This document shows positions 1 through 52,134 of a stretch of 52,134 nucleotides of DNA, in pieces (positions within the stretch are counted from its first letter, which is position 1; each line of letters opens with the position of its first letter). Both the position numbers and the translations under genes were made by a program. Location of the stretch: positions 1-52,134 of the forward strand of contig JANRLW010000106.1 of NCBI GenBank assembly GCA_033762295.1, read 5' to 3'. The notes under the pieces are model-generated. The model worked only from the letters and a program-made list of their open reading frames with translations. It did not search any database and was not told where the DNA came from. The stretch is from Capsulimonadales bacterium. Lineage in GTDB: Bacteria; Armatimonadota; Armatimonadia; Armatimonadales; Armatimonadaceae.

Positions 1-91
1 CCACCGTGGACTGCAGCCCGGCGGCGATCAGCAGCAGAAGCAGAAAAAACAGGAGGGCCGGGGGACGCGGCGCCGCGATTTCGGTGTTCAC
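1..91 (-). CDS. mreD: Rod shape-determining protein MreD, N-terminal part (runs off window)
   Basis: GTG at 91 overlaps the mreC stop (GTGA). Translates MNTEIAAPRPPALLFFLLLLLIAAGLQSTV, hydrophobic, and follows mreBC. Confidence 0.75.
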   Translation of the reverse strand, partial: MNTEIAAPRPPALLFFLLLLLIAAGLQSTV

Positions 92-963
92 GGGGTGAAC
101 AACACCTCCCGAAGCGGTCCGGGCATCGGGGCGAAAGGCTCGATACGCGCGCGTTTCAACGATCGAACCTTGTCTTCGGTGATTTCCATGATCGTTCCGA
201 CCGGGATATCGGCGGGGAAGACGGTTCCGAAACCGGAGGTCCGAAGGAGGTCGCCGGGACGAATATCGTCCTCCATCTTGAAGTAGACCGCTTCCGGGCT
301 GGCTCCGCGTCCGCGCCCCTGGACGACTCCGAAGGGTTTGAGCGGTTTTCCGTTGCGATACACCAGGACATGAACGCGTGAATCGGTATCGGAAAGAAGA
401 AGAACCTGGGAGGAGAGAGGACCGACTTCGAACACCTGGCCGACCAGTCCGTCCGGTGTCCGGACGATGGAACCGATGCGAACACCCTCGCGCGTCCCCG
501 CGCCGATCTGAAGGGTCTCGAAATGCGGGGAGGGGAGCCAGCCGATCACCGGAGCCAGTCGGTAGTTTTTCTTCTCCGACCGGGAAAACTTCAGCACCCG
601 GCGCAATCGTTCCGCCTCCGCCGCGTCCCGGCGCAGCGATTCGACTTCCAGTTTCAGACGGAGATTCTCGGCTTCGAGGCGCGTGTTGTCGCGTGCCACG
701 GTCCGTGCCTCGAACAGCCAGTCCCAAACCCCCCAGAGGTTGGCTTCCATTCGCGACGCGCCCCACTGGAACGGATAAACGACGGTCGAAACGACCGCAA
801 GCACCGGATCGGGCCGATTTTCCGAGCGGAGTTTTTTGTGAAGGATTCCGAGAGCGAGGCTCCCGGTCAAAGTGAGGGCGAGGACGACCGGCGCGGAGAC
901 GGGAAGGCTGCCGGAGGAACCTATCCGACGGGGGAGACCGGAGCGACGCTGCCAGGGGGACAT
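88..963 (-). CDS. mreC: Rod shape-determining protein MreC
   Basis: N-terminal TM, coiled coil (LEAENLRLK), GLVGQV...SQVLLLSD and TSGFGTVFPADIPVG motifs; downstream of mreB. Confidence 0.93.
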   Translation of the reverse strand: MSPWQRRSGLPRRIGSSGSLPVSAPVVLALTLTGSLALGILHKKLRSENRPDPVLAVVSTVVYPFQWGASRMEANLWGVWDWLFEARTVARDNTRLEAENLRLKLEVESLRRDAAEAERLRRVLKFSRSEKKNYRLAPVIGWLPSPHFETLQIGAGTREGVRIGSIVRTPDGLVGQVFEVGPLSSQVLLLSDTDSRVHVLVYRNGKPLKPFGVVQGRGRGASPEAVYFKMEDDIRPGDLLRTSGFGTVFPADIPVGTIMEITEDKVRSLKRARIEPFAPMPGPLREVLFTP

Positions 964-984
964 CTCACCGTTTACCTTTCACGC

Positions 985-2202
<1,218 letters not shown>

Positions 2203-2286
2203 TCACAGGTTTGGAGGAAGCGGGGCGAGGCAGGAACCGTTTGCGATGAAAACGGTTCCTGCCCGATCCGGGGGAGCGACCGTCGG

Positions 2287-2964
2287 TCAGAACTCGGCCG
2301 ATGTCTGGGGAGCGGAACCCGCGGCGGGTCCGATCACGGGTACCGAATTGCCCGCGACGGGAGCGGCGGGAAGGGTGACGGGAAGGACGCCGTTCGGAGC
2401 CGACGGAGCGGTTTCCGGAGCGGCGGCGGCAGTCTGCGGAGCGGTCGGCGCGACGTCGTCCGCCGATCTCGTCGGGCGAACGATCGGCAGCGATTCCGTA
2501 GTGCGGGCGGCCGAAGCGACCGTACGACCCTGAGTGACATTCTGACAGGCGACGGCGATCTTCTGACGAACCGTGACCTCGGAAAGACGCTGGCGGCAAG
2601 AAACGGCGAGCGCCTTGAAGACGTTCGGCTGATCCTTGTCCCATTTGCCCCAGACGATCATCCGTTCCCGGTCGGGAATCTGATCCGGGGACACGATGAA
2701 CCCCTCGAACCGAACCCGGGTGAACGGCTGGAACTTGATTTCCGCGAACTGGCCGTTGTTGGAGATGATGCTCATATGGCCGTTCTCCAGAACGGTGTCC
2801 AGCGCGATCGCCTCGATCGGCTGGCCCAGCTTCACGGGATACACTTTTTTCGTCCGTCGGGCTTTCGCCTGGCGGGCAATCTGTTTTGCGACGGGAATCG
2901 CGGCAAGAACGGCGCTGCCCAGCAGCACGGCGGCAAGCAGACCGGCAGTCTTTTTATTAATCAC
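2287..2964 (-). CDS. Hypothetical exported protein with Ala/Pro-rich C-terminal tail
   Basis: GTG at 2964 after GGAGGAG SD; signal-like MINKKTAGLLAAVLLGSAVLA. The upstream part of the track ORF is a shadow of the opposite gene. Confidence 0.7.
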   Translation of the reverse strand: MINKKTAGLLAAVLLGSAVLAAIPVAKQIARQAKARRTKKVYPVKLGQPIEAIALDTVLENGHMSIISNNGQFAEIKFQPFTRVRFEGFIVSPDQIPDRERMIVWGKWDKDQPNVFKALAVSCRQRLSEVTVRQKIAVACQNVTQGRTVASAARTTESLPIVRPTRSADDVAPTAPQTAAAAPETAPSAPNGVLPVTLPAAPVAGNSVPVIGPAAGSAPQTSAEF

Positions 2965-3069
2965 GATAAGCTCCTCCTCTCCCTCATTATTTGTCGATGA
3001 TCGGTCAAACTTTAGGGAGAACGGGCCGGGCGGCAGGATTCCGGACCGAAATCGGCGAAATCGAGGGCC

Positions 3070-3897
3070 ATGAAGATCGCCGTTCAGCATAATCTGGTGC
3101 CCGGAGCGTCGCTCGGCGAACGGTTCGAACGCGCCGCCGGTTTCGGTTTTGAAGCGGTCGAAATCACCGCCTGGGGGTTTCCCGACCCGATCGCGAACCA
3201 TGTGGACGAGATTGTGGCCGCATCGAGGGCCAGCGGACTGCCGGTCTCGACCCTCTGCAGTATGGGCGGCGATGATTTCGTACATCCCGACCCCGCCGAA
3301 CGAAAGAAACGACTGGACGGACTGGTCGCCTATCTGGAAGCCGCCGAGGCGATCGGGGCGCGCGGGGTGGTGGCATTGCCGATCCGTCCGCCGGTGCGCC
3401 TTCCCGATCTGTCCCCGGCGCACACCGAGCGGGACCTTATCACCGACATCGCCGTCGCCCAGTTGACCGCCGCGCTGGAGCGGACGCCGGATGTAAAGGC
3501 CGCCATCTTTCTCGAACCGCTCAACCGCTACGAGGCGAACTATCTGCGGACCGTCGCCCACGGGGCGGAACTGGCGGCGAAGGTCGGCTCGCCGCGCGTC
3601 CAAGTCCTCGCCGACGTCTTCCATATGAATATCGAAGAGGCGGACATGGCAGCGACACTTCGAACGCACCGCGAATCGATCGGGGCGGTGCATCTGGCCG
3701 ACTCCAATCGGCTGCTTCCCGGACACGGGCATATCGAATTCGTCACCCTTCTGGAAGCGTTGTTCGAAATCGGCTTCGACGGCTACTGCGCCCTGGAGTG
3801 CGGCGTACCCGGCGATCCGACCGAAACCCTGCCGGAGTGCGCCGAATATCTGAAAAAGCGCCGCGAAATCGCCGCGTCGAACCGGGCAAACCTCTGA
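3070..3897 (+). CDS. Sugar phosphate isomerase/epimerase (xylose isomerase-like TIM barrel)
   Basis: LEPLNRYE, DVFHMNIEE, HLADSNRLLPGHGH motifs. Confidence 0.9.
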   Translation: MKIAVQHNLVPGASLGERFERAAGFGFEAVEITAWGFPDPIANHVDEIVAASRASGLPVSTLCSMGGDDFVHPDPAERKKRLDGLVAYLEAAEAIGARGVVALPIRPPVRLPDLSPAHTERDLITDIAVAQLTAALERTPDVKAAIFLEPLNRYEANYLRTVAHGAELAAKVGSPRVQVLADVFHMNIEEADMAATLRTHRESIGAVHLADSNRLLPGHGHIEFVTLLEALFEIGFDGYCALECGVPGDPTETLPECAEYLKKRREIAASNRANL

Positions 3898-3950
3898 AGG
3901 GTGGTGACTCTTCGGTTCAGGCGTACGAAACGGTTCGCTTTCTCGATAAA

Positions 3951-3994
3951 TTTAACCGAAATTTAACACAAAGGCGGATAAGGGGCGGTACATT
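3951..3994 (+). promoter_or_regulatory. Pho-box-like tandem (TTTAAC at 11-bp spacing) plus -10 TACATT
   Basis: TTTAACCG at 3951, TTTAACAC at 3962, TACATT at 3989; upstream of a DUF1559 gene and a phosphatase. Confidence 0.5.
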
Positions 3995-4056
3995 ACTGGG
4001 GAACCCGCAGTCCATTCGCATTCCTTTATCCTTTCGCATCGGATCGGAGATTTGTT

Positions 4057-4953
4057 ATGACGTCCCGAAATCGCCGTGGGGGCTTCACCCTCATCGAATT
4101 GCTCGTGGTGATCGCCATCATCGCCATTCTTGCCGCTATCCTTTTCCCGGTGTTTGCCCAGGCGCGTGAAAAAGCCCGCCAGGCGACCTGTACCTCCAAC
4201 CTGAAGCAGTGGGCGCTCGCCTACATGATGTATGTTCAGGACTATGACGAGCGGTTCTTCTCCTACAACCATCGTGCGTTCGTTCGTAACGCCGCCGGTC
4301 AGACCGTTCAGACCTCCGGCTGGATCGCCCTGCTGCAGCCGTACGTCGAAAAACTGAGCAACGTCAACGACCGCGGCAAGTCGGTCGACGCGCCGGACTC
4401 TAACAGCGGTGTCGGCAACTTGCATCGCTGCCCGTCCCACAGCCCGGATCCGCGTAGCTACTTCGACGGCAGCGGCAACCCGCGCGCTTCCGCCGGTGGC
4501 GCGACCAGTGCGTACGCTCTGCCCTCCGGCTACAACTCCTATCCGACGCTGGCCGCGATCAACGCCCCGGCCGACATGATCCTGATGGCGGAAAACTACC
4601 TGAACTTCACCCAGATGGTTCACTACCCGCTCGACTGGGATGAGACCGTGGCCGCCAACAACAACAACTATGCCCGCGACCGCGCCAACGGCTCCGACTG
4701 CCGCTTCGAGAAGAACGTCGACTGCGTCATCGGCGGCGCGACCTACAAGACCCGCACCGATCTGATGCCGGGCGTTGTCGGCACCTGGGCGACCAACCTG
4801 CACACCCGCCACAGCCAGGGATCGGTCTACACGTTCGCCGACGGCCATGCCAAGTTCATGCGTCCGGCCCAGACCTTCCGCGTCAACGCGGACGGCCGCA
4901 GCGGCGACTTCTCGATGTGGACCCTGACCGGCAAGTGGTTCCGCGCCGAATAG
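4057..4953 (+). CDS. DUF1559 / prepilin-type N-terminal cleavage protein with H-X9-DG motif (copy 1)
   Basis: [48 protein letters not shown]. Confidence 0.93.
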
Positions 4954-4975
4954 ACCCGTCACGAAAACGTTCCGC

Positions 4976-5006
4976 AACCGCCCGCCGACCCCGGCGGGCG
5001 GTTTCT
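4976..5006 (+). terminator. Strong GC hairpin (terminator or mRNA 3' stabiliser)
   Basis: AACCGCCCGCCG-accc-CGGCGGGCGGTT, a perfect 12-bp stem with a short U tail. Confidence 0.65.
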
Positions 5007-5021
5007 CCGTTACAACCCACA

Positions 5022-6563
5022 ATGAATGACCGCCCCATTTCCCGCCGCGCCCTTCTGCATCACGCCGGAGGCATCACCTTTCTTGCCCTGACCGGTTCGG
5101 GCCAGGTGGCGTTCGCCGCCGACGACCCGCGTGGCGCCTCGCCCGGAAAACCGTTGCCACTTTTTCAGGTGCTGCCCTACCTTCAACCGGGGCCGAACGG
5201 CTCCGTGCTGCGTGACGGCGAGGAATCGATTGTCGTCTGCTGGCAGACGAACCGCGTTGCCGCCGACTTCGCTCTGACCTTCGGAGAAAAGGGGAAGCCG
5301 CACGGCGCGCCGCTCCTCCCGGAACGGATCGAACATTTCAAGGTGGATGGGACCGACGGTAAGGATTTCTATCGTTACGCCGTCACCCTGCGCGGAATGG
5401 CTCTCGAAACGGCCTACGAATACCGCATCACCCTGAATGGCGGGCGACTGGCCGAGGGGTTCTTTACCACGCGGAAGAAACCGGGACGGAAGGCGCGTTT
5501 CGTCGTCTTCGGCGACAACTCCTTCGGGGATATCTCCGATCGGCATATCGCCTACCAGTGTTACCTTCAGAAACCCGATTTCGTGGTCAATACCGGGGAT
5601 ACCGTCTACGATAACGGTCTGATCAACGAATTCACCCGCCTTTTCCTGCCGGTGCATAACGCCGATGTCGCGCACCCGCGGGTCGGCGCGCCGATCCTGC
5701 GGTCGGTGTTATTCTATACCGTCCTCGGAAACCACGATACGGTCAAGGACAATGCGAAAAGCGTCTCGTGCGCGGATTTTTCCGCCGAACCGGACGCCGG
5801 AGGCTACTATGTCTGCCTCCACCTGCCGGAAAACGGTCCCGCCGCCCCCGCGTTTCCGATGCCTCTGGAGGGAAACGAGGCCCAGGTCGCTCTGTTCCGA
5901 AAGAACGCCGGGTCACGGTTTCCTCGAACGGCGAACTACTCTTTCGATTATGCCGACGCGCATTTCCTCTGCCTGGATTCCAACACCTATGTCGATCCGA
6001 CCGATCCGGAACTGCAGGCATGGATCGACCGGGACCTGGCCGGAAGTCGGGCTGCCTGGAAGATCGCCGTCTGGCACCATCCGTCGTTCAATATGGGACG
6101 TCAGCATTACGCCAACCAGCATATGCGCGTTCTCTCGCCCCTGCTGGAAAAACACGGGGTAAGCCTGGTATTCTCCGGCCACGAACACGTCTACCAGCGG
6201 ACCCGCCCGCTTCGCTTCGCGCCCCGCGACACCGCCCGGGCGAAGGATATCACTACGGGTAATCGTCTCGTCCCCGGCGACTTTACGGTCGACCGGGGAT
6301 ATGACGGGCTGAAGAATACGGTCGCAAATGGCATAATCTATGTTGTCTCCGGCGCGGGAGGGAAGTATCTGTACGACGCCGATCAGAATGAGGCCCCGCA
6401 GAACTGGACCCATGCCGAGGATGACCATGTCGAATACGGTGCCCGATTCCTCTCGGATCGGCACTCGCTGACCGTGATCGATATGGACTCGCGACGGCTC
6501 ACCCTCCGGCAGATCGATGAGTGGGGAGCGGAAGTCGACCGTTTTGTGTTGACAAAGAGATAG
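5022..6563 (+). CDS. Tat-exported purple acid phosphatase-like metallophosphoesterase
   Basis: SRRALL Tat motif; FN3-like N-domain; GDNS, TGDTVY, LGNHD, WHHP and FSGHEHVYQR calcineurin-like motifs. Confidence 0.9.
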   Translation: MNDRPISRRALLHHAGGITFLALTGSGQVAFAADDPRGASPGKPLPLFQVLPYLQPGPNGSVLRDGEESIVVCWQTNRVAADFALTFGEKGKPHGAPLLPERIEHFKVDGTDGKDFYRYAVTLRGMALETAYEYRITLNGGRLAEGFFTTRKKPGRKARFVVFGDNSFGDISDRHIAYQCYLQKPDFVVNTGDTVYDNGLINEFTRLFLPVHNADVAHPRVGAPILRSVLFYTVLGNHDTVKDNAKSVSCADFSAEPDAGGYYVCLHLPENGPAAPAFPMPLEGNEAQVALFRKNAGSRFPRTANYSFDYADAHFLCLDSNTYVDPTDPELQAWIDRDLAGSRAAWKIAVWHHPSFNMGRQHYANQHMRVLSPLLEKHGVSLVFSGHEHVYQRTRPLRFAPRDTARAKDITTGNRLVPGDFTVDRGYDGLKNTVANGIIYVVSGAGGKYLYDADQNEAPQNWTHAEDDHVEYGARFLSDRHSLTVIDMDSRRLTLRQIDEWGAEVDRFVLTKR

Positions 6564-6667
6564 TTGCCAGAGGAGTACCTGCCATCGGACTCCCTGTGGT
6601 ACACTCCGCTTAATTCGGAAGCGTTCTCATGAGACTGGCAGAACCGGCGGATGCATTGCTGAAAGCC

Positions 6668-7099
6668 ATGCGGACCACGCTCTTTCGTAGCGTGGCTCTT
6701 CTGCTCGTTGCCGCCTGGATCGTGAACGTCGCGCCCCCCCTGCTTCTCCCCGTTGCGACGGCCGGGGTGGCGCCGGCTCCGCAGCACGGACAGGAAACAC
6801 GGACGGCGGATGCGCATGCAAAAGTCTGCAAGTGTCGTCGGTGCGGTTTCCACAACGGGAAGCGTTGCTGCTGCACCGGCGTGGCGTCGGCTGTCGACGC
6901 CCTCGCCTTTCGCCCTCTGTGCGACTCCGACGAGGTCGCGCGGAACGCGCCCGTCGTACCGCCTGCCCGGATTCCCGACCGGGTGGCGCCGGGAACGCCG
7001 GTCCTGACCCCGATACCGACGCCGATCGACACGCGCGAGACCGTTGCCGTCGGACGAACGCCGGTGCCGCCCATACTGCCGCCCCGATTCCTTTCCTGA
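6668..7099 (+). CDS. Cys-rich membrane-anchored putative regulatory leader protein (copy 1); alternative start 6629
   Basis: Hydrophobic N-terminus, VCKCRRC..RCCC..RPLCD, ends PILPPRFLS; paralogous to 8915..9391. Confidence 0.75.
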
Positions 7100-7247
7100 C
7101 CCCTCCTTTGCCACCGGTTCGACCCGGTCCCGGCATGAATCCGCATTTTACCTGCACTTCCGACCAACTTTTCGGTTGCGTTCGCGGATATTGGCTCGAC
7201 GGTCATGGTTGGGCCCTGTTCGCCTGCGCCCAGAGAGGACTCTTTTC

Positions 7248-8060
7248 ATGCGACAACTGTCCCGTATTCCGTTTGACAACGTGTCAACGTCTTCGTCAAC
7301 CTCCGCACGAACGTCCGGTGCGGCACGCACTGCCCGCGCGGGTTTCACGCTGATCGAACTGCTCGTCGTCATCGCGATAATCGCGATTCTGGCGGCCATC
7401 CTGTTTCCGGTCTTCGCCCAGGCACGGGAAAAGGGACGTCAAACGTCCTGCCTTTCCAACGGTCGGCAGATCGGAATCGCGTTCCTGATGTACGCGCAGG
7501 ATTACGATGAATTTCTGCCGCTGACGACCTTCCCGGTCGCCGCCAACACCTGGACCGACCAGACCCAGCCGTATATCAAGAATCGGGGCATCTATCGGTG
7601 TCCGAGCGATCCGAGCGCGAACTGGGACACGCCGCAGACGACCAAAGCCAGCATTCTGGACCCGACCCCGCCGGTCGTCCGCCGCGCCTCCTACTTCCTG
7701 AACGCCTATATGGCGGGAAGCAGCCGGTACGGCAATCTGGCGGCGATTTCCTCTCCGGCCAGCGTCATCTACGTCGCCGAGAGCCTGGAAGGGATCACCC
7801 GAGACCATTTCCACCCGTTTAACTGGAACGGCAATCTGGAAACGCCGACCCCGAATCCGCTTTTCAGCGGTTTCATGCATATGGCGACCTGGGACGATGC
7901 CAGAAACGAGACGAAGGAACTGGCCTTCGCCCGTCACAGCGGCGGCTCGAACTATGTGTTCCTGGACGGTCACAGCAAATGGCAGCGCTGGTCCCAGGTC
8001 TACTGGCAGAAGCCCGAACAGGGGATCTGGCAGGGGGCCTTCGATCCGCGACAGCCTTAG
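7248..8060 (+). CDS. DUF1559 prepilin-type/H-X9-DG protein (copy 2)
   Basis: SD AGAGAGGA before ATG 7248; [23 protein letters not shown]. Confidence 0.92.
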
Positions 8061-8072
8061 GAGAACGAAACG

Positions 8073-8912
8073 ATGACAGTTCGTTTGCGGATCACGCGAA
8101 TGGTGGCCGGGCTTTGCCTGGCCGCCCCTCTCCTGATGCTTCCCCGACTCGTGTTCGGGCATGATACCTGGGTGCAGACCAATATCCATCTGATCCGGGT
8201 CGGCGACCTGGTCCATATCGACCTGATGCTCGGGAATCATGGAAACGCGCATCGGGACTTCAAACTGGCGTCCAAGGTCGACCCGGTCCGTTCGACCCTG
8301 ACGGTCATCGCGCCGGACGGTAAGCGTTACGACCTGAAGGACCGACTGACCGACACGGGATACGCGCCGAAGGAGGGGTACTGGACCACTTCGCTGGCGG
8401 TCGACAGGTCGGGACTGTATACGGTCGCGCATACGTTCGATGCCGTGATGGACTACGCTCCGGAGCGATCGATCAAGAGCGCGAAGGCGTTTTTCGTCGC
8501 CAGTCAAAGCCTGGATAAACCCCGAACGGAGAACCCCGGATTCGACCGGCCTCTCGGTCATCCGCTGGAACTCGTCCCGGTGGCGAATCCGGTGACGCCG
8601 ATGGGGCCGGGGACTCCCATTTCCGTTCGTCTGCTCTATCGGGGCAAGCCCCTGGCGGACGAGCGGATCGCGTTCATTCCCCGAGGCGTGTCGCTGAAGG
8701 CGGAGGGGCCGGATGACCGGTTCGAGAAGATCACCGACGCGAACGGCATCGCCACTTTTGAGCCGAAAGAGGCCAACTACTACCTGATCGTCGCGCACCG
8801 TGAGGAGAAAAACGAGGGGGGATCGCTCGACGGCAAACCCTACCGATTCACCCGATACGGCGCGACCCTGACCGTCTATGTCCCGCAGGTCTGCGCCTGC
8901 TGCGGAGGCTGA
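8073..8912 (+). CDS. DUF4198 domain exported protein (Ni/Co uptake-associated family)
   Basis: Signal peptide then HDTWV; GHPLELVPVANP, LLYRGKPL, TDANGIATF; C-terminal CACCGG. Confidence 0.85.
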   Translation: MTVRLRITRMVAGLCLAAPLLMLPRLVFGHDTWVQTNIHLIRVGDLVHIDLMLGNHGNAHRDFKLASKVDPVRSTLTVIAPDGKRYDLKDRLTDTGYAPKEGYWTTSLAVDRSGLYTVAHTFDAVMDYAPERSIKSAKAFFVASQSLDKPRTENPGFDRPLGHPLELVPVANPVTPMGPGTPISVRLLYRGKPLADERIAFIPRGVSLKAEGPDDRFEKITDANGIATFEPKEANYYLIVAHREEKNEGGSLDGKPYRFTRYGATLTVYVPQVCACCGG

Positions 8913-8914
8913 CC

Positions 8915-9391
8915 TTGTCCGTCCCGGTCGCGAGCTTTCGTCCGATCGCCGCCCTGCTGATCCTGGCATGGTGTCTGCCCTGGATCGCCCCCCGGTTCCT
9001 GCCGGGGGAGGCCCGTTCGTTCGTCTGCTCACTGATCGGAGACAAAACGGCGAATCTTCCTGCCGGGGAAGCGGCCGTGGCGGAAAGCCAAGATCCGGAG
9101 GTCGAGCACCGGCGGGTCTGTCGCTGCCTCAACTGCTCCGGTGGGGCGCGTTGCTGTTGTCTCACTGCGCGCGGGCCGCGCGAAGGGACCGTTCTGCGCG
9201 CCCTCTGCGATATCGGACTACCGGAGACGGTGGTTTCCGTTTCCATGTTCAAGGTATGTTTTCCGTCCCTCACGGCGATCGGGGAGGTTCCGACCGTCGA
9301 CCTTCGGGCGACCGGCCTTCCGAACACCGCGACTCGGACGGTCGCTTCCCGCTTTCCCGAACCGTCGGTACCCCCGCCTCGCCTTTCGTAA
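8915..9391 (+). CDS. Cys-rich membrane-anchored putative regulatory leader protein (copy 2)
   Basis: TTG 2 nt after the DUF4198 stop; hydrophobic N-terminus, VCRCLNC..RCCC..RALCD, ends PSVPPPRLS. Confidence 0.75.
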
Positions 9392-9478
9392 ATCGGACTC
9401 ACTTGCATGCTCCTTCCCGGCCGTCATCGAGGGTCTTCCCCGAGGGCGGTCCGGGATTCACTCCGATTTCGAAAGGTG
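9380..9478 (+). promoter_or_regulatory. SD-sequestering hairpin linking the leader's last codons to the RBS of the next gene
   Basis: CGCCTTTCG(T)AAATCGGA (9380-9397) pairs with TCCGATTTCGAAAGGTG (9462-9478): 17 bp with one G-U and one bulge. Inner stem TCCCGG-CCG/CGG-t-CCGGGA. Confidence 0.7.
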
Positions 9479-9482
9479 TACC

Positions 9483-10280
9483 ATGAAAGACAAACGAAAC
9501 TCGTCAAGGTCGGTGTTCTTTGCTGCGTTCACGTTGATCGAGCTGCTCGTCGTCATCGCCATAATCGCCCTGCTCGCGGCGATTCTTTTCCCGGTCTTCG
9601 CCCAGGCGCGGGAGAAGGCGCGGCAGACCTCCTGTCTCTCCAACCTGAAGCAGATCGGTCTTGCCTATACCATGTATATGCAGGACTACGACGGGAGTCT
9701 GCCGCTCACCATCATGAATGGCGGCTTTGCTTCCTGGCTGAACGCCTGTCAGCCCTACATCAAAAACCGGCGGATGTTCCGCTGTCCGTCGGACAACAGC
9801 ACCCGTCCGTTCCCCTCGACCGAAGCGGACTGGAACGCCGACTACTATCTCCCGGGAACCTTTGACCCGAATCCGGACTACTTCAAATTTCGTCGCACCT
9901 CCTATACGTTCAATGTCTGGTTGATGGGACCGGTGCCCGAATTCCCGATGGTCAAAGGGAACGACAGTATGGTTTCCAGTCCTGCCAATGTCATCTATGT
10001 GGCGGAAGTGAAGGACAATTCGGACCTGGACCATTTCTCGCCGATGTGCTGGGACACCATCGAACCCGATGTCCGGTACCCCTACTGCTTCAAAAGCGCG
10101 TTCGGCTGGGATGCCGCGAAAAAGGAGCCGACCGAACTGGATATCAACCGCCATAACCAGGGAGCGAACTATGCCTACATGGACGGACATGTCAAATGGA
10201 GCAAGTTCTCCCGTGTCTTCTGGCAGGATATTCCGAACGGTATCTACGAGGGCAACTTCGACCCGGCGGCCAATCGTTAA
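9483..10280 (+). CDS. DUF1559 prepilin-type/H-X9-DG protein (copy 3)
   Basis: [23 protein letters not shown]; close paralog of copy 2. Confidence 0.92.
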
Positions 10281-10292
10281 GGAGAAACCTCA

Positions 10293-11156
10293 ATGAATCG
10301 ACGCGAATTTACAAAAATCGTCGGGGCCGGGACGGTCGCCTCGGCGGTCGCCACCCTGGTGGAATCGGACGCCGGGGCGCAGGACAGCGGGGCGAAACCG
10401 ACCGTGCGACCGGCGACGGCGAATCACGATATGTCCGGATATAATATTCCGAACGGACCTCCACAGCAGATCGCCATGTTCGTCTACCCGAACATGACCG
10501 CTCTCGATCTGGTCGCGCCGCACCTGATGTTCACCGGCCTGATGAATGTCGCCGTTCACCTGGTGGCCAAAACCCTGAAGCCGATAAGATCCGATAACGG
10601 ACTCACCATCGTCCCGACCACGACCCTGGCAAAGTGTCCGAAAAAACTGACGGTACTCTTCTGTCCGGGCGGCTCGCAGGGGACGCTGGCCATGATGAAG
10701 GATGTCGAGGTGCTGAATTTTCTGGCCGATCGGGGAAAAACCGCCTCCTATGTCACGAGCGTCTGCACCGGATCGCTGCTTCTCGGAGCGGCGGGCTTGC
10801 TCGAAGGCTATCGAGCGACCTCTCACTGGGCGGTTCGGGACGAGATACTGCCTCTGTACGGAGCGATTCCGGTCAACGAACGCGTCGTCGAGGATCGAAA
10901 TCGGATCACGGGAGCCGGAGTGACCGCCGGAATGGATTTCGGTCTTCGACTGGCGACGTTGCTACGCAACGAAAAGTATGCGCGCGCCCTGCAGCTAGCC
11001 TTCGAATACGACCCGCAACCTGGTTACCGTGCCGGGACACCCGAGACGGCGGGTGAGGATGTGGTCGGCATGATGAACGCCATGTACGCCCCGCTGGTGA
11101 CCGATCTGAAAGCGGTGGCGGCAAAACGACCCCGGCGGGGAACGACCCGCGGATAA
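10293..11156 (+). CDS. Tat-exported DJ-1/PfpI family protein (isonitrile hydratase-like)
   Basis: MNRREF Tat motif; SVCTGS, GVTAGMDF, EYDPQP motifs. Confidence 0.88.
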   Translation: MNRREFTKIVGAGTVASAVATLVESDAGAQDSGAKPTVRPATANHDMSGYNIPNGPPQQIAMFVYPNMTALDLVAPHLMFTGLMNVAVHLVAKTLKPIRSDNGLTIVPTTTLAKCPKKLTVLFCPGGSQGTLAMMKDVEVLNFLADRGKTASYVTSVCTGSLLLGAAGLLEGYRATSHWAVRDEILPLYGAIPVNERVVEDRNRITGAGVTAGMDFGLRLATLLRNEKYARALQLAFEYDPQPGYRAGTPETAGEDVVGMMNAMYAPLVTDLKAVAAKRPRRGTTRG

Positions 11157-11157
11157 G

Positions 11158-11607
11158 GTGAAAACAATGAAACTACGGACGATGAATCAAACGACAAAAA
11201 TCGCCGCGCTTCTGGCCGTGCTTATGGTGACGCCCTTTGCCGTTGCTCAGGAAAAACCCTCGGCCAAATCGGGCAAGGCAATGGCCTGCGAGAACTGCGC
11301 TCCCAAAACCGGGGCGAAGAAGGCCGGACGGGATGCCTGCGCGGTGCCGAAGACCATGACTCTGTCCGGACTGGACTGCCCCGGATGCGCGAACGGAATC
11401 AAGTCGGCGCTGGCCGAAGTGACCGGCGTGGAAGAGGTGACCGTGGATGTGAAGGCGCAGAAAGCCGTCGTCTGGGTCTGTCCGCATAAGAACGTGACGA
11501 CGAAGGCGCTGACCGAAGCGGTGACGGGCGCCGGATTCAAGGTCGTTCGTGTGGAGGACGGCACGCCGAAAGCCCCTCGAAAACCGAAAGCCGGCAAGCG
11601 CGGCTAA
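11158..11607 (+). CDS. Exported heavy-metal-associated (HMA) domain protein
   Basis: Signal peptide, extra CENC, and HMA motif GLDCPGCANGIKSAL...GVEEV. Confidence 0.88.
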   Translation: MKTMKLRTMNQTTKIAALLAVLMVTPFAVAQEKPSAKSGKAMACENCAPKTGAKKAGRDACAVPKTMTLSGLDCPGCANGIKSALAEVTGVEEVTVDVKAQKAVVWVCPHKNVTTKALTEAVTGAGFKVVRVEDGTPKAPRKPKAGKRG

Positions 11608-11621
11608 TTCGAATGACGACG

Positions 11622-11650
11622 AATCCCGTCCCGAATTTCGGGGCGGGATT
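11622..11650. terminator. Hairpin ending the metal cluster
   Basis: AATCCCGTCCCGA-att-TCGGGGCGGGATT, a 13-bp stem with one G-U. Confidence 0.55.
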
Positions 11651-11688
11651 ACCGGTGAAGGGTTCCGCCCGGACGGTATGATGATTTT

Positions 11689-12483
11689 ATGGTCATCAAC
11701 TGGGATTACTGGTTTGTCTTTCCGTATGCCGTTTTTGTGGCCGTCATGGCCAATGCCTCCGGCTTTTCCGGAGCCGTTCTTTTCCAGCCATTCTTTAACT
11801 TCGTTTTGAAACTGCCGATCGCCAATTCGATCGCGACCGGTATCGCCACCGAGACGATCGGAATGACGAGCGGCGCTCTCCAGTACGTGCGCCTTCGTCA
11901 GGTCGATTTTTCCGCCCTTCGCTTTCTTCTTCTGCCCATTCTGGTGGGTGTCGCCGCGGGCTTGTTCCTGTTCGTCAACGTTCCGCGTGATATTCTCCGC
12001 CTGCTGGTCGGGGTCGTGATCTCCGCGATCTCGCTTTACCAGTTTCTGCGGGTGGCGAAGGGACTGCTGGGAACCGGTCAGACGATCAACGGGGAACGAT
12101 TGAAACGCTGGACCTGGGTCAGCGTCTTTTCCGGGCTGTTTTCCGCCTGTACGGGGACCGGCGTTGCCGAGATGAACCAGCCTTTGCTGGAGGAGCAGGG
12201 AGAACTGGCGACGAAACGGGCGAACGCGACCGCCATCCTTCTCGAGGCGATCGCGGACTGGACGATTACGATCGTTAACCTGAAGCTGGGTTTCCTTCGT
12301 CCGGATATCCTGCTTTTCAGCGCGACCGGGGTCTTGATCGGCGCGCAGATCGGCGCGTTGATCTCCCGGTTTTTGCCCGATCGCCTGTTGAAACTGATAT
12401 TCGCGGTCGCGGTTCTCTTTATCGGGGGCGTCTACATCGTGACAACGGTCGGTAAATTCCTGTCGGGCGCGCCCCTGAAGTAG
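11689..12483 (+). CDS. Sulfite exporter TauE/SafE family membrane protein
   Basis: Multiple TM helices; ANASGFSGAVLFQP; GVLIGAQIGA. Confidence 0.85.
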   Translation: MVINWDYWFVFPYAVFVAVMANASGFSGAVLFQPFFNFVLKLPIANSIATGIATETIGMTSGALQYVRLRQVDFSALRFLLLPILVGVAAGLFLFVNVPRDILRLLVGVVISAISLYQFLRVAKGLLGTGQTINGERLKRWTWVSVFSGLFSACTGTGVAEMNQPLLEEQGELATKRANATAILLEAIADWTITIVNLKLGFLRPDILLFSATGVLIGAQIGALISRFLPDRLLKLIFAVAVLFIGGVYIVTTVGKFLSGAPLK

Positions 12484-12504
12484 GAACGCGCCCCCGGATA
12501 ACGA

Positions 12505-13386
12505 TCAGCCGGCGAGACAGGCGTTCAGGTGTTCGACCGTGGCTCGAATGTTCGCACGTCGCGTCGTCTCGTCAAATTTTCCGAGCGATTCGTCCTCGAT
12601 GCAGAGGTCCCGTTCGTATCCGGCCGTCCTCAGAAAGCCGACAACCTTCCCATGGTCGATGTCACCCTCGGGGACCGGGCAGCAGTATTTGCCGTACTCG
12701 AATCCCATCGGACGCTGCACATGAACCATTTCCGAGGGGTATCGGATGTTTTTGATGTGCGTATGTTTCGTCAGGGGAGCGAACTTTTCCAGAATTTCGT
12801 AAACGCGTTCGAGGGGATACCCGAACCAGTAGAAGTTGCCCGTATCGATGGTCATACCGAGGCGCGGCGAGGCGACGCGTTCCATCAGTCCGTCGAGGAA
12901 CTCCGGGTCGTTGCCCTGGAAACCATGGTTCTCGATGCCGAGGTCCACCGGCAGTCCGTCGGTCCCGTTCAGGACGGTGCGCACTCCCCGTGCGAAAATA
13001 TCCTGACGCTGAGCCGTCGGCAGGTCGCGTTCCCCGTGCATGATCGCGTCGATCCGAACCGCCGGAATCCCGAGGTCCGCCGCCGCGCGGATGGTTCGGA
13101 CCGCCCAGGCGAGTTCCGTTCCGAGGTCGGGCGCGTTGAAGTTATTCCCCATGAGCAGAGCGGAAATACGGATACCGGACGCGGACGCCTGCTCACCAAG
13201 CTGTCGGACATCCTCGTCCCGATCGAGATAAAGGAAAGGGCGATCCTCCGTCGGGGTAAGGGCGCGAACACGGAAATCACGGCCGACGTTCAACTCTACG
13301 GCGTTCAAACCGAAGAATTTCAGTCCCTGGGCAAGGCTGTCGAAACCGGTCGACAGGACCATCTCATCACGAATGGAGACGTACAT
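12505..13386 (-). CDS. Sugar phosphate isomerase/epimerase (TIM barrel)
   Basis: GIENHG, DTGNFYW, HTHIKN, EGDID, IEDE motifs. Confidence 0.88.
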   Translation of the reverse strand: MYVSIRDEMVLSTGFDSLAQGLKFFGLNAVELNVGRDFRVRALTPTEDRPFLYLDRDEDVRQLGEQASASGIRISALLMGNNFNAPDLGTELAWAVRTIRAAADLGIPAVRIDAIMHGERDLPTAQRQDIFARGVRTVLNGTDGLPVDLGIENHGFQGNDPEFLDGLMERVASPRLGMTIDTGNFYWFGYPLERVYEILEKFAPLTKHTHIKNIRYPSEMVHVQRPMGFEYGKYCCPVPEGDIDHGKVVGFLRTAGYERDLCIEDESLGKFDETTRRANIRATVEHLNACLAG

Positions 13387-13512
13387 ACGGCAGGCTACTT
13401 TCGAGGATTTTCAAATCTGTTACCCGTCAGGCGGGCGTAATCCTGCCGTTGGCGGAAAGGATTCGCTCCGATCCGTAAAACGGGGGAGGGCGCAAGCGAA
13501 TTTTCCGGTAGC

Positions 13513-14610
13513 ATGGAAAGGATGAAACTGTTTTTCCGAGCGGCGATTGCCTGCCTTTGTGTGCTTCCGGCAGGCGCAGTCTACTGGGTCATCGCACAGG
13601 GGCGGTCCGTACCCGTCAAGGCGGCGCGGCGGGTGCTCTCCGACGGAATGCCTGCCCCGGATTTCACCCTGACCGCACAGGACGGGAGGACGTTCCGCCT
13701 GAGCGATTACCGTGGCCGCACCGTCTTTCTGGCGTTCGTACCCTCCTGGACCGATGAGAAAACTCGTGCGGAAGCGCGCGCCCTGGCCGGGTCCCAGGCC
13801 GAGTTCGACGCGGTCGGCGCGAAAGCGTTCCTGATTTCGGAGGATGCTGCGGAAACGGCACGACGATTCCACGATGACGCAAAACTGCCGTTCCCTCTGC
13901 TGATCGACCCGGAGAACTCCCTGGCCCGGCAATACACCGTTCCGAACGGCGATTACCGTACGACCTTCGTGGTCGATCCGAGCGGAATCGTCCGCTATCG
14001 TATCGGAGATGCCATCATCGAACCGGCGCGGGCCGGGAAGCAGTTGATCGAGATCAGCCAGTGCTGTGTGGACGAAGTGCTGGCGGCGCGGGCGCACGGG
14101 ATCGGAAAGCCGGTCGGCGAGTTCGGTCTTCCACGGGTCGATCGCGAAGGGCGGATGGAGCCGTTGATCGGCAGGGAACCGGCGAAGGCGACGGTTGTGC
14201 TGTTCCTGTCGGTGAAGTGCCCCTGTTCGAACAACTACAACCGGCGTGTGCGGGAACTGGCCGACCGACTATCCGGGGTACGTGTCGTCGGCGTCTACTC
14301 GAATCAGGATGAGACGGCGGCGGACATCGCCCGTCATGCGCGTGAGAACGCCTTTGCGTTTCCGGTTTTCCGGGACGAGCGGGCCTTATGCGCGGACCAC
14401 TTCGGCGCGGCGGTCACCCCCGAGGCATTTGTGCTGGACGGGCAGCGCAGACTTCGCTATGCCGGTCGGATCGACGACAGCCGGGACCCGGATCGAGTAA
14501 GTCACCCGGACCTCGCGCGGGCCATCGATGAGGTAATGGCCGGACGCAGTCCGGCGCAACCGGATACCCCGGCGTTCGGCTGCGGAATCGTTCGAAAGGA
14601 AAACCCCTGA
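13513..14610 (+). CDS. Membrane-anchored tandem redoxin (AhpC/TSA-like plus thioredoxin-like) protein
   Basis: APDFTL...LSDYRG first domain; second domain with CPCS, TPEAFV, YAGRIDD and FGCGI. Confidence 0.85.
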   Translation: MERMKLFFRAAIACLCVLPAGAVYWVIAQGRSVPVKAARRVLSDGMPAPDFTLTAQDGRTFRLSDYRGRTVFLAFVPSWTDEKTRAEARALAGSQAEFDAVGAKAFLISEDAAETARRFHDDAKLPFPLLIDPENSLARQYTVPNGDYRTTFVVDPSGIVRYRIGDAIIEPARAGKQLIEISQCCVDEVLAARAHGIGKPVGEFGLPRVDREGRMEPLIGREPAKATVVLFLSVKCPCSNNYNRRVRELADRLSGVRVVGVYSNQDETAADIARHARENAFAFPVFRDERALCADHFGAAVTPEAFVLDGQRRLRYAGRIDDSRDPDRVSHPDLARAIDEVMAGRSPAQPDTPAFGCGIVRKENP

Positions 14611-14622
14611 AGCGTCCCCTCC

Positions 14623-15378
14623 CTAATCGGGCGGCGGGGAAAACCCGAACCGGCGCAGGATAACCTGCGCCGGTTGGCTTTTCAGGAAGGCGGCAAACCG
14701 ACGGGCGAGGTTCGAATGTCGGCTTCTGCGAACGACCGCCGCCGGGTAAACGATCGCGAGGTGATCCTTGCCGGGTCGGGCATGGGCGACGACGGTCACC
14801 CGTGGTTCGATCCCGGCATCGGTCGCAAAAACGATCCCGGCAGCCGCATCTCCGTTCGCCACATAGGTCAGGGTCTGCCGGACATTCCCCCCGAAAACTC
14901 CCTTCGGGCGCACGGCGTTCCACAGGCCCCGCCGAATCAGCGTTTCCCGGGCGTATCGTCCGGAGGGCACGGAGGCGGGATCGGAGAGCGCCACCCGACG
15001 AACGGTCTCCCGTTTCAGATCCGCCCAGTCCTGTAACGGGGTTCCGACCGGACCGATCAGAACCAGGCGGTTCCCGGCAAACTCGGTGCGCGTTTCGCCT
15101 ATCAGGTCGCCGTTACGGATCAGAACCTCCATTTCCTGCGGCGATGCCGGGGCGAAAACGTCAATCGGCGCTCCCTGACGGATCTGTTGCAGAAGGGTAC
15201 CCGACGATCCGAACGTGAACCGGACGACGGTTCCGGGATTCGCTCTTGAAAACGCCTGCCCGATCTCCCGCATCGCATTGGTGAGGGAGGATGCCGCCGC
15301 CACCGTGATCGTCTCGGCCCGCCCGGACCGTGGGAGAACGACGAACGCCATCAGGACAACAACGGCTCCTAACCTCAT
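14623..15378 (-). CDS. modA: Molybdate ABC transporter substrate-binding protein
   Basis: [47 protein letters not shown] overlaps the upstream stop (ATGA). Confidence 0.92.
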
Positions 15379-16136
15379 GGGTCGGCCATGAAGTCGGCGT
15401 CCGTCAGGCTTTCCGGGCGACGCCATTTCGCGCTCCCGTCGTAACGGAGGGTGTTGAACCCACCCGTGTGGCGGGTCGGATAATGCGTATGGGTGGTGTC
15501 CGCCGAGGGTGGAAAGATTCCCCAGACCCCGGTCGTGTTCGGCATCCGGGTATCGGCGCATCCCGGCGTTCGTTTATGATCCCAGACTTGCATGACCGAC
15601 GGATGGGTGACGGCCGCATCGGGTTTGCCCATCGGTCCCGCCGTGATATAACTCATCGCGTAACCTACCTGACCCTGCGGGTAGCTCGGACAGCGAAAAA
15701 TCATCAGGTTACGGAAGTAGGGTTGCAACATTTCCTGCTTGGACGGAGTGTCGTAGGGAACATACCCAACGTTCGCCGGTTCGGGATCAAGGCTGTTATC
15801 ATAAGGAGCCCACCAGGTCTCGTTCGGGCCGGTGATTCTCGTCGGGCTCGCAGTCGTGCAGAGGGTATCACCGGTACGATCCGGACAGACTCGATGCCGC
15901 GGGTTGGTCAGGTCGTAGTCCTGTCGGTAGAGGGCGATCGCGAGACCGATCTGTCGGACGTTGGAAAGACAGTTCGCGGAACGCGCCTTCTCCCGAGCCT
16001 GACCGAAAACGGGGAAGAGTATCGCCGCCAGTATCGAGATAATCGCGATGACGACGAGGAGTTCGATCAGCGTGAAGGCAACGTATCGCAGGGTGGGAGT
16101 TCCCGGCAGGGATAACGGTCCGGGTGGCGCGTTCAT
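15375..16136 (-). CDS. DUF1559 prepilin-type/H-X9-DG protein (copy 4)
   Basis: [27 protein letters not shown] overlaps at both ends. Confidence 0.9.
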
Positions 16137-16933
16137 ACGGAAGCCTTCGCTCGCGCCGCGCGAATCCGTTCCTGCATCTTCGGAACCTCCTCCCGCCACC
16201 GAAGGTCGTCCGGACTGACGAAGTTATCATGAAGCGTTGCCCGTTTGACGTACGGAACATAGTTTCCGATATGCCAGCAGGAAGCGCGGTAGATCGCCAC
16301 ATCGCCGGCGAAAAGCGAGACCTGTGTCGCTCCGGGCATGCTCCGGACGTACTCCTGGCAGAGGCGTTCACGCTCCTCCGGGGTCCGCGCGCCGCTGAAA
16401 TCCGGCGACGGGGGCGGAACCACGGGAAAGGCGGCGCGTTCCTCCGGGGTGTCCTCCCGGTTATGGCTGCCGGGAACGGCCCAGAGAGAGTGATCGTCGT
16501 ACAGGGCGCCATTGAACTGACAGAAGGTCGCAAGGTTCCGACTGAATTCGAAAAACGTCGCCAGATCGAGATCAGGGACGTTATAGCCCCAGTCCCGATG
16601 CCATTGGGTGCACCAGGGGTGTTCCGCCGGTTCCAGCAGGATTCCCATATTCCGGGTCGTCGTGTGGTCAGGTCCGAGCAACATCCCGCGCACGGTTTGA
16701 ACGTCCGGCAGTTCGAGAAATTCGGTAAACGGTCGGTGATTCAGTTCGTCGTACTCGTAGACGGGTTGGAGACGCTGTGCCTGCGCCCCGTGCTGACGGC
16801 GAGCGATGTCACGCGCGCGGTCCGCTTCCCGGCGCAGGTCGCTCAGCAGCGACGGCGGGATGATGCCTCGAAGGATCGTGAAACCGTCGCGGACGTACTC
16901 CTCGCGCAAACGGTCGTCGTATGCGAAAGCCAT
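16133..16933 (-). CDS. Phytanoyl-CoA dioxygenase (PhyH) family protein
   Basis: [21 protein letters not shown]...WH motifs. Confidence 0.88.
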
Positions 16934-16996
16934 AGCATATTGTAACCTCGATCGGGGAGGTTCGACAAGAGCCGATGCTTCCGCCAGGAAGGTCGG

Positions 16997-17959
16997 TCAT
17001 GGACCGGGAGTAAACTTCGGTTCCCGAAGCCAGTTCTCAAGGTCGGTGCCGGTCGAAAAGTCGAGGAGAGCATCGGCGAGCGCTTCCAGGGCGTCCGGGG
17101 GCAGGTCTCGAATCTGCGCCTCCTGGGATTCCGTCAGTTTACCGACGCGACGGGACAACTGTCGGAGGATCACCCGTTCCATTCCCTGTTCACGTCCCTG
17201 CTCAATCCCCTGCTCAATCCCCTGCTCGATCCCCTGTTGCATCCAACCGGTGATAATTTCGAGTGCCACTTGCCGCTCCTCCGGAGGAAGTACCTTTTCG
17301 ATTTCCTCTTGAAACGCCCGTTCCTCGACAGGTTCGAATCGTAAATATGTATCGATGAAGCCGGAGATCAGTTTCGTTCGCGCCGGGTCCGGGCGAAGCG
17401 TCACCAGAAGACGGAAACATTCGATCTTGGCTTGAATCCGGTCCTCCGGCGCGATGTTCATCTTCGCCATCAGTGCGGAGGCAACCGGGTTTGCCCGGCC
17501 GATGAAATCCCGCCAGTGTAACCGATTCAGTTGTATCACACGGTAACGGAATCGCAGCACCTCGAGGTCCGGAAAGCCAACGAGGAAGGAGTCGGGTTCC
17601 GGACGGTAGGGAGCGTCGTAGGAAAAGAGGACGATCGGGTAGACCGGAAGATCATATTTTTCATGGAAACGAACAAAGTAACGGAAGAGCCGTTTCCCGA
17701 AATCCGCCTGGTCGTACGACTGCAGTTCGAGAAGTACCAGGAAAAACGCCGCGTCGTTCGTCGGTTGCCGGAATCGGATGCGCGCTACGATATCCGCTTC
17801 AAGGCGTTCTCCCTCGCGGATTTCGTGAAAAACCTCCTTGTCCAGGAAGACGATCTCCTCGGTGCGCAGCCCGGCAAATAGAGCCGGAAAGAAAAGCTCG
17901 AGGAACTCCGGGAAAAACGTGGTCAGGAGTTCCTTGAACAGCCGGTCATGGTCGATCAC
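16997..17959 (-). CDS. Rpn/YhgA-like PD-(D/E)XK nuclease (putative transposase) with C-terminal DUF4351
   Basis: DHDRLFKELL, ELQS, EQG repeats, RQLSRRVG...LEALADALLDF. Confidence 0.88.
   Translation of the reverse strand: MIDHDRLFKELLTTFFPEFLELFFPALFAGLRTEEIVFLDKEVFHEIREGERLEADIVARIRFRQPTNDAAFFLVLLELQSYDQADFGKRLFRYFVRFHEKYDLPVYPIVLFSYDAPYRPEPDSFLVGFPDLEVLRFRYRVIQLNRLHWRDFIGRANPVASALMAKMNIAPEDRIQAKIECFRLLVTLRPDPARTKLISGFIDTYLRFEPVEERAFQEEIEKVLPPEERQVALEIITGWMQQGIEQGIEQGIEQGREQGMERVILRQLSRRVGKLTESQEAQIRDLPPDALEALADALLDFSTGTDLENWLREPKFTPGP
17184..17240 (-). repeat. 12-bp coding tandem repeat (IEQG)n in Rpn
   Basis: Repeated CCCTGCTC(A/G)ATC units encoding QQGIEQGIEQGIEQGREQG. Confidence 0.85.
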
Positions 17960-18016
17960 GCCCGATTATAGCAGGCAATCTTTGCCGCACGAAAGGTAAC
18001 GAAAGTCTACCCGGGT

Positions 18017-21000
18017 CTATTCGCCGCCCGGTTCGGCGGAGGGAGCAAAGCCGCGCCGCAACACCGACTCCGTGATGGTCCGCGGGTTCAGGAACTGCAA
18101 CAGATAGTCGGGACCGCCCGCTTTGCTGCCGATCCCGGACATCCGCGCCCCGCCGAACGGCTGACGGTCAACTATCGCTCCGGTGATTTTCCGGTTGATG
18201 TACAGATTGCCGACCCGGAATTCCCGGCGCGCGCGTTCGATGTTCTTCGGCGAACGGGAGTAAAAGCCGCCGGTCAGAGCATATGGCGTATCGTCCGCGA
18301 TTTTCAGCGCCTCCGTCAGGTCGGCGGCCCGAAGTACGGCCAGTACCGGGCCGAAAATCTCCTCCTGACAGAGCCGTCCGTCGGCGGGGCAGTCCGTAAA
18401 GACCGTCGCCGGGACATAGTATCCGCGTCCCCGGAGGGATTCGGGCACCGGGACCTGTGCCAGCATCCGGCCCTCGGCTTTTCCGATCTCGGTATATCTC
18501 TCAACTCGTCTCTGCGACTCCTCATCGACCACCGGTCCGAGAGTCGTTGCCGGATCGTCCGCCGGGCCGATACGAATCGATTTCACCGCCTCCGCCAGGC
18601 GCGCGCAGAACGGTTCGTAGGCGGAACCGATCACGACCACGCGCGAACAGGCGGAACATTTCTGACCGGCAAACCCGACGAAGGAGTGAAGCGTTCCCAG
18701 CACGGCCTCGTCCGGATCGGCGTCCTCATCGACGAGGATGGCGTTCTTCCCACCCAGTTCCGCAATCACCTTTTTGATCTCCCGCTGACCGGGGCGGACG
18801 ACGGCGGCCGATTCGAGGATCGATAGCCCGACCGTTTTGCTGCCGGTGAAGGCAATGAGCGCGACCCGCGGGTCATTGACCAGTGTCGGGCCGATCTCCT
18901 CGCCGTCGCCGGGCACGTAGGTCGCCACGCCCTCCGGGCATCCGGCCGCGGTCAACGCTTCGTAAAGGAAGAAACCGACCCGGGACGATTGCTCCGCCGG
19001 TTTCAGGAGAACGGGGTTTCCCGCGACCAGAGCCGCTGTCGCCATTCCGGTCAGGATGGCGAGGGGGAAGTTCCACGGAGCGATAATGACCGCCGGACCC
19101 CGCGCATCATAGAGGAATTCGTTCCATTCGCCGGGTATATTGCGGCGACGGGGATGGGAAAGGCGCTCCATCTCCGCCGCGTAGAACTCACAGAAGTCGA
19201 TCGCCTCCGCGACATCGGCATCGGCTTCGCGCCAGGGTTTGCCTACCTCGAAAACCATCCAGGCGGCGATCTCGAACCGACGGGCGCGGAAATGATCCGC
19301 CGCTTTTCGAAGAACGGCACAGCGTTCCCGGACCGGAGTGTCCCGCCAGACCGGGAACGCGGCGGCGGCAACGCGAACCGCTTCGGTCGCTTCGGCGGCG
19401 GTGGCATAGCGGGTACGGGAAGCGACGAGGCGAGTGTCGTTCGGACAGGGACGGTCGATAATCCGGGGCGCGTTTTCGTCGACGACGACCGACGGTCGGA
19501 GGACGGTTTTGCCCAGTTCGGCGCGAACGACCGAAAGCGCGGCCCGCATCGCTTCCTGGTTGCGAGGTTCGGCGAAGTCGGTTTCCGGTTCGTTGACAAA
19601 GGCCGAAGCCGTGCCTCCCGCCGGTGGCCCGCCGGTCGGGACGGAGGAGATCGAGTGAATGCGGGGCGGAGCGAGCAGGGCGTCGATGCGGACGTTCTCC
19701 CCGGCTTTGCGAATGAAAGAGTCGTTCGACGAGTTCTCGAGAAGGCGGCGGACCAGGTAGGCCATGCCCGGCAACAGTTCGCCGAAGGGAACATACACAC
19801 GGACCCGTTCTCCCTGGGCGGCCAGGGCGCGCCCGATCGGATCGCCCATTCCGTACAGAACCTGAAACTCGATCGTTGCGGGCGGCAGACCGTGGGTGGC
19901 CGCCAGCGCCTGCGCATGGGCGGCGGAGCGGACGTTGTGCGTCGCAAAGGCCGGGCGAAGCGACGTCCAGTTCCGGATCAGAAACTCCGTACAGCGTTCG
20001 TAGCAGGCGTCGGTATCCGCCTTGTTCTGCCAGACCGGCACCGGGTGGCCTCGCTGCGCGGAGATGATGGTTTCGTAGTCCCAGTACGCGCCCTTGACCA
20101 GACGGATCGTGAAGGGAACCCCGCGCCGCAGACTGTAATCCCGCAGCTCCGCCAGTTGCCGTTCGGCATCGCGCAGGTAGGCCTGGACGACGATACCGAT
20201 CTCTCCCCAGTTTGCGAACTCCTCCTCACAAAAAACCTCCTCGAAGATACGGCGGGTGATGCCGCAATAATCCCGTTGTTCCATATCGAAATTCACGAAG
20301 ATACCGTGTCTTCGGGCGGAACGGAGGATCGGGCGCAAACGCTCCTTCACCGCTTCGACGGTGGTGTCGGCGGCCATCGGATCGAATCGGGAGTAGAGAG
20401 AGGATAACTTGACGGAAACATTGACCTTCGGAAGCGGCCCGAACGACGCCTGATCGATCCGGGGTCGGTCGGGCCAGCGGCGGGCGATCCGGGCCAGATC
20501 CTCGATCAGTTCCAGGTACTTCGCCTGGTAGGCCAGGGCCTCCGCTTCGGAGGTCACGGCCTCTCCGAGCAGATCGAGGGTGAACGTTCGGTCCTGCGAC
20601 CGGAGCCGTTCGATCGCGGCGGCCGCTTCCTGCCCGTTACGTCCGGCGATGAACCGTTCCGCCATCCGCTTCGCCCCGAAGTGAGATGCCCAGGCAACGG
20701 GACCCTGCAGAAGCGGGACGCCGGTCGCCGTCGACAGTACGGACGCGATCAACGGGGGCAGTTTCACATCCGAGCGCAGAAGGTATTCCTGCAAATGTCG
20801 GTTGACGGCATCGGGAGTTTTGAGGGAGGGAAGCGCGTCGACGAAGCGAAACAACTCCACCTTGACCTTCTCATCCGCCGTCGTCAACTGCATCAGGCTA
20901 TCGTAGAACCAGTCGATCGGCGTTTTGCTGCTTTCCATCCGACGTACGGCGCGAAAGAGCGTTTTCCCTCGCTCCTGCGTGTCGGTCTCGATCCGTTCGG

Positions 21001-21061
21001 ATTCGAAAACGGCGGACGGCAACGGTACGTTGAGCGGAGCTTCCGGAGACGCGGCAGACAT
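18017..21061 (-). CDS. putA: Bifunctional proline dehydrogenase / P5C dehydrogenase
   Basis: DLLGE, RLVKGAYWD, YLVRRLLEN; ALDH motifs PWNFP, ELGGKN, GQKCSACS, EEIFGP. Confidence 0.96.
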   Translation of the reverse strand: MSAASPEAPLNVPLPSAVFESERIETDTQERGKTLFRAVRRMESSKTPIDWFYDSLMQLTTADEKVKVELFRFVDALPSLKTPDAVNRHLQEYLLRSDVKLPPLIASVLSTATGVPLLQGPVAWASHFGAKRMAERFIAGRNGQEAAAAIERLRSQDRTFTLDLLGEAVTSEAEALAYQAKYLELIEDLARIARRWPDRPRIDQASFGPLPKVNVSVKLSSLYSRFDPMAADTTVEAVKERLRPILRSARRHGIFVNFDMEQRDYCGITRRIFEEVFCEEEFANWGEIGIVVQAYLRDAERQLAELRDYSLRRGVPFTIRLVKGAYWDYETIISAQRGHPVPVWQNKADTDACYERCTEFLIRNWTSLRPAFATHNVRSAAHAQALAATHGLPPATIEFQVLYGMGDPIGRALAAQGERVRVYVPFGELLPGMAYLVRRLLENSSNDSFIRKAGENVRIDALLAPPRIHSISSVPTGGPPAGGTASAFVNEPETDFAEPRNQEAMRAALSVVRAELGKTVLRPSVVVDENAPRIIDRPCPNDTRLVASRTRYATAAEATEAVRVAAAAFPVWRDTPVRERCAVLRKAADHFRARRFEIAAWMVFEVGKPWREADADVAEAIDFCEFYAAEMERLSHPRRRNIPGEWNEFLYDARGPAVIIAPWNFPLAILTGMATAALVAGNPVLLKPAEQSSRVGFFLYEALTAAGCPEGVATYVPGDGEEIGPTLVNDPRVALIAFTGSKTVGLSILESAAVVRPGQREIKKVIAELGGKNAILVDEDADPDEAVLGTLHSFVGFAGQKCSACSRVVVIGSAYEPFCARLAEAVKSIRIGPADDPATTLGPVVDEESQRRVERYTEIGKAEGRMLAQVPVPESLRGRGYYVPATVFTDCPADGRLCQEEIFGPVLAVLRAADLTEALKIADDTPYALTGGFYSRSPKNIERARREFRVGNLYINRKITGAIVDRQPFGGARMSGIGSKAGGPDYLLQFLNPRTITESVLRRGFAPSAEPGGE

Positions 21062-21128
21062 GTTTTCGGCGACCTTTCCTTATTTATATACCGATTGTCG
21101 GCGGTTTTGGTGCCGTTCGCGCGATGGG

Positions 21129-22475
21129 TTACCCGACGGACGATACATGGCGTCGCGTACCCGGAAGACGAAGCGCCAGCGCCAGTCCCAGAAGGATCAG
21201 GACAAACGTCTCGGTAAAGACCGCGAGACCGCCGGTCTGACGCATGAGAAAACCGGCCACCAGCGGAAGCAGCAGAGAGGGGGAGGAAGCGACGCTCATC
21301 AACCCCAGGAAGGTGGCCTGCTTCTCGGTCGGGACCGATTCGATCAGGTAGTTGGTGATAGGAATCCACCAGTCCATCGACGCTCCGAAGAGAAGGTAGG
21401 CCAGCAGGAAAAGCGTCAGGTTTCCGCCCGAAATGCCACCCAGAGCGGCCAGCAGGGGGCAGGACAGCGCGGTCCCGAGGAGTCCGACAACGGCGGTTTT
21501 CGGGCCGAATCGATCGTTCACCCAACCCCAGAGCGGCGCGCAAAGCAGCATGCCGGCGGTCTGAACGGCCAGAAAGAGACCCGGCATACCGCCTTCGAAA
21601 ATGCCGACCAGCCCCTGCAGTCCGAACGGCAGGCGTTCGGGCATGCGTGTGCCGAGGGATTCCGCATAGCCGATCAGAAAGGGCATCCCCGCGCCGGTCG
21701 CCGTCAGGAATATCTGGACGGTCGCCAGCAGCAGGAACGTCGGGTGTTCGCGCATTTGCCCGGGTAAAGAGCGCAGGTAGGCAAAAAAACCGGGGGAGGG
21801 AGTCGAGTCGGGGGTATCGTCCGTCGGCTCCGGTTCGCGGAACGAGGCGATAAACCCCCAGGAAACCGCCAGGGAAAGCGCGCAGAGCAGCAACAGCAAG
21901 CCCATGTTCTGCGGGAAGGCGACATACCGGCCCGAAAGCAGCACGGCGACGCCGCCGCTCAGGATTAACCGGCTGACCCCCGCAACGACCTGAGTGGCGG
22001 CGAAAAGGCGTCCGCGTTGACGGGCCGGGATCATTTTACCGACCAGCGCCGTCCACGGAACCGCTCCGGCGCCGTCGCCCAGCCATGCCAGAACCAGTGC
22101 AACGGTCAGCACGGTCAGGGCAAGAAAGGGGAACCGATCTCCCAGGAAATAGACCGCCGCTGCGGTCGGAAACAGCCCGATCCGTCCCCACAGACAGACC
22201 TGGACCAGAATCGGTTTGTAGCGCGAAGCTCCCTGGAGAGAGTGGGCGATCAGCACGGGAGCCAGGAAGGAGGCGGCCTGACGCAAGGATAAAAGCAGGC
22301 CGAGAAACGCGGCATCGCCCCCGAGTGATCGAACAATCGCCGGGAGCGCCGTGGAGGTGTCGATAAACGACATCCCGATCAGGTAGAAGGCGACATCGCC
22401 CAGCAGCATCAGGCCGTTGAAACGAACCGACGGAAGGGGTCGGCGGTCCGTCGCCGCAGGCGGGATCGCGTTCAT
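21129..22475 (-). CDS. MFS transporter
   Basis: About 12 TM segments; WGWVNDRFGPK motif; ATG overlaps the recF stop (TGATG). Confidence 0.85.
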   Translation of the reverse strand: MNAIPPAATDRRPLPSVRFNGLMLLGDVAFYLIGMSFIDTSTALPAIVRSLGGDAAFLGLLLSLRQAASFLAPVLIAHSLQGASRYKPILVQVCLWGRIGLFPTAAAVYFLGDRFPFLALTVLTVALVLAWLGDGAGAVPWTALVGKMIPARQRGRLFAATQVVAGVSRLILSGGVAVLLSGRYVAFPQNMGLLLLLCALSLAVSWGFIASFREPEPTDDTPDSTPSPGFFAYLRSLPGQMREHPTFLLLATVQIFLTATGAGMPFLIGYAESLGTRMPERLPFGLQGLVGIFEGGMPGLFLAVQTAGMLLCAPLWGWVNDRFGPKTAVVGLLGTALSCPLLAALGGISGGNLTLFLLAYLLFGASMDWWIPITNYLIESVPTEKQATFLGLMSVASSPSLLLPLVAGFLMRQTGGLAVFTETFVLILLGLALALRLPGTRRHVSSVG

Positions 22476-23641
22476 CAGGGAGCCTCCGTTCTTTCCACCG
22501 TTCCGGCGGCAACCCGCCAGATGGCGGCCTGCGCGATGGCCTCCGGTGGGATCGCCGCCAGATCGGTCGTCGTCAGAAAGGTCTGGCCTTCCGACAGCGC
22601 GAGTTCGAAGATACGGGCGCGGCGGTATTCGTCGAGGTCCGAAAGGACATCGTCCAGAAGGACGACCGGGGGTTCGCCGACCATCTCCTCGATCAACTGC
22701 CGTTCCGCCAACCGCAGAGACAGGGCGGTCGTTCGCTGCTGACCCTGGGAACCGTACGTCTGCACTTCCACCGCCGTCTCCGGCGTCGCGCCGACCGAGA
22801 ACCGCAGGTCGTCCCGTTGCGGTCCGAGCAGAGTCGTGCCGCGTTGCAACTCCTCGCGGCGCAGCTCTCCGAGGGCGGCGATGAAGGCGGTTTTGACCTC
22901 CTCCACCGTGACGACGCCGGGAGCGAGCGGGAACGAGGGGGCGTACTCCGGAGCCACCGTTTCCCGATTTTCGGTCAGGGAGCGGTGCATCGCGGCGGTG
23001 TGGACCGCCAGTTTTTCGACATAGGCGCGTCGACGCTCGATCAGGCGAGCGCCATGCTCCGCCACCTGCAGGGTCCACGTCTCCAGGGACGGCAGACCCG
23101 CCTGACCGTATTTGATATCCTTAAGCAGGCGGTTCCTCTGCTCCAGCGACCGTCGGTACGATCCGTAGGCCAGCGCATAGCGAGGGGATACCTGGGAGAT
23201 TTCGTAGTTGAGAAAACGGCGGCGGTCCTCCGGCTCTCCCCGAACGATATCGAGATCGACCGACGAGAAAAGGACGGCATTGACATGGCCGATCAGGTCG
23301 GTCACACGGGCCTGCTTTCCGTGATTGACTTTGACGATCTTTCGCTCGCCGCCGATATTGGTGGCGGTCGGGGAAGCGATCGCAATTTCGAGAAGGACAT
23401 CGCCCTGCTGTTCGCGACGGACCTCGGCGGCAACCCGGCAGGCGTCCGCGCCGAAACGGACCATCTCCCCGTCCCGTCCGGCGCGGACGGATTTGGTGGT
23501 GGCGAGAAGATAGATGGCTTCCAGGAGATTGGTTTTGCCCTGAGCGTTCGGACCGACAATCAGGTTCAGGCCGGGGAGCGGTTCCCAGCGGAGCGTCGTG
23601 TAGTTGCGGAAGTCGAAAAGCTCGAGCCGGGTGATATGCAT
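22475..23641 (-). CDS. recF: DNA replication/repair protein RecF
   Basis: FRNY, GPNAQGKTNLLEAI, GSQGQQR, LLDDVLSDLD. Confidence 0.97.
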   Translation of the reverse strand: MHITRLELFDFRNYTTLRWEPLPGLNLIVGPNAQGKTNLLEAIYLLATTKSVRAGRDGEMVRFGADACRVAAEVRREQQGDVLLEIAIASPTATNIGGERKIVKVNHGKQARVTDLIGHVNAVLFSSVDLDIVRGEPEDRRRFLNYEISQVSPRYALAYGSYRRSLEQRNRLLKDIKYGQAGLPSLETWTLQVAEHGARLIERRRAYVEKLAVHTAAMHRSLTENRETVAPEYAPSFPLAPGVVTVEEVKTAFIAALGELRREELQRGTTLLGPQRDDLRFSVGATPETAVEVQTYGSQGQQRTTALSLRLAERQLIEEMVGEPPVVLLDDVLSDLDEYRRARIFELALSEGQTFLTTTDLAAIPPEAIAQAAIWRVAAGTVERTEAP

Positions 23642-23803
23642 GGGGAGCGCAGTGATTCCGTTCCATGCTAACACCCGGACGAAAACGCGTCAAGTTGCCG
23701 CGTTCGAACGGAGCGCGAAAGAACCTCGTGAAAACAGGGTGGACAGGACCGGTTTGTTTGAACCTTTCAAGGGCGGCCGCGATTCAAGGGGTGAGAACGC
23801 AGG

Positions 23804-24439
23804 ATGAACGAACGCCGTGCCGCCCTACCGCCAGATTGCGAGGAACTGTTCCGCCGTGTCCGGGCGGGGGATCGGGAAGCCTTCGACCTTCTGCGCCGCC
23901 ACCTTCTCCCGCCGATCGAGCGGTTCGCGGCGCGGTTGATCGGTCCGGGCGAGGATCGTACCGATATCGTGCGGGAGGCGATGCTGGCGCTCTGGGTTTC
24001 GCGGGACCGACTGGCGGGACCGGACAGCCTGCTGCCGTTCGCGTATAGGGTCGCCCGGAATACGGCTTACGATATTCTGCGGGCGCGTGGCCGTTTCGAT
24101 GTGCTCTCCGGGGATTCGATGAGAGGCGAACCCTTCGGAGAACGGCGGATGGCCCCGACACCGGGACCGGAGGAGACGATGATCCGCCTGACTCTCTGGC
24201 AGGAGGTGCAGGAGGCCATGGATCGCCTGCCGGAACTCCAGCGGCAGACCATGATTCTGTATGCCGAGGAGGATTTCACCTACCAGCAGATCGCCGAAGC
24301 GATGGCGACCGATATCGGGACGGTTCGGTCCCGTCTGTTCCATGCCCGGCGGAACCTGAAACGGCATCTTCGCCCCGATACCTGCGTCGCTCTGGGATTG
24401 AATACGGAAAACGACCGGCAGTCGACGGCCGGGAAATGA
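23804..24439 (+). CDS. ECF-type RNA polymerase sigma-70 factor
   Basis: GDREAF, region 2 YRVARN, region 4 YQQIAEAM...GTVRSRLFHARRNL. Confidence 0.92.
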   Translation: MNERRAALPPDCEELFRRVRAGDREAFDLLRRHLLPPIERFAARLIGPGEDRTDIVREAMLALWVSRDRLAGPDSLLPFAYRVARNTAYDILRARGRFDVLSGDSMRGEPFGERRMAPTPGPEETMIRLTLWQEVQEAMDRLPELQRQTMILYAEEDFTYQQIAEAMATDIGTVRSRLFHARRNLKRHLRPDTCVALGLNTENDRQSTAGK

Positions 24440-24450
24440 AAGGAAACTCC

Positions 24451-24888
24451 ATGCAAAACGACACGACACTTCGCGGACTGATCCGCCTGCTGCCGCCCAT
24501 CGCCGCCCTCAGGGAGCAACTCGAAAAGAGCCTGCACCTGGAGTCGTTCGCGGGCACCGGCGACATCGCGGTGAACAGCCTGAAAGGGCTTCAGAGCGCC
24601 ATCGCGCAACTGGCTCCCGACGCCTATGTGGCGGCGCTTGCCCCGATCGTTCCGGAGGGCGCGGGCGATCGGGAAAAGGTCTCCCTGGCGCTTTTGATCG
24701 CCGCCCAGCTCCAGGCGTATGTGGAAGGGGAGACAGGGCTGCCCGGCGCGTTCCGGAGCGGTGGGGGAGGGTCGATCCAAACCGCGCCGAACATCAGTAT
24801 CAATGCGGTACATGGCGTTCCGAATATCGGCGCGGTCATGGAAAAGGCGCTCGCCCTCAGTGAAAAGGACACCGAGAACGTTTCATGA
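24451..24888 (+). CDS. Hypothetical protein co-transcribed with the ECF sigma
   Basis: SD AAAGGA before ATG 24451; coding-like composition. Confidence 0.7.
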   Translation: MQNDTTLRGLIRLLPPIAALREQLEKSLHLESFAGTGDIAVNSLKGLQSAIAQLAPDAYVAALAPIVPEGAGDREKVSLALLIAAQLQAYVEGETGLPGAFRSGGGGSIQTAPNISINAVHGVPNIGAVMEKALALSEKDTENVS

Positions 24889-25710
24889 TCGGACGAAGAC
24901 GGTCCTCAGCCAGGCGAACAGCGAAAACGGGGAGCGTCTTTTGGTCGGCATGCTCTGCGATACGGGTTCGGACGAGCGACGGCGGGCGGGGGGCGCGGAC
25001 GGACGCGGAGCGGGCGGCGTGGCCAGGAACGTCTCCCGCTCCCCCGCCATGCAGAGCGCCACTTGTGTTACGGTCTCGGAAGCGACCATCAGGCAGTCGG
25101 CGGCCGCTTTGATCATCCGCCAGGATTGTTGCGGCAAAAAGGTCGCCAGGTCGGCGATGATGTCGTGCATTTCCTGGCAGATACTGCGGACCTGCAGGGT
25201 CGCCCGCATTGCGGCGCGGGCGGCGGACGGATCGTCCCGATCCAGTGCGTAGGCGGTCGCCTGAAAGAGCAGGATCACCTGGTCGGTCATGCGCACCAGA
25301 GGGGCGAACCCGAACGGGGGAAGTCGGACGATGCGTAGCAGGCGAAAAAGTTCATAGACATGGTGGACCGCTCCCGAGGCCGCGAACAGGCAACCCACCA
25401 CCTCCGGCAGTCGGGCTTTGCGCTTCTCGTAGACCGGGTTCCCCTCGGTATGGTGGAGCAACCCCCGCATACGACCGTCCAGATCCTCCAGCAGCGGCGG
25501 CACCGGCGGCGGCGGAAGGAGATGCGTCAGGTTATTCGGCGCGAAGTAGACACACGATTTGGAAAGGCTTTCCGCCAGCGATGACAAAAGTTCGCCCATC
25601 TCCCGTTCCGCGACACGCAGGGGGGAACCGGGCGGATCGGGAGCCGCTTGCTCGTCCGACGGCCGTACATACGGCAGGGCGATCATCGTTTGTGGCAGTG
25701 TGTTTGTCAT
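24883..25710 (-). CDS. Hypothetical helical protein (start uncertain)
   Basis: Longest ORF filling the gap between convergent and divergent genes; no recognised motif. Confidence 0.55.
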   Translation of the reverse strand: MTNTLPQTMIALPYVRPSDEQAAPDPPGSPLRVAEREMGELLSSLAESLSKSCVYFAPNNLTHLLPPPPVPPLLEDLDGRMRGLLHHTEGNPVYEKRKARLPEVVGCLFAASGAVHHVYELFRLLRIVRLPPFGFAPLVRMTDQVILLFQATAYALDRDDPSAARAAMRATLQVRSICQEMHDIIADLATFLPQQSWRMIKAAADCLMVASETVTQVALCMAGERETFLATPPAPRPSAPPARRRSSEPVSQSMPTKRRSPFSLFAWLRTVFVRS

Positions 25711-25893
25711 GGTTCCGGTTCGGGCGTGTGTGTCGGCTATCTCCTGAAGCCGGACAAAGCAAGAATCATGCGATAAACCGGTCGTCATCCGTTGGGCGGG
25801 AATTTTTCCTGTTGTTCGAGCGACCGTCGAACGGCATTGTGGCAGGCAGGATTCCGGCCGTCCCGTAAGGAAAGAGATGACGGGAAGACCGAG

Positions 25894-26763
25894 ATGCCCC
25901 GTCGACCGAAACCGCCCGGCCGCGGAACCGTGCCGCCGCGCGAAACCCTGCTGTTAGCGTACCGGTTCGTCGCCCTGGTCCTGGTCGGCGCAATAATCGG
26001 CTGGCTTCTTCGATCCGGGCCGCCTCGAACCGTGCCGCCGACCCCTATCACGAACCCGGGGGCGCCTCTGGGCGGTGTGACCGTGATTCTCGACCCCGGT
26101 CATGGCGGGAGCGATTCCGGGTATCGCCGAAAGGACTGCCGGGAGGACACGCTGAATTACCGTTTTGCCGCCACCCTGGGCCGGGTACTCTCGGAGGGGG
26201 GCGCGAACGTGCGGTTCACGGTGACGAGCGCCGCCCTGGATATCCGTCCGATCGAGGGACGGCCGGAACCGCCGCTGCTGCGACCGAGGGACGCCCGGCT
26301 GGCGTTCAATCGGACGCCCGTCACCGGGTCGGTGGATGCGCTGCATCAACGCGCGGCGTTCGCCCGGGAACCGTACCGGTCACTCACTCCGGAGAAACGC
26401 GCCCTGGCGAAGGGACTGTACTTCCTGGCGATCCATCATGACTCCTTCCGGTTGAAGCGGGTGCGGGGCGCGCACGTCCTCTATGACCGCCGCGCCGGTG
26501 GGCCGCCGCGCCTGGCGCATGTTCTGGCCCGTCGGCTGTCGCAGGCCGGTCTGGCCCGCACGAAGTACGACGGCAAAATTCCGGTCTCCGATGCCCGGCA
26601 ACTCGGCGTCCTGAACCCGCTCTTCAACCCCGTTCCGCAGCGGGCGCTTCTCGAGGTGGCGACGCTCTCGAACGCGAAGGATCGGGAGAACGCTTTCTCC
26701 CGGCAGTGGCGATGGAAGTTCGCCCGGTTGATCCGCGATGCGATCATCGAATGCGAACGGTGA
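25894..26763 (+). CDS. N-acetylmuramoyl-L-alanine amidase (Amidase_3), membrane-anchored
   Basis: TM segment, ILDPGHGG, E(DTLN), LAIHHD, LLEVATLSN. Confidence 0.88.
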   Translation: MPRRPKPPGRGTVPPRETLLLAYRFVALVLVGAIIGWLLRSGPPRTVPPTPITNPGAPLGGVTVILDPGHGGSDSGYRRKDCREDTLNYRFAATLGRVLSEGGANVRFTVTSAALDIRPIEGRPEPPLLRPRDARLAFNRTPVTGSVDALHQRAAFAREPYRSLTPEKRALAKGLYFLAIHHDSFRLKRVRGAHVLYDRRAGGPPRLAHVLARRLSQAGLARTKYDGKIPVSDARQLGVLNPLFNPVPQRALLEVATLSNAKDRENAFSRQWRWKFARLIRDAIIECER

Positions 26764-26768
26764 CGTTG

Positions 26769-26886
26769 CGCCCCCGGTTGATCCCATGGCGACCGGGGAA
26801 CGCTCCTTGACAGGAGAACCGGCGAGTGTTACTGTGTGTTTGATGAACACGAAGGCAGAGGCCGACGTCGATCCGACGGCTTACGA
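26769..26886 (+). repeat. 118-bp direct repeat, copy 1 (hairpin, promoter, operator, first 15 codons of nrtR)
   Basis: Manual alignment to 33950-34067 gives 5 mismatches and no gaps. Confidence 0.95.
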
Positions 26887-28054
26887 CACCACCATCGATA
26901 CCGCATGGGTACGGCAGGCGGTCCGTGCCATCCACGCCGACATGCGTCGCTCCGCCGATACCCACCTGTTGCGGTTTCCTCTGCCGGCGACAGCCTTTGA
27001 TGGGCTGGCGCTCTATCTCAAAGACGAGTCCACCCATCCGACCGGAAGTCTGAAACACCGGCTGGCGCGATCGCTCTTTCTTTATGCGCTCTGTAACGGC
27101 AAGATAACCAACCCCGATGTGCCAGTCTATGAGGCGTCTTCCGGTTCGACCGCGATTTCCGAGGCATATTTTGCGCAATTGATCGGTTTGCGTAACTTCT
27201 ATGCTGTGGTGCCCGCACGAACAGCGCCGATGAAATTACGTCTGATCGAGGACTATGGCGGCAAAGTCCTGCGCACCGAGGATGATGTCATTGCTGAAGC
27301 GAAGCGACAGGCAGCGGCGAATAACGGCTATTTCGTCGATCAGTTCACTTTCTCCGAACGAGCCACCGACTGGCGCGGCAACAACAACATTGCGGAAACG
27401 ATTTTCGAACAGATGGAGCAGGAACCGGAATCCTTTCGGATTCCTCAGTGGGTGGTAGTCGGAGCGGGAACCGGAGGCACTTCCGCCACCATTGGTCGTT
27501 ATGCCCGATATAAGGGATTTGACACCCGTGTCTGTGTGGCGGATCCACCTGAATCGTCCTACTTTTCCTGCTGGGCGCGGTCGCGAGGTCGCGAGAGCCA
27601 TACCCTGCAACGTTATTGTATGGCGTCTCCCATCGAAGGAATCGGTCGTCCCACGCCCGCCGATTCGTTTCTGCCCGAGATCATCGATGGTATGGTGACG
27701 GTTCCCAATGAAGCCTCGGTCGGAGCGATGCTATATCTCTATCAAACGGGTCGATACTATTGCGGCGTCAGCACCGGGACCAACCTGATCGGGGCCATTC
27801 AGCTCCTGGAGAAGATGCGGCAGGAGGGGCAGAGCGGCTCACTGGTGACCTTGATCTGCGACTCCGGTCTTCGTTATGCGCAGACGTATTATGATTCCTC
27901 GTGGCGCAGCCTCCAGCGCTATCCCGACGGCTCCCCGATGTATGACGAATCTCTGGTAACCGCCTATATGGACGCAGTGCGGGCGTTCCTGGAACGCGGA
28001 CGATCGTTTCCGTATGAACTATTGTCTGGTCGAATAGCGGTAGATTTTACTTGA
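26843..28054 (+). CDS. PLP-dependent cysteine synthase family protein (Cds1-like cysteine desulfhydrase) with NrtR-derived N-terminus
   Basis: RSADTHL, LKDESTHPTGSLKHRLARSLFLY, EASSGSTA, TDWRGNNNIAE, GAGTGGTS. Confidence 0.9.
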   Translation: MNTKAEADVDPTAYDTTIDTAWVRQAVRAIHADMRRSADTHLLRFPLPATAFDGLALYLKDESTHPTGSLKHRLARSLFLYALCNGKITNPDVPVYEASSGSTAISEAYFAQLIGLRNFYAVVPARTAPMKLRLIEDYGGKVLRTEDDVIAEAKRQAAANNGYFVDQFTFSERATDWRGNNNIAETIFEQMEQEPESFRIPQWVVVGAGTGGTSATIGRYARYKGFDTRVCVADPPESSYFSCWARSRGRESHTLQRYCMASPIEGIGRPTPADSFLPEIIDGMVTVPNEASVGAMLYLYQTGRYYCGVSTGTNLIGAIQLLEKMRQEGQSGSLVTLICDSGLRYAQTYYDSSWRSLQRYPDGSPMYDESLVTAYMDAVRAFLERGRSFPYELLSGRIAVDFT

Positions 28055-28093
28055 TCCCCGAAAACCGGAGGGATTCTTGGGGTAGAATGGTCC

Positions 28094-31000
28094 ATGGTAT
28101 CGGAGCAGGTAATCTGGAAGGTGGAACTGCTCGGGCAGTTCCGGCTTCAGCGAGATGAGCAGATCTGGGAGCGGTTTCAGACCCGGAAAACCGAGGCGCT
28201 GTTTACCTATCTTGCGCTTCATCCCGAACGGCGCCATCCGCGCGAGGTCCTCTGCGACCTGCTCTGGCCGGAAACCGACCGCGATTCCTCCCGAAATCGA
28301 CTATCGCAGGCGGTGGGCTGGCTCCGTCCCCGCCTGGAGTCGGAGGAGTCCCTGCGCGGACGGGTGCTTCTGACGGATCGGCAACGGGTGGGTATCGAAA
28401 TCACGGCGATTGCGACCGACGTTTCCGAGTTTTTGGAAGCGGTGGCATCTGCCGAACGCACCACGGATCCGACTCGCCGCCTCGAACGGTATAAACGGGC
28501 CGTGGGACTGTATTCGGGCCATCTCACCCCGGCGCTCGAAGAGGAGTGGGTTCTCAGCGAACGACAGCGCCTCTATGAAATCTTCCGGCGATCCCTGAAC
28601 CGGTTGCTAACCTTGCTCGAAGAACGGCAGGCTATGGAGGAAGCCCTCACCCTCGCACGGTGGGCTGTCTCCCTCGACCCCCTGTCCGAGGATGTTCATG
28701 GCAATGTCATCCGCCTGCTATTGAAAAGCGGACAGTTTTCCGCAGCGCAACGCCATTATCAAGGTCTTTCGGAACTCCTGACAAAACACCTTGATCAGAA
28801 ACCTTACCAAGATTGGACCGAGTTTCTTAAGCGGAACGCCTCGCCGCAGCCAAAAGCAACCGAACAGGAAACCACACGAGAGGTCTCCGTTCCCGTTCCC
28901 CTCACCCGTTTCTTTGGGCGTCAAGAGGAGCTTGCCCGTATCGAACAGATGATTCTTCAACGGGAAACCCGGCTGATCACCCTGACAGGACTGGGGGGAA
29001 CAGGGAAGACCCGCCTCGCGGTCGAACTGGCGCATCGACTCTCAGGAGAATATCGGGGCGCTGTCTGGTTCATTCCCCTGGCGGATGTCAGCGATGCCAA
29101 TCTGATTCCCGCTGCCATTGCGGATGGAATCAAAGGGGAAGGCGCCCGAACGGCAGGGGCAGTCCGTCAGATCGTTACCACACTCCAGGATCAACCCGCT
29201 CTGCTGATTCTGGATAACCTCGAACACCTGGCCGAGGGGGCCGTTGACCCGATACGCCACCTTCTGGAACGCCTGCCGCTGCTCACGATCGTCGTCACTT
29301 CGCGCCAACTGCTCGGAGTGACGGGGGAGAGGGAACTCACAGTTCCTCCGTTGATGGTGCCGGATACCGAAAACGCCCCACGCGACGCCCTCGGATTTGG
29401 AGCTTTCCCCGGTGTGCAACTATTCCTCGACCGCGCCAGAGCAGTTCGTCCCAATCTTTCGCTCACTGCCGAGAACGCTCCGATCCTCTCCCGGCTCTGT
29501 TCCCGCCTTGACGGACTTCCGCTGGCGATCGAATTGTGCGCCGCCTGGGCGCAGACGTTGACTCCGGAAGAGATGCTCGATCATTTGAACCGGCGGTTCG
29601 ATCTGCTGGTCAGTCGTCGCCGTGATATCCCGGCCCGGCATCGGACATTACGGGCGACTCTCGAATACAGCTATCTGCTGTTGCCGGAGAACCTTCAGCG
29701 ATTGTTCCTGGAACTGTCGGTCTTTCGTGGAGGCTGGACGCTCGATGCCGCGCTTGCCGTTTGCGGATTGAAAACGGACACACCGCTTGCTCTCCTGAAG
29801 GACATCACCGAACTGCGCGAACGTTCGCTGGTGGTGGCAAGCGAATCGAAACAAGCAAAGGACCGGGCAATGCGGTTTCGGATGCTGGAAAGTGTCCGCG
29901 AATTCGCTGCCGAACAACAGACAATTGCCGATCGTGCCCGTCTGATGCGCCGGCACTTCGACTTTTTCAGGGAGCTGACGGTCGGCGATGGCTCGGGTCC
30001 GGACGGTAGCGACCCGGCGAATACCCATCGGAAGTTAACCGAAGAACAGGAAAACCTTCGGGCGGCGCTCGCCTGGGCGGAGGAAGTGGGCTGGCAACAG
30101 GAGGGCCTGGACCTGGCCGTCGCGCTGACCGACTTCTGGGAAATGCAGGGCGACGCGGTGGAGGGAATCCATTGGATTCAACGATTTTTCGGGTCCGGGA
30201 AACCTCCGCGGGATGCGTACAGGGAAGCAAGGGCGTTGCTGGCGATGGGACAGCTTCGGCGCGCAACGGCGGATTACGGCAACGCAAAGAAAGCGCTGGA
30301 AGAGGCGCTCCTTCTTTTCCGTAAACAGCAGGACCACGCGGGAACGGCCCATGCGCTGATGATTCTTGGAACCATCGCCAACACGCTCGAAGAGAACCCG
30401 CAAGCCCGGACGTTGCTGAATGAAGCGCTGCATTTCGCACGATGTCATGGTGACCCCTCGTTAGTGGCCCGGGTCGTATCCAATCTTGCCACCGTCGCTA
30501 TGGACGAATGCGATTGGCCGATCGCCTGGAACCTGTTTGAGCAGATTCTTACCTATCGCCGAAGCGAGGGAAATGAGAAACGTTTATCCAGCACCCTGAA
30601 TAACCTCGGATTGGTGGCACGTTACCAGGGCGAATACGACAGGGCTTTGTCTCTTCTGAAGGAGGGATTACAACTGGCCCTTCGGATCGCGGACAGACCC
30701 GGTATTGGTATCTCCTACCTGAACCTGGCGACCGTGTATCGTCTGGTACGGCAATTGGAACCTGCAAAGCAGTGCCTGCTGGAATCGCTTCGTCTGACCT
30801 ACACCGTCGACGACCGCCGGGCTTTTGCCTGGTGCGTCAAGGAGGCAGGGCATATCGCCTGTGCGGATGGCGATTTCGCCACCGGCGTGAGCTTCCTTGG
30901 GACAGCTGAGAAGTTGCGTGGCGATCTCGGAATCTCCTTTAAGCCCGCGGACCCAATGGAACGAGAACGAGATCTGGAGCGGGCTCGGAACGCGATCGGT

Positions 31001-31102
31001 CCTGATCCGGTGGAGCGTTACCGGAACGAGGGGATGAGGATGAACGCGGCGGAGGTATATCATGCGGCGCGACAAAAATTCTGTCCTGTTCCGGAGATTT
31101 AA
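28094..31102 (+). CDS. SARP/BTAD - NB-ARC-like ATPase - TPR transcriptional regulator
   Basis: wHTH/BTAD N-terminus; FFGRQEEL, GLGGTGKTRL, LILDNLEH, LDGLPLAIEL; TPRs. Confidence 0.92.
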   Translation: MVSEQVIWKVELLGQFRLQRDEQIWERFQTRKTEALFTYLALHPERRHPREVLCDLLWPETDRDSSRNRLSQAVGWLRPRLESEESLRGRVLLTDRQRVGIEITAIATDVSEFLEAVASAERTTDPTRRLERYKRAVGLYSGHLTPALEEEWVLSERQRLYEIFRRSLNRLLTLLEERQAMEEALTLARWAVSLDPLSEDVHGNVIRLLLKSGQFSAAQRHYQGLSELLTKHLDQKPYQDWTEFLKRNASPQPKATEQETTREVSVPVPLTRFFGRQEELARIEQMILQRETRLITLTGLGGTGKTRLAVELAHRLSGEYRGAVWFIPLADVSDANLIPAAIADGIKGEGARTAGAVRQIVTTLQDQPALLILDNLEHLAEGAVDPIRHLLERLPLLTIVVTSRQLLGVTGERELTVPPLMVPDTENAPRDALGFGAFPGVQLFLDRARAVRPNLSLTAENAPILSRLCSRLDGLPLAIELCAAWAQTLTPEEMLDHLNRRFDLLVSRRRDIPARHRTLRATLEYSYLLLPENLQRLFLELSVFRGGWTLDAALAVCGLKTDTPLALLKDITELRERSLVVASESKQAKDRAMRFRMLESVREFAAEQQTIADRARLMRRHFDFFRELTVGDGSGPDGSDPANTHRKLTEEQENLRAALAWAEEVGWQQEGLDLAVALTDFWEMQGDAVEGIHWIQRFFGSGKPPRDAYREARALLAMGQLRRATADYGNAKKALEEALLLFRKQQDHAGTAHALMILGTIANTLEENPQARTLLNEALHFARCHGDPSLVARVVSNLATVAMDECDWPIAWNLFEQILTYRRSEGNEKRLSSTLNNLGLVARYQGEYDRALSLLKEGLQLALRIADRPGIGISYLNLATVYRLVRQLEPAKQCLLESLRLTYTVDDRRAFAWCVKEAGHIACADGDFATGVSFLGTAEKLRGDLGISFKPADPMERERDLERARNAIGPDPVERYRNEGMRMNAAEVYHAARQKFCPVPEI

Positions 31103-31186
31103 GGGTTATTTAGGAGTAATTTGGGAATGCCCTGATATCATTCCGAGCAACTTCGTTTATTTTGTTCTTCCGAAAGGAACGCCATC

Positions 31187-32050
31187 ATGTCCCGGTTCAG
31201 TACGGTGCTCTCCTCAAAATCGCGTGTGCGTCACGGCTTCACTCTGATCGAGTTGTTAGTGGTCATCGCGATAATAGCCATACTGGCGGCTATCCTGTTC
31301 CCTGTCTTCGCCCAGGCGCGAGAGAAGGCACGGCAAACCTCCTGCCTTTCCAACCTCAAGCAGATGGGCCTCGCCGTTCTGATGTATGTTCAGGACTACG
31401 ATGAGACCTTTCCGACCGGTGCATATACCGCCCCGTCGGGCTTTACCTTCTCCAACCAGTACTACTGGTTCTTCGGACTGGTCTTTGAGAATGCCAACCT
31501 GGCGAAGTTGAAGGCGTCAGCGGGAATCGTTCAACCGTATATCAAAAATACGCAGATTCAGTCCTGCCTGACGGCGGCGAACCTCAAGCCGAGCTCCGGT
31601 GGCGCTCCGTTCACCATCGATCCCGCTGATGCACCGCTGGGATATGATACCAACGTTTTAGTAATGAGCGGTATCCCCGGGCCGGGCACCTCGACTTATG
31701 GTCCTTTCCGGTCGATTGCCGCCTGGGATAATCCTGCCGACAGCATCCTGATGGGGGATGCCGGTGGTTCCAGTTCCACCTTTAACGGTATCAGCACCCC
31801 GCGCAATCTTCGAACCGGACTCACTCGTACCTCCGCCCAGTTGTCGGGACGACACCCGAACCTATCGGCGAACATCGTAATGCAGGATGGACACGCCAAA
31901 GTCTTTCGTCTGAGCCAGCAGGGACTCAGCAATTTCTACAAATCGGAAAAGGTCGGGCACCTGTTGCCGCCGGGCATCACCGATCCTGCGACATTAGGCT
32001 CCAACTACTACTATGTGCCCGATAAATCCACGGGCAGCACCGCGCTATAA
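31187..32050 (+). CDS. DUF1559 prepilin-type protein (copy 5; H-X10-DG variant)
   Basis: [24 protein letters not shown]. Confidence 0.92.
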
Positions 32051-32060
32051 GTGAACTGAA

Positions 32061-32080
32061 AGGGGGCTGCTCCGCCCCCT
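32061..32080 (+). terminator. Hairpin after DUF1559 copy 5
   Basis: AGGGGGC-tgctcc-GCCCCCT. Confidence 0.5.
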
Positions 32081-32091
32081 GAAACAATGCT

Positions 32092-32328
32092 ATGAAAGTC
32101 ACTTATTTCGAGTCGGATGACATCTTAAAGATTGTTTTTCGAGATGCGCCGATTCAACGTAGCGAGGCACACCCCACTGGTCTCGTTCTGGACTACGACC
32201 AAAATGGTAGGATTGTGGGACTGGAACTGGCCACGGCATCCGCGTACCTCTCGCGTTCCAAAGATGCGCCGCTGGTGGAAGTCTGCTCCATACTGCGCGA
32301 GGAAGAATCCAAACATGAAGTCCTTTAG
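32092..32328 (+). CDS. DUF2283 domain protein
   Basis: MKVTY..SDDILKI...LDYDQNGRIVGLEL pattern. Confidence 0.8.
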   Translation: MKVTYFESDDILKIVFRDAPIQRSEAHPTGLVLDYDQNGRIVGLELATASAYLSRSKDAPLVEVCSILREEESKHEVL

Positions 32329-33520
32329 TCTGCTGACGCCCATCCTGGCGGTCTCGGTCCTATCTCCCGGCACCTTTGCCCTGGCTCAGGACGCGCCTGC
32401 AAACGTCCCGGTGGCGGATGCTCTGGTGAAGGCAACCACCATCCGGTGTAAGGCAACGTTCTCGGTGATGGGCAAGGAGGGAAAGGCCACGCCGTTTTTC
32501 GACGTGGTCCTTTCCGTCGAAAAACCGGGGCGCTTCCGGGTCGATGCCACCCCGTTGAATTCGAACGATGGAAAGCCAAAAGCGGCATCGTTCTATATGT
32601 CGGACGGTAAGAAGCAGTACGAGTACAACAGCCTGATCGAGCGGTATCGGATCGAGGATGCGCCAAAGCCCGGCGAACGGTATATGTCGCAACTCGCGGC
32701 GATGGCGGGCCTGCGCCGAATTCTGTTCCCCGGTCAACCTGCGGCCAAAGGGGTGCAACGAACCATTTCCGAGGCGCAGATCGACGGTAAGCAGTTGATA
32801 CTGGCGACGGATAACGAAATGGAACGAACCACCAAAGATGGGAAGAAATTGGTTTCCTATACCAGGGTCTGGTTCGATCCGGATACAAAGCTGCCGGTCC
32901 GTTCGCTTGAGGGAATGGTCCTCGATGGCGCCGATATGCCGAACCTGTTGTTGGAGTACAAGGATTGGTCGTTCGACGCGCCACTTCCCCCAAAGACGTT
33001 CGTCTGGACAAAGCCCGTAAATGCAAAGGCAGAGTCCGTTGGTCTGGCAATAGGGACTCCCGCCCCGGACTTTAAGGCGGTGGGCGCAGACGGAAAAGTG
33101 GTTCGTCTTTCCGACCTGAAGGGCAAAATCGTCATTCTGGATTTCTGGGCGACCTGGTGCGGACCCTGCCAACGGTCGATGCCGCACCTGGAGAAGGTTT
33201 ATCGCCGGGTGAAAGATCAGGGCGTGACCGTGCTCGCTCTCTGTGTCTGGGACGAGAAGTCGGAGTACGACAAGTGGATCGCTACCAGGAAGGCGACCTT
33301 TACCTTTCCCACCGCCTTCGACACCGGGGGACGAGCGAATAGCATCGCTTCGAAGCTGTACGAGGTGACCGGAATTCCGACGCAGTATGTGATCGATAAG
33401 GACGGCAAGGTCGCTGCCGTGTTTGTCGGATACGAAGAGGGGAAGCCAGCCCTCGAAAACGCGTTGCGGGCGCTGAAAGTGGACGTCGACTCCAAAAACG
33501 TCGCCACTGCAAAACCGTAA
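32315..33520 (+). CDS. Exported LolA-like domain plus TlpA-type disulfide reductase
   Basis: Signal peptide MKSFSLL; EKPGRFRV; DFWATWCGPC; GIPTQYVID. Confidence 0.85.
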   Translation: MKSFSLLTPILAVSVLSPGTFALAQDAPANVPVADALVKATTIRCKATFSVMGKEGKATPFFDVVLSVEKPGRFRVDATPLNSNDGKPKAASFYMSDGKKQYEYNSLIERYRIEDAPKPGERYMSQLAAMAGLRRILFPGQPAAKGVQRTISEAQIDGKQLILATDNEMERTTKDGKKLVSYTRVWFDPDTKLPVRSLEGMVLDGADMPNLLLEYKDWSFDAPLPPKTFVWTKPVNAKAESVGLAIGTPAPDFKAVGADGKVVRLSDLKGKIVILDFWATWCGPCQRSMPHLEKVYRRVKDQGVTVLALCVWDEKSEYDKWIATRKATFTFPTAFDTGGRANSIASKLYEVTGIPTQYVIDKDGKVAAVFVGYEEGKPALENALRALKVDVDSKNVATAKP

Positions 33521-33532
33521 CGATGGGCGGTG

Positions 33533-33832
33533 TCAGAGGCCGCGCAGGGCGCGATACATCGCTTCCCTGGTCTGTTGTTTATCCGTGGTGTACACTCGTA
33601 TCTCTTGCAGATAGGAGACACCACGGATTTTTGCTAACAGGCAGGCTTCGCCCTCATCGGCGAATTTTATGGTCGGTTCCCCGTTGGGAAGTTTTTTGAT
33701 TAAACCCAGGGAGATTTTGGAGACGCAGTCCAGTTTGGATGCAGCCAGGGCGGGCTCCCGTGCGGCATCGATTACCGTCGTATGGCTCGCCGTAAACTTT
33801 CCGCCCTGTAGATGTCCGTTTTTCGCTGGCAT
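33533..33832 (-). CDS. DUF2103-like small protein
   Basis: SHTTVI...ISLGLI...QEIRVYT pattern. Confidence 0.6.
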   Translation of the reverse strand: MPAKNGHLQGGKFTASHTTVIDAAREPALAASKLDCVSKISLGLIKKLPNGEPTIKFADEGEACLLAKIRGVSYLQEIRVYTTDKQQTREAMYRALRGL

Positions 33833-33949
33833 GTCAGGTTATTAGACCATGGATGGGAAAGTATGGATGGAGAGATCGGACACTCCGGGGCACTTTAAGA
33901 AACGACTCGCCGCAACATCGGTTCAGGCATTTCAAAACGGGCAATTTTT

Positions 33950-34067
33950 CGCCTCCGGTTGATCCCATGGCGACCGGGGAATGCCCCTTGACAGGAGGAC
34001 CGGCGAGTGTTACTATGTGTTTGATGAACACGAAGGCAGAGGCCGACGTCGATCCGACGGCTTACGA
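33950..34067 (+). repeat. 118-bp direct repeat, copy 2 (native nrtR 5' region)
   Basis: Matches 26769-26886. Confidence 0.95.
33988..34031 (+). promoter_or_regulatory. Sigma-70 promoter TTGACA-17-TACTAT with NrtR-type operator over the start codon
   Basis: ATG lies 7 nt after the -10; palindrome GTGT-TTGATGA-ACAC (GT-N7-AC) at 34017-34031. Confidence 0.75.
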
Positions 34068-34755
34068 TATCACGCAGTTCGATCGACCATCCGTCGCCGT
34101 CGATATCGTCGCGTTCGTCATCGGCTCGTTCCAGTGTGCGAAGGGGAACTGCCTGCACGTTCTTCTCATCCGGCGGGGGATCGAACCCTTTCGGGGCGCC
34201 TGGGCGTTGCCGGGGGGCTTCATTCACCTGACCGAGAGTCCGGACGAGGCGGCGCAGCGCGAATTGATCGAGGAAACCGGACTGTCCGGCGCGTCCTATC
34301 TGGAGCAACTGTATACGTTCGGCCGGCCGGATCGCGATCCCCGGACGCGAGTGATCTCGATCGCCTATTACGCTTTGTTGCCGCTGAACGAGGGAAACTT
34401 TGCCAATCCCAGGGCCGGAACCGACGCCGCCGAGGCGCAGTGGTGGCCCGCCGACGCCCTGCCGGAACTGGCGTTCGATCATCGCGAGATCATCGACACC
34501 GCATTGGCCCGGCTGCGGGCCAAACTGTCCTATTCGTCGGTCGCCTATGCGCTGCTGCCCGAGGTGTTTACCCTGACCGAACTGCAGAATGTCTACGAGA
34601 TCATTCTTGGCCGGCAACTCGACAAACGCAACTTTCGAAAGAAGATGCTTTCTTCGGAGATCCTGGAGGATACCGGCAGGCAGCGCCGGGAAGGGCGTCA
34701 TCGCCCCGCCGCGCTGTTCCGCTTCACTCGCCGTGAGCCGGTCTTTCCGGACTGA
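34024..34755 (+). CDS. nrtR: NrtR-family Nudix-wHTH transcriptional regulator
   Basis: Intact Nudix box GFIHLTESPDEAAQRELIEETG; LEQLYTFG..DRDPR; FTLTELQ..YE..L...DKRNFRKK. Confidence 0.93.
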   Translation: MNTKAEADVDPTAYDITQFDRPSVAVDIVAFVIGSFQCAKGNCLHVLLIRRGIEPFRGAWALPGGFIHLTESPDEAAQRELIEETGLSGASYLEQLYTFGRPDRDPRTRVISIAYYALLPLNEGNFANPRAGTDAAEAQWWPADALPELAFDHREIIDTALARLRAKLSYSSVAYALLPEVFTLTELQNVYEIILGRQLDKRNFRKKMLSSEILEDTGRQRREGRHRPAALFRFTRREPVFPD

Positions 34756-34797
34756 AGCGGGCGGATCGCGTCCCGGGAATTTTTCGCCATGACTTCG

Positions 34798-34810
34798 TGT
34801 TGAGTTGACA
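34798..34810. promoter_or_regulatory. Second NrtR-type site upstream of the ADP-ribosylhydrolase
   Basis: TGT-TGAGTTG-ACA (GT-N7-AC). Confidence 0.45.
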
Positions 34811-34828
34811 AGAAAAGCGAGGGTCGAA

Positions 34829-35689
34829 ATGCTGTGGGAACTGGCGGTGGGAGACGCTTACGGAGCGGGTTTCGAGTACGCCGATGCCGACCTGACGCGT
34901 AATCGGAACGATCTTTCCGGATACCGTGAGCGACCGGAGGTGAGCCGTGAGGGAATCGGACGGTACACCGACGACACACAGATGAGCCTGGCGATCGCGG
35001 AATCGCTGCTTTCCGGGGAGGACTGGACGCCGGAAAATCTGGCGGAACGGTTCGTTCGAACGTATCACCGCGACCCGCGTGGCGGCTATGCGCGGCAGTT
35101 CGGGTATTTCCTGATGCGCACCTCATCCGGCGCGGAGTTTTTGCGAACCATTCGGCCCGACAGCGACAAGAGCGGGGCGGCGATGCGCGCCTGTCCGATC
35201 GGAGTACTGCCGACCGTGGCGAAGGTACTGGACCATACGACGGTTCAGGCGAAACTGACCCATGACACCCCGGACGGAATCGCGGCGGCGCAGGCGGCGG
35301 CCTTGATGCCGCACTATTTCCTGTACGGCTACGGTCCGAAAGCCGATCTGGGGATTTTTCTGGAGTCGTACGTGCCGGTGCGCCACTGGTCGGAGCCGTA
35401 TGTCGGTATGGTAAAGTCCCGCGGCTGGATGAGCGTTCAGGCGGCGGTCACGGCGGTGATCGCCTGTGATCGAATGAGCGATATTCTGCGGTACTGCGTC
35501 GATTTCACAGGCGATGTGGACACGGTCGCGACGATTGCCATGGCGGCGGCCTCTTGCAGTCGGGAGGTGGAGCAGGATCTTCCCGGCGTCCTGATCGACC
35601 GTCTGGAGAACGGGCGGTTCGGGCGAGACTACCTGCGACAACTGGATACGCGTTTGCTGTCGACGGTTTCGAAAGGGGAGACGGCATGA
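34829..35689 (+). CDS. ADP-ribosylglycohydrolase family protein
   Basis: GDAYGAGFE, YTDDTQM, GAAMR, GDVDTVA motifs. Confidence 0.93.
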   Translation: MLWELAVGDAYGAGFEYADADLTRNRNDLSGYRERPEVSREGIGRYTDDTQMSLAIAESLLSGEDWTPENLAERFVRTYHRDPRGGYARQFGYFLMRTSSGAEFLRTIRPDSDKSGAAMRACPIGVLPTVAKVLDHTTVQAKLTHDTPDGIAAAQAAALMPHYFLYGYGPKADLGIFLESYVPVRHWSEPYVGMVKSRGWMSVQAAVTAVIACDRMSDILRYCVDFTGDVDTVATIAMAAASCSREVEQDLPGVLIDRLENGRFGRDYLRQLDTRLLSTVSKGETA

Positions 35690-35922
35690 GAGTCCGGGAA
35701 CCGGAGTGGACGATGCCCCGTGTGCGGGTGCGCGATGTGGTGGCGGCGGTGAACGGTGCGGCCTTTCTGATGCTGGCGTCCGGCCGATTACTGAGGGAGG
35801 TGCGTCGATGGCGTCAGGAGCGTCGTCGTGGGCGCGATCGATACGAGGGGCAGGGGCGTCGCCGTCGGCGGCGTCCGGCGTGGCGGTTCGGGACAGGAGA
35901 ACACGGGACAGGAGAACAACGG

Positions 35923-36306
35923 ATGGGAACGGTGACACTGTATCGTCCGGTCGGGCAAAAGGAGTTCGAACGGGTGCGGGAGTCCGGATTTTCGGCGTTT
36001 CCGCCGCGTCTTCCGGAGCAGCCTTTGTTCTACCCGGTGCTGAACGAGGCGTATGCGACGCAGATCGCTCGCGACTGGAACACGAAAGACGCCTTTTCCG
36101 GCTACGCCGGGTATGTGCTTCGGTTTGCTGTCCGCGCCGACTTTCTGGCCCATTATCCGGTGCGCACGGTCGGGGCGTCGGAGCATCAGGAGTACTGGGT
36201 TCCGGCGGAAGACCTTCCGGCGTTCAATGCCGCGCTCGTCGGCAGGATCGAGGTGATCGCCCGATTCGGGACCGGAGTGGAATTATCCACCCCGGTCGAG
36301 GAATGA
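35923..36306 (+). CDS. Small conserved protein of ADP-ribosylation loci (possible ART fold); in-frame upstream start at 35686
   Basis: TLYRPVG..E, FPPRLPEQPLFYPVLNE.YA.QIARDWN, EYWVP; SD CAGGAG. Confidence 0.8.
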   Translation: MGTVTLYRPVGQKEFERVRESGFSAFPPRLPEQPLFYPVLNEAYATQIARDWNTKDAFSGYAGYVLRFAVRADFLAHYPVRTVGASEHQEYWVPAEDLPAFNAALVGRIEVIARFGTGVELSTPVEE

Positions 36307-36411
36307 AAACAGGGGGCACGCCGGCAGGAAGCCGTTTAACCCGGCGGGCGGCCCGGGATCGGGGAACGGCGCCGGGCCAGCGATCCGAAAATATCAAGGC
36401 GGCGAGGTAGC

Positions 36412-36438
36412 GATTATCCCGATTATCCCGATTATCCC
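36412..36438. repeat. 9-bp tandem repeat (GATTATCCC)x3 containing the ppc stop
   Basis: Read directly from the sequence. Confidence 0.9.
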
Positions 36439-39323
36439 GTGCTCTGCATGGCGGCGGCGACCGCGGTAATGGAGAGGAGGATGGCTTCGTTCCGAATCGG
36501 GTCGTCCTCGCCGTCCGTCTGCGCGTCCATCAACGCGACCTGCAGCAGCGAGATCGGATCGACCGCCGGGTTGCGCAGGTCGACCGTGTTGCGAACGACC
36601 GTCGCATGGGCCAGAAGCCGCTCCTGCTGCGTTACCTGCATCGTCCACTCGGCAGTCCGACGATGCTCGTCGGCGATGCGCCGGTGGAACCGTTCGCCCA
36701 ACTCCCGATCAACGGTGCGCGCGGCGTACCACCGCGCCGTCGGCATATGGGCGCGGACCAGTTCCATCTGCGCATTGTCCATGACCGTCCGGAAAAACAG
36801 CCATTCCCGGTACATCGTCCGGAGTACCTCGAGATGGTCCGGCTGCCGGCCGGCGAACCATTCCAGGGCCGAACCGAACCCGTACCAGCCGGGGATCATA
36901 TATCGGCTCTGCACCCAGGCGAAGACCCAGGGAATGGCGCGAAGATCGTCGACGCTGGTCAGCCGTTTGCCCGACCGGGAGACCGGGCGCGAGGCGATCG
37001 GGAGACGACTGATGTGCTTGATCGGCGTCGCCTCGGCATAGAACTCCCAGAACTCCGGGTCCTCATGCACCAGTTGCCGGTAGACGATCCGGGAATGAGC
37101 GGCCATTTCGGTTATCGCGTTGCGCCACGCGTCCGGAGCGACGGACGGTCCCTCGCGGTGCGGGGACAGCGCCAATAGACCGGCGTTGACGATCTGTTCC
37201 AGGTGCCGGTGAGCGATCGGCGGAAGTCCGTAGCGGAAGGAGATGACCTCCCCCTGTTCGGTGAAGCGAATGCGTCCTCCGAACGCTCCCGTCGGCTGGG
37301 AGAGGATGGCGCGGTTCGCCCGTCCGCCCCCCCGCCCGACCGTGCCGCCCCGCCCGTGGAAGAGCCGCAGGCTGAGACCGAACTCCCGCATCACCTCGGC
37401 AATCCGCGCCTGCGTGTCCTGAAGCGCCCAGTTGGCGGCAAGGAAGCCGCCGTCCTTACTCGAATCCGAGTAGCCGAGCATGATCTCCTGAAACCGCTGT
37501 CGCGCCTCCAACTGCGCCTGGTATTCCGGCGAGGAGAACATCCGGCGAAGAAGGGTGTCGCAGCGGTGAAGGTCATCGATCGTCTCGAACAGCGGAACGA
37601 TATCCAGTTCCGAATGGCATCGCCCGCCCTGCCAGCGGAAGAGACCCGCTTCCTTGGCCAGGAGGAGCGGTTCCAGAACGTCCGAAACCTCGTGGGTCAT
37701 CGAAATGATGTAACAGAGGACCGAGCGCGACGAGAGAAGCCGCCGTGCGGAACGAACGACATCGAGCACGTTGACCACATTGCGGGTCGCCTCGGACAGG
37801 TCGGCGTCGCGGCCGATAAGCGGCCGCGGGTTCCGCAACTCGCGCGAGAGCAGGGCGAGTTTCTCCTCCTCCGGGAGATCGGCATACGGTGTCTCGGGGG
37901 ACAGGAGACCGGCTTTCTCGAAAATCTCGGTCAATGCCCGTCCGTGTTCGTCGCTGTGCTGCCGGATATCGAGGGCGGCCAGGTGGAAACCGAACGTCTG
38001 CGCCTGGACGACGAGGGCGGCGAGCGGTCCGTGGTCGGCGATGACCCCGGCGCGGTTCCGGCGCAGACTGTCGCGGACCAGCGTCAGATCGGCGAGGAAG
38101 GCGTCGGCATCGCGGTAGGCATGGCGATCCTTCGGCGGTCCGTCATGGTCGCGATCGAGGTCGGACAGGGTCCGGACGTGACGTACCGCCGCCTGGAGCC
38201 GTTCGTAAATGAAGAGCAGTTTCAGAACGTACGGTTCGGCCCGGTGGCGGGTCAGGCGATTGGGAGAGAGCGGCACTTCCGCCGTATCTTTCGCCAGAGA
38301 GGCGAGGAGTTCGTCGTCCGCCGCGACGTTTCGCAGGCCGAGAGTCAGTTCCCGCCGCAGTTTGTCGACGCGCTTCTGATAAAACTCCAGGATGATCCGT
38401 CGATGTTCGAGCAGGGTTCGCCAGGTAACTTCCGGCGTCACATTGGGGTTGCCATCCCGGTCCCCGCCCACCCAGGAGCGATATTGAACGAACGACGGAA
38501 GGACGAACGAATGGCCGGGATAGGCGTTCGCCAGTGCGGTGCGCAGGTCGTGGTGCAGCCACGAAACGACATCCAGAATCGTCTGTTCGAAGAAGTAAAG
38601 GGCGTTTCGCGCCTCCTCCGGAACGGTGATCGGACTGGCGCGTAGCTCGTCGGTCTGCCAGAGAGCGGTCAGAATCCGTCGTAATTCGGTTTCGGCGTCC
38701 CGAACATTGTCGGCGAGGGGGGTGTCCAGGCGCGGAAGATCGGAGGGCATGGCGCGGTCGGCCAGAGCCTGCGCGATGCGATGCAGTTTGTCGAGGACGC
38801 TGCGACGTCGGGCCTCGGTCGGGTGCGCGGTCAGGGTCGGGCAGATGTCGAGCCGGTCCAGCAGGTTCTGCATATCCTCCGCCGACAGACCATCCGCCTT
38901 CAGACGGTAAACGGCCTCCGGGATCGATTCGGAGCGTGCGGACGGCAGCGTATTCGGATCGGTCTCCCGGTGGTTGCGCTCGAAAAGCGGCGTGCTGCGT
39001 TCCCGGTTGACCCGGACGATCTCCTTTTGCTCGGCGGTGTTGATCAGCTGAAAGAAGACCGTAAAGGCGCGTAACAGGCGACGCGCGACCGTCGGATCGG
39101 CCAGTTCCGGGAGACGTTCGGTGACCAGAGCGGGAACCGCTCCCTCCTCGTGAGACAGGTCCGTCAAACGCCGGGCCAGTTCGATCAGGTCGCCCTCGCC
39201 CTGCTCCCGCAGGACTTCGCCCAGCATCCGGTTCAGGAGACGGATGTCCTCGGTCAGGGGGACGGTCAGGTGGTAGCGGTCCGGCGATAGCGGAAGAAAG
39301 GAGGACGGTATCGGATCGGTCAT
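36432..39323 (-). CDS. ppc: Phosphoenolpyruvate carboxylase
   Basis: LTAHPTE, WVGGDRDGNP, VPLFET, MLGYSDSSKDGG, FHGRGGTVGRGG, LRAIPWVFAW. Confidence 0.97.
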   Translation of the reverse strand: MTDPIPSSFLPLSPDRYHLTVPLTEDIRLLNRMLGEVLREQGEGDLIELARRLTDLSHEEGAVPALVTERLPELADPTVARRLLRAFTVFFQLINTAEQKEIVRVNRERSTPLFERNHRETDPNTLPSARSESIPEAVYRLKADGLSAEDMQNLLDRLDICPTLTAHPTEARRRSVLDKLHRIAQALADRAMPSDLPRLDTPLADNVRDAETELRRILTALWQTDELRASPITVPEEARNALYFFEQTILDVVSWLHHDLRTALANAYPGHSFVLPSFVQYRSWVGGDRDGNPNVTPEVTWRTLLEHRRIILEFYQKRVDKLRRELTLGLRNVAADDELLASLAKDTAEVPLSPNRLTRHRAEPYVLKLLFIYERLQAAVRHVRTLSDLDRDHDGPPKDRHAYRDADAFLADLTLVRDSLRRNRAGVIADHGPLAALVVQAQTFGFHLAALDIRQHSDEHGRALTEIFEKAGLLSPETPYADLPEEEKLALLSRELRNPRPLIGRDADLSEATRNVVNVLDVVRSARRLLSSRSVLCYIISMTHEVSDVLEPLLLAKEAGLFRWQGGRCHSELDIVPLFETIDDLHRCDTLLRRMFSSPEYQAQLEARQRFQEIMLGYSDSSKDGGFLAANWALQDTQARIAEVMREFGLSLRLFHGRGGTVGRGGGRANRAILSQPTGAFGGRIRFTEQGEVISFRYGLPPIAHRHLEQIVNAGLLALSPHREGPSVAPDAWRNAITEMAAHSRIVYRQLVHEDPEFWEFYAEATPIKHISRLPIASRPVSRSGKRLTSVDDLRAIPWVFAWVQSRYMIPGWYGFGSALEWFAGRQPDHLEVLRTMYREWLFFRTVMDNAQMELVRAHMPTARWYAARTVDRELGERFHRRIADEHRRTAEWTMQVTQQERLLAHATVVRNTVDLRNPAVDPISLLQVALMDAQTDGEDDPIRNEAILLSITAVAAAMQSTG

Positions 39324-39394
39324 GCGATATTGTAGCAAAGAATCCGCCGGATTAAGGTGGAGCGGGTAGTATCACGTTGATCAGGAGGGGCAAA

Positions 39395-39892
39395 ATGAGG
39401 GAAACGATCATTCCCGAGCGAGTGCGAATCTATGCGATCCAGGCGATGACGGGAACGCCGAAGGTGCTGGCGCGACTGCTGCACGATATCCGGGCCTCGG
39501 AAGCCGACGGGCGGCCCGATCCGGCGCGATTCACGATCCGGGAAGCGGTGGCCCATCTGGCGGACTGGGAACCGATCTGGCTCGGGCGGTTCCGGGCGAT
39601 CATCGAGGAGGATCGCCCGTTTTTGCCCGGCTATGACGAGGGACAGTTTGCCGTCGATCGGAATTATGCCGACTCCGACCCGGTCGAGCAGGCCATGCGC
39701 TTCGCCGAGGGAAGGGCCGCTCTGGCATCCTATGTCGCCAATGTGCCTCTGGAAGACTGGAATCGGGTGGGATTTCATGGCGAAATGGGCGAGATCACCT
39801 TCGGGTCCCTGGTGACGCTGTTGCTGGCCCACGACGGGTATCATTTGAAACAGGTTGTCGAATTTCGCTATGAGTCAATAGAAATGAGATGA
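39395..39892 (+). CDS. DinB family protein
   Basis: TIREAVAHLADWE...LAHDGYHLKQ. Confidence 0.88.
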   Translation: MRETIIPERVRIYAIQAMTGTPKVLARLLHDIRASEADGRPDPARFTIREAVAHLADWEPIWLGRFRAIIEEDRPFLPGYDEGQFAVDRNYADSDPVEQAMRFAEGRAALASYVANVPLEDWNRVGFHGEMGEITFGSLVTLLLAHDGYHLKQVVEFRYESIEMR

Positions 39893-39898
39893 ACGCGG

Positions 39899-40810
39899 AT
39901 GAGAACCGTGGTTACGGGCGCGACAGGCTTTATCGGTAAGGGGCTGGTCGCCCGGTTGCGGGAACGAGGTCATTCGGTGGCGACGGTGTCACGCAGCGCG
40001 GAAAAGGCGCGGTCGATTTTCGGATCGGACGTGCGTTGTCTGGCCTGGGGAGATACGGCCGCCTTACGGATCGAAGTCGCGGAAGCGGATGCGGTCTGCC
40101 ATCTGGCGGGGGCGTCCGTCGCCGGGGAACGCTGGACGCCGGCCTACAAGCGGGAGATCCGCCAGTCGCGGACCGAAAGCACGCGCCAACTGGTCGAAGC
40201 CGGTCCGCGCGTCCTGGTTTCGGCGTCCGCGGTCGGCTATTACGGCGGCTGTGGCGACGACCTGCTGACCGAGGAGTCCGGCGCGGGCGAGGATTTTCTC
40301 GCGGATGTCTGCGTCCGATGGGAGGCCGCGGCGCGTCAGGCGGAAAGCGGAGGCGGTCGGGTCGCGCTCGTGCGGATCGGGCAGGTACTCGGAAAGGGCG
40401 GGGGGACGCTCGACGCGATTTTGAACCCGCCGATTGCGCCGGTTTCCCCGTTCCGTCTGGGACTGGGCGGTATGTTCGGCAGCGGTCGGCAGTGGATGCC
40501 CTGGGTCCATCTGTCGGACGTCCTCCGTCTGTTCGTCTGGTGCGTCGAGACCGAGTCGGCCCGTGGTCCGTATAACGCCGTCAGTCCGAACCCGGTCACC
40601 AATCGGGAGTTCACCGAGACCCTGGGGCGCGTCCTGCGGCGGCCGACGGCGATTCCGGTGCCGGCGATCGCTCTGCGGGCGCTCCTCGGCGAATTCGCCG
40701 AATATGTCCTGTATTCGCAGAGAGTCGTTCCGCGCCGAACGACGGAGCAGGGATTCCGGTTCCGGTTTCCCCGGTTGGAGGACACTCTGCGCGATCTTCT
40801 CGAGAACTGA
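39899..40810 (+). CDS. TIGR01777 family NAD-dependent epimerase/oxidoreductase
   Basis: TGATGFIG, SASAVGYYG, GSGRQWMPWVH, PVTNREF. Confidence 0.92.
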   Translation: MRTVVTGATGFIGKGLVARLRERGHSVATVSRSAEKARSIFGSDVRCLAWGDTAALRIEVAEADAVCHLAGASVAGERWTPAYKREIRQSRTESTRQLVEAGPRVLVSASAVGYYGGCGDDLLTEESGAGEDFLADVCVRWEAAARQAESGGGRVALVRIGQVLGKGGGTLDAILNPPIAPVSPFRLGLGGMFGSGRQWMPWVHLSDVLRLFVWCVETESARGPYNAVSPNPVTNREFTETLGRVLRRPTAIPVPAIALRALLGEFAEYVLYSQRVVPRRTTEQGFRFRFPRLEDTLRDLLEN

Positions 40811-40851
40811 CCGCCAACTGACCGCCCGTTCGTCCGCCCGTTATCACAAAA

Positions 40852-40906
40852 CTTAATCCTCTCTTAATACGGGCTTAATACTGGCTTAACGTCCGGCGGT
40901 TATTAT
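40852..40906 (+). promoter_or_regulatory. Four 11-bp-periodic CTTAA(T/C) boxes plus -10 TATTAT (OmpR/PhoB-type)
   Basis: CTTAA at 40852, 40863, 40874 and 40885; TATTAT at 40901. Confidence 0.7.
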
Positions 40907-41027
40907 AAGGACGCAACCAGATTCGTTTCCACCCGAGCCTTGGCGAAGATCCGATTTGGTCGCACTCCTTACTGAACCCTTACCTCCTGCCCGCGACAAA
41001 CGGACGTCGCGGGCGAATTTTCTTTTC
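40907..41027 (+). ncRNA. Candidate small regulatory RNA
   Basis: Own promoter, 5' stem-loop, single-stranded ACCTCCT, terminator, no credible ORF. Confidence 0.5.
40989..41027 (+). terminator. Intrinsic terminator
   Basis: GCCCGCGAC-8nt-GTCGCGGGC followed by GAATTTTCTTTTC. Confidence 0.75.
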
Positions 41028-41065
41028 GGACCCTTTCCGGTCGGGCCATCGGGTACCCTGTGTTC

Positions 41066-42616
41066 ATGCGGGTAATCGTGGTCGGGGCGGGAGTGGGCGG
41101 CTTGGTCGCCGGTCTGCGTCTGGCGCATGCCGGGGCGCAGGTGACGATTCTGGAACAGGGAGAACGAGCGGGCGGGAAGTTGAACGTCTGGAAGCCGGAC
41201 GTGCCCGGCGTCGGGACGTTCCGGTTCGATACCGGACCCCATGTACTGACCATGCCCTGGGCGATCCGGGAACTGTTCGACGATCTCGGCGAACCGATGG
41301 AGGAGTATCTGACCCTCGAACGGACGGACCCGATCTGCCGATACCATTTTCCCGGCGATGACCCGTTCGATGCGCCGGCCCGACCCGAAGACGCCCTGCG
41401 GGCGATCGCCACCCGGTTCCCCGGCGATGAATCCGGCTTTCGGGAACTGCTGCGCTACGCCCGGCGCGTCCACGATGTCACGGTGGAACCGTTTCTGCGT
41501 CAGGATTTCGGCGCGGCGGTCCGCGGCATTCCGACCGCGGCGCAGTGGCGGCAACTGGCCGAGTTTCTGGGCCTGCGTCCCTGGCGCACACTGCACGCAC
41601 TGTCCGCCCGCCACCTCTCCGATCCGAAACTCCGGCAGATTTTCGATCTCTACGCGTTCTACAACGGCTCCTCTCCGTATCGCGCCTCGGCGATATTTTC
41701 CATCATCGCCTGGGTGCAGTGGGGCGACGGGACGTACTACCTGCGGGGCGGACTGCGAACCTACGCGGACGCGTTGCTGCGTCTGGCCGAAAAGCGCGGG
41801 GTGGAGATACGGACGGGGACGACGGTCGACGCGATCCGGATCGAGTCCGGCGGCGCGACCGGAGTCACGGTCGCGGGGACCGACCTGGCCGCCGATGCGG
41901 TGGTCTGCAATGTCGATCCGTTGACGGCCTACGCCCGACTGATCGGACCGGCGCATCGTCCGGCCGCCTTCACACCGGAAAGAATGGAGTCCGTCCCACC
42001 CTCCACCTCGGCTTTCGTTCTGTTGCTCGGGGTGCGCGGGACGCCGGCGGGCGACTTCCCGCACCTGTCCCACTACAACTCCTTTCTGCCGCCGAACCTC
42101 GACGACGAATTACAGGCGATCTTCGAACGGGGCGTTCCCGCCGACGACCCCGTGATCGGGGTGACCTGCCAGAGCGTGACCGATCCGACCGCCGCGCCGC
42201 CGGGCCATACCAATCTCTTTGTCATGACGTCGCCGCCCGCGATCGGAAGCCGGTTCGAGTGGAACGAGCAAACCGAAGCCGGGTACCGGGATCGGGTGCT
42301 GGCGCTTCTGGAGACGCGCGGGCGAATGCCGGGTTTGCGGGAGCGGATCGTCTGCGAACAGCGGTGGACACCGAGGACGTTCGCCGATCGGTACGGCGCG
42401 TGGCGCGGGAGCCTTTACGGAGCCTCGTCCAACGGGATCAAATCGGGATTTTTTCGCCCGCCGAACCGGGCGAGCGGCGTCCGGGGACTCTATTTTGTCG
42501 GGGGAGGCACCCATCCGGGCGGTGGCCTGCCCCTGGTGACGTTGAGCGGGAAGATTGTGGCCGAGGCGCTGAGAGCGGATTACGCGGGCAAAAAATATGC
42601 CCGGTTTTCCCAATGA
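41066..42616 (+). CDS. Phytoene desaturase family (CrtI/CrtD-like) FAD oxidoreductase
   Basis: VVGAGVGGL, FRFDTGP, GLYFVGGGTHPGGGLPLVTLSG. Confidence 0.92.
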   Translation: MRVIVVGAGVGGLVAGLRLAHAGAQVTILEQGERAGGKLNVWKPDVPGVGTFRFDTGPHVLTMPWAIRELFDDLGEPMEEYLTLERTDPICRYHFPGDDPFDAPARPEDALRAIATRFPGDESGFRELLRYARRVHDVTVEPFLRQDFGAAVRGIPTAAQWRQLAEFLGLRPWRTLHALSARHLSDPKLRQIFDLYAFYNGSSPYRASAIFSIIAWVQWGDGTYYLRGGLRTYADALLRLAEKRGVEIRTGTTVDAIRIESGGATGVTVAGTDLAADAVVCNVDPLTAYARLIGPAHRPAAFTPERMESVPPSTSAFVLLLGVRGTPAGDFPHLSHYNSFLPPNLDDELQAIFERGVPADDPVIGVTCQSVTDPTAAPPGHTNLFVMTSPPAIGSRFEWNEQTEAGYRDRVLALLETRGRMPGLRERIVCEQRWTPRTFADRYGAWRGSLYGASSNGIKSGFFRPPNRASGVRGLYFVGGGTHPGGGLPLVTLSGKIVAEALRADYAGKKYARFSQ

Positions 42617-42812
42617 AAACCGGGCTCCATCATCCCGATGGACAATGAAAAGGAGGACATGCGCTGTTAATGATTACGGTCCGCTACACGGAAGGGTTCC
42701 CCCTGCTCAGAAAAAGAGGAAAGTTTTTTCGACCGTCCCGGTAAATTTTCCTTCTTTCCCCGGAATAAATTTTCGGAACCACTCCCCGAAAGGAATTGCG
42801 CTCGTCCCTGAA

Positions 42813-42841
42813 TTGACATCGGGGGAACGGAACGGTATTCT
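42813..42841 (+). promoter_or_regulatory. Sigma-70 promoter
   Basis: TTGACA-17-TATTCT. Confidence 0.7.
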
Positions 42842-42914
42842 GACCTGAAAGGCGGGTTTGGCAACTGACTTTTACGGGATTGGAAGGGCCGGATCGACCC
42901 CGGCACGAGGGTGG

Positions 42915-43403
42915 ATGCTTTACTGGACGGAAGGACTGAAGGACGGGGTGGTCCGGCAGGCCGAGGCGGGCTATCCGGAGGAGATCTGCGGCGTTCTGGT
43001 CGGACGATGGTCCGGCGAGGAAAAGATCGTCTCACGCCTCGTTCCGATCGAAAACCGCTGGCAGGAAAGCGGCGAAGCGGAGTTCTCCGGGGTCGGCGAC
43101 GATTTCGGCGGAGCCTCTCGTCACCATCGCTTCAAAATTTCGCCCGAGGATTATTACCGCGTCGATATCGATGCCCGGACGGCCGGGGAGGCGATCCTGG
43201 GGTTCTATCATTCGCATCCCGACCATCCGGCGCGTCCGAGCGACTATGATCTCCGTCTCGCCCGGGAGATTTTCCCCGGATTTTCCTATATGATTGTTTC
43301 CGTACAACGCGGCAAGGCGACCGACGTCACGTCGTGGGTGCTTCGTGACGATTATGCGGATTTCGATCCGGAACCGCTGCGGTTCGCGCCGCTCGAACTG
43401 TGA
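42915..43403 (+). CDS. M67/JAB-domain metallopeptidase (Mec-like)
   Basis: YPEEICG; FYHSHPDHPARPSDYD JAMM motif. Confidence 0.92.
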   Translation: MLYWTEGLKDGVVRQAEAGYPEEICGVLVGRWSGEEKIVSRLVPIENRWQESGEAEFSGVGDDFGGASRHHRFKISPEDYYRVDIDARTAGEAILGFYHSHPDHPARPSDYDLRLAREIFPGFSYMIVSVQRGKATDVTSWVLRDDYADFDPEPLRFAPLEL

Positions 43404-43414
43404 GGAGAGTGCCT

Positions 43415-44608
43415 GTGTCCAGTATTTCGGTTCCGTCCGCCGTCGATCCGACGGAAGTATCCCTGTCTCCGCAGGAGTTGCTGCGGTATTCGCGGCACCT
43501 GATTCTGCCCGAAGTCGGCCCGGAAGGGCAGAAGCGATTGAAGGCGGCGTCCGTTCTCTGTATCGGTACCGGCGGACTGGGGTCGCCCTTGACGATGTAC
43601 CTGACGGCGGCGGGGGTCGGTCGCGTCGGTCTGGTCGATTTCGACGTCGTGGACTTCACCAACCTCCAGCGGCAGATCGTCCACGGAACGAAGGATGTCG
43701 GGAAACCCAAGATTCAGTCGGCGAGGGAGACGCTTTCCGATATCAACCCGGAGACGGTCATCGAGACGCATGAAACAATGCTTTCCTCGGCGAATGCCCT
43801 CGAACTCTTCGCCGGATACGATCTGATCATCGACGGCACCGACAACTTCCCGACCCGTTACCTGGTCAATGACGCCTGCGTTCTGCTCGGAAAGCCGAAT
43901 GTCTACGGATCCATCTTCCGATTTGAGGGGCAGGCGACCGTGTTCTGGGCCAAGGAAGGCCCCTGTTATCGGTGCCTCTATCCGGAACCGCCGCCCCCCG
44001 GTCTCGTGCCGTCCTGCGCCGAGGGCGGCGTTCTCGGCGTCCTTCCCGGAATCGTGGGATGCATCCAGGCGAACGAGGCGATAAAACTGATTCTGGGAGT
44101 CGGCGAGCCGCTGATCGGTCGTCTGCTCCTGTTCGACGCGCTCGGTATGCGGTTCCGCGAGTTGAAACTGCGCAAGGACCCCGCCTGCCCGATCTGCGGT
44201 TCGAACCCGACCGTGACGGCGTTGATCGATTATGAGGAGTTTTGCGGAGTCGGTCGCGGCAGCGAGGCTCCGCCGGAGGCTGCCCCTACCATGCGAGAGA
44301 TAACCCCGATCGAATTGAAAGCGAAACTCGACCGCGGTGACGATTTCCTGTTGATCGATGTACGCGAACCGTACGAATGGGAAATCGCCCGGATTCCCGG
44401 CGCGACACTGATTCCGCTCGGAACGATCGCCGACCGTGCGGGCGAACTGGACCCGAATGCCGAGATTGTGTTGCAGTGCCGGAGCGGTAAGCGATCCGCT
44501 ACCGCGCTGGAAACCCTGCAGCAGAAGGGGTTCAAAAACCTCCTGAACCTGAAGGGTGGAATCCTCGCCTGGGCGGACGACGTCGACCCGACGGTTCAGA
44601 AGTACTGA
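43415..44608 (+). CDS. moeB: MoeB/MoeZ-type adenylyltransferase-sulfurtransferase (ThiF plus rhodanese)
   Basis: RYSRHLIL, GTGGLGSP, NLQRQ, CYRC, CPIC, rhodanese CRSGKRS. Confidence 0.95.
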   Translation: MSSISVPSAVDPTEVSLSPQELLRYSRHLILPEVGPEGQKRLKAASVLCIGTGGLGSPLTMYLTAAGVGRVGLVDFDVVDFTNLQRQIVHGTKDVGKPKIQSARETLSDINPETVIETHETMLSSANALELFAGYDLIIDGTDNFPTRYLVNDACVLLGKPNVYGSIFRFEGQATVFWAKEGPCYRCLYPEPPPPGLVPSCAEGGVLGVLPGIVGCIQANEAIKLILGVGEPLIGRLLLFDALGMRFRELKLRKDPACPICGSNPTVTALIDYEEFCGVGRGSEAPPEAAPTMREITPIELKAKLDRGDDFLLIDVREPYEWEIARIPGATLIPLGTIADRAGELDPNAEIVLQCRSGKRSATALETLQQKGFKNLLNLKGGILAWADDVDPTVQKY

Positions 44609-44625
44609 ACCGTCGGGCGCGGCGG

Positions 44626-46905
44626 TTACCTTGCGGGTTCCGCGATCCGGATACGGACCGACGCGGAGACCTGCTCGGGGGCGAGGCAGGTCGTCTCGGT
44701 GCACGCCTGGAAGCGGACCGAGAGATGGAGGATGCCATAGCCCGGTTCGGCGTCGGGGGGGATACGCACCGGCACGGTCAGGACATTCCGCTCGCGGTAC
44801 ACGGCCAGGGTGTCGCCTCCGACGACCTCGGGAACCGGGGCGGGATAGCCGACCGGACCGACGCTGGCGGGAAGATCGAAAGCGATCGTCGCCGTCGTGG
44901 GGATCAGGTTCGGCAGTGTCGGACGATGGGCGTTGATATGATAGCCGGGGGCGACTCGGAGCGTGAACCCGAGCGTCAACACGTCGCCCGGAAGGCCGGT
45001 CACATCGTCCGAATCCGCCATGAGCAGAACGGGGGGGCCGGTTCCGACCCCATCGTCCCCCCGATCGATCGCCAGAGTGGCGGTCAGCAGAGTGTGCGTC
45101 CCGTTCGGGGCGCGCTGCAGAACCCCCCGATAATTATGGAGGAGCGCCTGGGCGGCCTGGCCGTAACGGTCGCCGTTCTCCGACACGCTCAACCGAACGA
45201 GAACCCGGGCCGCCACCCCGTTCGCCGAGGGAAGCGCGCCGTCGAGGAGGTCCTTGGACCGGGCGATAAGGGTTTCATGGTCTTTTCCGGCAAAGAAAAA
45301 GCCGCCGTCCTCCGGGTCCCAGAAGTCGGCCAGAAGTGCGTCGGCCAGTTGGCGGGCCTCCTCAGCCCAGACCGGCATCCCGGTCGCCTCGAAGAGATCG
45401 AGGAGTCCGTCGGCGAGGTACGCGTAATCATCGAGGAACGCCGGAATCGCCGCTTCGCCCCGCGCATATCGATGCAGAAGGCGTCCTTCCGGTCGGAGGG
45501 CGGTCAGGCAGAAGTTGGCGGCCCGTTCCGCCGCGGCGATATAGCCTGGCTCGTTCAGCGCCTTTCCGGCGACGGCGAGAGCGCCGATCATCAGGCCGTT
45601 CCACGACGTGATGATCTTGTCGTCCTGGCCCGGAGGCACTCGCTGATACCGGTGCTGTCGCAGGGTTTCGCGAGCGGCGACGATCTCCTCCTCCAGAATG
45701 TCGGGAAGTCCGGTATCGGTCGCGCCGAGGGCGAGATAGGGAATATTGAACCCCGTTATCTGTCCGGTCGCCTCCTCCCGGTAGTTGCCCTTTCGGAGGA
45801 AATGATACTTCCGGCAGAAGTCCGTTCCCGCCTCCTCTCCGAGCAGCGCGGTCACCTCGTCCCAGGACCAGACGTAGTATTTGCCTTCCTCTCCCTCGCT
45901 GTCGGCGTCCAGGGCGCTTCGGAACCCGCCGTTCCGATCGGCCAGGTCGCGTAGAACCCAGTCGCACGTCTCACGCGCGATCCGGGCGAAGCACTCCCGT
46001 CGGGTGATACGGAACGCTTCCGCGTAGAGGCGCGAGAGCAACGCGTTGTCATACAGCATCTTCTCGAAGTGCGGAAGGAGCCAGACGGCGTCGGTCGAGT
46101 AGCGATGGAATCCGCCGCCGATGTGGTCGTAGATGCCACCGAGGGCCATGCGTTCCAAAGTGATGAGCGCCATCGGCAGCGCGTGTCGGTACTCGCGTTC
46201 GGCGGCCAGAAGCAGCAGGCGGAGGGCGTGATGAGGCGGGAACTTGGGAGCTGCTCCGAAGCCGCCGTTGGCGGAGTCGAAGCGTTCGGCCATATCGGTC
46301 AGAGAGGCTTCCAGGAGTCCGTCGACGTCGATGCCGGGCGCATTGGACGCCAGCGGACGCTGTCGGGTGGCGGTTCGGAGTTCGTTGGTCAACTGGGTCG
46401 CCACCTCCTCCAGTTCGGAGAATCGGTTTCGGTAGGCGTCGGCCAATTGAGTGATCAGGGAGCGGAAACTGATGCGTCCGTGCCGGTTCTCGGGCGGGAA
46501 ATAGGTGCCTCCGTAGAACGGTCGGCCATCGGGAAGGAGGAAGACGGACAGCGGCCATCCGCCATGACGCGTCATCATCTGGACGGCGGTCATGTAGATT
46601 TCATCGATATCCGGTCGCTCTTCTCGGTCCACCTTGATCGAAATGAAATGTTCGTTGAGGAGGGCCGCGACCGCCGGGTCCTCGAAACTCTCCCGTTCCA
46701 TGACGTGGCACCAGTGACACGCGGAGTAACCGATGGAGAGGAAGATCGGCTGGTTCCTTTGCCGGGCGGCTTCCAGCGCCTCCGGTCCCCAGGGATACCA
46801 GTCTACCGGGTTGTGTGCATGCTGCAGGAGGTACGGCGACTTCTCCTGTGCCAGGCGATTGGCGGGAGAAGAGGGATGGGAACCGGTCGGAGGATGTTCG
46901 GCCAT
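44626..46905 (-). CDS. Thioredoxin domain-containing YyaL/SSP411 (DUF255) protein with C-terminal DsbD-N-like domain
   Basis: [38 protein letters not shown]; tail GYHIN...[10 protein letters not shown]. Confidence 0.92.
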
Positions 46906-46962
46906 GACGGAAATACCTTTCCGAGAAGGTTATACCTGATTTCGACCGGTATGGTTCGGATC

Positions 46963-47016
46963 GATTGCGGGGATTGCGGGGATTGCGGGGATTGCGGGGA
47001 TTACGGGGATTATCGG
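46963..47016. repeat. 9-bp tandem repeat (GATTGCGGG)x4 plus 2 variants
   Basis: Read directly; the last unit contains the stop of the upstream minus-strand gene. Confidence 0.9.
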
Positions 47017-47906
47017 GGGACCCGATCCGCATTTCCGTCGGCGGACCGCAGCCGGAAGATCGGTGTCGGTTGTTTCTCACCGGTATCGAGCAGGGATTTT
47101 CCGTCCCGGGAGTAGCATACCGCTTCCGCCTGTCGCAGCGTGGCGGTCTCGATCCGTATCAGCGGCGCTTTCAGAATATCCTCGAACGATCGGGCGCCGC
47201 GCGGCATCCGCAGTTCGTAAAGGGCGTCATAGGTTCGGAGGGCGACCCGTCGGCCGTCCGGAGCGATCGCGCCGCCGGTGACAAGCCGCGGAAACGGATG
47301 GTTCTCTGGCGGCAGGGAGATCCGTCCGACCGGCAGGAGGGTGATCGGTTGTGAGGAAGGAGTGCGTTCCACCGGAAACCGGTAGACTCGCGAGACGCCG
47401 GATTCCTCCTTGGTGACGATATACAGGACACCGGTTTGGGGATGACAGAGCAACGCTTCGGCGTTGTGCGGCCCGTCGGGGTACCGGAAGTGGCGACGGA
47501 CGACATTGCCGGGAACGGGGCGTGGGGTAGTGCGACTGCCGACGACGGACGAAATCGACGGTTCGGGAACACGATAGATCGTTCCGTACTTCCGCTCCCT
47601 TCGATTGTCGCCGATATCGCCCAGGTACAGGCAGTGGCCCTTGCCGTCGGGTCCCGGACCGATGGCCATATCTTCCCAGTCGATGGCTTCCGCTCCCGGT
47701 ATTCGGAAAACGGCGCGGGTGCGCCCGGTCCGATCGACGCCGTACAGGAACGGACCGTCGCCCGAATCGTTATGCACCCAGAACAGGCCGGGATTGCGCC
47801 GCGATTCGGCGATTCCGGAAACCTCCCGGAGATACCCCGCTTGCAGAGTGCAAACGAGTTCGGGCAGGTGATAATACGGTTGGGAATCGGCTGGCTGTCG
47901 GAGCAC
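47010..47906 (-). CDS. Hypothetical beta-propeller-like protein
   Basis: SD GAGAAGGA before GTG 47906; EVSGI, HNDSGD, DWEDMA, LGDIGDN, NAEAL motifs. Confidence 0.75.
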   Translation of the reverse strand: MLRQPADSQPYYHLPELVCTLQAGYLREVSGIAESRRNPGLFWVHNDSGDGPFLYGVDRTGRTRAVFRIPGAEAIDWEDMAIGPGPDGKGHCLYLGDIGDNRRERKYGTIYRVPEPSISSVVGSRTTPRPVPGNVVRRHFRYPDGPHNAEALLCHPQTGVLYIVTKEESGVSRVYRFPVERTPSSQPITLLPVGRISLPPENHPFPRLVTGGAIAPDGRRVALRTYDALYELRMPRGARSFEDILKAPLIRIETATLRQAEAVCYSRDGKSLLDTGEKQPTPIFRLRSADGNADRVPR

Positions 47907-48082
47907 TGTGCAATCCTTCTCACTGAAAATCACGGCGGGAAATACCGACAAACGAGTGTGGACTATTATACAGGAGCCCGCCGAATGATACAAACGGTCG
48001 TTTCCGGGGTAGGATAGTCGCAATAAACTTGCAGGCGTGCAAAACGGGGACGACGCGTTCTGTAATTACGGTGTTAAGTGGG

Positions 48083-48904
48083 ATGAGGCTCTTTTTTCTG
48101 GGGACCGGAGCGGCGGAGGGACTGCCTGCGCTGTTCTGTGAATGTGCCATCTGTCGTGAAGCGAAGTCGCGAGGCGGCGTCGAGGTGCGAACACGCTCGA
48201 CGATCCTGATCGACGACATGATCAAGATCGATCTGCCGCCTGATACGCTGCATCATGTACACCGATATCCGGAAATGGAGCTTTCAAAACTTCAGCATCT
48301 CCTGTTTACCCATTCGCATGACGATCATTTCGCGGTTCGGGAACTGCAATACCTTTCCCCGATTTTCGCTCTGACCCGGAAAGAGCCGTTGAATGTCTAT
48401 GCGACCGGCGAGGTGATCGCGAAAATGCTTCGTGAAATGGAGCATTTCTTCGAAAGAGCGCCGATCCGTTTTCAGTCCGTCATTCCCTACAACGAATTTG
48501 CCGTCGGCCATCTCCGCGTCACTCCGATTGTCGCGCATCATCGCGAGGACGAGTTGTGCCTGAATTACATACTTTCGGACGGGCGAAAATCGGTGTTGTA
48601 CGGCTGTGATACGGGGTGGTACGACCTGCCGACCTGGGAGTTCCTCGAGCGATGTCGGCTCGACGCCGTGATTATGGAATGCGGCAAGGGCAAGGTGCGC
48701 GGCGGCTACGACGGTCACCTGAATGTCGACGAGGTCTTCCGTATGCGCTGTTGCCTGCTCGAGGCGGGCGTACTCTCGGAGGACGCTCCCTTTTATCTGA
48801 CCCATATATCGCATACCGGCCTACTGCTGCATGAGGAGATGGACCGCCTGGTGCGTCCGCATGGCGTTCGCGTGGCCTACGACGGGATGAAGGTGGAAAT
48901 CTGA
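48083..48904 (+). CDS. MBL-fold metallo-hydrolase (PhnP-like)
   Basis: FLGTGAAEG, CECAIC, THSHDDH, DTG, THISH, AYDGM. Confidence 0.9.
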   Translation: MRLFFLGTGAAEGLPALFCECAICREAKSRGGVEVRTRSTILIDDMIKIDLPPDTLHHVHRYPEMELSKLQHLLFTHSHDDHFAVRELQYLSPIFALTRKEPLNVYATGEVIAKMLREMEHFFERAPIRFQSVIPYNEFAVGHLRVTPIVAHHREDELCLNYILSDGRKSVLYGCDTGWYDLPTWEFLERCRLDAVIMECGKGKVRGGYDGHLNVDEVFRMRCCLLEAGVLSEDAPFYLTHISHTGLLLHEEMDRLVRPHGVRVAYDGMKVEI

Positions 48905-48996
48905 CGGTTGCATCCCTTGCGCTCCGTGTCTCGACGCTCCCTCGCTCCTTCCGCCTTTCCGAATCCTCGCCACTCTTCGCCGACCGTTGTCCCTGC

Positions 48997-49025
48997 TTGA
49001 CATTGTTCCTGTGGCGTCTTATACT
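48997..49025 (+). promoter_or_regulatory. Sigma-70 promoter of murA-mreB2
   Basis: TTGACA-17-TATACT. Confidence 0.75.
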
Positions 49026-49155
49026 GCTTTGACCCCGAGAGCGAGCGTGGTTCGCGTTTCGGGACACCCATTATCCGCTTGTTCGTTGTCGTCGCGGCGC
49101 CGATCACCGGAGCGTCTCCGGCGGTACCTGCGCGCGGCGAGTTCAGGAGCCCAGC

Positions 49156-50541
49156 ATGGCCTCATTTGTCGCGGCCCCCGCCGAACCGCGTATCGTAATC
49201 GTCGGAGGAAAGCGTCTCGTCGGAACGATCCCGGTCAGCGGGTCGAAGAATGCCTCCCTCGCCATTCTGGCCGGGGCGATTCTCGCGGCGGAAGGGGAGA
49301 CTGTCCTGCATGGTCTTCCTCGTATCGGCGATATCGAGACGATGGCGCTCGTTCTTCAGCAACTGGGCGTCCGGACCGCGTTCGAGAACCAGGGGCGCAC
49401 TCTGCGCATCAACGCCTCCTCCCTCACCAACTGTGAAGCCCCTCCGGACCTGGTGGCCCGGATGCGTGCGTCGTTCTGGGTGCTCGGTCCGGTGCTGGCG
49501 CGATTGGGCGAGGCGAAGGTCACGCAGCCGGGTGGGTGCAATATCGGCGCGCGGCCGATCGATCTTCATCTCAAGGGGCTGGCGGCGCTCGGAGCCGATC
49601 TCGATGTCTCCTTCGGCAGCGTGACGGCGGTTGCCGGGCAGGGGTTGCGGGGAGCGAAGATCTACCTGGATTTCCCCTCGGTCGGCGCGACGATGAACCT
49701 GATGATGGCGGCGTCGCTGGCGGAAGGCGTCACCGTGATCGAGAATGCGGCCCAGGAACCCGACGTCGAGGATCTGGGCAATTTTCTGATCGCTCTGGGG
49801 GCGCGGGTACAGGGACACGGAACCGGAATGCTGACCGTTCAGGGCGTCCGCCGTCTGCGGGGCGCGGAATACACGGTGAGCGCGGACCGGATGGAGGCGG
49901 GGACGTTCGGTGTAATGGCGGGAATCACCGGAGGGAATGTCCTGCTCGAGCCGGTCGACCCGATCCATATGCGACCGATCACCCTGAAAATGATCGAGGC
50001 CGGAATGCGGATCGAGGAGGGACCGAACTTCGTGCGCTGTATCGGCCCGGATCGCCCGCGTTTCACCAATCTGACCGCAATGCCGCACCCCGGCTTTCCG
50101 ACGGACATGCAGCAGGCGTTCACCGCTATGCTTACCGTCGCGGACGGCACCTCGGTGATCACGGACAATGTGTATGAGAACCGTTTCCGTTTCCTGACTG
50201 AGATGGCGCGTATGGGCGCACGGTCGCAAGTGAATGGCCGGACGGCGGTCATCTCCGGGGTTGCCCGGCTGACCGGCGCGGATGTGGAGGCGTCCGATCT
50301 GCGCGCGGGCGCCGCCCTGGTGACGGCGGGACTGGCCGCGCACGGGCAGACACGGGTCTTCAAAACCGAGCATCTGCACCGGGGGTACGAACGGTTCGTC
50401 GAGAAATTGACCGCCGTCGGTGCGGAGATCTGGCGCGAGGACGAGTTCGGTCGGCCTCTCGGTTCGGAGCGAAGCGGCGAAGGCGATCGAGAAACGGCGG
50501 AAAACCGGACGGAACGAGGAACCCAATGCTCCCCCGCGTAA
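49156..50541 (+). CDS. murA: UDP-N-acetylglucosamine 1-carboxyvinyltransferase
   Basis: [44 protein letters not shown]. Confidence 0.97.
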
Positions 50542-51560
50542 CTCCCGAACTGGGCATCGACCTTGGCACGGCCAATATCCTGGTGTACAAGCGCGGCCAG
50601 GGGATCGTGCTCCGGGAACCATCGGTCGTCGCGATCGACAAGTACACGAAGAAGGTAAAGGCGGTCGGCGAGGAGGCCCGCCTGATGCTCGGTCGGACGC
50701 CGGGCAATATTGTTGCCATCCGCCCGATGAGTGACGGCGTCATCGCCGACTACACCACCACGGAAAAGATGCTGGGGCATCTGATCGCCAAGGTATCCGG
50801 CCCCTGGCGTCATGTGATGGCGTTCAAACCCCGTGTCCTGGTCTGCGTTCCGTCGGGCGTCACCTCGGTCGAGAAGCGCGCCGTCCTCCAGGCGGCGGTG
50901 GCGGCGGGGGCGGGCGAAGCGGCGACGATCGAGGAGACGATGGCCGCCGCGATCGGCGCCGGTCTGCCGATCGCGACACCGGGCGGCAATATGGTGGTGG
51001 ATATCGGCGGGGGAACGACCGATATCGCCGTCATCTCCCTCGGCGGTATCGTTATCTCGCGCAGCCTGCGCGTCGGCGGCAACAAGATCGACGAGGTGAT
51101 CGTCCGTCATATCCGGAACGCTTACAACCTGATGATCGGCGACCGGACGGCGGAGGAGATCAAGATCAAGATCGGTTCCGCCTATCCGCTGGAGCAGGAG
51201 ATGCGTCTGGACGTACGCGGACGCGACCTCCTGGCCGGACTGCCGAAAACGGTCGTGGTTACCAGCGAGGAGATCCGCGAAGCCCTCGCCGAACCGGTCT
51301 CCAACATCGTGGACAAGGTCAAGGGCGTTCTCGAACAGACCCCGCCCGAACTGTCGTCGGACATCATCGAACGGGGCATCACCCTGACCGGCGGTGGAGC
51401 GATGCTGCGCGGTTTCGACCGTCTGCTGTCGCTGGCGACGGGGATTCCGGTCAAGGTGGCGGACAATCCGCTCGACTGCGTCGTCATCGGCACCGGCCGC
51501 GCGCTGGAGGAGTTCCGGGCCATCCGCCAGAGCGACAACCTGACCGTCTCCTACACCTGA
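50526..51560 (+). CDS. mreB: Second MreB paralog (Mbl-like)
   Basis: [23 protein letters not shown]; follows murA. Confidence 0.93.
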
Positions 51561-51758
51561 TCGGCTACCGGGAGGGAAACCCGGCGATAGATTCGCGTCA
51601 GCGGAACGGCGACGGTGCGGTCGCCGAGGCGCCGTGTCAGGGAATCGTTGAGATCGGTGTGCAGGCCCACCATCGCCACCTCCACCTCCTCCCCATTAAT
51701 TAAGTTCGTATTGCCGCAACGCCGTCCTGACGAAGTCAAGATACTCCGCCTCCGCCAT
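51551..51758 (-). pseudogene. Uma2-family endonuclease remnant (frameshift plus internal deletion)
   Basis: MAEAEYLDFVRTALRQYEL, +1 shift to INGEEVEVAMVG, joined to C-terminal-like LNDSL...VPLTRIYRRV. Confidence 0.55.
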
Positions 51759-51966
51759 CCTCCCGGAAGTCGGGGGGGAGGGAAAAGTTCCCCTGTCTGC
51801 CCTGCTCCTTCAGGCGGGGGCGGGACGGTCGGAATGTACGGCGTCACCGGGGAATGTGGGGTACAATTTTGTTGCCGCGCTCGTTTTCGGAGGGCTTTGT
51901 TGTTTCCGAACGCAGGGATTCCGTCGAAGACAACGGAGCGGCATCGTGAGGAGGTACGGGAACGCC

Positions 51967-52134
51967 GTGTGGCAGCGATTTACCGAACGAGCCCGCCGCG
52001 TGGTCTTTTTCGCACAGGAAGAGGCCGGCAGGCTGGGCGAGAACTACGTATCGACGGAACACCTGCTCCTGGGACTGGTTCGAGAGAATGACAGCGTGGC
52101 GGCACGGATTCTCGACCGGCTCGGGGTAAGCCTG
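51967..52134 (+). CDS. clpC: Clp ATPase ClpC, N-terminal part (runs off window)
   Basis: GTG start after GAGGAGG; MWQRFTERARRVVFFAQEEA...STEHLLLGL Clp-N repeat. Confidence 0.85.
   Translation, partial: MWQRFTERARRVVFFAQEEAGRLGENYVSTEHLLLGLVRENDSVAARILDRLGVSL

Follow-up and report, generated by a model that had tools for sequence, protein, structure and literature searches.

Two small open reading frames in the stretch of Capsulimonadales bacterium DNA analysed here (52,134 nucleotides, referred to as the window) are probably ribosome-pausing sensors of metal or thiol, from an unnamed family of the CutF/CruR switch type. We assign a probability of roughly 0.6 to the reading that each of them acts in cis as a CutF-like translational switch, with a Pro-Pro pause and a metal-binding Cys cluster.

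Two leader-pilin modules in an apparent operon

All features described lie on the + strand. Leader 1 (6668..7099, 143 aa, with an alternative ATG at 6629) contains the cluster C54-x-C56-xx-C59, C67C68C69 and C85, followed by Pro138-Pro139 as a putative pause site (codons at 7079..7084). Leader 2 (8915..9391, 158 aa) starts at a TTG located 2 nt past the stop of a DUF4198 gene, with GGAGG at 8904-8908, and has the same Cys cluster and a putative pause site made of three Pro codons (9371..9379), in a PPPRL sequence of CutF type. The C-termini given in the original prediction, PILPPRFLS* and PSVPPPRLS*, were found as described, and so was the Cys motif common to both leaders, with spacers of x6/x12 in leader 1 and x4/x12 in leader 2; their description as seven-Cys proteins is correct for the motif, although leader 2 totals 10 Cys. 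The two leaders are 30% identical over 94 aa (BLASTP, E 1e-8), and in a six-frame translation of the genome (87,001 segments) both the CxCxxC..CCC and the CC..(L/M)CD patterns match leaders 1 and 2 only.

Each leader precedes the gene of a prepilin-like DUF1559/H-X9-DG protein, pilin 1 (7248..8060, motif DHFHPFNW) and pilin 2 (9483..10280, motif DHFSPMCW), although not as directly as had been stated, with gaps of 148 nt in module 1 and 91 nt in module 2. Both proteins match N_methyl, PF07596 (DUF1559) and TIGR04294 (H-X9-DG) above the curated cut-offs and, at 49% identity over 252 columns, they are indeed close paralogs. The AF2 model of pilin 1 has a pLDDT of 89.7, and the modelled pilin presents a long N-terminal helix, the best fold matches being pilins, if weak ones (Z 5.9). 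A DUF4198 protein (8073..8912) with a CxCCGG C-terminal tail, shared with the two homologs examined, is encoded between the modules. Pilin 2 is followed by a protein of the DJ-1/PfpI family whose N-terminus is Tat-like (10293..11156) and an HMA-domain (CopZ/MerP-like) protein with a signal-like N-terminus (11167..11607), both probably of the same operon, and by a TauE/SafE membrane protein (11689..12483), probably the last operon gene. The DUF4198 and HMA genes were part of the predicted context, and the DJ-1/PfpI and TauE genes stand in the same row. Scans for intrinsic terminators and sigma-70 promoters at the leaders scored no better than shuffled sequence, and no promoter was matched on the + strand. 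The window appears to hold two leader-pilin modules in series in one operon. These had been taken for a duplicated module; there are two of them, but they are old paralogs, and a recent tandem duplication is ruled out, each leader and each pilin being nearer to sequences of other genomes than to its own twin.

An unnamed leader family ahead of one pilin subgroup

The suggested search for homologs did return a family, present by profile search in 61 of 401 Armatimonadota genomes, counts that overstate independence because the genomes sampled are related; word-index searches recovered at most 10 proteins. Comparison with Pfam and NCBIfam gave no relevant match to any named family, and the closest clusters that have a name, judged by language-model features (DUF6769, DUF6660, and CzcI, at 0.90), are taken as a lead only. 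No member turned up in 251 genomes from the phylum carrying the RAPP leader L163 (see below), the one sample on which the range of the family beyond Armatimonadota rests.

In 44 aligned members the CxxC, the CCC, and the last Cys are invariant and Pro-Pro is kept in at least 90%. The complete CxCxxC..CCC is found in 59 of 62 members, and the distance from the last Cys to Pro-Pro is 50–58 aa in 58 of them, about 52 being typical. Pro-Pro lies inside the last 15 residues in both window leaders and in 59/62 members, while the PPR proposed as arrest motif is not invariant among the homologs, since Arg comes next in 39/62 and Pro-Pro alone is near-invariant. What stands of the proposed leader family are the conserved small ORFs, the Cys cluster, its near-fixed spacing to Pro-Pro and the prepilin downstream, but not a new arrest motif. 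By sequence comparison, the small ORFs are shown to be protein-coding genes under purifying selection (dN/dS 0.14–0.58 in nine independent pairs), and all four Pro codons are in use. Chance or shadow ORFs are ruled out by this selection together with the conservation of the family across the 61 genomes.

The genes downstream are not random either, a prepilin being the first in 56 of 65 homolog loci, at a median gap of 76 nt over these 56. Among 52 leader-linked pilins, 49 fall into one clade together with both window pilins, and 46 have one of the two as best match among the 131 DUF1559 pilin-like genes of this genome, two of which carry a seven-Cys leader.

A predicted anti-Shine-Dalgarno helix and its possible input

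The codons right after Pro-Pro are predicted to pair with the Shine-Dalgarno (SD) of the pilin gene, a helix that the original prediction missed. Arm 1 (7086..7098, codons R-F-L-S-stop) would pair with the pilin 1 SD region at 7232..7243 (AGAGAGGA), and arm 2 (9380..9397, codons R-L-S-stop plus 6 nt) forms 17 predicted pairs with the pilin 2 SD region (GAAAGG) at 9462..9478. In these computations the helix shields the SD as in CutF, within reach of a paused ribosome, strongly at leader 2 and weakly at leader 1. The helix 2 region has a z of -3.55, with 0/200 shuffles as stable, and the predicted unpaired fraction of its SD goes from 0.01 when free to 0.50 with a footprint on the Pro-Pro codons; helix 1 is weak alone (whole-region z -1.06, 22/200 shuffles as stable), and its opening with the footprint goes from 0.33 to 0.46.

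Over 54 loci, the cognate anti-SD duplex is at -17.3 kcal/mol vs -10.4 kcal/mol for cross-locus pairs, the best of 10,000 permutations reaching -12.6, and SD pairing is maximal between +3 and +13 nt, counted from the second Pro codon. Duplexes of -14 kcal/mol or lower appear at 38/54 leader loci vs 0/59 other pilins of this genome, and also in 172 of 914 ordinary gene pairs (roughly called); the pairing is absent at 8/54 loci. A footprint on Pro-Pro lifts SD opening by >0.2 in 22/54 loci and by 0.2 or less in the other 32/54, compared with a lift of >0.2 in 2/54 when it is placed 10 codons earlier. Across six related loci, a 16-pair helix is kept with three two-sided changes, while 12 divergent aligned spacers gave no consensus structure because their loops do not align, and there was no Rfam match in 6300-12000 at E up to 1. 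This predicted SD-pairing helix greatly raises the likelihood of a switch operated by stalling.

We propose that the last codons of the leader, by pairing with the SD of the next gene, would hold the pilin gene closed, a predicted step that is backed by the above controls. During co-translational export the ribosome would pause at Pro-Pro and cover ~13 nt beyond, the helix would open and the pilin would be translated, that is, the stall would mean ON. At the pause the Cys cluster would already be outside the ribosome and probably outside the translocon; a thiophilic metal (Cu, Zn, Ni, or Co) bound to it may alter the duration of the pause. The target would be one DUF1559 subgroup, whose His/Met/Cys-rich DHFxPMxW loop may itself bind metal. 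We lean slightly toward metal releasing the pause, the pilin being made under metal scarcity, because many partner genes resemble uptake or maturation genes; CutF works in the opposite direction. A ribosome terminating three to four codons downstream would open the helix without regulated stalling.

Metal markers are found within 4 kb of 16/52 linked pilins vs 1/123 other pilins and redox markers near 13/52 vs 0/123, with 30/52 showing neither, although the markers were chosen after being seen and drawn from the very loci counted. The same stall and anti-SD switch might instead respond to the thiol-redox state of the Cys cluster after export, or to its oxidative folding, which we consider unlikely, even if redox markers are almost as frequent as metal ones, with tandem AhpC/Redoxin genes near nine, DJ-1 near five, TauE near three, and SOD near one of the 52 linked loci, and RAPP/RGPP leaders precede DsbA and thioredoxin genes in data of PMC12992588. 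HMA, SCO, DUF4198, CobW, PepSY_TM, and ArsP, present among the neighbours of the homolog loci, argue instead for metal, copper-linked CruR operons also hold AhpC_TSA genes (PMC9426467), and a His stands ahead of the Cys cluster in 41/62 leaders.

It is quite unlikely, in our judgement, that the small protein is itself the functional product, either metallothionein-like or a chaperone that partners the pilin, with the helix serving only for constitutive translational coupling. This would fit the seven conserved Cys under purifying selection and the overlap of the helix with the stop codon, by which any terminating ribosome would open it, as well as two short homologs upstream of DUF899 genes (L113 and L114), which have the Cys cluster without the Pro-Pro tail. 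The ~50-residue linker from Cys to Pro-Pro is nevertheless conserved in length and not in sequence, with Pro-Pro fixed at its end, the same pilin subgroup stands behind unrelated leaders sharing only an export signal, Cys/His and a terminal Pro-Pro, and the AF2 model of leader 1 has no compact fold (pTM 0.31), a fold search with this low-confidence model giving no match. Control as in CruR, with a stalled ribosome shielding a Rho site and setting transcription of the whole operon while the SD helix is secondary, is very unlikely, since it leaves the SD-specific and locus-specific pairing unexplained, the median gap is 76 nt even if that of module 1 (148 nt) is near the 162 nt used by CruR (PMC9426467), and the excess of C over G in the last 90 nt of the window leaders (39 vs 24 and 40 vs 23) is due to Pro codons. 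Rho-type control and an SD helix could coexist.

Relation to CutF, CruR, and other stall leaders

Judged from sequence features, the closest model for the proposed CutF-like switch is CutF and not CruR. In the available portions of PMC9973294 and bioRxiv 10.1101/2025.02.05.636593, CutF, which regulates cutO, is likewise a small exported-type upstream ORF with a Cys motif and a C-terminal proline run, followed by an mRNA helix over the SD of the next gene that is opened by the paused ribosome, as predicted for the leaders. The arrest motif had been claimed to differ from known ones, but Rhodobacter capsulatus CutF ends in PEPEGPPPRL (bioRxiv 10.1101/2025.02.05.636593), nearly the PPPRLS end of leader 2. 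In contrast, the CutF motif is CxxxC where the leaders have CxCxxC..CCC..C, its stem-loop is described as intergenic whereas the anti-SD arm is inside the last codons of the leader, and its target is a multicopper oxidase instead of a DUF1559 prepilin. Compared with the CutF-like class (29 published clusters) by the rules of PMC9973294 only, both window leaders have Pro-Pro within the last 15 residues and a same-strand gene within 1000 nt. Lengths of 143 and 158 aa compare with a rule of <150 aa (the earlier list used 170), the family having 41/62 members below 150 and 57/62 below 170 aa with starts chosen by us. As to the Sec signal, a hydrophobic 15-mer (KD ≥1.6) is found near the N-terminus in 57/62, and the leader 1 model has a helix at 2-21. 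Neither Armatimonadota nor pilin targets are named for this class in those portions of the two sources.

CruR (Bp2923, DUF2946, Bordetella pertussis) is also an upstream ORF heading a metal-related operon, has a CxxC at fixed spacing from a terminal Pro-Pro, a spacing that matters for its function, and shares with the leaders the partner types PepSY_TM, SCO, AhpC_TSA, and TonB receptor (PMC9426467). According to the same source, however, it requires RAPP, has 45 residues between the motifs instead of ~52 from the last Cys, and acts via Rho termination where an SD helix is proposed for the leaders; its arrest was demonstrated in PMC12992588. Neither window leader matches DUF2946 (PF11162) at E up to 1 or is among the PF11162 matches of this genome, and membership in DUF2946 is ruled out by 0/44 family members matching the model at E up to 10 and 0/62 ending in RAPP or RGPP.

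Our literature search found no description of the seven-Cys family, and the claim of novelty holds for this sequence family, but not for the arrangement, because DUF1559 genes appear behind stall-type leaders, small ORFs in the same slot, in the Fig. 4B source data of PMC12992588 (112 RAPP vs 68 AAPP, 6.5-fold). The seven-Cys family lacks the selection motif of that survey and would therefore be unlisted; 'Armatimonad' had no match in the source data searched. Among our loci, genes of this pilin subgroup also follow three RGPP leaders (L134, L154, and L230) and one RAPP leader (L163); two of these leaders have weak DUF2946 matches. SecM, upstream of secA in Escherichia coli, is a secretion monitor that works with RAGP and lacks a Cys cluster; an exported nascent chain, an arrest near the C-terminus and a regulated downstream gene are the features proposed for the leaders that resemble it. 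It is possible, if doubtful, that the proteins of the DUF1559 subgroup capture metal at the surface or in the periplasm and have come repeatedly under the control of stall leaders, of at least four unrelated kinds (seven-Cys, CPTA..CxC, RGPP, and CxxC-RAPP). The seven-Cys leader would then sense not by a single CxxC but by a thiol-redox switch or a metal cluster of several thiolates, would do without RAPP and could be chained twice per operon.

Stall-operated metal sensing, with two studied examples, both in Proteobacteria, would extend to Armatimonadota, a poorly studied phylum, through a family that has no database name. Leaders with a plain Pro-Pro escape surveys that rely on RAPP/RGPP and can be revealed by the anti-SD signature just past the prolines. 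The leader marks, within the huge, function-unknown, pilin-like DUF1559 family, a subgroup whose loop is rich in His and Met and whose genes have metal or redox genes nearby, and so provides a handle on DUF1559 function.

Two leader–pilin modules and the seven-Cys family

The window contains two cysteine-rich leader ORFs on the plus strand, leader 1 (6668–7099) and leader 2 (8915–9391), and the sequence bears out the motif and the C-terminal endings attributed to both in the original prediction. They share 30% identity across 94 residues (E 1e-8), have no match in Pfam or NCBIfam, and are the only two seven-Cys leader copies in this 5.16-Mb genome. The DUF1559 genes behind them, pilin 1 (7248–8060, +) and pilin 2 (9483–10280, +), are both prepilin-like (N_methyl/DUF1559/H-X9-DG) and 49% identical. 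The gene order on the plus strand is leader 1, pilin 1, DUF4198, leader 2, pilin 2, DJ-1/PfpI, HMA, and TauE, with 2 nt between the DUF4198 stop and the start of leader 2, which is preceded six bases upstream by GGAGG. Because each leader and each pilin is nearer to sequences from other genomes than to its window twin, the window joins two old modules; the pilin–DUF4198 unit is found alone behind a single leader at homolog loci L081 and L099, and the pilin–DJ-1 unit at L075 and L077.

All three DUF4198 proteins read (window 8073–8912, L081:4234–5085, and L099:5334–6161) have a C-terminal CxCCGG tail and His-Asp-Thr-Trp directly after a signal-like segment. Elsewhere in the window, 14623–16199 (minus strand) holds a DUF1559 pilin gene overlapping or abutting a ModA-like solute-binding protein gene (SBP_bac_11). 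ORFs 26738–28054 and 33853–34755 are different, yet their N-terminal ~40 codons are near-identical, which suggests a small duplicated segment. Two genes that we take to encode MreB-like actins (985–2040 and 50526–51560) also lie on this one contig.

A profile from the two leaders, run against 301 genomes of the phylum, gave matches in 23, and it also matched 22 further library proteins; four of the 24 non-window genome matches (three spurious-looking, one short homolog) were left out before alignment. In the resulting 44 sequences the CxxC, the CCC, and the last Cys are invariant. The profile from this alignment matched in 61 of 401 genomes, and all 65 non-window matches were retrieved for locus analysis. 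Titles of homologs and records point to the phylum Armatimonadota, and a search of 251 genomes from the phylum to which the Planctomycetota record L163 belongs did not find the family. Among 67 sequences, 62 were measurable, the exclusions being one pattern miss, one truncated by a contig end, two short ones without Pro-Pro (PP), and one apparently frameshifted. The last Cys and the last PP are 50–58 residues apart in 58 of these 62 (mode 52), and 57 have a hydrophobic segment ahead of the Cys cluster. The predicted conserved PPR near the stop stood only in part, with terminal Pro-Pro near-constant (at least 90% of the 44) but R following in 39/62, and C, Q, S, and others in the rest; PPP is present in 23/62, and none of the 62 has RAPP or RGPP. 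Across nine non-overlapping leader pairs dN/dS was 0.14–0.58. Comparison shows coding status, conserved anatomy, spacing, and gene linkage for this family. Two homologs of 67–74 aa (L113:2446–2667 and L114) have the CxCxxC..CCC cluster but neither linker nor PP, and lie upstream of DUF899.

A predicted helix over the pilin Shine-Dalgarno

When leader ends and spacers were folded, the last leader codons paired with the pilin Shine-Dalgarno (SD) sequence (mean z −2.5, 32/50 below −2). Duplexes were computed at 54 loci between the SD region and the 24 nt that begin at the second Pro codon. Their mean was −17.3 kcal/mol for cognate arms and −10.4 for mismatched loci, and no permutation out of 10,000 went below −12.6. 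The SD pairs most with positions 3–13 nt past the first base of the second Pro codon, while 18 nt or more upstream pairing is at background level; at least four SD pairs are expected in 46/54 loci. A duplex reaching −14 occurs in 38/54 loci vs. 0/59 other pilins of this genome; among 914 gene pairs from a rough gene call, 172 reach it. Mean SD opening was 0.29 without a footprint and 0.46 with a simulated one at PP (gain >0.2 in 22/54), while a control footprint ten codons earlier had no effect (gain >0.2 in 2/54). In the window, opening rose from 0.01 to 0.50 for leader 2, whose helix is significant alone (z −3.55), and from 0.33 to 0.46 for leader 1, whose helix is not (z −1.06). Six related loci have a common 16-pair helix with three two-sided changes; for twelve divergent loci no structure was obtainable by alignment. 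An SD-masking helix is predicted, with controls, at these loci. As the codons after PP would form the anti-SD pairing, the preference for R-L/F-S there is probably in part an RNA constraint.

From the geometry of PP relative to this helix, a pause would turn the pilin on. The leader would be exported during translation, the ribosome would pause at PP, and the Cys cluster would sense a ligand; the pause would open the helix. Taken together, a CutF-like switch with SD-masking helix, PP pause, and ligand sensing by the Cys cluster is our main reading, at a probability of roughly 0.6. We lean slightly toward metal ending the pause (as in CruR) rather than prolonging it (as in CutF). An AF2 model of the leader gave no compact fold, and a fold search with it no match.

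The pilin subgroup and its interchangeable leaders

Downstream genes are not random, in agreement with the original prediction: a prepilin comes first in 56 of 65 homolog loci (55 by motif, one by Pfam). Of the remaining nine loci, two run into the end of the contig and two have short homologs with DUF899 behind them; the other five are a DJ-1, a redoxin–pilin fusion, a thioredoxin-like protein, an outer-membrane-barrel-looking protein (no Pfam match), and one without assigned type. At L080:1819–3798 a tandem redoxin and a DUF1559 prepilin share one frame behind the leader, by fusion or a lost stop.

The whole genome has 131 prepilin-like DUF1559-type ORFs, at least five of them in the window (4057, 7248, 9483, 16199 on the minus strand, and 31187). 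A midpoint-rooted tree was built from these 131 and, for other genomes, the linked pilins alone (those behind a seven-Cys leader). One 59-tip clade (local support 0.865) takes in 49 of the 52 linked pilins, the two of the window, and eight unlinked ones. Compared with this genome's pilins, 46/52 linked ones match best to one or the other of the window's two. Members of the subgroup share a DHFxPMxW motif with invariant E and P, have loops often rich in Met, His, or Cys, and may bind metal at this motif or these loops; the AF2 pilin model is confident, with weak resemblance to solved pilins.

Further genes in the linked loci include tandem redoxins, HMA, SCO, DUF4198, DJ-1, PepSY_TM, CobW, ArsP, TauE, SOD, and a TonB receptor with ExbBD. 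Using markers chosen post hoc, metal genes lie ≤4 kb behind the pilin in 16/52 linked cases vs. 1/123 other pilins of this genome, and redox genes in 13/52 vs. 0/123. Thiol-redox sensing as the input is conceivable, if rather unlikely. One minus-strand gene lies between the operon and window 13513–14610, which encodes a CCxD-containing tandem AhpC/Redoxin protein of a type found behind several leader–pilin pairs in other genomes.

A profile of the pilin-specific region matched in 117/401 genomes and 44 named loci. Upstream DNA was read for 72 distinct loci, a set deliberately enriched for loci without a known leader, in which the seven-Cys family is upstream in 25, a different small exported-type, PP-terminal Cys/His ORF in 16, and no leader directly upstream in 31 (three of these were initially flagged because of a long enzyme ORF). 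Those 16 comprise three RGPP, one CxxC-RAPP, three divergent Cys-rich, and nine CPTA..CxC-type leaders (L129, L130, L131, L133, L138, L140, L213, L217, and L228); the leaders of L230 and L163 match DUF2946 weakly, below cut-off. The nine form a second leader family lacking a name, which precedes the same pilin subgroup and has a hydrophobic N-terminus, CPTA..CC..PxPGE..CxC, and PP or PPP at its C-terminus; the eight scanned had no significant Pfam match. That one slot can hold such different leaders speaks for a regulatory function rather than a fixed structural partnership, and we hold plain translational coupling of a partner protein to be improbable.

Relation to known leaders

In CutF, a stem-loop shields the SD (PMC9973294) and the stalling site is the PPP of PEPEGPPPRL (bioRxiv 10.1101/2025.02.05.636593). 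The CutF-like switch proposed here resembles it in its way of working, and most CutF-like rules apply to the seven-Cys leaders, which may be among the 5,334 CutF-like proteins that PMC9973294 defines as small proteins with a signal peptide and a PP at the end. CruR, as described in PMC9426467, has CxxC plus RAPP with important spacing and acts via Rho termination; Rho control of the pilins seems very unlikely. With 0/44 aligned members matching DUF2946, the seven-Cys leaders are not members of that family. The source data of PMC12992588 show an enrichment of DUF1559 behind RAPP leaders, which the main text does not mention. On contig C18 of the same genome as the window, L234:1492–1884 (minus strand) is, by its sequence, a CruR-like leader, a 130-aa ORF upstream of an ABC ATPase with a hydrophobic N-terminus, a His-rich stretch, CPFC, a C-terminal RAPP, and a weak DUF2946 match (20.7 bits, below cut-off).

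Our literature search found no paper on the seven-Cys family. The leader–pilin finding is, on comparative grounds, real and well supported. New here are the family itself, a putative pause site made of PP alone with the codons that follow it supplying the anti-SD, the tie to a single DUF1559 subgroup whose leaders are interchangeable, and what would be two switches in series.

Follow-up and report, generated by a model that had tools for sequence, protein, structure and literature searches.

A ribosome binding site-shielding helix at the end of a cysteine-rich reading frame in Armatimonadota: a candidate CutF-like nascent-chain switch

In a window of 52,134 nucleotides from a Capsulimonadales bacterium of the phylum Armatimonadota, the Shine-Dalgarno (SD) region of an H-X9-DG prepilin-type gene starting at ATG 9483 is buried in a long RNA helix formed with the end of the upstream open reading frame. 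The ribosome binding site (RBS)-shielding switch is real and conserved, as judged from 46 homologous loci, and the upstream reading frame encodes a small protein, which is predicted to expose a cysteine cluster outside the cytoplasm and which ends with a Pro-Pro motif directly in front of the helix. We lean towards a nascent-chain switch resembling that of CutF, in which the hairpin would serve as the RBS-shielding stem; simple translational coupling is the main alternative.

The Shine-Dalgarno region is paired with the end of the upstream reading frame

All features described here lie on the + strand. The helix is formed by nucleotides 9380-9397 (CGCCTTTCG-T-AAATCGGA) and 9462-9478 (TCCGATTTCGAAAGGTG), which form 17 pairs, 16 of the Watson-Crick type and one G-U pair (9381/9477), and the bulged base U9389 is the first base of the TAA stop codon of the 8915-9391 ORF. 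The 5' arm begins immediately after three proline codons (9371-9379) and comprises the codons for arginine (9380-9382), leucine (9383-9385) and serine (9386-9388), the stop codon (9389-9391) and six nucleotides of the spacer, which extends over 91 nt from TAA to ATG 9483. The 3' arm contains the SD-like, purine-rich GAAAGGTG at 9471-9478, and both arms are found in the minimum free energy (MFE) structure and in the pair probabilities. An inner G+C-rich hairpin (9415-9456) occupies the loop in the MFE and centroid structures of 9350-9500. The sequence-only reading had proposed the 17-bp complementarity, the composition of the 5' arm and a second GC stem within the loop, and all three are borne out by the folds.

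When the segment 9350-9500 was folded, a check suggested by the same reading, the helix was favoured in both the MFE and the centroid structure (-56.7 kcal/mol, z -3.18), and one of 200 shuffled sequences folded as well. The mean pair probability of the 17 pairs amounts to 0.96-0.99 in five sequence contexts of 121 to 601 nt, and a repeat finder splits the helix into two adjacent arms, I8 and I9. The duplex between the tail of the ORF and the SD window has an energy of -27.8 kcal/mol, which was reached by one of 5000 shuffled tails, and the tail ranks first among the 33 windows of its own ORF. In computations in which the 5' arm was masked up to position 9388, the SD region kept only weak local pairs. 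The locus thereby has the structural arrangement of RNA-unfolding coupling, in which a downstream RBS is paired with sequence of the upstream ORF.

No Rfam family matched either strand of positions 6000-11000 at E ≤ 1. A repeat or mobile element was rejected, as the 121-nt stretch is unique and only chance matches of 14-24 nt are found elsewhere in the 5.16-Mb assembly. Promoter-like or terminator-like sites were looked for on the + strand of the spacer and none were found; a terminator was rejected, as this strand lacks a T-tract site.

The pairing is kept at homologous loci

Homologues of the upstream ORF are present in 31 of the 71 genomes of the order, which also constitute the class-level set, and, across the phylum Armatimonadota, in 47 of the 401 genomes sampled. 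An H-X9-DG prepilin-like gene lies downstream of 46 of the 58 unique ORF hits, behind a spacer of 25 nt or more (median over the 46 loci, 95.5 nt). A homologue search with the single protein returned only the window protein itself, and a related-locus search seeded with this protein found nothing.

RNAalifold predicted no pairs for seven loci aligned with MAFFT, since the 3' arms do not line up; in a MAFFT alignment of 20 loci, the 5' arms were aligned, but the 3' arms were not. With a covariance model derived from five loci belonging to a single clade, nothing beyond this clade and loci L074 and L016 was recovered (14 matches, including several antisense ones). Since formal covariation tools were ineffective on these loci, conservation of the pairing was judged by custom tests, which were anchored at the stop codon or based on energies and were controlled by permutations and internally.

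The duplex between tail and SD region has a mean energy of -19.26 kcal/mol for cognate partners versus -12.63 kcal/mol for non-cognate partners, and the cognate mean was reached in none of 20,000 permutations. Ungapped helices of 7 bp or more that run through the stop codon are formed by 23 of the 46 cognate pairs versus 215 of 2070 non-cognate pairs. When ranked against the other windows of the ORF to which it belongs, the tail comes first of 33 at 19 of the 46 loci and is among the top three at 28, and it falls into the lower half at about a dozen. The stop codon varies together with its partner (UGA:UCA at 19 loci, UAA:UUA at five, UAA:UUG at two and UGA:UUA at two), and several Watson-Crick pair types are found at the positions flanking the stop codon. 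In full folds, positions -10 to 0 of the tail pair with positions -21 to -8 of the next start codon with a median probability of 0.75-0.99; the mean probability over positions -16 to -5 is at least 0.5 at 30 loci and below 0.5 at the other 16, six of which are close to zero (P ≤ 0.06; L014, L023, L043, L050, L061 and L071). At L023, L043 and L050, the spacers measure 190-342 nt and Pro-Pro is kept despite the near-zero pairing, and at L055 the arm adjoins the prolines and not the stop codon, which follows seven codons further on. Taken together, sequence comparison indicates that pairing of the SD region with the tail and stop codon is conserved across homologous loci with compensatory changes, the outcome that the sequence-only reading had named as a check of its model.

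The neighbouring genes and a paralogous module

The gene with the shielded RBS (9483-10280) encodes an H-X9-DG prepilin-type (DUF1559/N_methyl) pilin-like protein, as identified by PF07596, PF07963, TIGR04294 and TIGR02532. We know of no metal-handling role for this pilin-like target. The window also contains a paralogous module, which starts with a Cys-rich ORF of 156 amino acids ('leader 1', 6629-7099; BLASTP, HMM match), whose product resembles that of the 8915 ORF (BLASTP E 1e-8) and ends with LPPRFLS, the Pro-Pro codons being located at 7079-7084. Its pairing is weak: in the MFE structure, a 5' arm at 7089-7098 (UCCUUUC.UG) is paired with CAGAGAGGA at 7231-7239, the SD region of the first H-X9-DG/DUF1559 pilin-like gene (7248-8060; Pfam), by 9 bp with a P of 0.69, the z-score of the region is -1.04 and the duplex ranks 30 of 32. 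A DUF4198 gene (8073-8912; PF10670, E 2.4e-30) lies between both modules and its stop codon ends 2 nt before TTG 8915; a CopZ/MerP-like HMA protein is also encoded in the window. At the homologous loci, the third genes among 27 scanned include two for SCO1/SenC, three for AhpC/redoxin and one each for HMA, YtkA/FixH and PepSY_TM proteins.

The upstream gene encodes a conserved cysteine-rich protein

The sequence-only reading regarded the ORF at 8915-9391 as a short leader ('leader 2'). This has to be revised, since homologues and alignments reveal a conserved protein of 158 amino acids followed by TAA, with a membrane or signal helix and an invariant cysteine cluster. A GGAGG motif (8904-8908), which is located 6 nt upstream of the TTG start and within the last codons of the DUF4198 gene, provides the SD sequence, and TTG 8915 is the sole start codon upstream of the hydrophobic helix. 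The AF2 model contains an N-terminal helix of residues 9-28 (codons 8939-8998; pLDDT about 90), which, together with the charge bias, points to a signal-anchor or signal peptide, and a cysteine domain of residues 61-110 (pLDDT 82-88), to which the cluster C69-x-C71-x2-C74-x5-C80-C81-C82 ... C98 (9119-9208) belongs. Residues 111-158 have no secondary structure in the model and are poorly conserved apart from the proline motif. Across 114 sequences, C71, C81, C82 and C98 do not vary, and conservation of C69, C74 and C80 reaches 90% or more; C.C..C is found in 112 and CCC in 119 of 124 family members, and the distance from CCC to the C-terminus has a median of 77 residues (IQR 76-80). The median length of the family is 147.5 amino acids, with 65 of 124 members below 150. 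Lysine and arginine residues are enriched on the N-terminal side of the helix in 62 of 101 sequences and show the opposite bias in 14, and the best 19-mer has a KD of at least 1.6 in 82 of the 101. The model and these biases describe a conserved protein with a predicted N-in signal/anchor helix and a predicted exported cysteine cluster. With its seven cysteines and confidently modelled domain, it could be a stable protein with a function of its own and not a disposable sensor.

No Pfam (E ≤ 0.01) or NCBIfam model matches the 158-amino-acid protein, its paralogue is likewise without a Pfam match at this threshold, and a Foldseek search of the AF2 model against the PDB returned no match at E ≤ 10. 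Its neighbours in a protein atlas are unnamed clusters; the nearest named ones are DUF6769, DUF6660 and CzcI, with a score of 0.90, which is often reached by chance. One of 114 family members matches DUF6660 with E 0.013; these similarities serve merely as leads.

The window protein ends with V-P-P-P-R-L-S, thus three residues follow the Pro-Pro-Pro codons, the proposed pause site in view of the family alignments and of low pairing. P154 and P155 (9374-9379) show no variation in the family alignments. Pro-Pro lies within the final 16 residues in 54 of 58 ORFs of the genome set and in 119 of 124 library representatives, and it is followed by two to four residues in 44 of these 54 ORFs and by three or four in 88 of the 119 representatives. 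Three consecutive prolines are present in 55 of 124 members, and R, C, Q or K follows Pro-Pro in 109. The Pro-Pro codons use all four third-position bases, which places the conservation at the amino-acid level. They pair with the SD window at a P of only 0.09-0.23 and are the least paired stretch overall; the rise in pairing begins at the next nucleotide, where they adjoin the 5' edge of the helix. Pauses at Pro-Pro are normally relieved by EF-P, which is encoded in the genome, and PP-Arg is not known to be one of the strongest stalling triplets.

A proposed nascent-chain switch and its alternatives

In the switch that we favour, the 8915 ORF and the 9483 gene, which are assumed to be co-transcribed, would form part of a polycistronic mRNA, in which 9380-9397 pairs with the SD region 9462-9478 of the pilin-like gene, and this gene would be open to initiation only for as long as the 5' arm is occupied or being unwound by a ribosome. 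When slowed at Pro-Pro(-Arg), a ribosome would have the 5' arm inside its mRNA channel, thereby keeping the SD region open for longer than a ribosome merely running to the stop codon. In view of the predicted exported cysteine cluster and N-in signal/anchor helix, the length of the pause would probably be set by the fate of the exported domain, i.e. metal binding, disulfide formation or Sec pulling, and by EF-P, in line with what has been published for CutF. Pausing at Pro-Pro, any ligand dependence and the sign of regulation are inferred; the helix would also be opened by a ribosome that simply terminates, and the RNA evidence alone therefore requires no pause. It is tempting to speculate, albeit tentatively, that the locus is an independently evolved, non-homologous counterpart of CutF and CruR, in which the exported heptacysteine domain sets the dwell time at Pro-Pro and an H-X9-DG pilin-like protein is the target.

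It is possible, although we consider it less probable than the favoured switch, that the helix mediates constitutive RNA-unfolding coupling, in which any finishing ribosome opens the helix and both products are made at a fixed ratio, while Pro-Pro serves the mature protein, for instance in a C-terminal contact. In 31 of the 46 duplexes, every base of the stop codon takes part in pairing, and stop codon and partner covary, which fits terminating ribosomes, and such coupling has been established for other gene pairs, as described in PMC12548453. Part of the upstream protein is a conserved domain that was modelled with confidence, and the gene order is conserved, as expected of partners. However, coupling does not account for the invariance of Pro-Pro, which equals that of the cysteines, or for its fixed place two to four codons before the stop codon at the 5' edge of the helix. 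The 48 residues following the cysteine domain are predicted to be unstructured and are otherwise poorly conserved. In addition, the arm of L055 tracks the prolines rather than the stop codon, and the same layout constitutes a stalling switch in the published account of CutF.

The sequence-only reading had likened the locus to SecM and MifM. The geometry agrees, with a 5' arm that sets in directly behind the proline codons and an SD region that lies in the 3' arm; the target, in contrast, is neither a Sec component nor YidC. A ligand-independent export monitor of the SecM/VemP/MifM type, in which pulling by Sec or YidC relieves the pause and impaired export induces the downstream gene, is improbable: the regulated gene encodes an H-X9-DG pilin-like protein and no export machinery, and neither the invariant cysteine cluster nor the metal- and thiol-related neighbour genes would have a role, even though the N-terminal signal/anchor with its N-in charge bias, the C-terminal proline motif and the SD-shielding stem would suit such a monitor, and polyproline-containing monitoring substrates have been reported upstream of secA in Planctomycetota (PMC10987492). 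It is, if anything, still more doubtful that the helix does not control initiation and represents an mRNA-stabilising or processing hairpin, a Rho-dependent termination device like that of CruR, which is reported to act via Rho, or chance complementarity. Pro, Leu, Ser and Phe codons are pyrimidine-rich and SD sequences purine-rich, which creates background pairing (non-cognate mean, -12.6 kcal/mol), and the three long-spacer loci are unpaired; however, cognate partners outperformed non-cognate ones in all 20,000 permutations, the arms vary by lineage and yet remain complementary, and the 3' arm is found at -21 to -8 of the start codon, locus after locus. The absence of a T-tract terminator and the highly structured spacer, which is no open Rho-loading site, argue against termination.

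It is only recently that exported nascent chains which sense copper and gate the next gene by stalling on prolines have been described, among the DUF2946 proteins of Proteobacteria; the window would add a second family built on this logic, from a phylum that has been little studied. The comparative support is unusually clear, with 46 loci and a stop codon that covaries with its partner beside the SD sequence. If the pause is real, the design of signal, metal site, fixed-length linker, Pro-Pro and RBS-shielding helix has evolved or diversified outside a single family, the constant distance of about 77 residues between the cysteine cluster and the C-terminus offers a natural system for the effects of force or folding on stalling, and H-X9-DG pilin-like proteins would be tied to metal or thiol homeostasis. 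If the tentative reading as a counterpart of CutF and CruR is true, at least some of these pilin-like proteins would be metal- or thiol-regulated envelope proteins, and a first experimental handle on this very large, functionally unassigned group would be available. If only constitutive coupling takes place, the locus is still a clean and conserved example of RNA unfolding across a long spacer.

Comparison with known systems

CutF of Rhodobacter capsulatus is described as carrying a Sec signal, a CxxxC motif and a C-terminal PPP; a stem-loop shields the SD sequence of cutO and is melted upon Cu-induced stalling (PMC9973294; bioRxiv 10.1101/2025.02.05.636593). As far as these accounts describe CutF-like proteins, they have an N-terminal Sec signal, to which the hydrophobic helix of the window family may correspond, and share with this family the small size, an exported Cys motif (predicted for the window), a C-terminal Pro-Pro(-Pro) within the last 15 residues, a same-strand downstream gene behind a spacer of mostly less than 100 nt, an SD-shielding stem-loop, whose melting by a stalled ribosome would be the counterpart in the window, and metal-handling neighbour genes. 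From the operational definition of CutF-like proteins, the window family has a putative metal-binding Cys motif in the predicted exported part, the C-terminal proline motif, and the spacer with its shielding stem. However, this definition includes a length filter of <150 amino acids (PMC9973294), which the window protein and its paralogue exceed with 158 and 156 residues. The heptacysteine motif CxCxxC..CCC..C furthermore differs from the CxxxC or CxxC plus His reported for CutF-like proteins, and the target is an H-X9-DG pilin-like gene, unlike that of CutF.

Membership in the DUF2946 family was rejected: the profile PF11162 matches none of 114 family members at E ≤ 1, and there is no profile-level homology, with hhalign of the family alignment against 14 DUF2946 proteins of the phylum giving a probability of 4%. 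PF11162 matches in the genome of the window and its relatives sit at other loci. R-[AG]-P-P (RAPP-type) is found in all 14 DUF2946 proteins of the phylum, but in the last 16 residues of none of the 124 members of the window family, and bona fide DUF2946 (RAPP) genes of the phylum precede pilin-like genes at two of 13 loci. The term 'Armatimonad' is absent from the text of PMC9973294 and from three small supplement files. As no homology to DUF2946 is detectable, the analogy to CutF and CruR is therefore purely one of architecture. CruR, a DUF2946 protein of Bordetella pertussis and the subject of PMC9426467, is reported to act by Rho-dependent termination over a 162-nt spacer independently of its signal, and Cu relieves the arrest. 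Both systems have an upstream ORF with a metal-binding motif (predicted for the window), a C-terminal proline motif and post-transcriptional control, which would in the window family depend on direct SD pairing, its conserved feature, and not on Rho.

The uA_LPPP peptides of Planctomycetota stall with the P site on the third LPPP codon, and EF-P is suspected to be a modulator (PMC10987492). They share with the window family a proline motif near the C-terminus (xPPP in the last 15 residues), and their N-terminal signal sequence may have its counterpart in the putative signal/anchor helix of this family; in this account, they are encoded upstream of secA, lack a conserved Cys domain and have diverse N-terminal parts, unlike the window family. 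SecM, VemP and MifM also combine an N-terminal signal or transmembrane segment with a C-terminal motif and an SD-sequestering stem, which is opened by the stalled ribosome. However, they target SecA, SecDF2 and YidC2, respectively, none of them has a simple Pro-Pro as its arrest motif, and the regions in their middle are, as generally presented, not conserved domains; a prepilin-type gene, not a Sec or YidC component, lies downstream at 46 of the 58 loci of the window family. In the MS2 coat-lysis and rpmI-rplT pairs, the downstream RBS is paired with the upstream ORF, as in the window, and is thereby silenced until it is activated by translating ribosomes, and no pause motif or sensing domain is needed according to the description in PMC12548453; the spacers of the window family are long for such coupling. 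In the upstream ORFs mgtP and mgtL of Salmonella, consecutive proline codons make the choice between alternative RNA structures respond to EF-P or to the supply of proline; these are described as short cytoplasmic leader peptides acting by transcription attenuation, unlike the window protein. Taken together, exported metal-binding arrest peptides with a proline motif, as represented by CutF and CruR, are the closer published analogue of the window family than SecM or MifM.

Pairing between the end of the Cys-rich gene and the next Shine-Dalgarno region

The Cys-rich open reading frame (ORF) referred to as leader 2 runs on the forward strand from a TTG codon at 8915, 2 nt past the stop of a DUF4198 gene and preceded by GGAGG at a distance of 6 nt, to the TAA stop codon at 9389-9391. 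It encodes 158 residues rather than a short leader peptide, which corrects the sequence-only reading on this point. The complementarity proposed between its end and the Shine-Dalgarno (SD) region of the next gene is borne out by sequence, fold and pair probabilities: 17 pairs, 16 Watson-Crick and one G-U, join 9380-9397 (CGCCTTTCG-T-AAATCGGA) to 9462-9478 (TCCGATTTCGAAAGGTG), with the first base of the stop codon, 9389, bulged; a repeat finder splits this helix into two adjoining arms. The fold of 9350-9500 (-56.7 kcal/mol, z -3.18, matched by 1 of 200 shuffles) contains the helix in both the MFE and the centroid structure, and the GC stem that had been noticed within the loop is found there as a G+C-rich inner hairpin closing the loop at 9415-9456. 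The mean probability of the 17 pairs is 0.96-0.99 in five contexts of 121 to 601 nt, and the observed energy of the tail duplex was attained by 1 of 5000 shuffled tails. Both the complementarity and the RNA geometry read from the bare sequence were correct. When the arm is masked up to 9388, the SD region is left with weak local pairs only. The stretch is unique within the 5.16-Mb assembly and matches no Rfam family, and the spacer contains no promoter-like or terminator-like site on the forward strand.

Gene neighbourhood

A paralogous Cys-rich ORF of 156 amino acids, leader 1 (6629-7099, forward strand; BLASTP E 1e-8), stands before another copy of the kind of gene that follows leader 2; the identity of the two paralogues is only about 30%. 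Pfam and NCBIfam identify the downstream genes at 7248-8060 and 9483-10280, both on the forward strand, as prepilin-type N-terminal methylation/DUF1559/H-X9-DG genes, and neither Cys-rich protein has a match in these two databases. Thus 6629-10280 carries two tandem copies of a module in which an H-X9-DG pilin-like gene comes after a Cys-rich gene, with the DUF4198 gene between the copies. The five genes all lie on the forward strand, 2-148 nt apart, and this arrangement suggests a single operon. A DJ-1/PfpI family protein follows at 10293-11156, whose N terminus, MNRREFTKIVGAG, looks like a twin-arginine signal. The next gene, 11158-11607, encodes a 149-amino acid protein that has a hydrophobic segment at the N terminus and, in its C-terminal part, an HMA/CopZ/MerP-like domain (the best NCBIfam match, E 4.5e-10, falls below the cut-offs), another metal-related feature of this neighbourhood.

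Among 27 third-gene fragments from family loci, matches were to SCO1/SenC (2), AhpC/redoxin (3), HMA (1), YtkA/FixH (1) and PepSY_TM (1), and 12 had no Pfam match; the window contributes DUF4198 and the CopZ/MerP-like HMA protein. This context has a metal/thiol flavour and is not decisive.

Conservation of the pairing across loci

Of 58 unique ORF hits, the 46 whose downstream gene was recognisably pilin-like and whose spacer measured 25 nt or more were kept. Eleven of the 12 excluded loci reached a contig end or had no pilin gene by motif search, which overlooked the one present in L073, and one had an overlapping arrangement. Two excluded loci with other, non-pilin downstream genes show complementarity by eye between the stop-codon region and a purine-rich stretch 5' of the next start (CCUGAU/AUCAGG in L020, AACCUUUCCU/AGGAAAGGUU in L040).

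The tail, taken as 27 nt through the stop codon plus the next 9 nt, was hybridised with the 30 nt 5' of the next start. Across the 46 loci, which are mutually related and not independent samples, the mean energy was -19.26 kcal/mol for cognate versus -12.63 kcal/mol for non-cognate pairs, and the cognate mean was attained in none of 20000 permutations; for the first 14 loci by themselves, the means were -17.4 versus -11.3, again with 0 of 20000. The tail was the best of 33 windows tiled on its own ORF in 19 of the 46 loci and among the top three in 28; it had no advantage in about 12, including the paralogous module of the window (rank 30 of 32). Ungapped helices of at least 7 bp through the stop codon were found in 23/46 cognate versus 215/2070 non-cognate combinations, and those of at least 10 bp in 12/46 versus 64/2070. 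The arms also covary: the stop codon changes with its partner triplet (UGA:UCA 19, UAA:UUA 5, UAA:UUG 2, UGA:UUA 2), positions near it use several Watson-Crick types (C-G 8, G-C 8 and U-A 7 at position -4), and the 5' arms of the 23 helices of at least 7 bp all differ in sequence. A covariance model and RNAalifold were defeated by the variable loops.

In partition-function folds of the 46 loci, from 90 nt 5' of the stop through 30 nt beyond the start of the next gene, positions -10 to 0 of the tail pair with -21 to -8 of that gene with a median probability of 0.75-0.99. The mean probability over -16 to -5 is at least 0.5 in 30 loci and at least 0.3 in 37; it is near zero in L014, L023, L043, L050, L061 and L071, three of which have spacers of 190-342 nt. 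A GGAG, GAGG, AGGA, AAGG or GGGG word lies at -20 to -4 in 41/46 downstream genes, whose start codons were picked by a rule favouring an SD. Taken together, the helix is very probably real, conserved and placed to hide the pilin-like gene's ribosome-binding site until a ribosome has come to the end of the upstream ORF.

One genus (L023, L043, L047, L048 and L050) keeps a C-terminal Pro-Pro, as PPQA or PPRG before the stop, and, where a downstream gene is seen, has spacers of 190-342 nt and no tail-to-SD pairing. Here, the switch may have been lost or may act in another mode, for instance by Rho-dependent control.

The Cys-rich protein family

When 41 related genomes were searched with a single protein, 16 had a match, the window's own among them; the matches at L024 and L025 were spurious on inspection. 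A profile built from 15 sequences (A1) detected the family in 31 of the 71 genomes of the order, which constitute the whole class, and in 47/401 sampled genomes of the phylum; a search of 1.84 billion proteins with it yielded 124 cluster representatives with E<=0.001. In the AF2 model, an N-terminal hydrophobic helix spans residues 9-28 (pLDDT about 90). Lysine and arginine are commoner on its N-terminal side (mean 2.15 versus 0.99; N>C in 62 and C>N in 14 of 101 sequences), so the remaining protein is probably exported. The helix is followed by a cysteine cluster, CxCxxC..CCC..C, and then by about 48 residues for which no secondary structure is predicted. An alignment of 114 of the 124 representatives (A3) has C71, C81, C82 and C98 invariant and C69, C74 and C80 at least 90% conserved.

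The C terminus reads P-x3-P-P-[R/C/Q/K]-hydrophobic-[L/S]-stop and lies at a nearly constant distance from CCC (median 77, IQR 76-80). Three fragments had been removed from A3, as had seven sequences whose C-terminal regions were aberrant or partial; five of these seven lack PP, so that the invariance of P154/P155 in A3 is in part a product of this filtering. Without filtering, PP occurs within the last 16 residues of 119/124 representatives and 54/58 genome-set ORFs, and is invariant in A1.

The C-terminal prolines and a possible pause

All four bases occur at the third positions of the Pro-Pro codons, so the constraint acts on the amino acids. These codons lie outside the helix: they pair with the SD window at a probability of 0.09-0.23, which climbs to about 0.7 from the first nucleotide past them, and no other stretch of the tail is paired less when all partners are counted (0.27-0.42). 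Pro-Pro is followed by two to four residues in 44/54 ORFs of the genome set, exactly three in 30, and by three or four in 88/119 representatives. The residues concerned are mostly R, then L/F, then L/S; because the pyrimidine-rich 5' arm encodes them, their conservation may largely be an RNA constraint. In L055, seven residues follow PPP, and a strong 5' arm (-27.3 kcal/mol) lies directly 3' of the prolines, with its end 8 nt short of the stop; the arm thus follows the prolines and not the stop.

In its mRNA channel, the ribosome covers some 12-15 nt 3' of the codon in the P site. With Pro155 at that site, it would thus place 9380 to about 9391, the partner of GAAAGGUG, in the channel. We lean slightly towards a model in which the invariant Pro-Pro is a programmed pause, the module is CutF-like and the exported cysteine domain governs how long the ribosome dwells; in this model, we infer not only stalling but also the ligand, the sign of regulation and co-transcription. 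Its main rival, plain constitutive coupling, we consider less likely. The genome encodes EF-P, which could erase such a pause.

Comparison with known systems

The Cys-rich family is not a detectable member of DUF2946, since profile, hhalign and motif comparisons were all negative. None of 114 family members matched PF11162 at E<=1, and the PF11162 matches in the same genomes sit at other loci; hhalign of A3 against 14 DUF2946 proteins of the phylum gave a probability of 4%. R-[AG]-P-P is present in 14/14 of these local DUF2946 proteins versus 0/124 family members, and PP[RCQK] occurs in 109/124 of the latter. The bona fide DUF2946 proteins of the phylum (loci L083, L087 and L088-L104) end in R-[AG]-P-P-x2-7-stop in all 14 cases. 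Tail-to-SD pairing is less regular at their loci than in the Cys-rich family, with a probability of at least 0.48 in 6/13 by the same fold analysis. H-X9-DG pilin-like genes follow at two of the 13 loci, and at two the downstream genes read as having MotA/ExbB-like N termini. The genome of the window has a separate DUF2946-like ORF (L083, G000:C18:4367-4669; 20.7 bits, below the cut-off), which ends in ARAPPLA before the stop; the start-choice rule selected no downstream start there.

The sequence-only reading had placed the module with SecM and MifM. The layout is indeed common to SecM, VemP and MifM; however, the target in the window is not an export component, and CutF of Rhodobacter capsulatus is a much closer match. 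As described in bioRxiv 10.1101/2025.02.05.636593 and PMC9973294, CutF combines a Sec signal with a CxxxC copper site in its exported part and a C-terminal PPP, and the SD of cutO is shielded by a stem-loop; when copper binds the exported nascent chain, the stall lasts longer despite EF-P, and the stem is melted by the ribosome. According to PMC9973294, 5,334 CutF-like proteins were found, chiefly in Pseudomonadota and Bacteroidota, and its figure of CutF-like and downstream proteins has pilin-type signals as one signal-peptide category. CruR of Bordetella is described as a DUF2946 relative working via Rho (10.1101/2025.02.05.636593), and uA_LPPP, a candidate polyproline monitor of Planctomycetota, as stalling with the P site on the third LPPP codon (PMC10987492). 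In its cysteine motif, C-terminal prolines and shielded SD, the Cys-rich family agrees with the operational description of CutF-like proteins, and its N-terminal helix is a putative Sec signal; it departs from that description in length, set there at under 150 amino acids (158 here, family median 147.5). Since the CutF-type mechanism is already published, the module in the window would be a variant within a known class.

Follow-up and report, generated by a model that had tools for sequence, protein, structure and literature searches.

A conserved small RNA family with a predicted Pho-box promoter and a candidate anti-Shine-Dalgarno seed in the Armatimonadota

Introduction

Few small RNAs (sRNAs) of the phosphate regulon have been described so far. 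EsrL of enterohaemorrhagic E. coli is reportedly an sRNA linked to phosphate status that is induced by phosphate and repressed by PhoB. In the published account of PhoS, the known regulators of bacterial phosphorus metabolism are said to be nearly all proteins (PMC11522486). PhoS itself, from Bacillus subtilis and B. velezensis, is presented there as a phosphate-starvation sRNA with four Pho boxes and a conserved C-rich seed whose pairing lies near a ribosome-binding site; it is given as 66 nt long, originates from the phoPR 3' UTR, carries its seed at the 5' end and activates phoP (PMC11522486). PsiR1 of Synechocystis PCC 6803 is likewise reported downstream of SphR-type Pho boxes, as an RNA of about 500 nt that is co-transcribed with sll1552, contains two small ORFs and lacks conservation in a sister strain (PMC6596454). 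The cyanobacterial SphR box is described as CTTAACCT, with 8 bp followed by a 3-bp linker (PMC1906773). In Firmicutes, RsaE / RoxS are described as using single-stranded C-rich motifs that pair with the Shine-Dalgarno (SD) sequence and block initiation (PMC6158497).

Here we describe an sRNA family from the phylum Armatimonadota that can be set beside these systems. Like PhoS, it combines four Pho-type boxes with a conserved C-rich motif, and it is set apart from PhoS by description: the new RNA is intergenic, lies far from phoB, has its seed within the molecule, 3' of a long hairpin, and is a predicted repressor. It shares with PsiR1 the CTTAA design with its 11-bp period and, in contrast to PsiR1, is about 114 nt long, apparently non-coding and conserved over seven genera. 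If its seed acts as we propose, it would resemble RsaE / RoxS, and the copy in the source genome also has two anti-SD stretches; the phylum and the regulators are different, however, and the new RNA has no Rfam match. Unlike what is said of EsrL, its boxes occupy the position of an activator, and it has no Rfam match to that RNA.

Results

The element belongs to a conserved, terminator-ended RNA family

All coordinates refer to the window, that is, the whole 52,134-nt stretch of DNA analysed, which comes from a source genome of 5.16 Mb (G000); the features are collected in Table 1. We searched for homologues with BLAST, exact-core scans, a promoter-plus-motif pattern and three covariance models. 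This identified 12 copies, carried by 10 of the 32 genomes of family f1 (G000, G001, G002, G008, G010, G011, G012, G013, G014 with two copies, and G021; 7 of its 12 genera) and by the metagenome locus L040. Model R2 recovered the copies in G021, G014 (copy G014a), G011 and G001 without having been trained on them, with E values from 2.5e-15 to 1.8e-5. Across the copies, the promoter geometry, the fold and the terminator are preserved, and the neighbouring genes differ. At least two TTAA boxes precede 11 of the 12 copies, the one in G001 having a single box.

Table 1. Features of the sRNA locus, its neighbours and the candidate target
Feature	Position	Strand	Basis or remark
TIGR01777 (YfcH) oxidoreductase gene, upstream neighbour	39899..40810	+	not conserved beside the sRNA
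Four Pho-box-like half sites (CTTAA core, 11-bp period), replacing a -35 element	40852..40889	+	array scan
-10 hexamer TATTAT, 11 nt past the last box	40901..40906	+	equal geometry in most homologues
Predicted sRNA, about 114 nt	40913..41026	+	predicted start
5' hairpin, variable in sequence, ending at the seed start	40913..40963	+	fold in homologues
Conserved two-part seed, CUCCUU (40965-40970) and CUGAACC (40972-40978), single-stranded	40965..40978	+	homologue alignment
Second anti-SD stretch CCCUUACCUCCU, lineage-restricted, pyrimidine tract elsewhere	40977..40988	+	3/12 copies
Intrinsic terminator, 10-bp stem and U tail	40988..41026	+	prediction and compensatory changes
Separate crtI -10 TACCCT, not part of the sRNA	41054..41059	+	conserved in orthologues
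crtI-family phytoene desaturase gene	41066..42616	+	TIGR02734, 382 bits (cut-off 238); downstream neighbour in the source lineage only
Candidate target, RpoD-family alternative sigma factor	G000:C131, start 8021

No copy was found in searches of G003, G004, G007 and G018, genomes that are 80-90% complete. Inspection of the R1 matches placed the f1 seed in none of the 39 genomes of the sister family f2, and the R3 model, run over 151 genomes of the phylum, returned only different seeds. A promoter-plus-TGAACC pattern, run over 401 genomes of the phylum, matched in 15 genomes outside f1, and the 15 places listed were mRNA leaders, chance matches or another type of RNA. Some exact-core matches were set aside: one of three genome matches was due to chance, lying antisense to a ribosome-binding site from a different phylum, and 18 of 20 metagenome matches were without the element, the other two being the new locus L040 and a repeat of G010. 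Two loci have features of their own. The longer second copy in G014 (L219:1383-1595, minus strand) has about 100 additional 5' bases and a variant seed and is a probable paralogue. In G012, a long palindromic repeat with weak miRNA-family matches lies directly 3' of the sRNA (L098:1317-1442) and is probably a small inverted-repeat element.

In the first six copies aligned, the 5' stem starts with a G that lies six bases downstream of the -10; in G000 this G is at 40913, which we take as the predicted +1. The RNA predicted from this start (40913-41026) has a fold of three parts, a hairpin at the 5' end, 24 nt of open linker and the terminator (z -3.16; 1 of 200 shuffles equally stable), reproducing the stem, unpaired stretch and intrinsic terminator in an RNA of some 115 nt that a sequence-only reading of this DNA had proposed. 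Covariation among the homologues bears out the terminator: over 11 sequences, four of seven pairs had compensatory changes and 97% of cells were paired, compared with 33-48% in slid registers. Its stem spans 40988-41015, and its U tail is imperfect, with five U among the first 8 nt. The 5' hairpin was folded by all 11 main copies (z -0.8 to -3.1), with p <0.05 in 6 of the 11; taken alone, it is non-significant in the remaining five.

Rfam 15 matched no known family, with no match over the whole window, best E values of 4 and 5.6 in the region itself and none at the gathering score for the homologue loci. Our literature search, which covered mostly sources other than subscription journals and ncRNA-screen supplements, returned no description of sRNAs or of a Pho regulon in Armatimonadota. 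We conclude that the sRNA family is real, conserved and apparently undescribed.

A two-part seed complementary to the Shine-Dalgarno sequence

Between the terminator and the variable hairpin, conservation is highest in the 5'-proximal half of the linker, which holds a seed of the form CUCCUU(N1-8)CUGAACC. CUGAACC is present in 10 of the 12 copies and CUCCUU in 9, this anti-SD half being altered in G002, G014a and G001. The seed has an unpaired probability of 0.96-0.98 in the G000 copy. CUGAACC is predicted to be unpaired at 0.66 or above in 8 of the 12 copies and is hidden in the predicted ensembles of L040 (0.16 unpaired), G002 (0.32) and G021 (0.32). CUCCUU is the exact complement of AAGGAG, the SD sequence used by many G000 genes. 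The sequence-only reading had also proposed an anti-SD seed and had named CCUUACCUCC for this role. While the CCCTTACCTCCT that it listed is indeed found at 40977, the named motif occurs in 3 of the 12 copies and did not hold up as the conserved seed. The anti-SD mechanism survives with a moved seed, since CUCCUU is itself anti-SD, and pairing of this half with ribosome-binding sites is plausible.

A U-tailed terminator together with a short open seed marks the Hfq-type pairing sRNAs, whose usual shape is one short conserved single-stranded motif before the terminator. Hfq is encoded in the genome (94.8 bits).

Candidate targets

Gene calls come from a simple script, and part of the starts it gave are incorrect. 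A complement of both seed motifs before an ATG was found at 43 places in five carriers. Two of these, one in G002 and one in G013, mark a single gene, an RpoD-family sigma factor that scores below all equivalog cut-offs and is present in 31 of the 32 family genomes; G002 and G013 belong to one genus, and the lead was first selected from them. GGTTCAG and AAGGAG lie near the start of this gene in 3 of 10 carriers (G013, G002 and G008, the last with both motifs 8 nt apart) and in none of the 16 non-carriers examined; the sigma starts were chosen by hand, and 4 of 30 loci that yielded no SD-bearing start were left out. The G000 leader offers 12 contiguous pairs with the seed across the SD, the most among 4185 predicted start regions, and falls in the top 1-1.4% of start regions by energy. 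Among 880 G000-G010 orthologue pairs, the sigma gene ranks 5 by energy with the conserved core and 34 with the full linker, and it is one of the two pairs with at least nine contiguous pairs in both genomes. This two-genome scan spans 1.86 Mb, about 41% of G010, so G010 targets outside the scanned part are unranked.

By carrier, sigma pairing is strong in four, middling in three and weak in three; against an SD-matched background it is unremarkable in G012 (p 0.44), G001 (p 0.56) and G021 (p 0.15). Pooled p values are 0.016-0.028 for energy and 0.001-0.002 for contiguity, over related and non-independent genomes, with a background from G000 only and hand-chosen starts. These results point, tentatively, to the alternative sigma factor as a possible target of the sRNA, and several lineage-specific targets are likely. 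Other candidates were rejected. The best G000 site belongs to upp and is absent in G002, G008, G010 and G013. A nucleoside:H+ symporter (rank 1 of 880) has its gene in two of five other carriers with no clear site, an ABC-2 permease (rank 2 of 880) was not found with the query in any of the five other carriers, and strong pairing of purA and glpK is limited to G000.

There is no start region in which the full two-part match is found across all carriers, and CUGAACC is somewhat better conserved than the anti-SD half across a spacer that varies from 1 to 8 nt. This is what might be expected if the Pho-induced RNA bound a protein or another RNA as a decoy or sponge, without blocking the ribosome-binding sites of mRNAs. 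Protein-sponge RNAs, however, usually carry a repeated motif, and the single short single-stranded motif 5' of the terminator fits pairing sRNAs, as does the exact complementarity of CUCCUU to the SD of many genes. We regard a decoy or sponge as unlikely and favor an RNA that pairs with ribosome-binding sites.

Pho-box-like arrays mark a probable phosphorus-acquisition regulon

The CTTAA cores ahead of the sRNA start at 40852, 40863, 40874 and 40885, and this is one of only two exact four-box CTTAA arrays in the genome. Genome-wide, 27 CTTAA pairs have a spacing of 11, compared with three or fewer at each other spacing up to 40 (multiples of 11 excluded). The four periodic boxes and the TATTAT -10 on which the sequence-only reading was built are thus in place and beyond chance. 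Tandem boxes standing in for a -35 element are a sign of PhoB-type activation. A sigma-70-like site on the minus strand (40931-40902) is directed away from the sRNA.

Using the pattern (C/T)TTAA-6-(C/T)TTAA, we identified 66 arrays in the genome. TAnnnT lies 11 nt from the last box in 12 of them, the distance used by the sRNA promoter, and at 22-24 nt in 31 counts. We scanned 11 genes below boxes, chosen by eye among the 66 arrays, and eight encode phosphorus-acquisition proteins: a phosphonate-binding protein, a PstS-family protein, three phosphoesterases, a phytase-like esterase, a tyrosine-type phosphatase and a purple acid phosphatase. The gene for the PhnD-like phosphonate-binding protein lies downstream of a five-box array. 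PstS passes TIGR02136; its gene and phoU share a strand, with pstS upstream and phoU closing the operon. That boxes of this kind precede pstS, phnD and six phosphatase or phosphoesterase genes gives the Pho reading good support. Pho control of the sRNA promoter, which the sequence-only reading had supposed, is likely as predicted from this regulon and the matching box-to--10 distance.

A real sRNA whose boxes are read by a different OmpR-family regulator, or in response to a signal other than phosphate, would agree with two observations. None of the four full-length OmpR-type regulators in the genome passes the PhoB cut-off, the best match scoring 237 bits with TIGR02154 (curated cut-off 296; a histidine kinase ORF adjoins, as judged by eye), and 30 of the 66 arrays lie upstream of DUF1559 prepilin-like genes, which have no known function in phosphate. 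We nevertheless consider another regulator or signal quite improbable, given the arrays upstream of the PhnD-like gene, the pstS-phoU operon and the six phosphatase-type genes, and given that core and period of the sRNA boxes equal those described for the SphR box (PMC1906773). Genes for DUF1559 or prepilin-type N-terminal proteins below arrays (for example window 3951, plus strand, C107:4008 and C107:5075) suggest that there may be a large phosphate-controlled set of uncharacterised proteins.

The RNA is independent of the downstream crtI gene

The 12 copies occupy at least four gene contexts: a weak RuvX/YqgF-like gene (below the Pfam cut-off) precedes six and a DUF1559 gene two, and in seven the next gene is convergent (six by ORF lists, G014a by eye). 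A crtI-family gene is downstream of two copies, in G000 and L040, and in G000 its ATG is 40 nt past the U tail of the sRNA. The crtI orthologue is present in 12 of 31 relatives and lies on another contig than the sRNA in eight carriers. In all 11 orthologues with a visible start, TAnnnT stands 6-7 nt before the ATG with no sRNA upstream, and the leaderless crtI promoter appears real because it is conserved across orthologues. The separate crtI -10 in the sequence-only reading is therefore confirmed, and with it the view that this RNA need not be the crtI UTR. As judged from these sequence comparisons, the sRNA is a unit with its own promoter and terminator, independent of the flanking genes.

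That reading had kept open an attenuator, that is, a crtI leader or riboswitch in which starvation opens the promoter and terminator read-through sets carotenoid gene expression. The analysis lends this no support: 10 of the 12 copies have no crtI downstream, seven of the copies run into a convergent gene, and there is neither a conserved antiterminator nor an Rfam riboswitch match. Since crtI follows two copies only and all 11 orthologues with a visible start have a leaderless promoter of their own, an attenuator is very unlikely. What its closeness to crtI in G000 and L040 leaves room for is read-through as a side effect in the source lineage, which is possible because the U tail is interrupted and TACCCT is the poorest crtI -10 among the 12 seen.

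The crtI leaderless promoters that we examined are at 41054-41068 of the window and at L052-L063, and leaderless-looking genes number about 351 of the 4226 script-called genes of G000. Further along the window (42858-44608, plus strand), a JAB/Mov34-domain gene lies directly 5' of a gene judged by eye to be MoeB/rhodanese-like; the two form a prokaryotic ubiquitin-like sulfur-transfer pair.

A small-protein mRNA or type I antitoxin is hardly credible: some copies have short frames, and phosphate-induced PsiR1 of Synechocystis may, by its published description, encode peptides (PMC6596454), but the predicted RNA contains no ATG or GTG in the G000 and G010 copies, the short frames of other copies are not common to them, and no common small gene lies antisense or adjacent over the differing contexts. 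Judged by its sequence, the element is non-coding.

Other Pho-box RNAs in the phylum

A second family of Pho-box sRNAs, about 80 nt long, occurs in the sister family f2, with four boxes, the 11-nt distance and a -10, followed by a short hairpin, the seed CCAUUGCUCAU(U)CCCC and a terminator (L009:1554-1631 in G033, L010, L332, L334, L346, L379 and L382). This seed is found in 27 of the 39 f2 genomes and in none of the 32 f1 genomes, and boxes and terminator were present in all five copies inspected. No Rfam match at the gathering score was obtained for L009, L010 and L382. Against the sigma orthologue of the same genome, the f2 sRNA did not pair in any of four genomes (-3.5 to -14.8 kcal/mol), and the sigma link therefore gains nothing from it.

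Short terminator-ended Pho-box RNAs were also seen in family f8 (L380:1501-1653, minus strand, in G203; L384:1501-1644, plus strand, in G076; L105; L386); CGCUCACUCUCCGAGCGACGAUCACCCUU is common to three of them and one is of a different type. The f1, f2 and f8 RNAs have a common build and differ in their seeds. Genus g6 has a structured element, conserved and 140 nt long, in which a long 5' stem is combined with GAACCUUCUUUGGG and a terminator (L070:1473-1615, L071, L075, L076 and L078; L074 and L081), with a box-like TTAA/CCTAA 22 nt before TATAAT in five of the seven. It is possibly a distant relative of the f1 sRNA. The g6 element with GAACCUUCUUU was left uncounted, as its R2 score comes from the terminator only and it has no R3 score.

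Discussion

Taken together, these results make it probable that the element is a stand-alone, trans-acting sRNA of the Pho regulon that blocks ribosome-binding sites. Under phosphate limitation, a phosphorylated PhoB/SphR-type regulator would bind the tandem CTTAA boxes and activate the -35-less promoter, a step that we infer from the regulon and the promoter geometry. The predicted RNA, of 100-130 nt, would end at its own terminator, a structure backed by conservation. The 5' hairpin would protect the RNA end and present the single-stranded seed, which, probably with Hfq on the U tail, would pair over (GGUUCAG)-AAGGAG ribosome-binding sites and stop translation. The leading candidate for such repression would be the conserved RpoD-family alternative sigma factor.

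With at least two further Pho-box sRNA types, carrying other seeds, in related families, this design seems to recur in the phylum. It is conceivable, though doubtful, that Armatimonadota have a conserved RNA arm of the Pho response, in which each family has a PhoB-activated sRNA of the same build (three to five boxes, hairpin, seed and terminator) with a family-specific seed, and in which the f1 RNA shuts off translation of a group-2-like sigma factor. The analysis provides a defined sRNA family whose start, seed and terminator are predicted, as well as a Pho box for Armatimonadota. The sRNA and the sigma factor leader form a specific pair that is testable in E. coli without culturing the host. 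If this reading is true, phosphate starvation would rewire sigma factor use through an sRNA.
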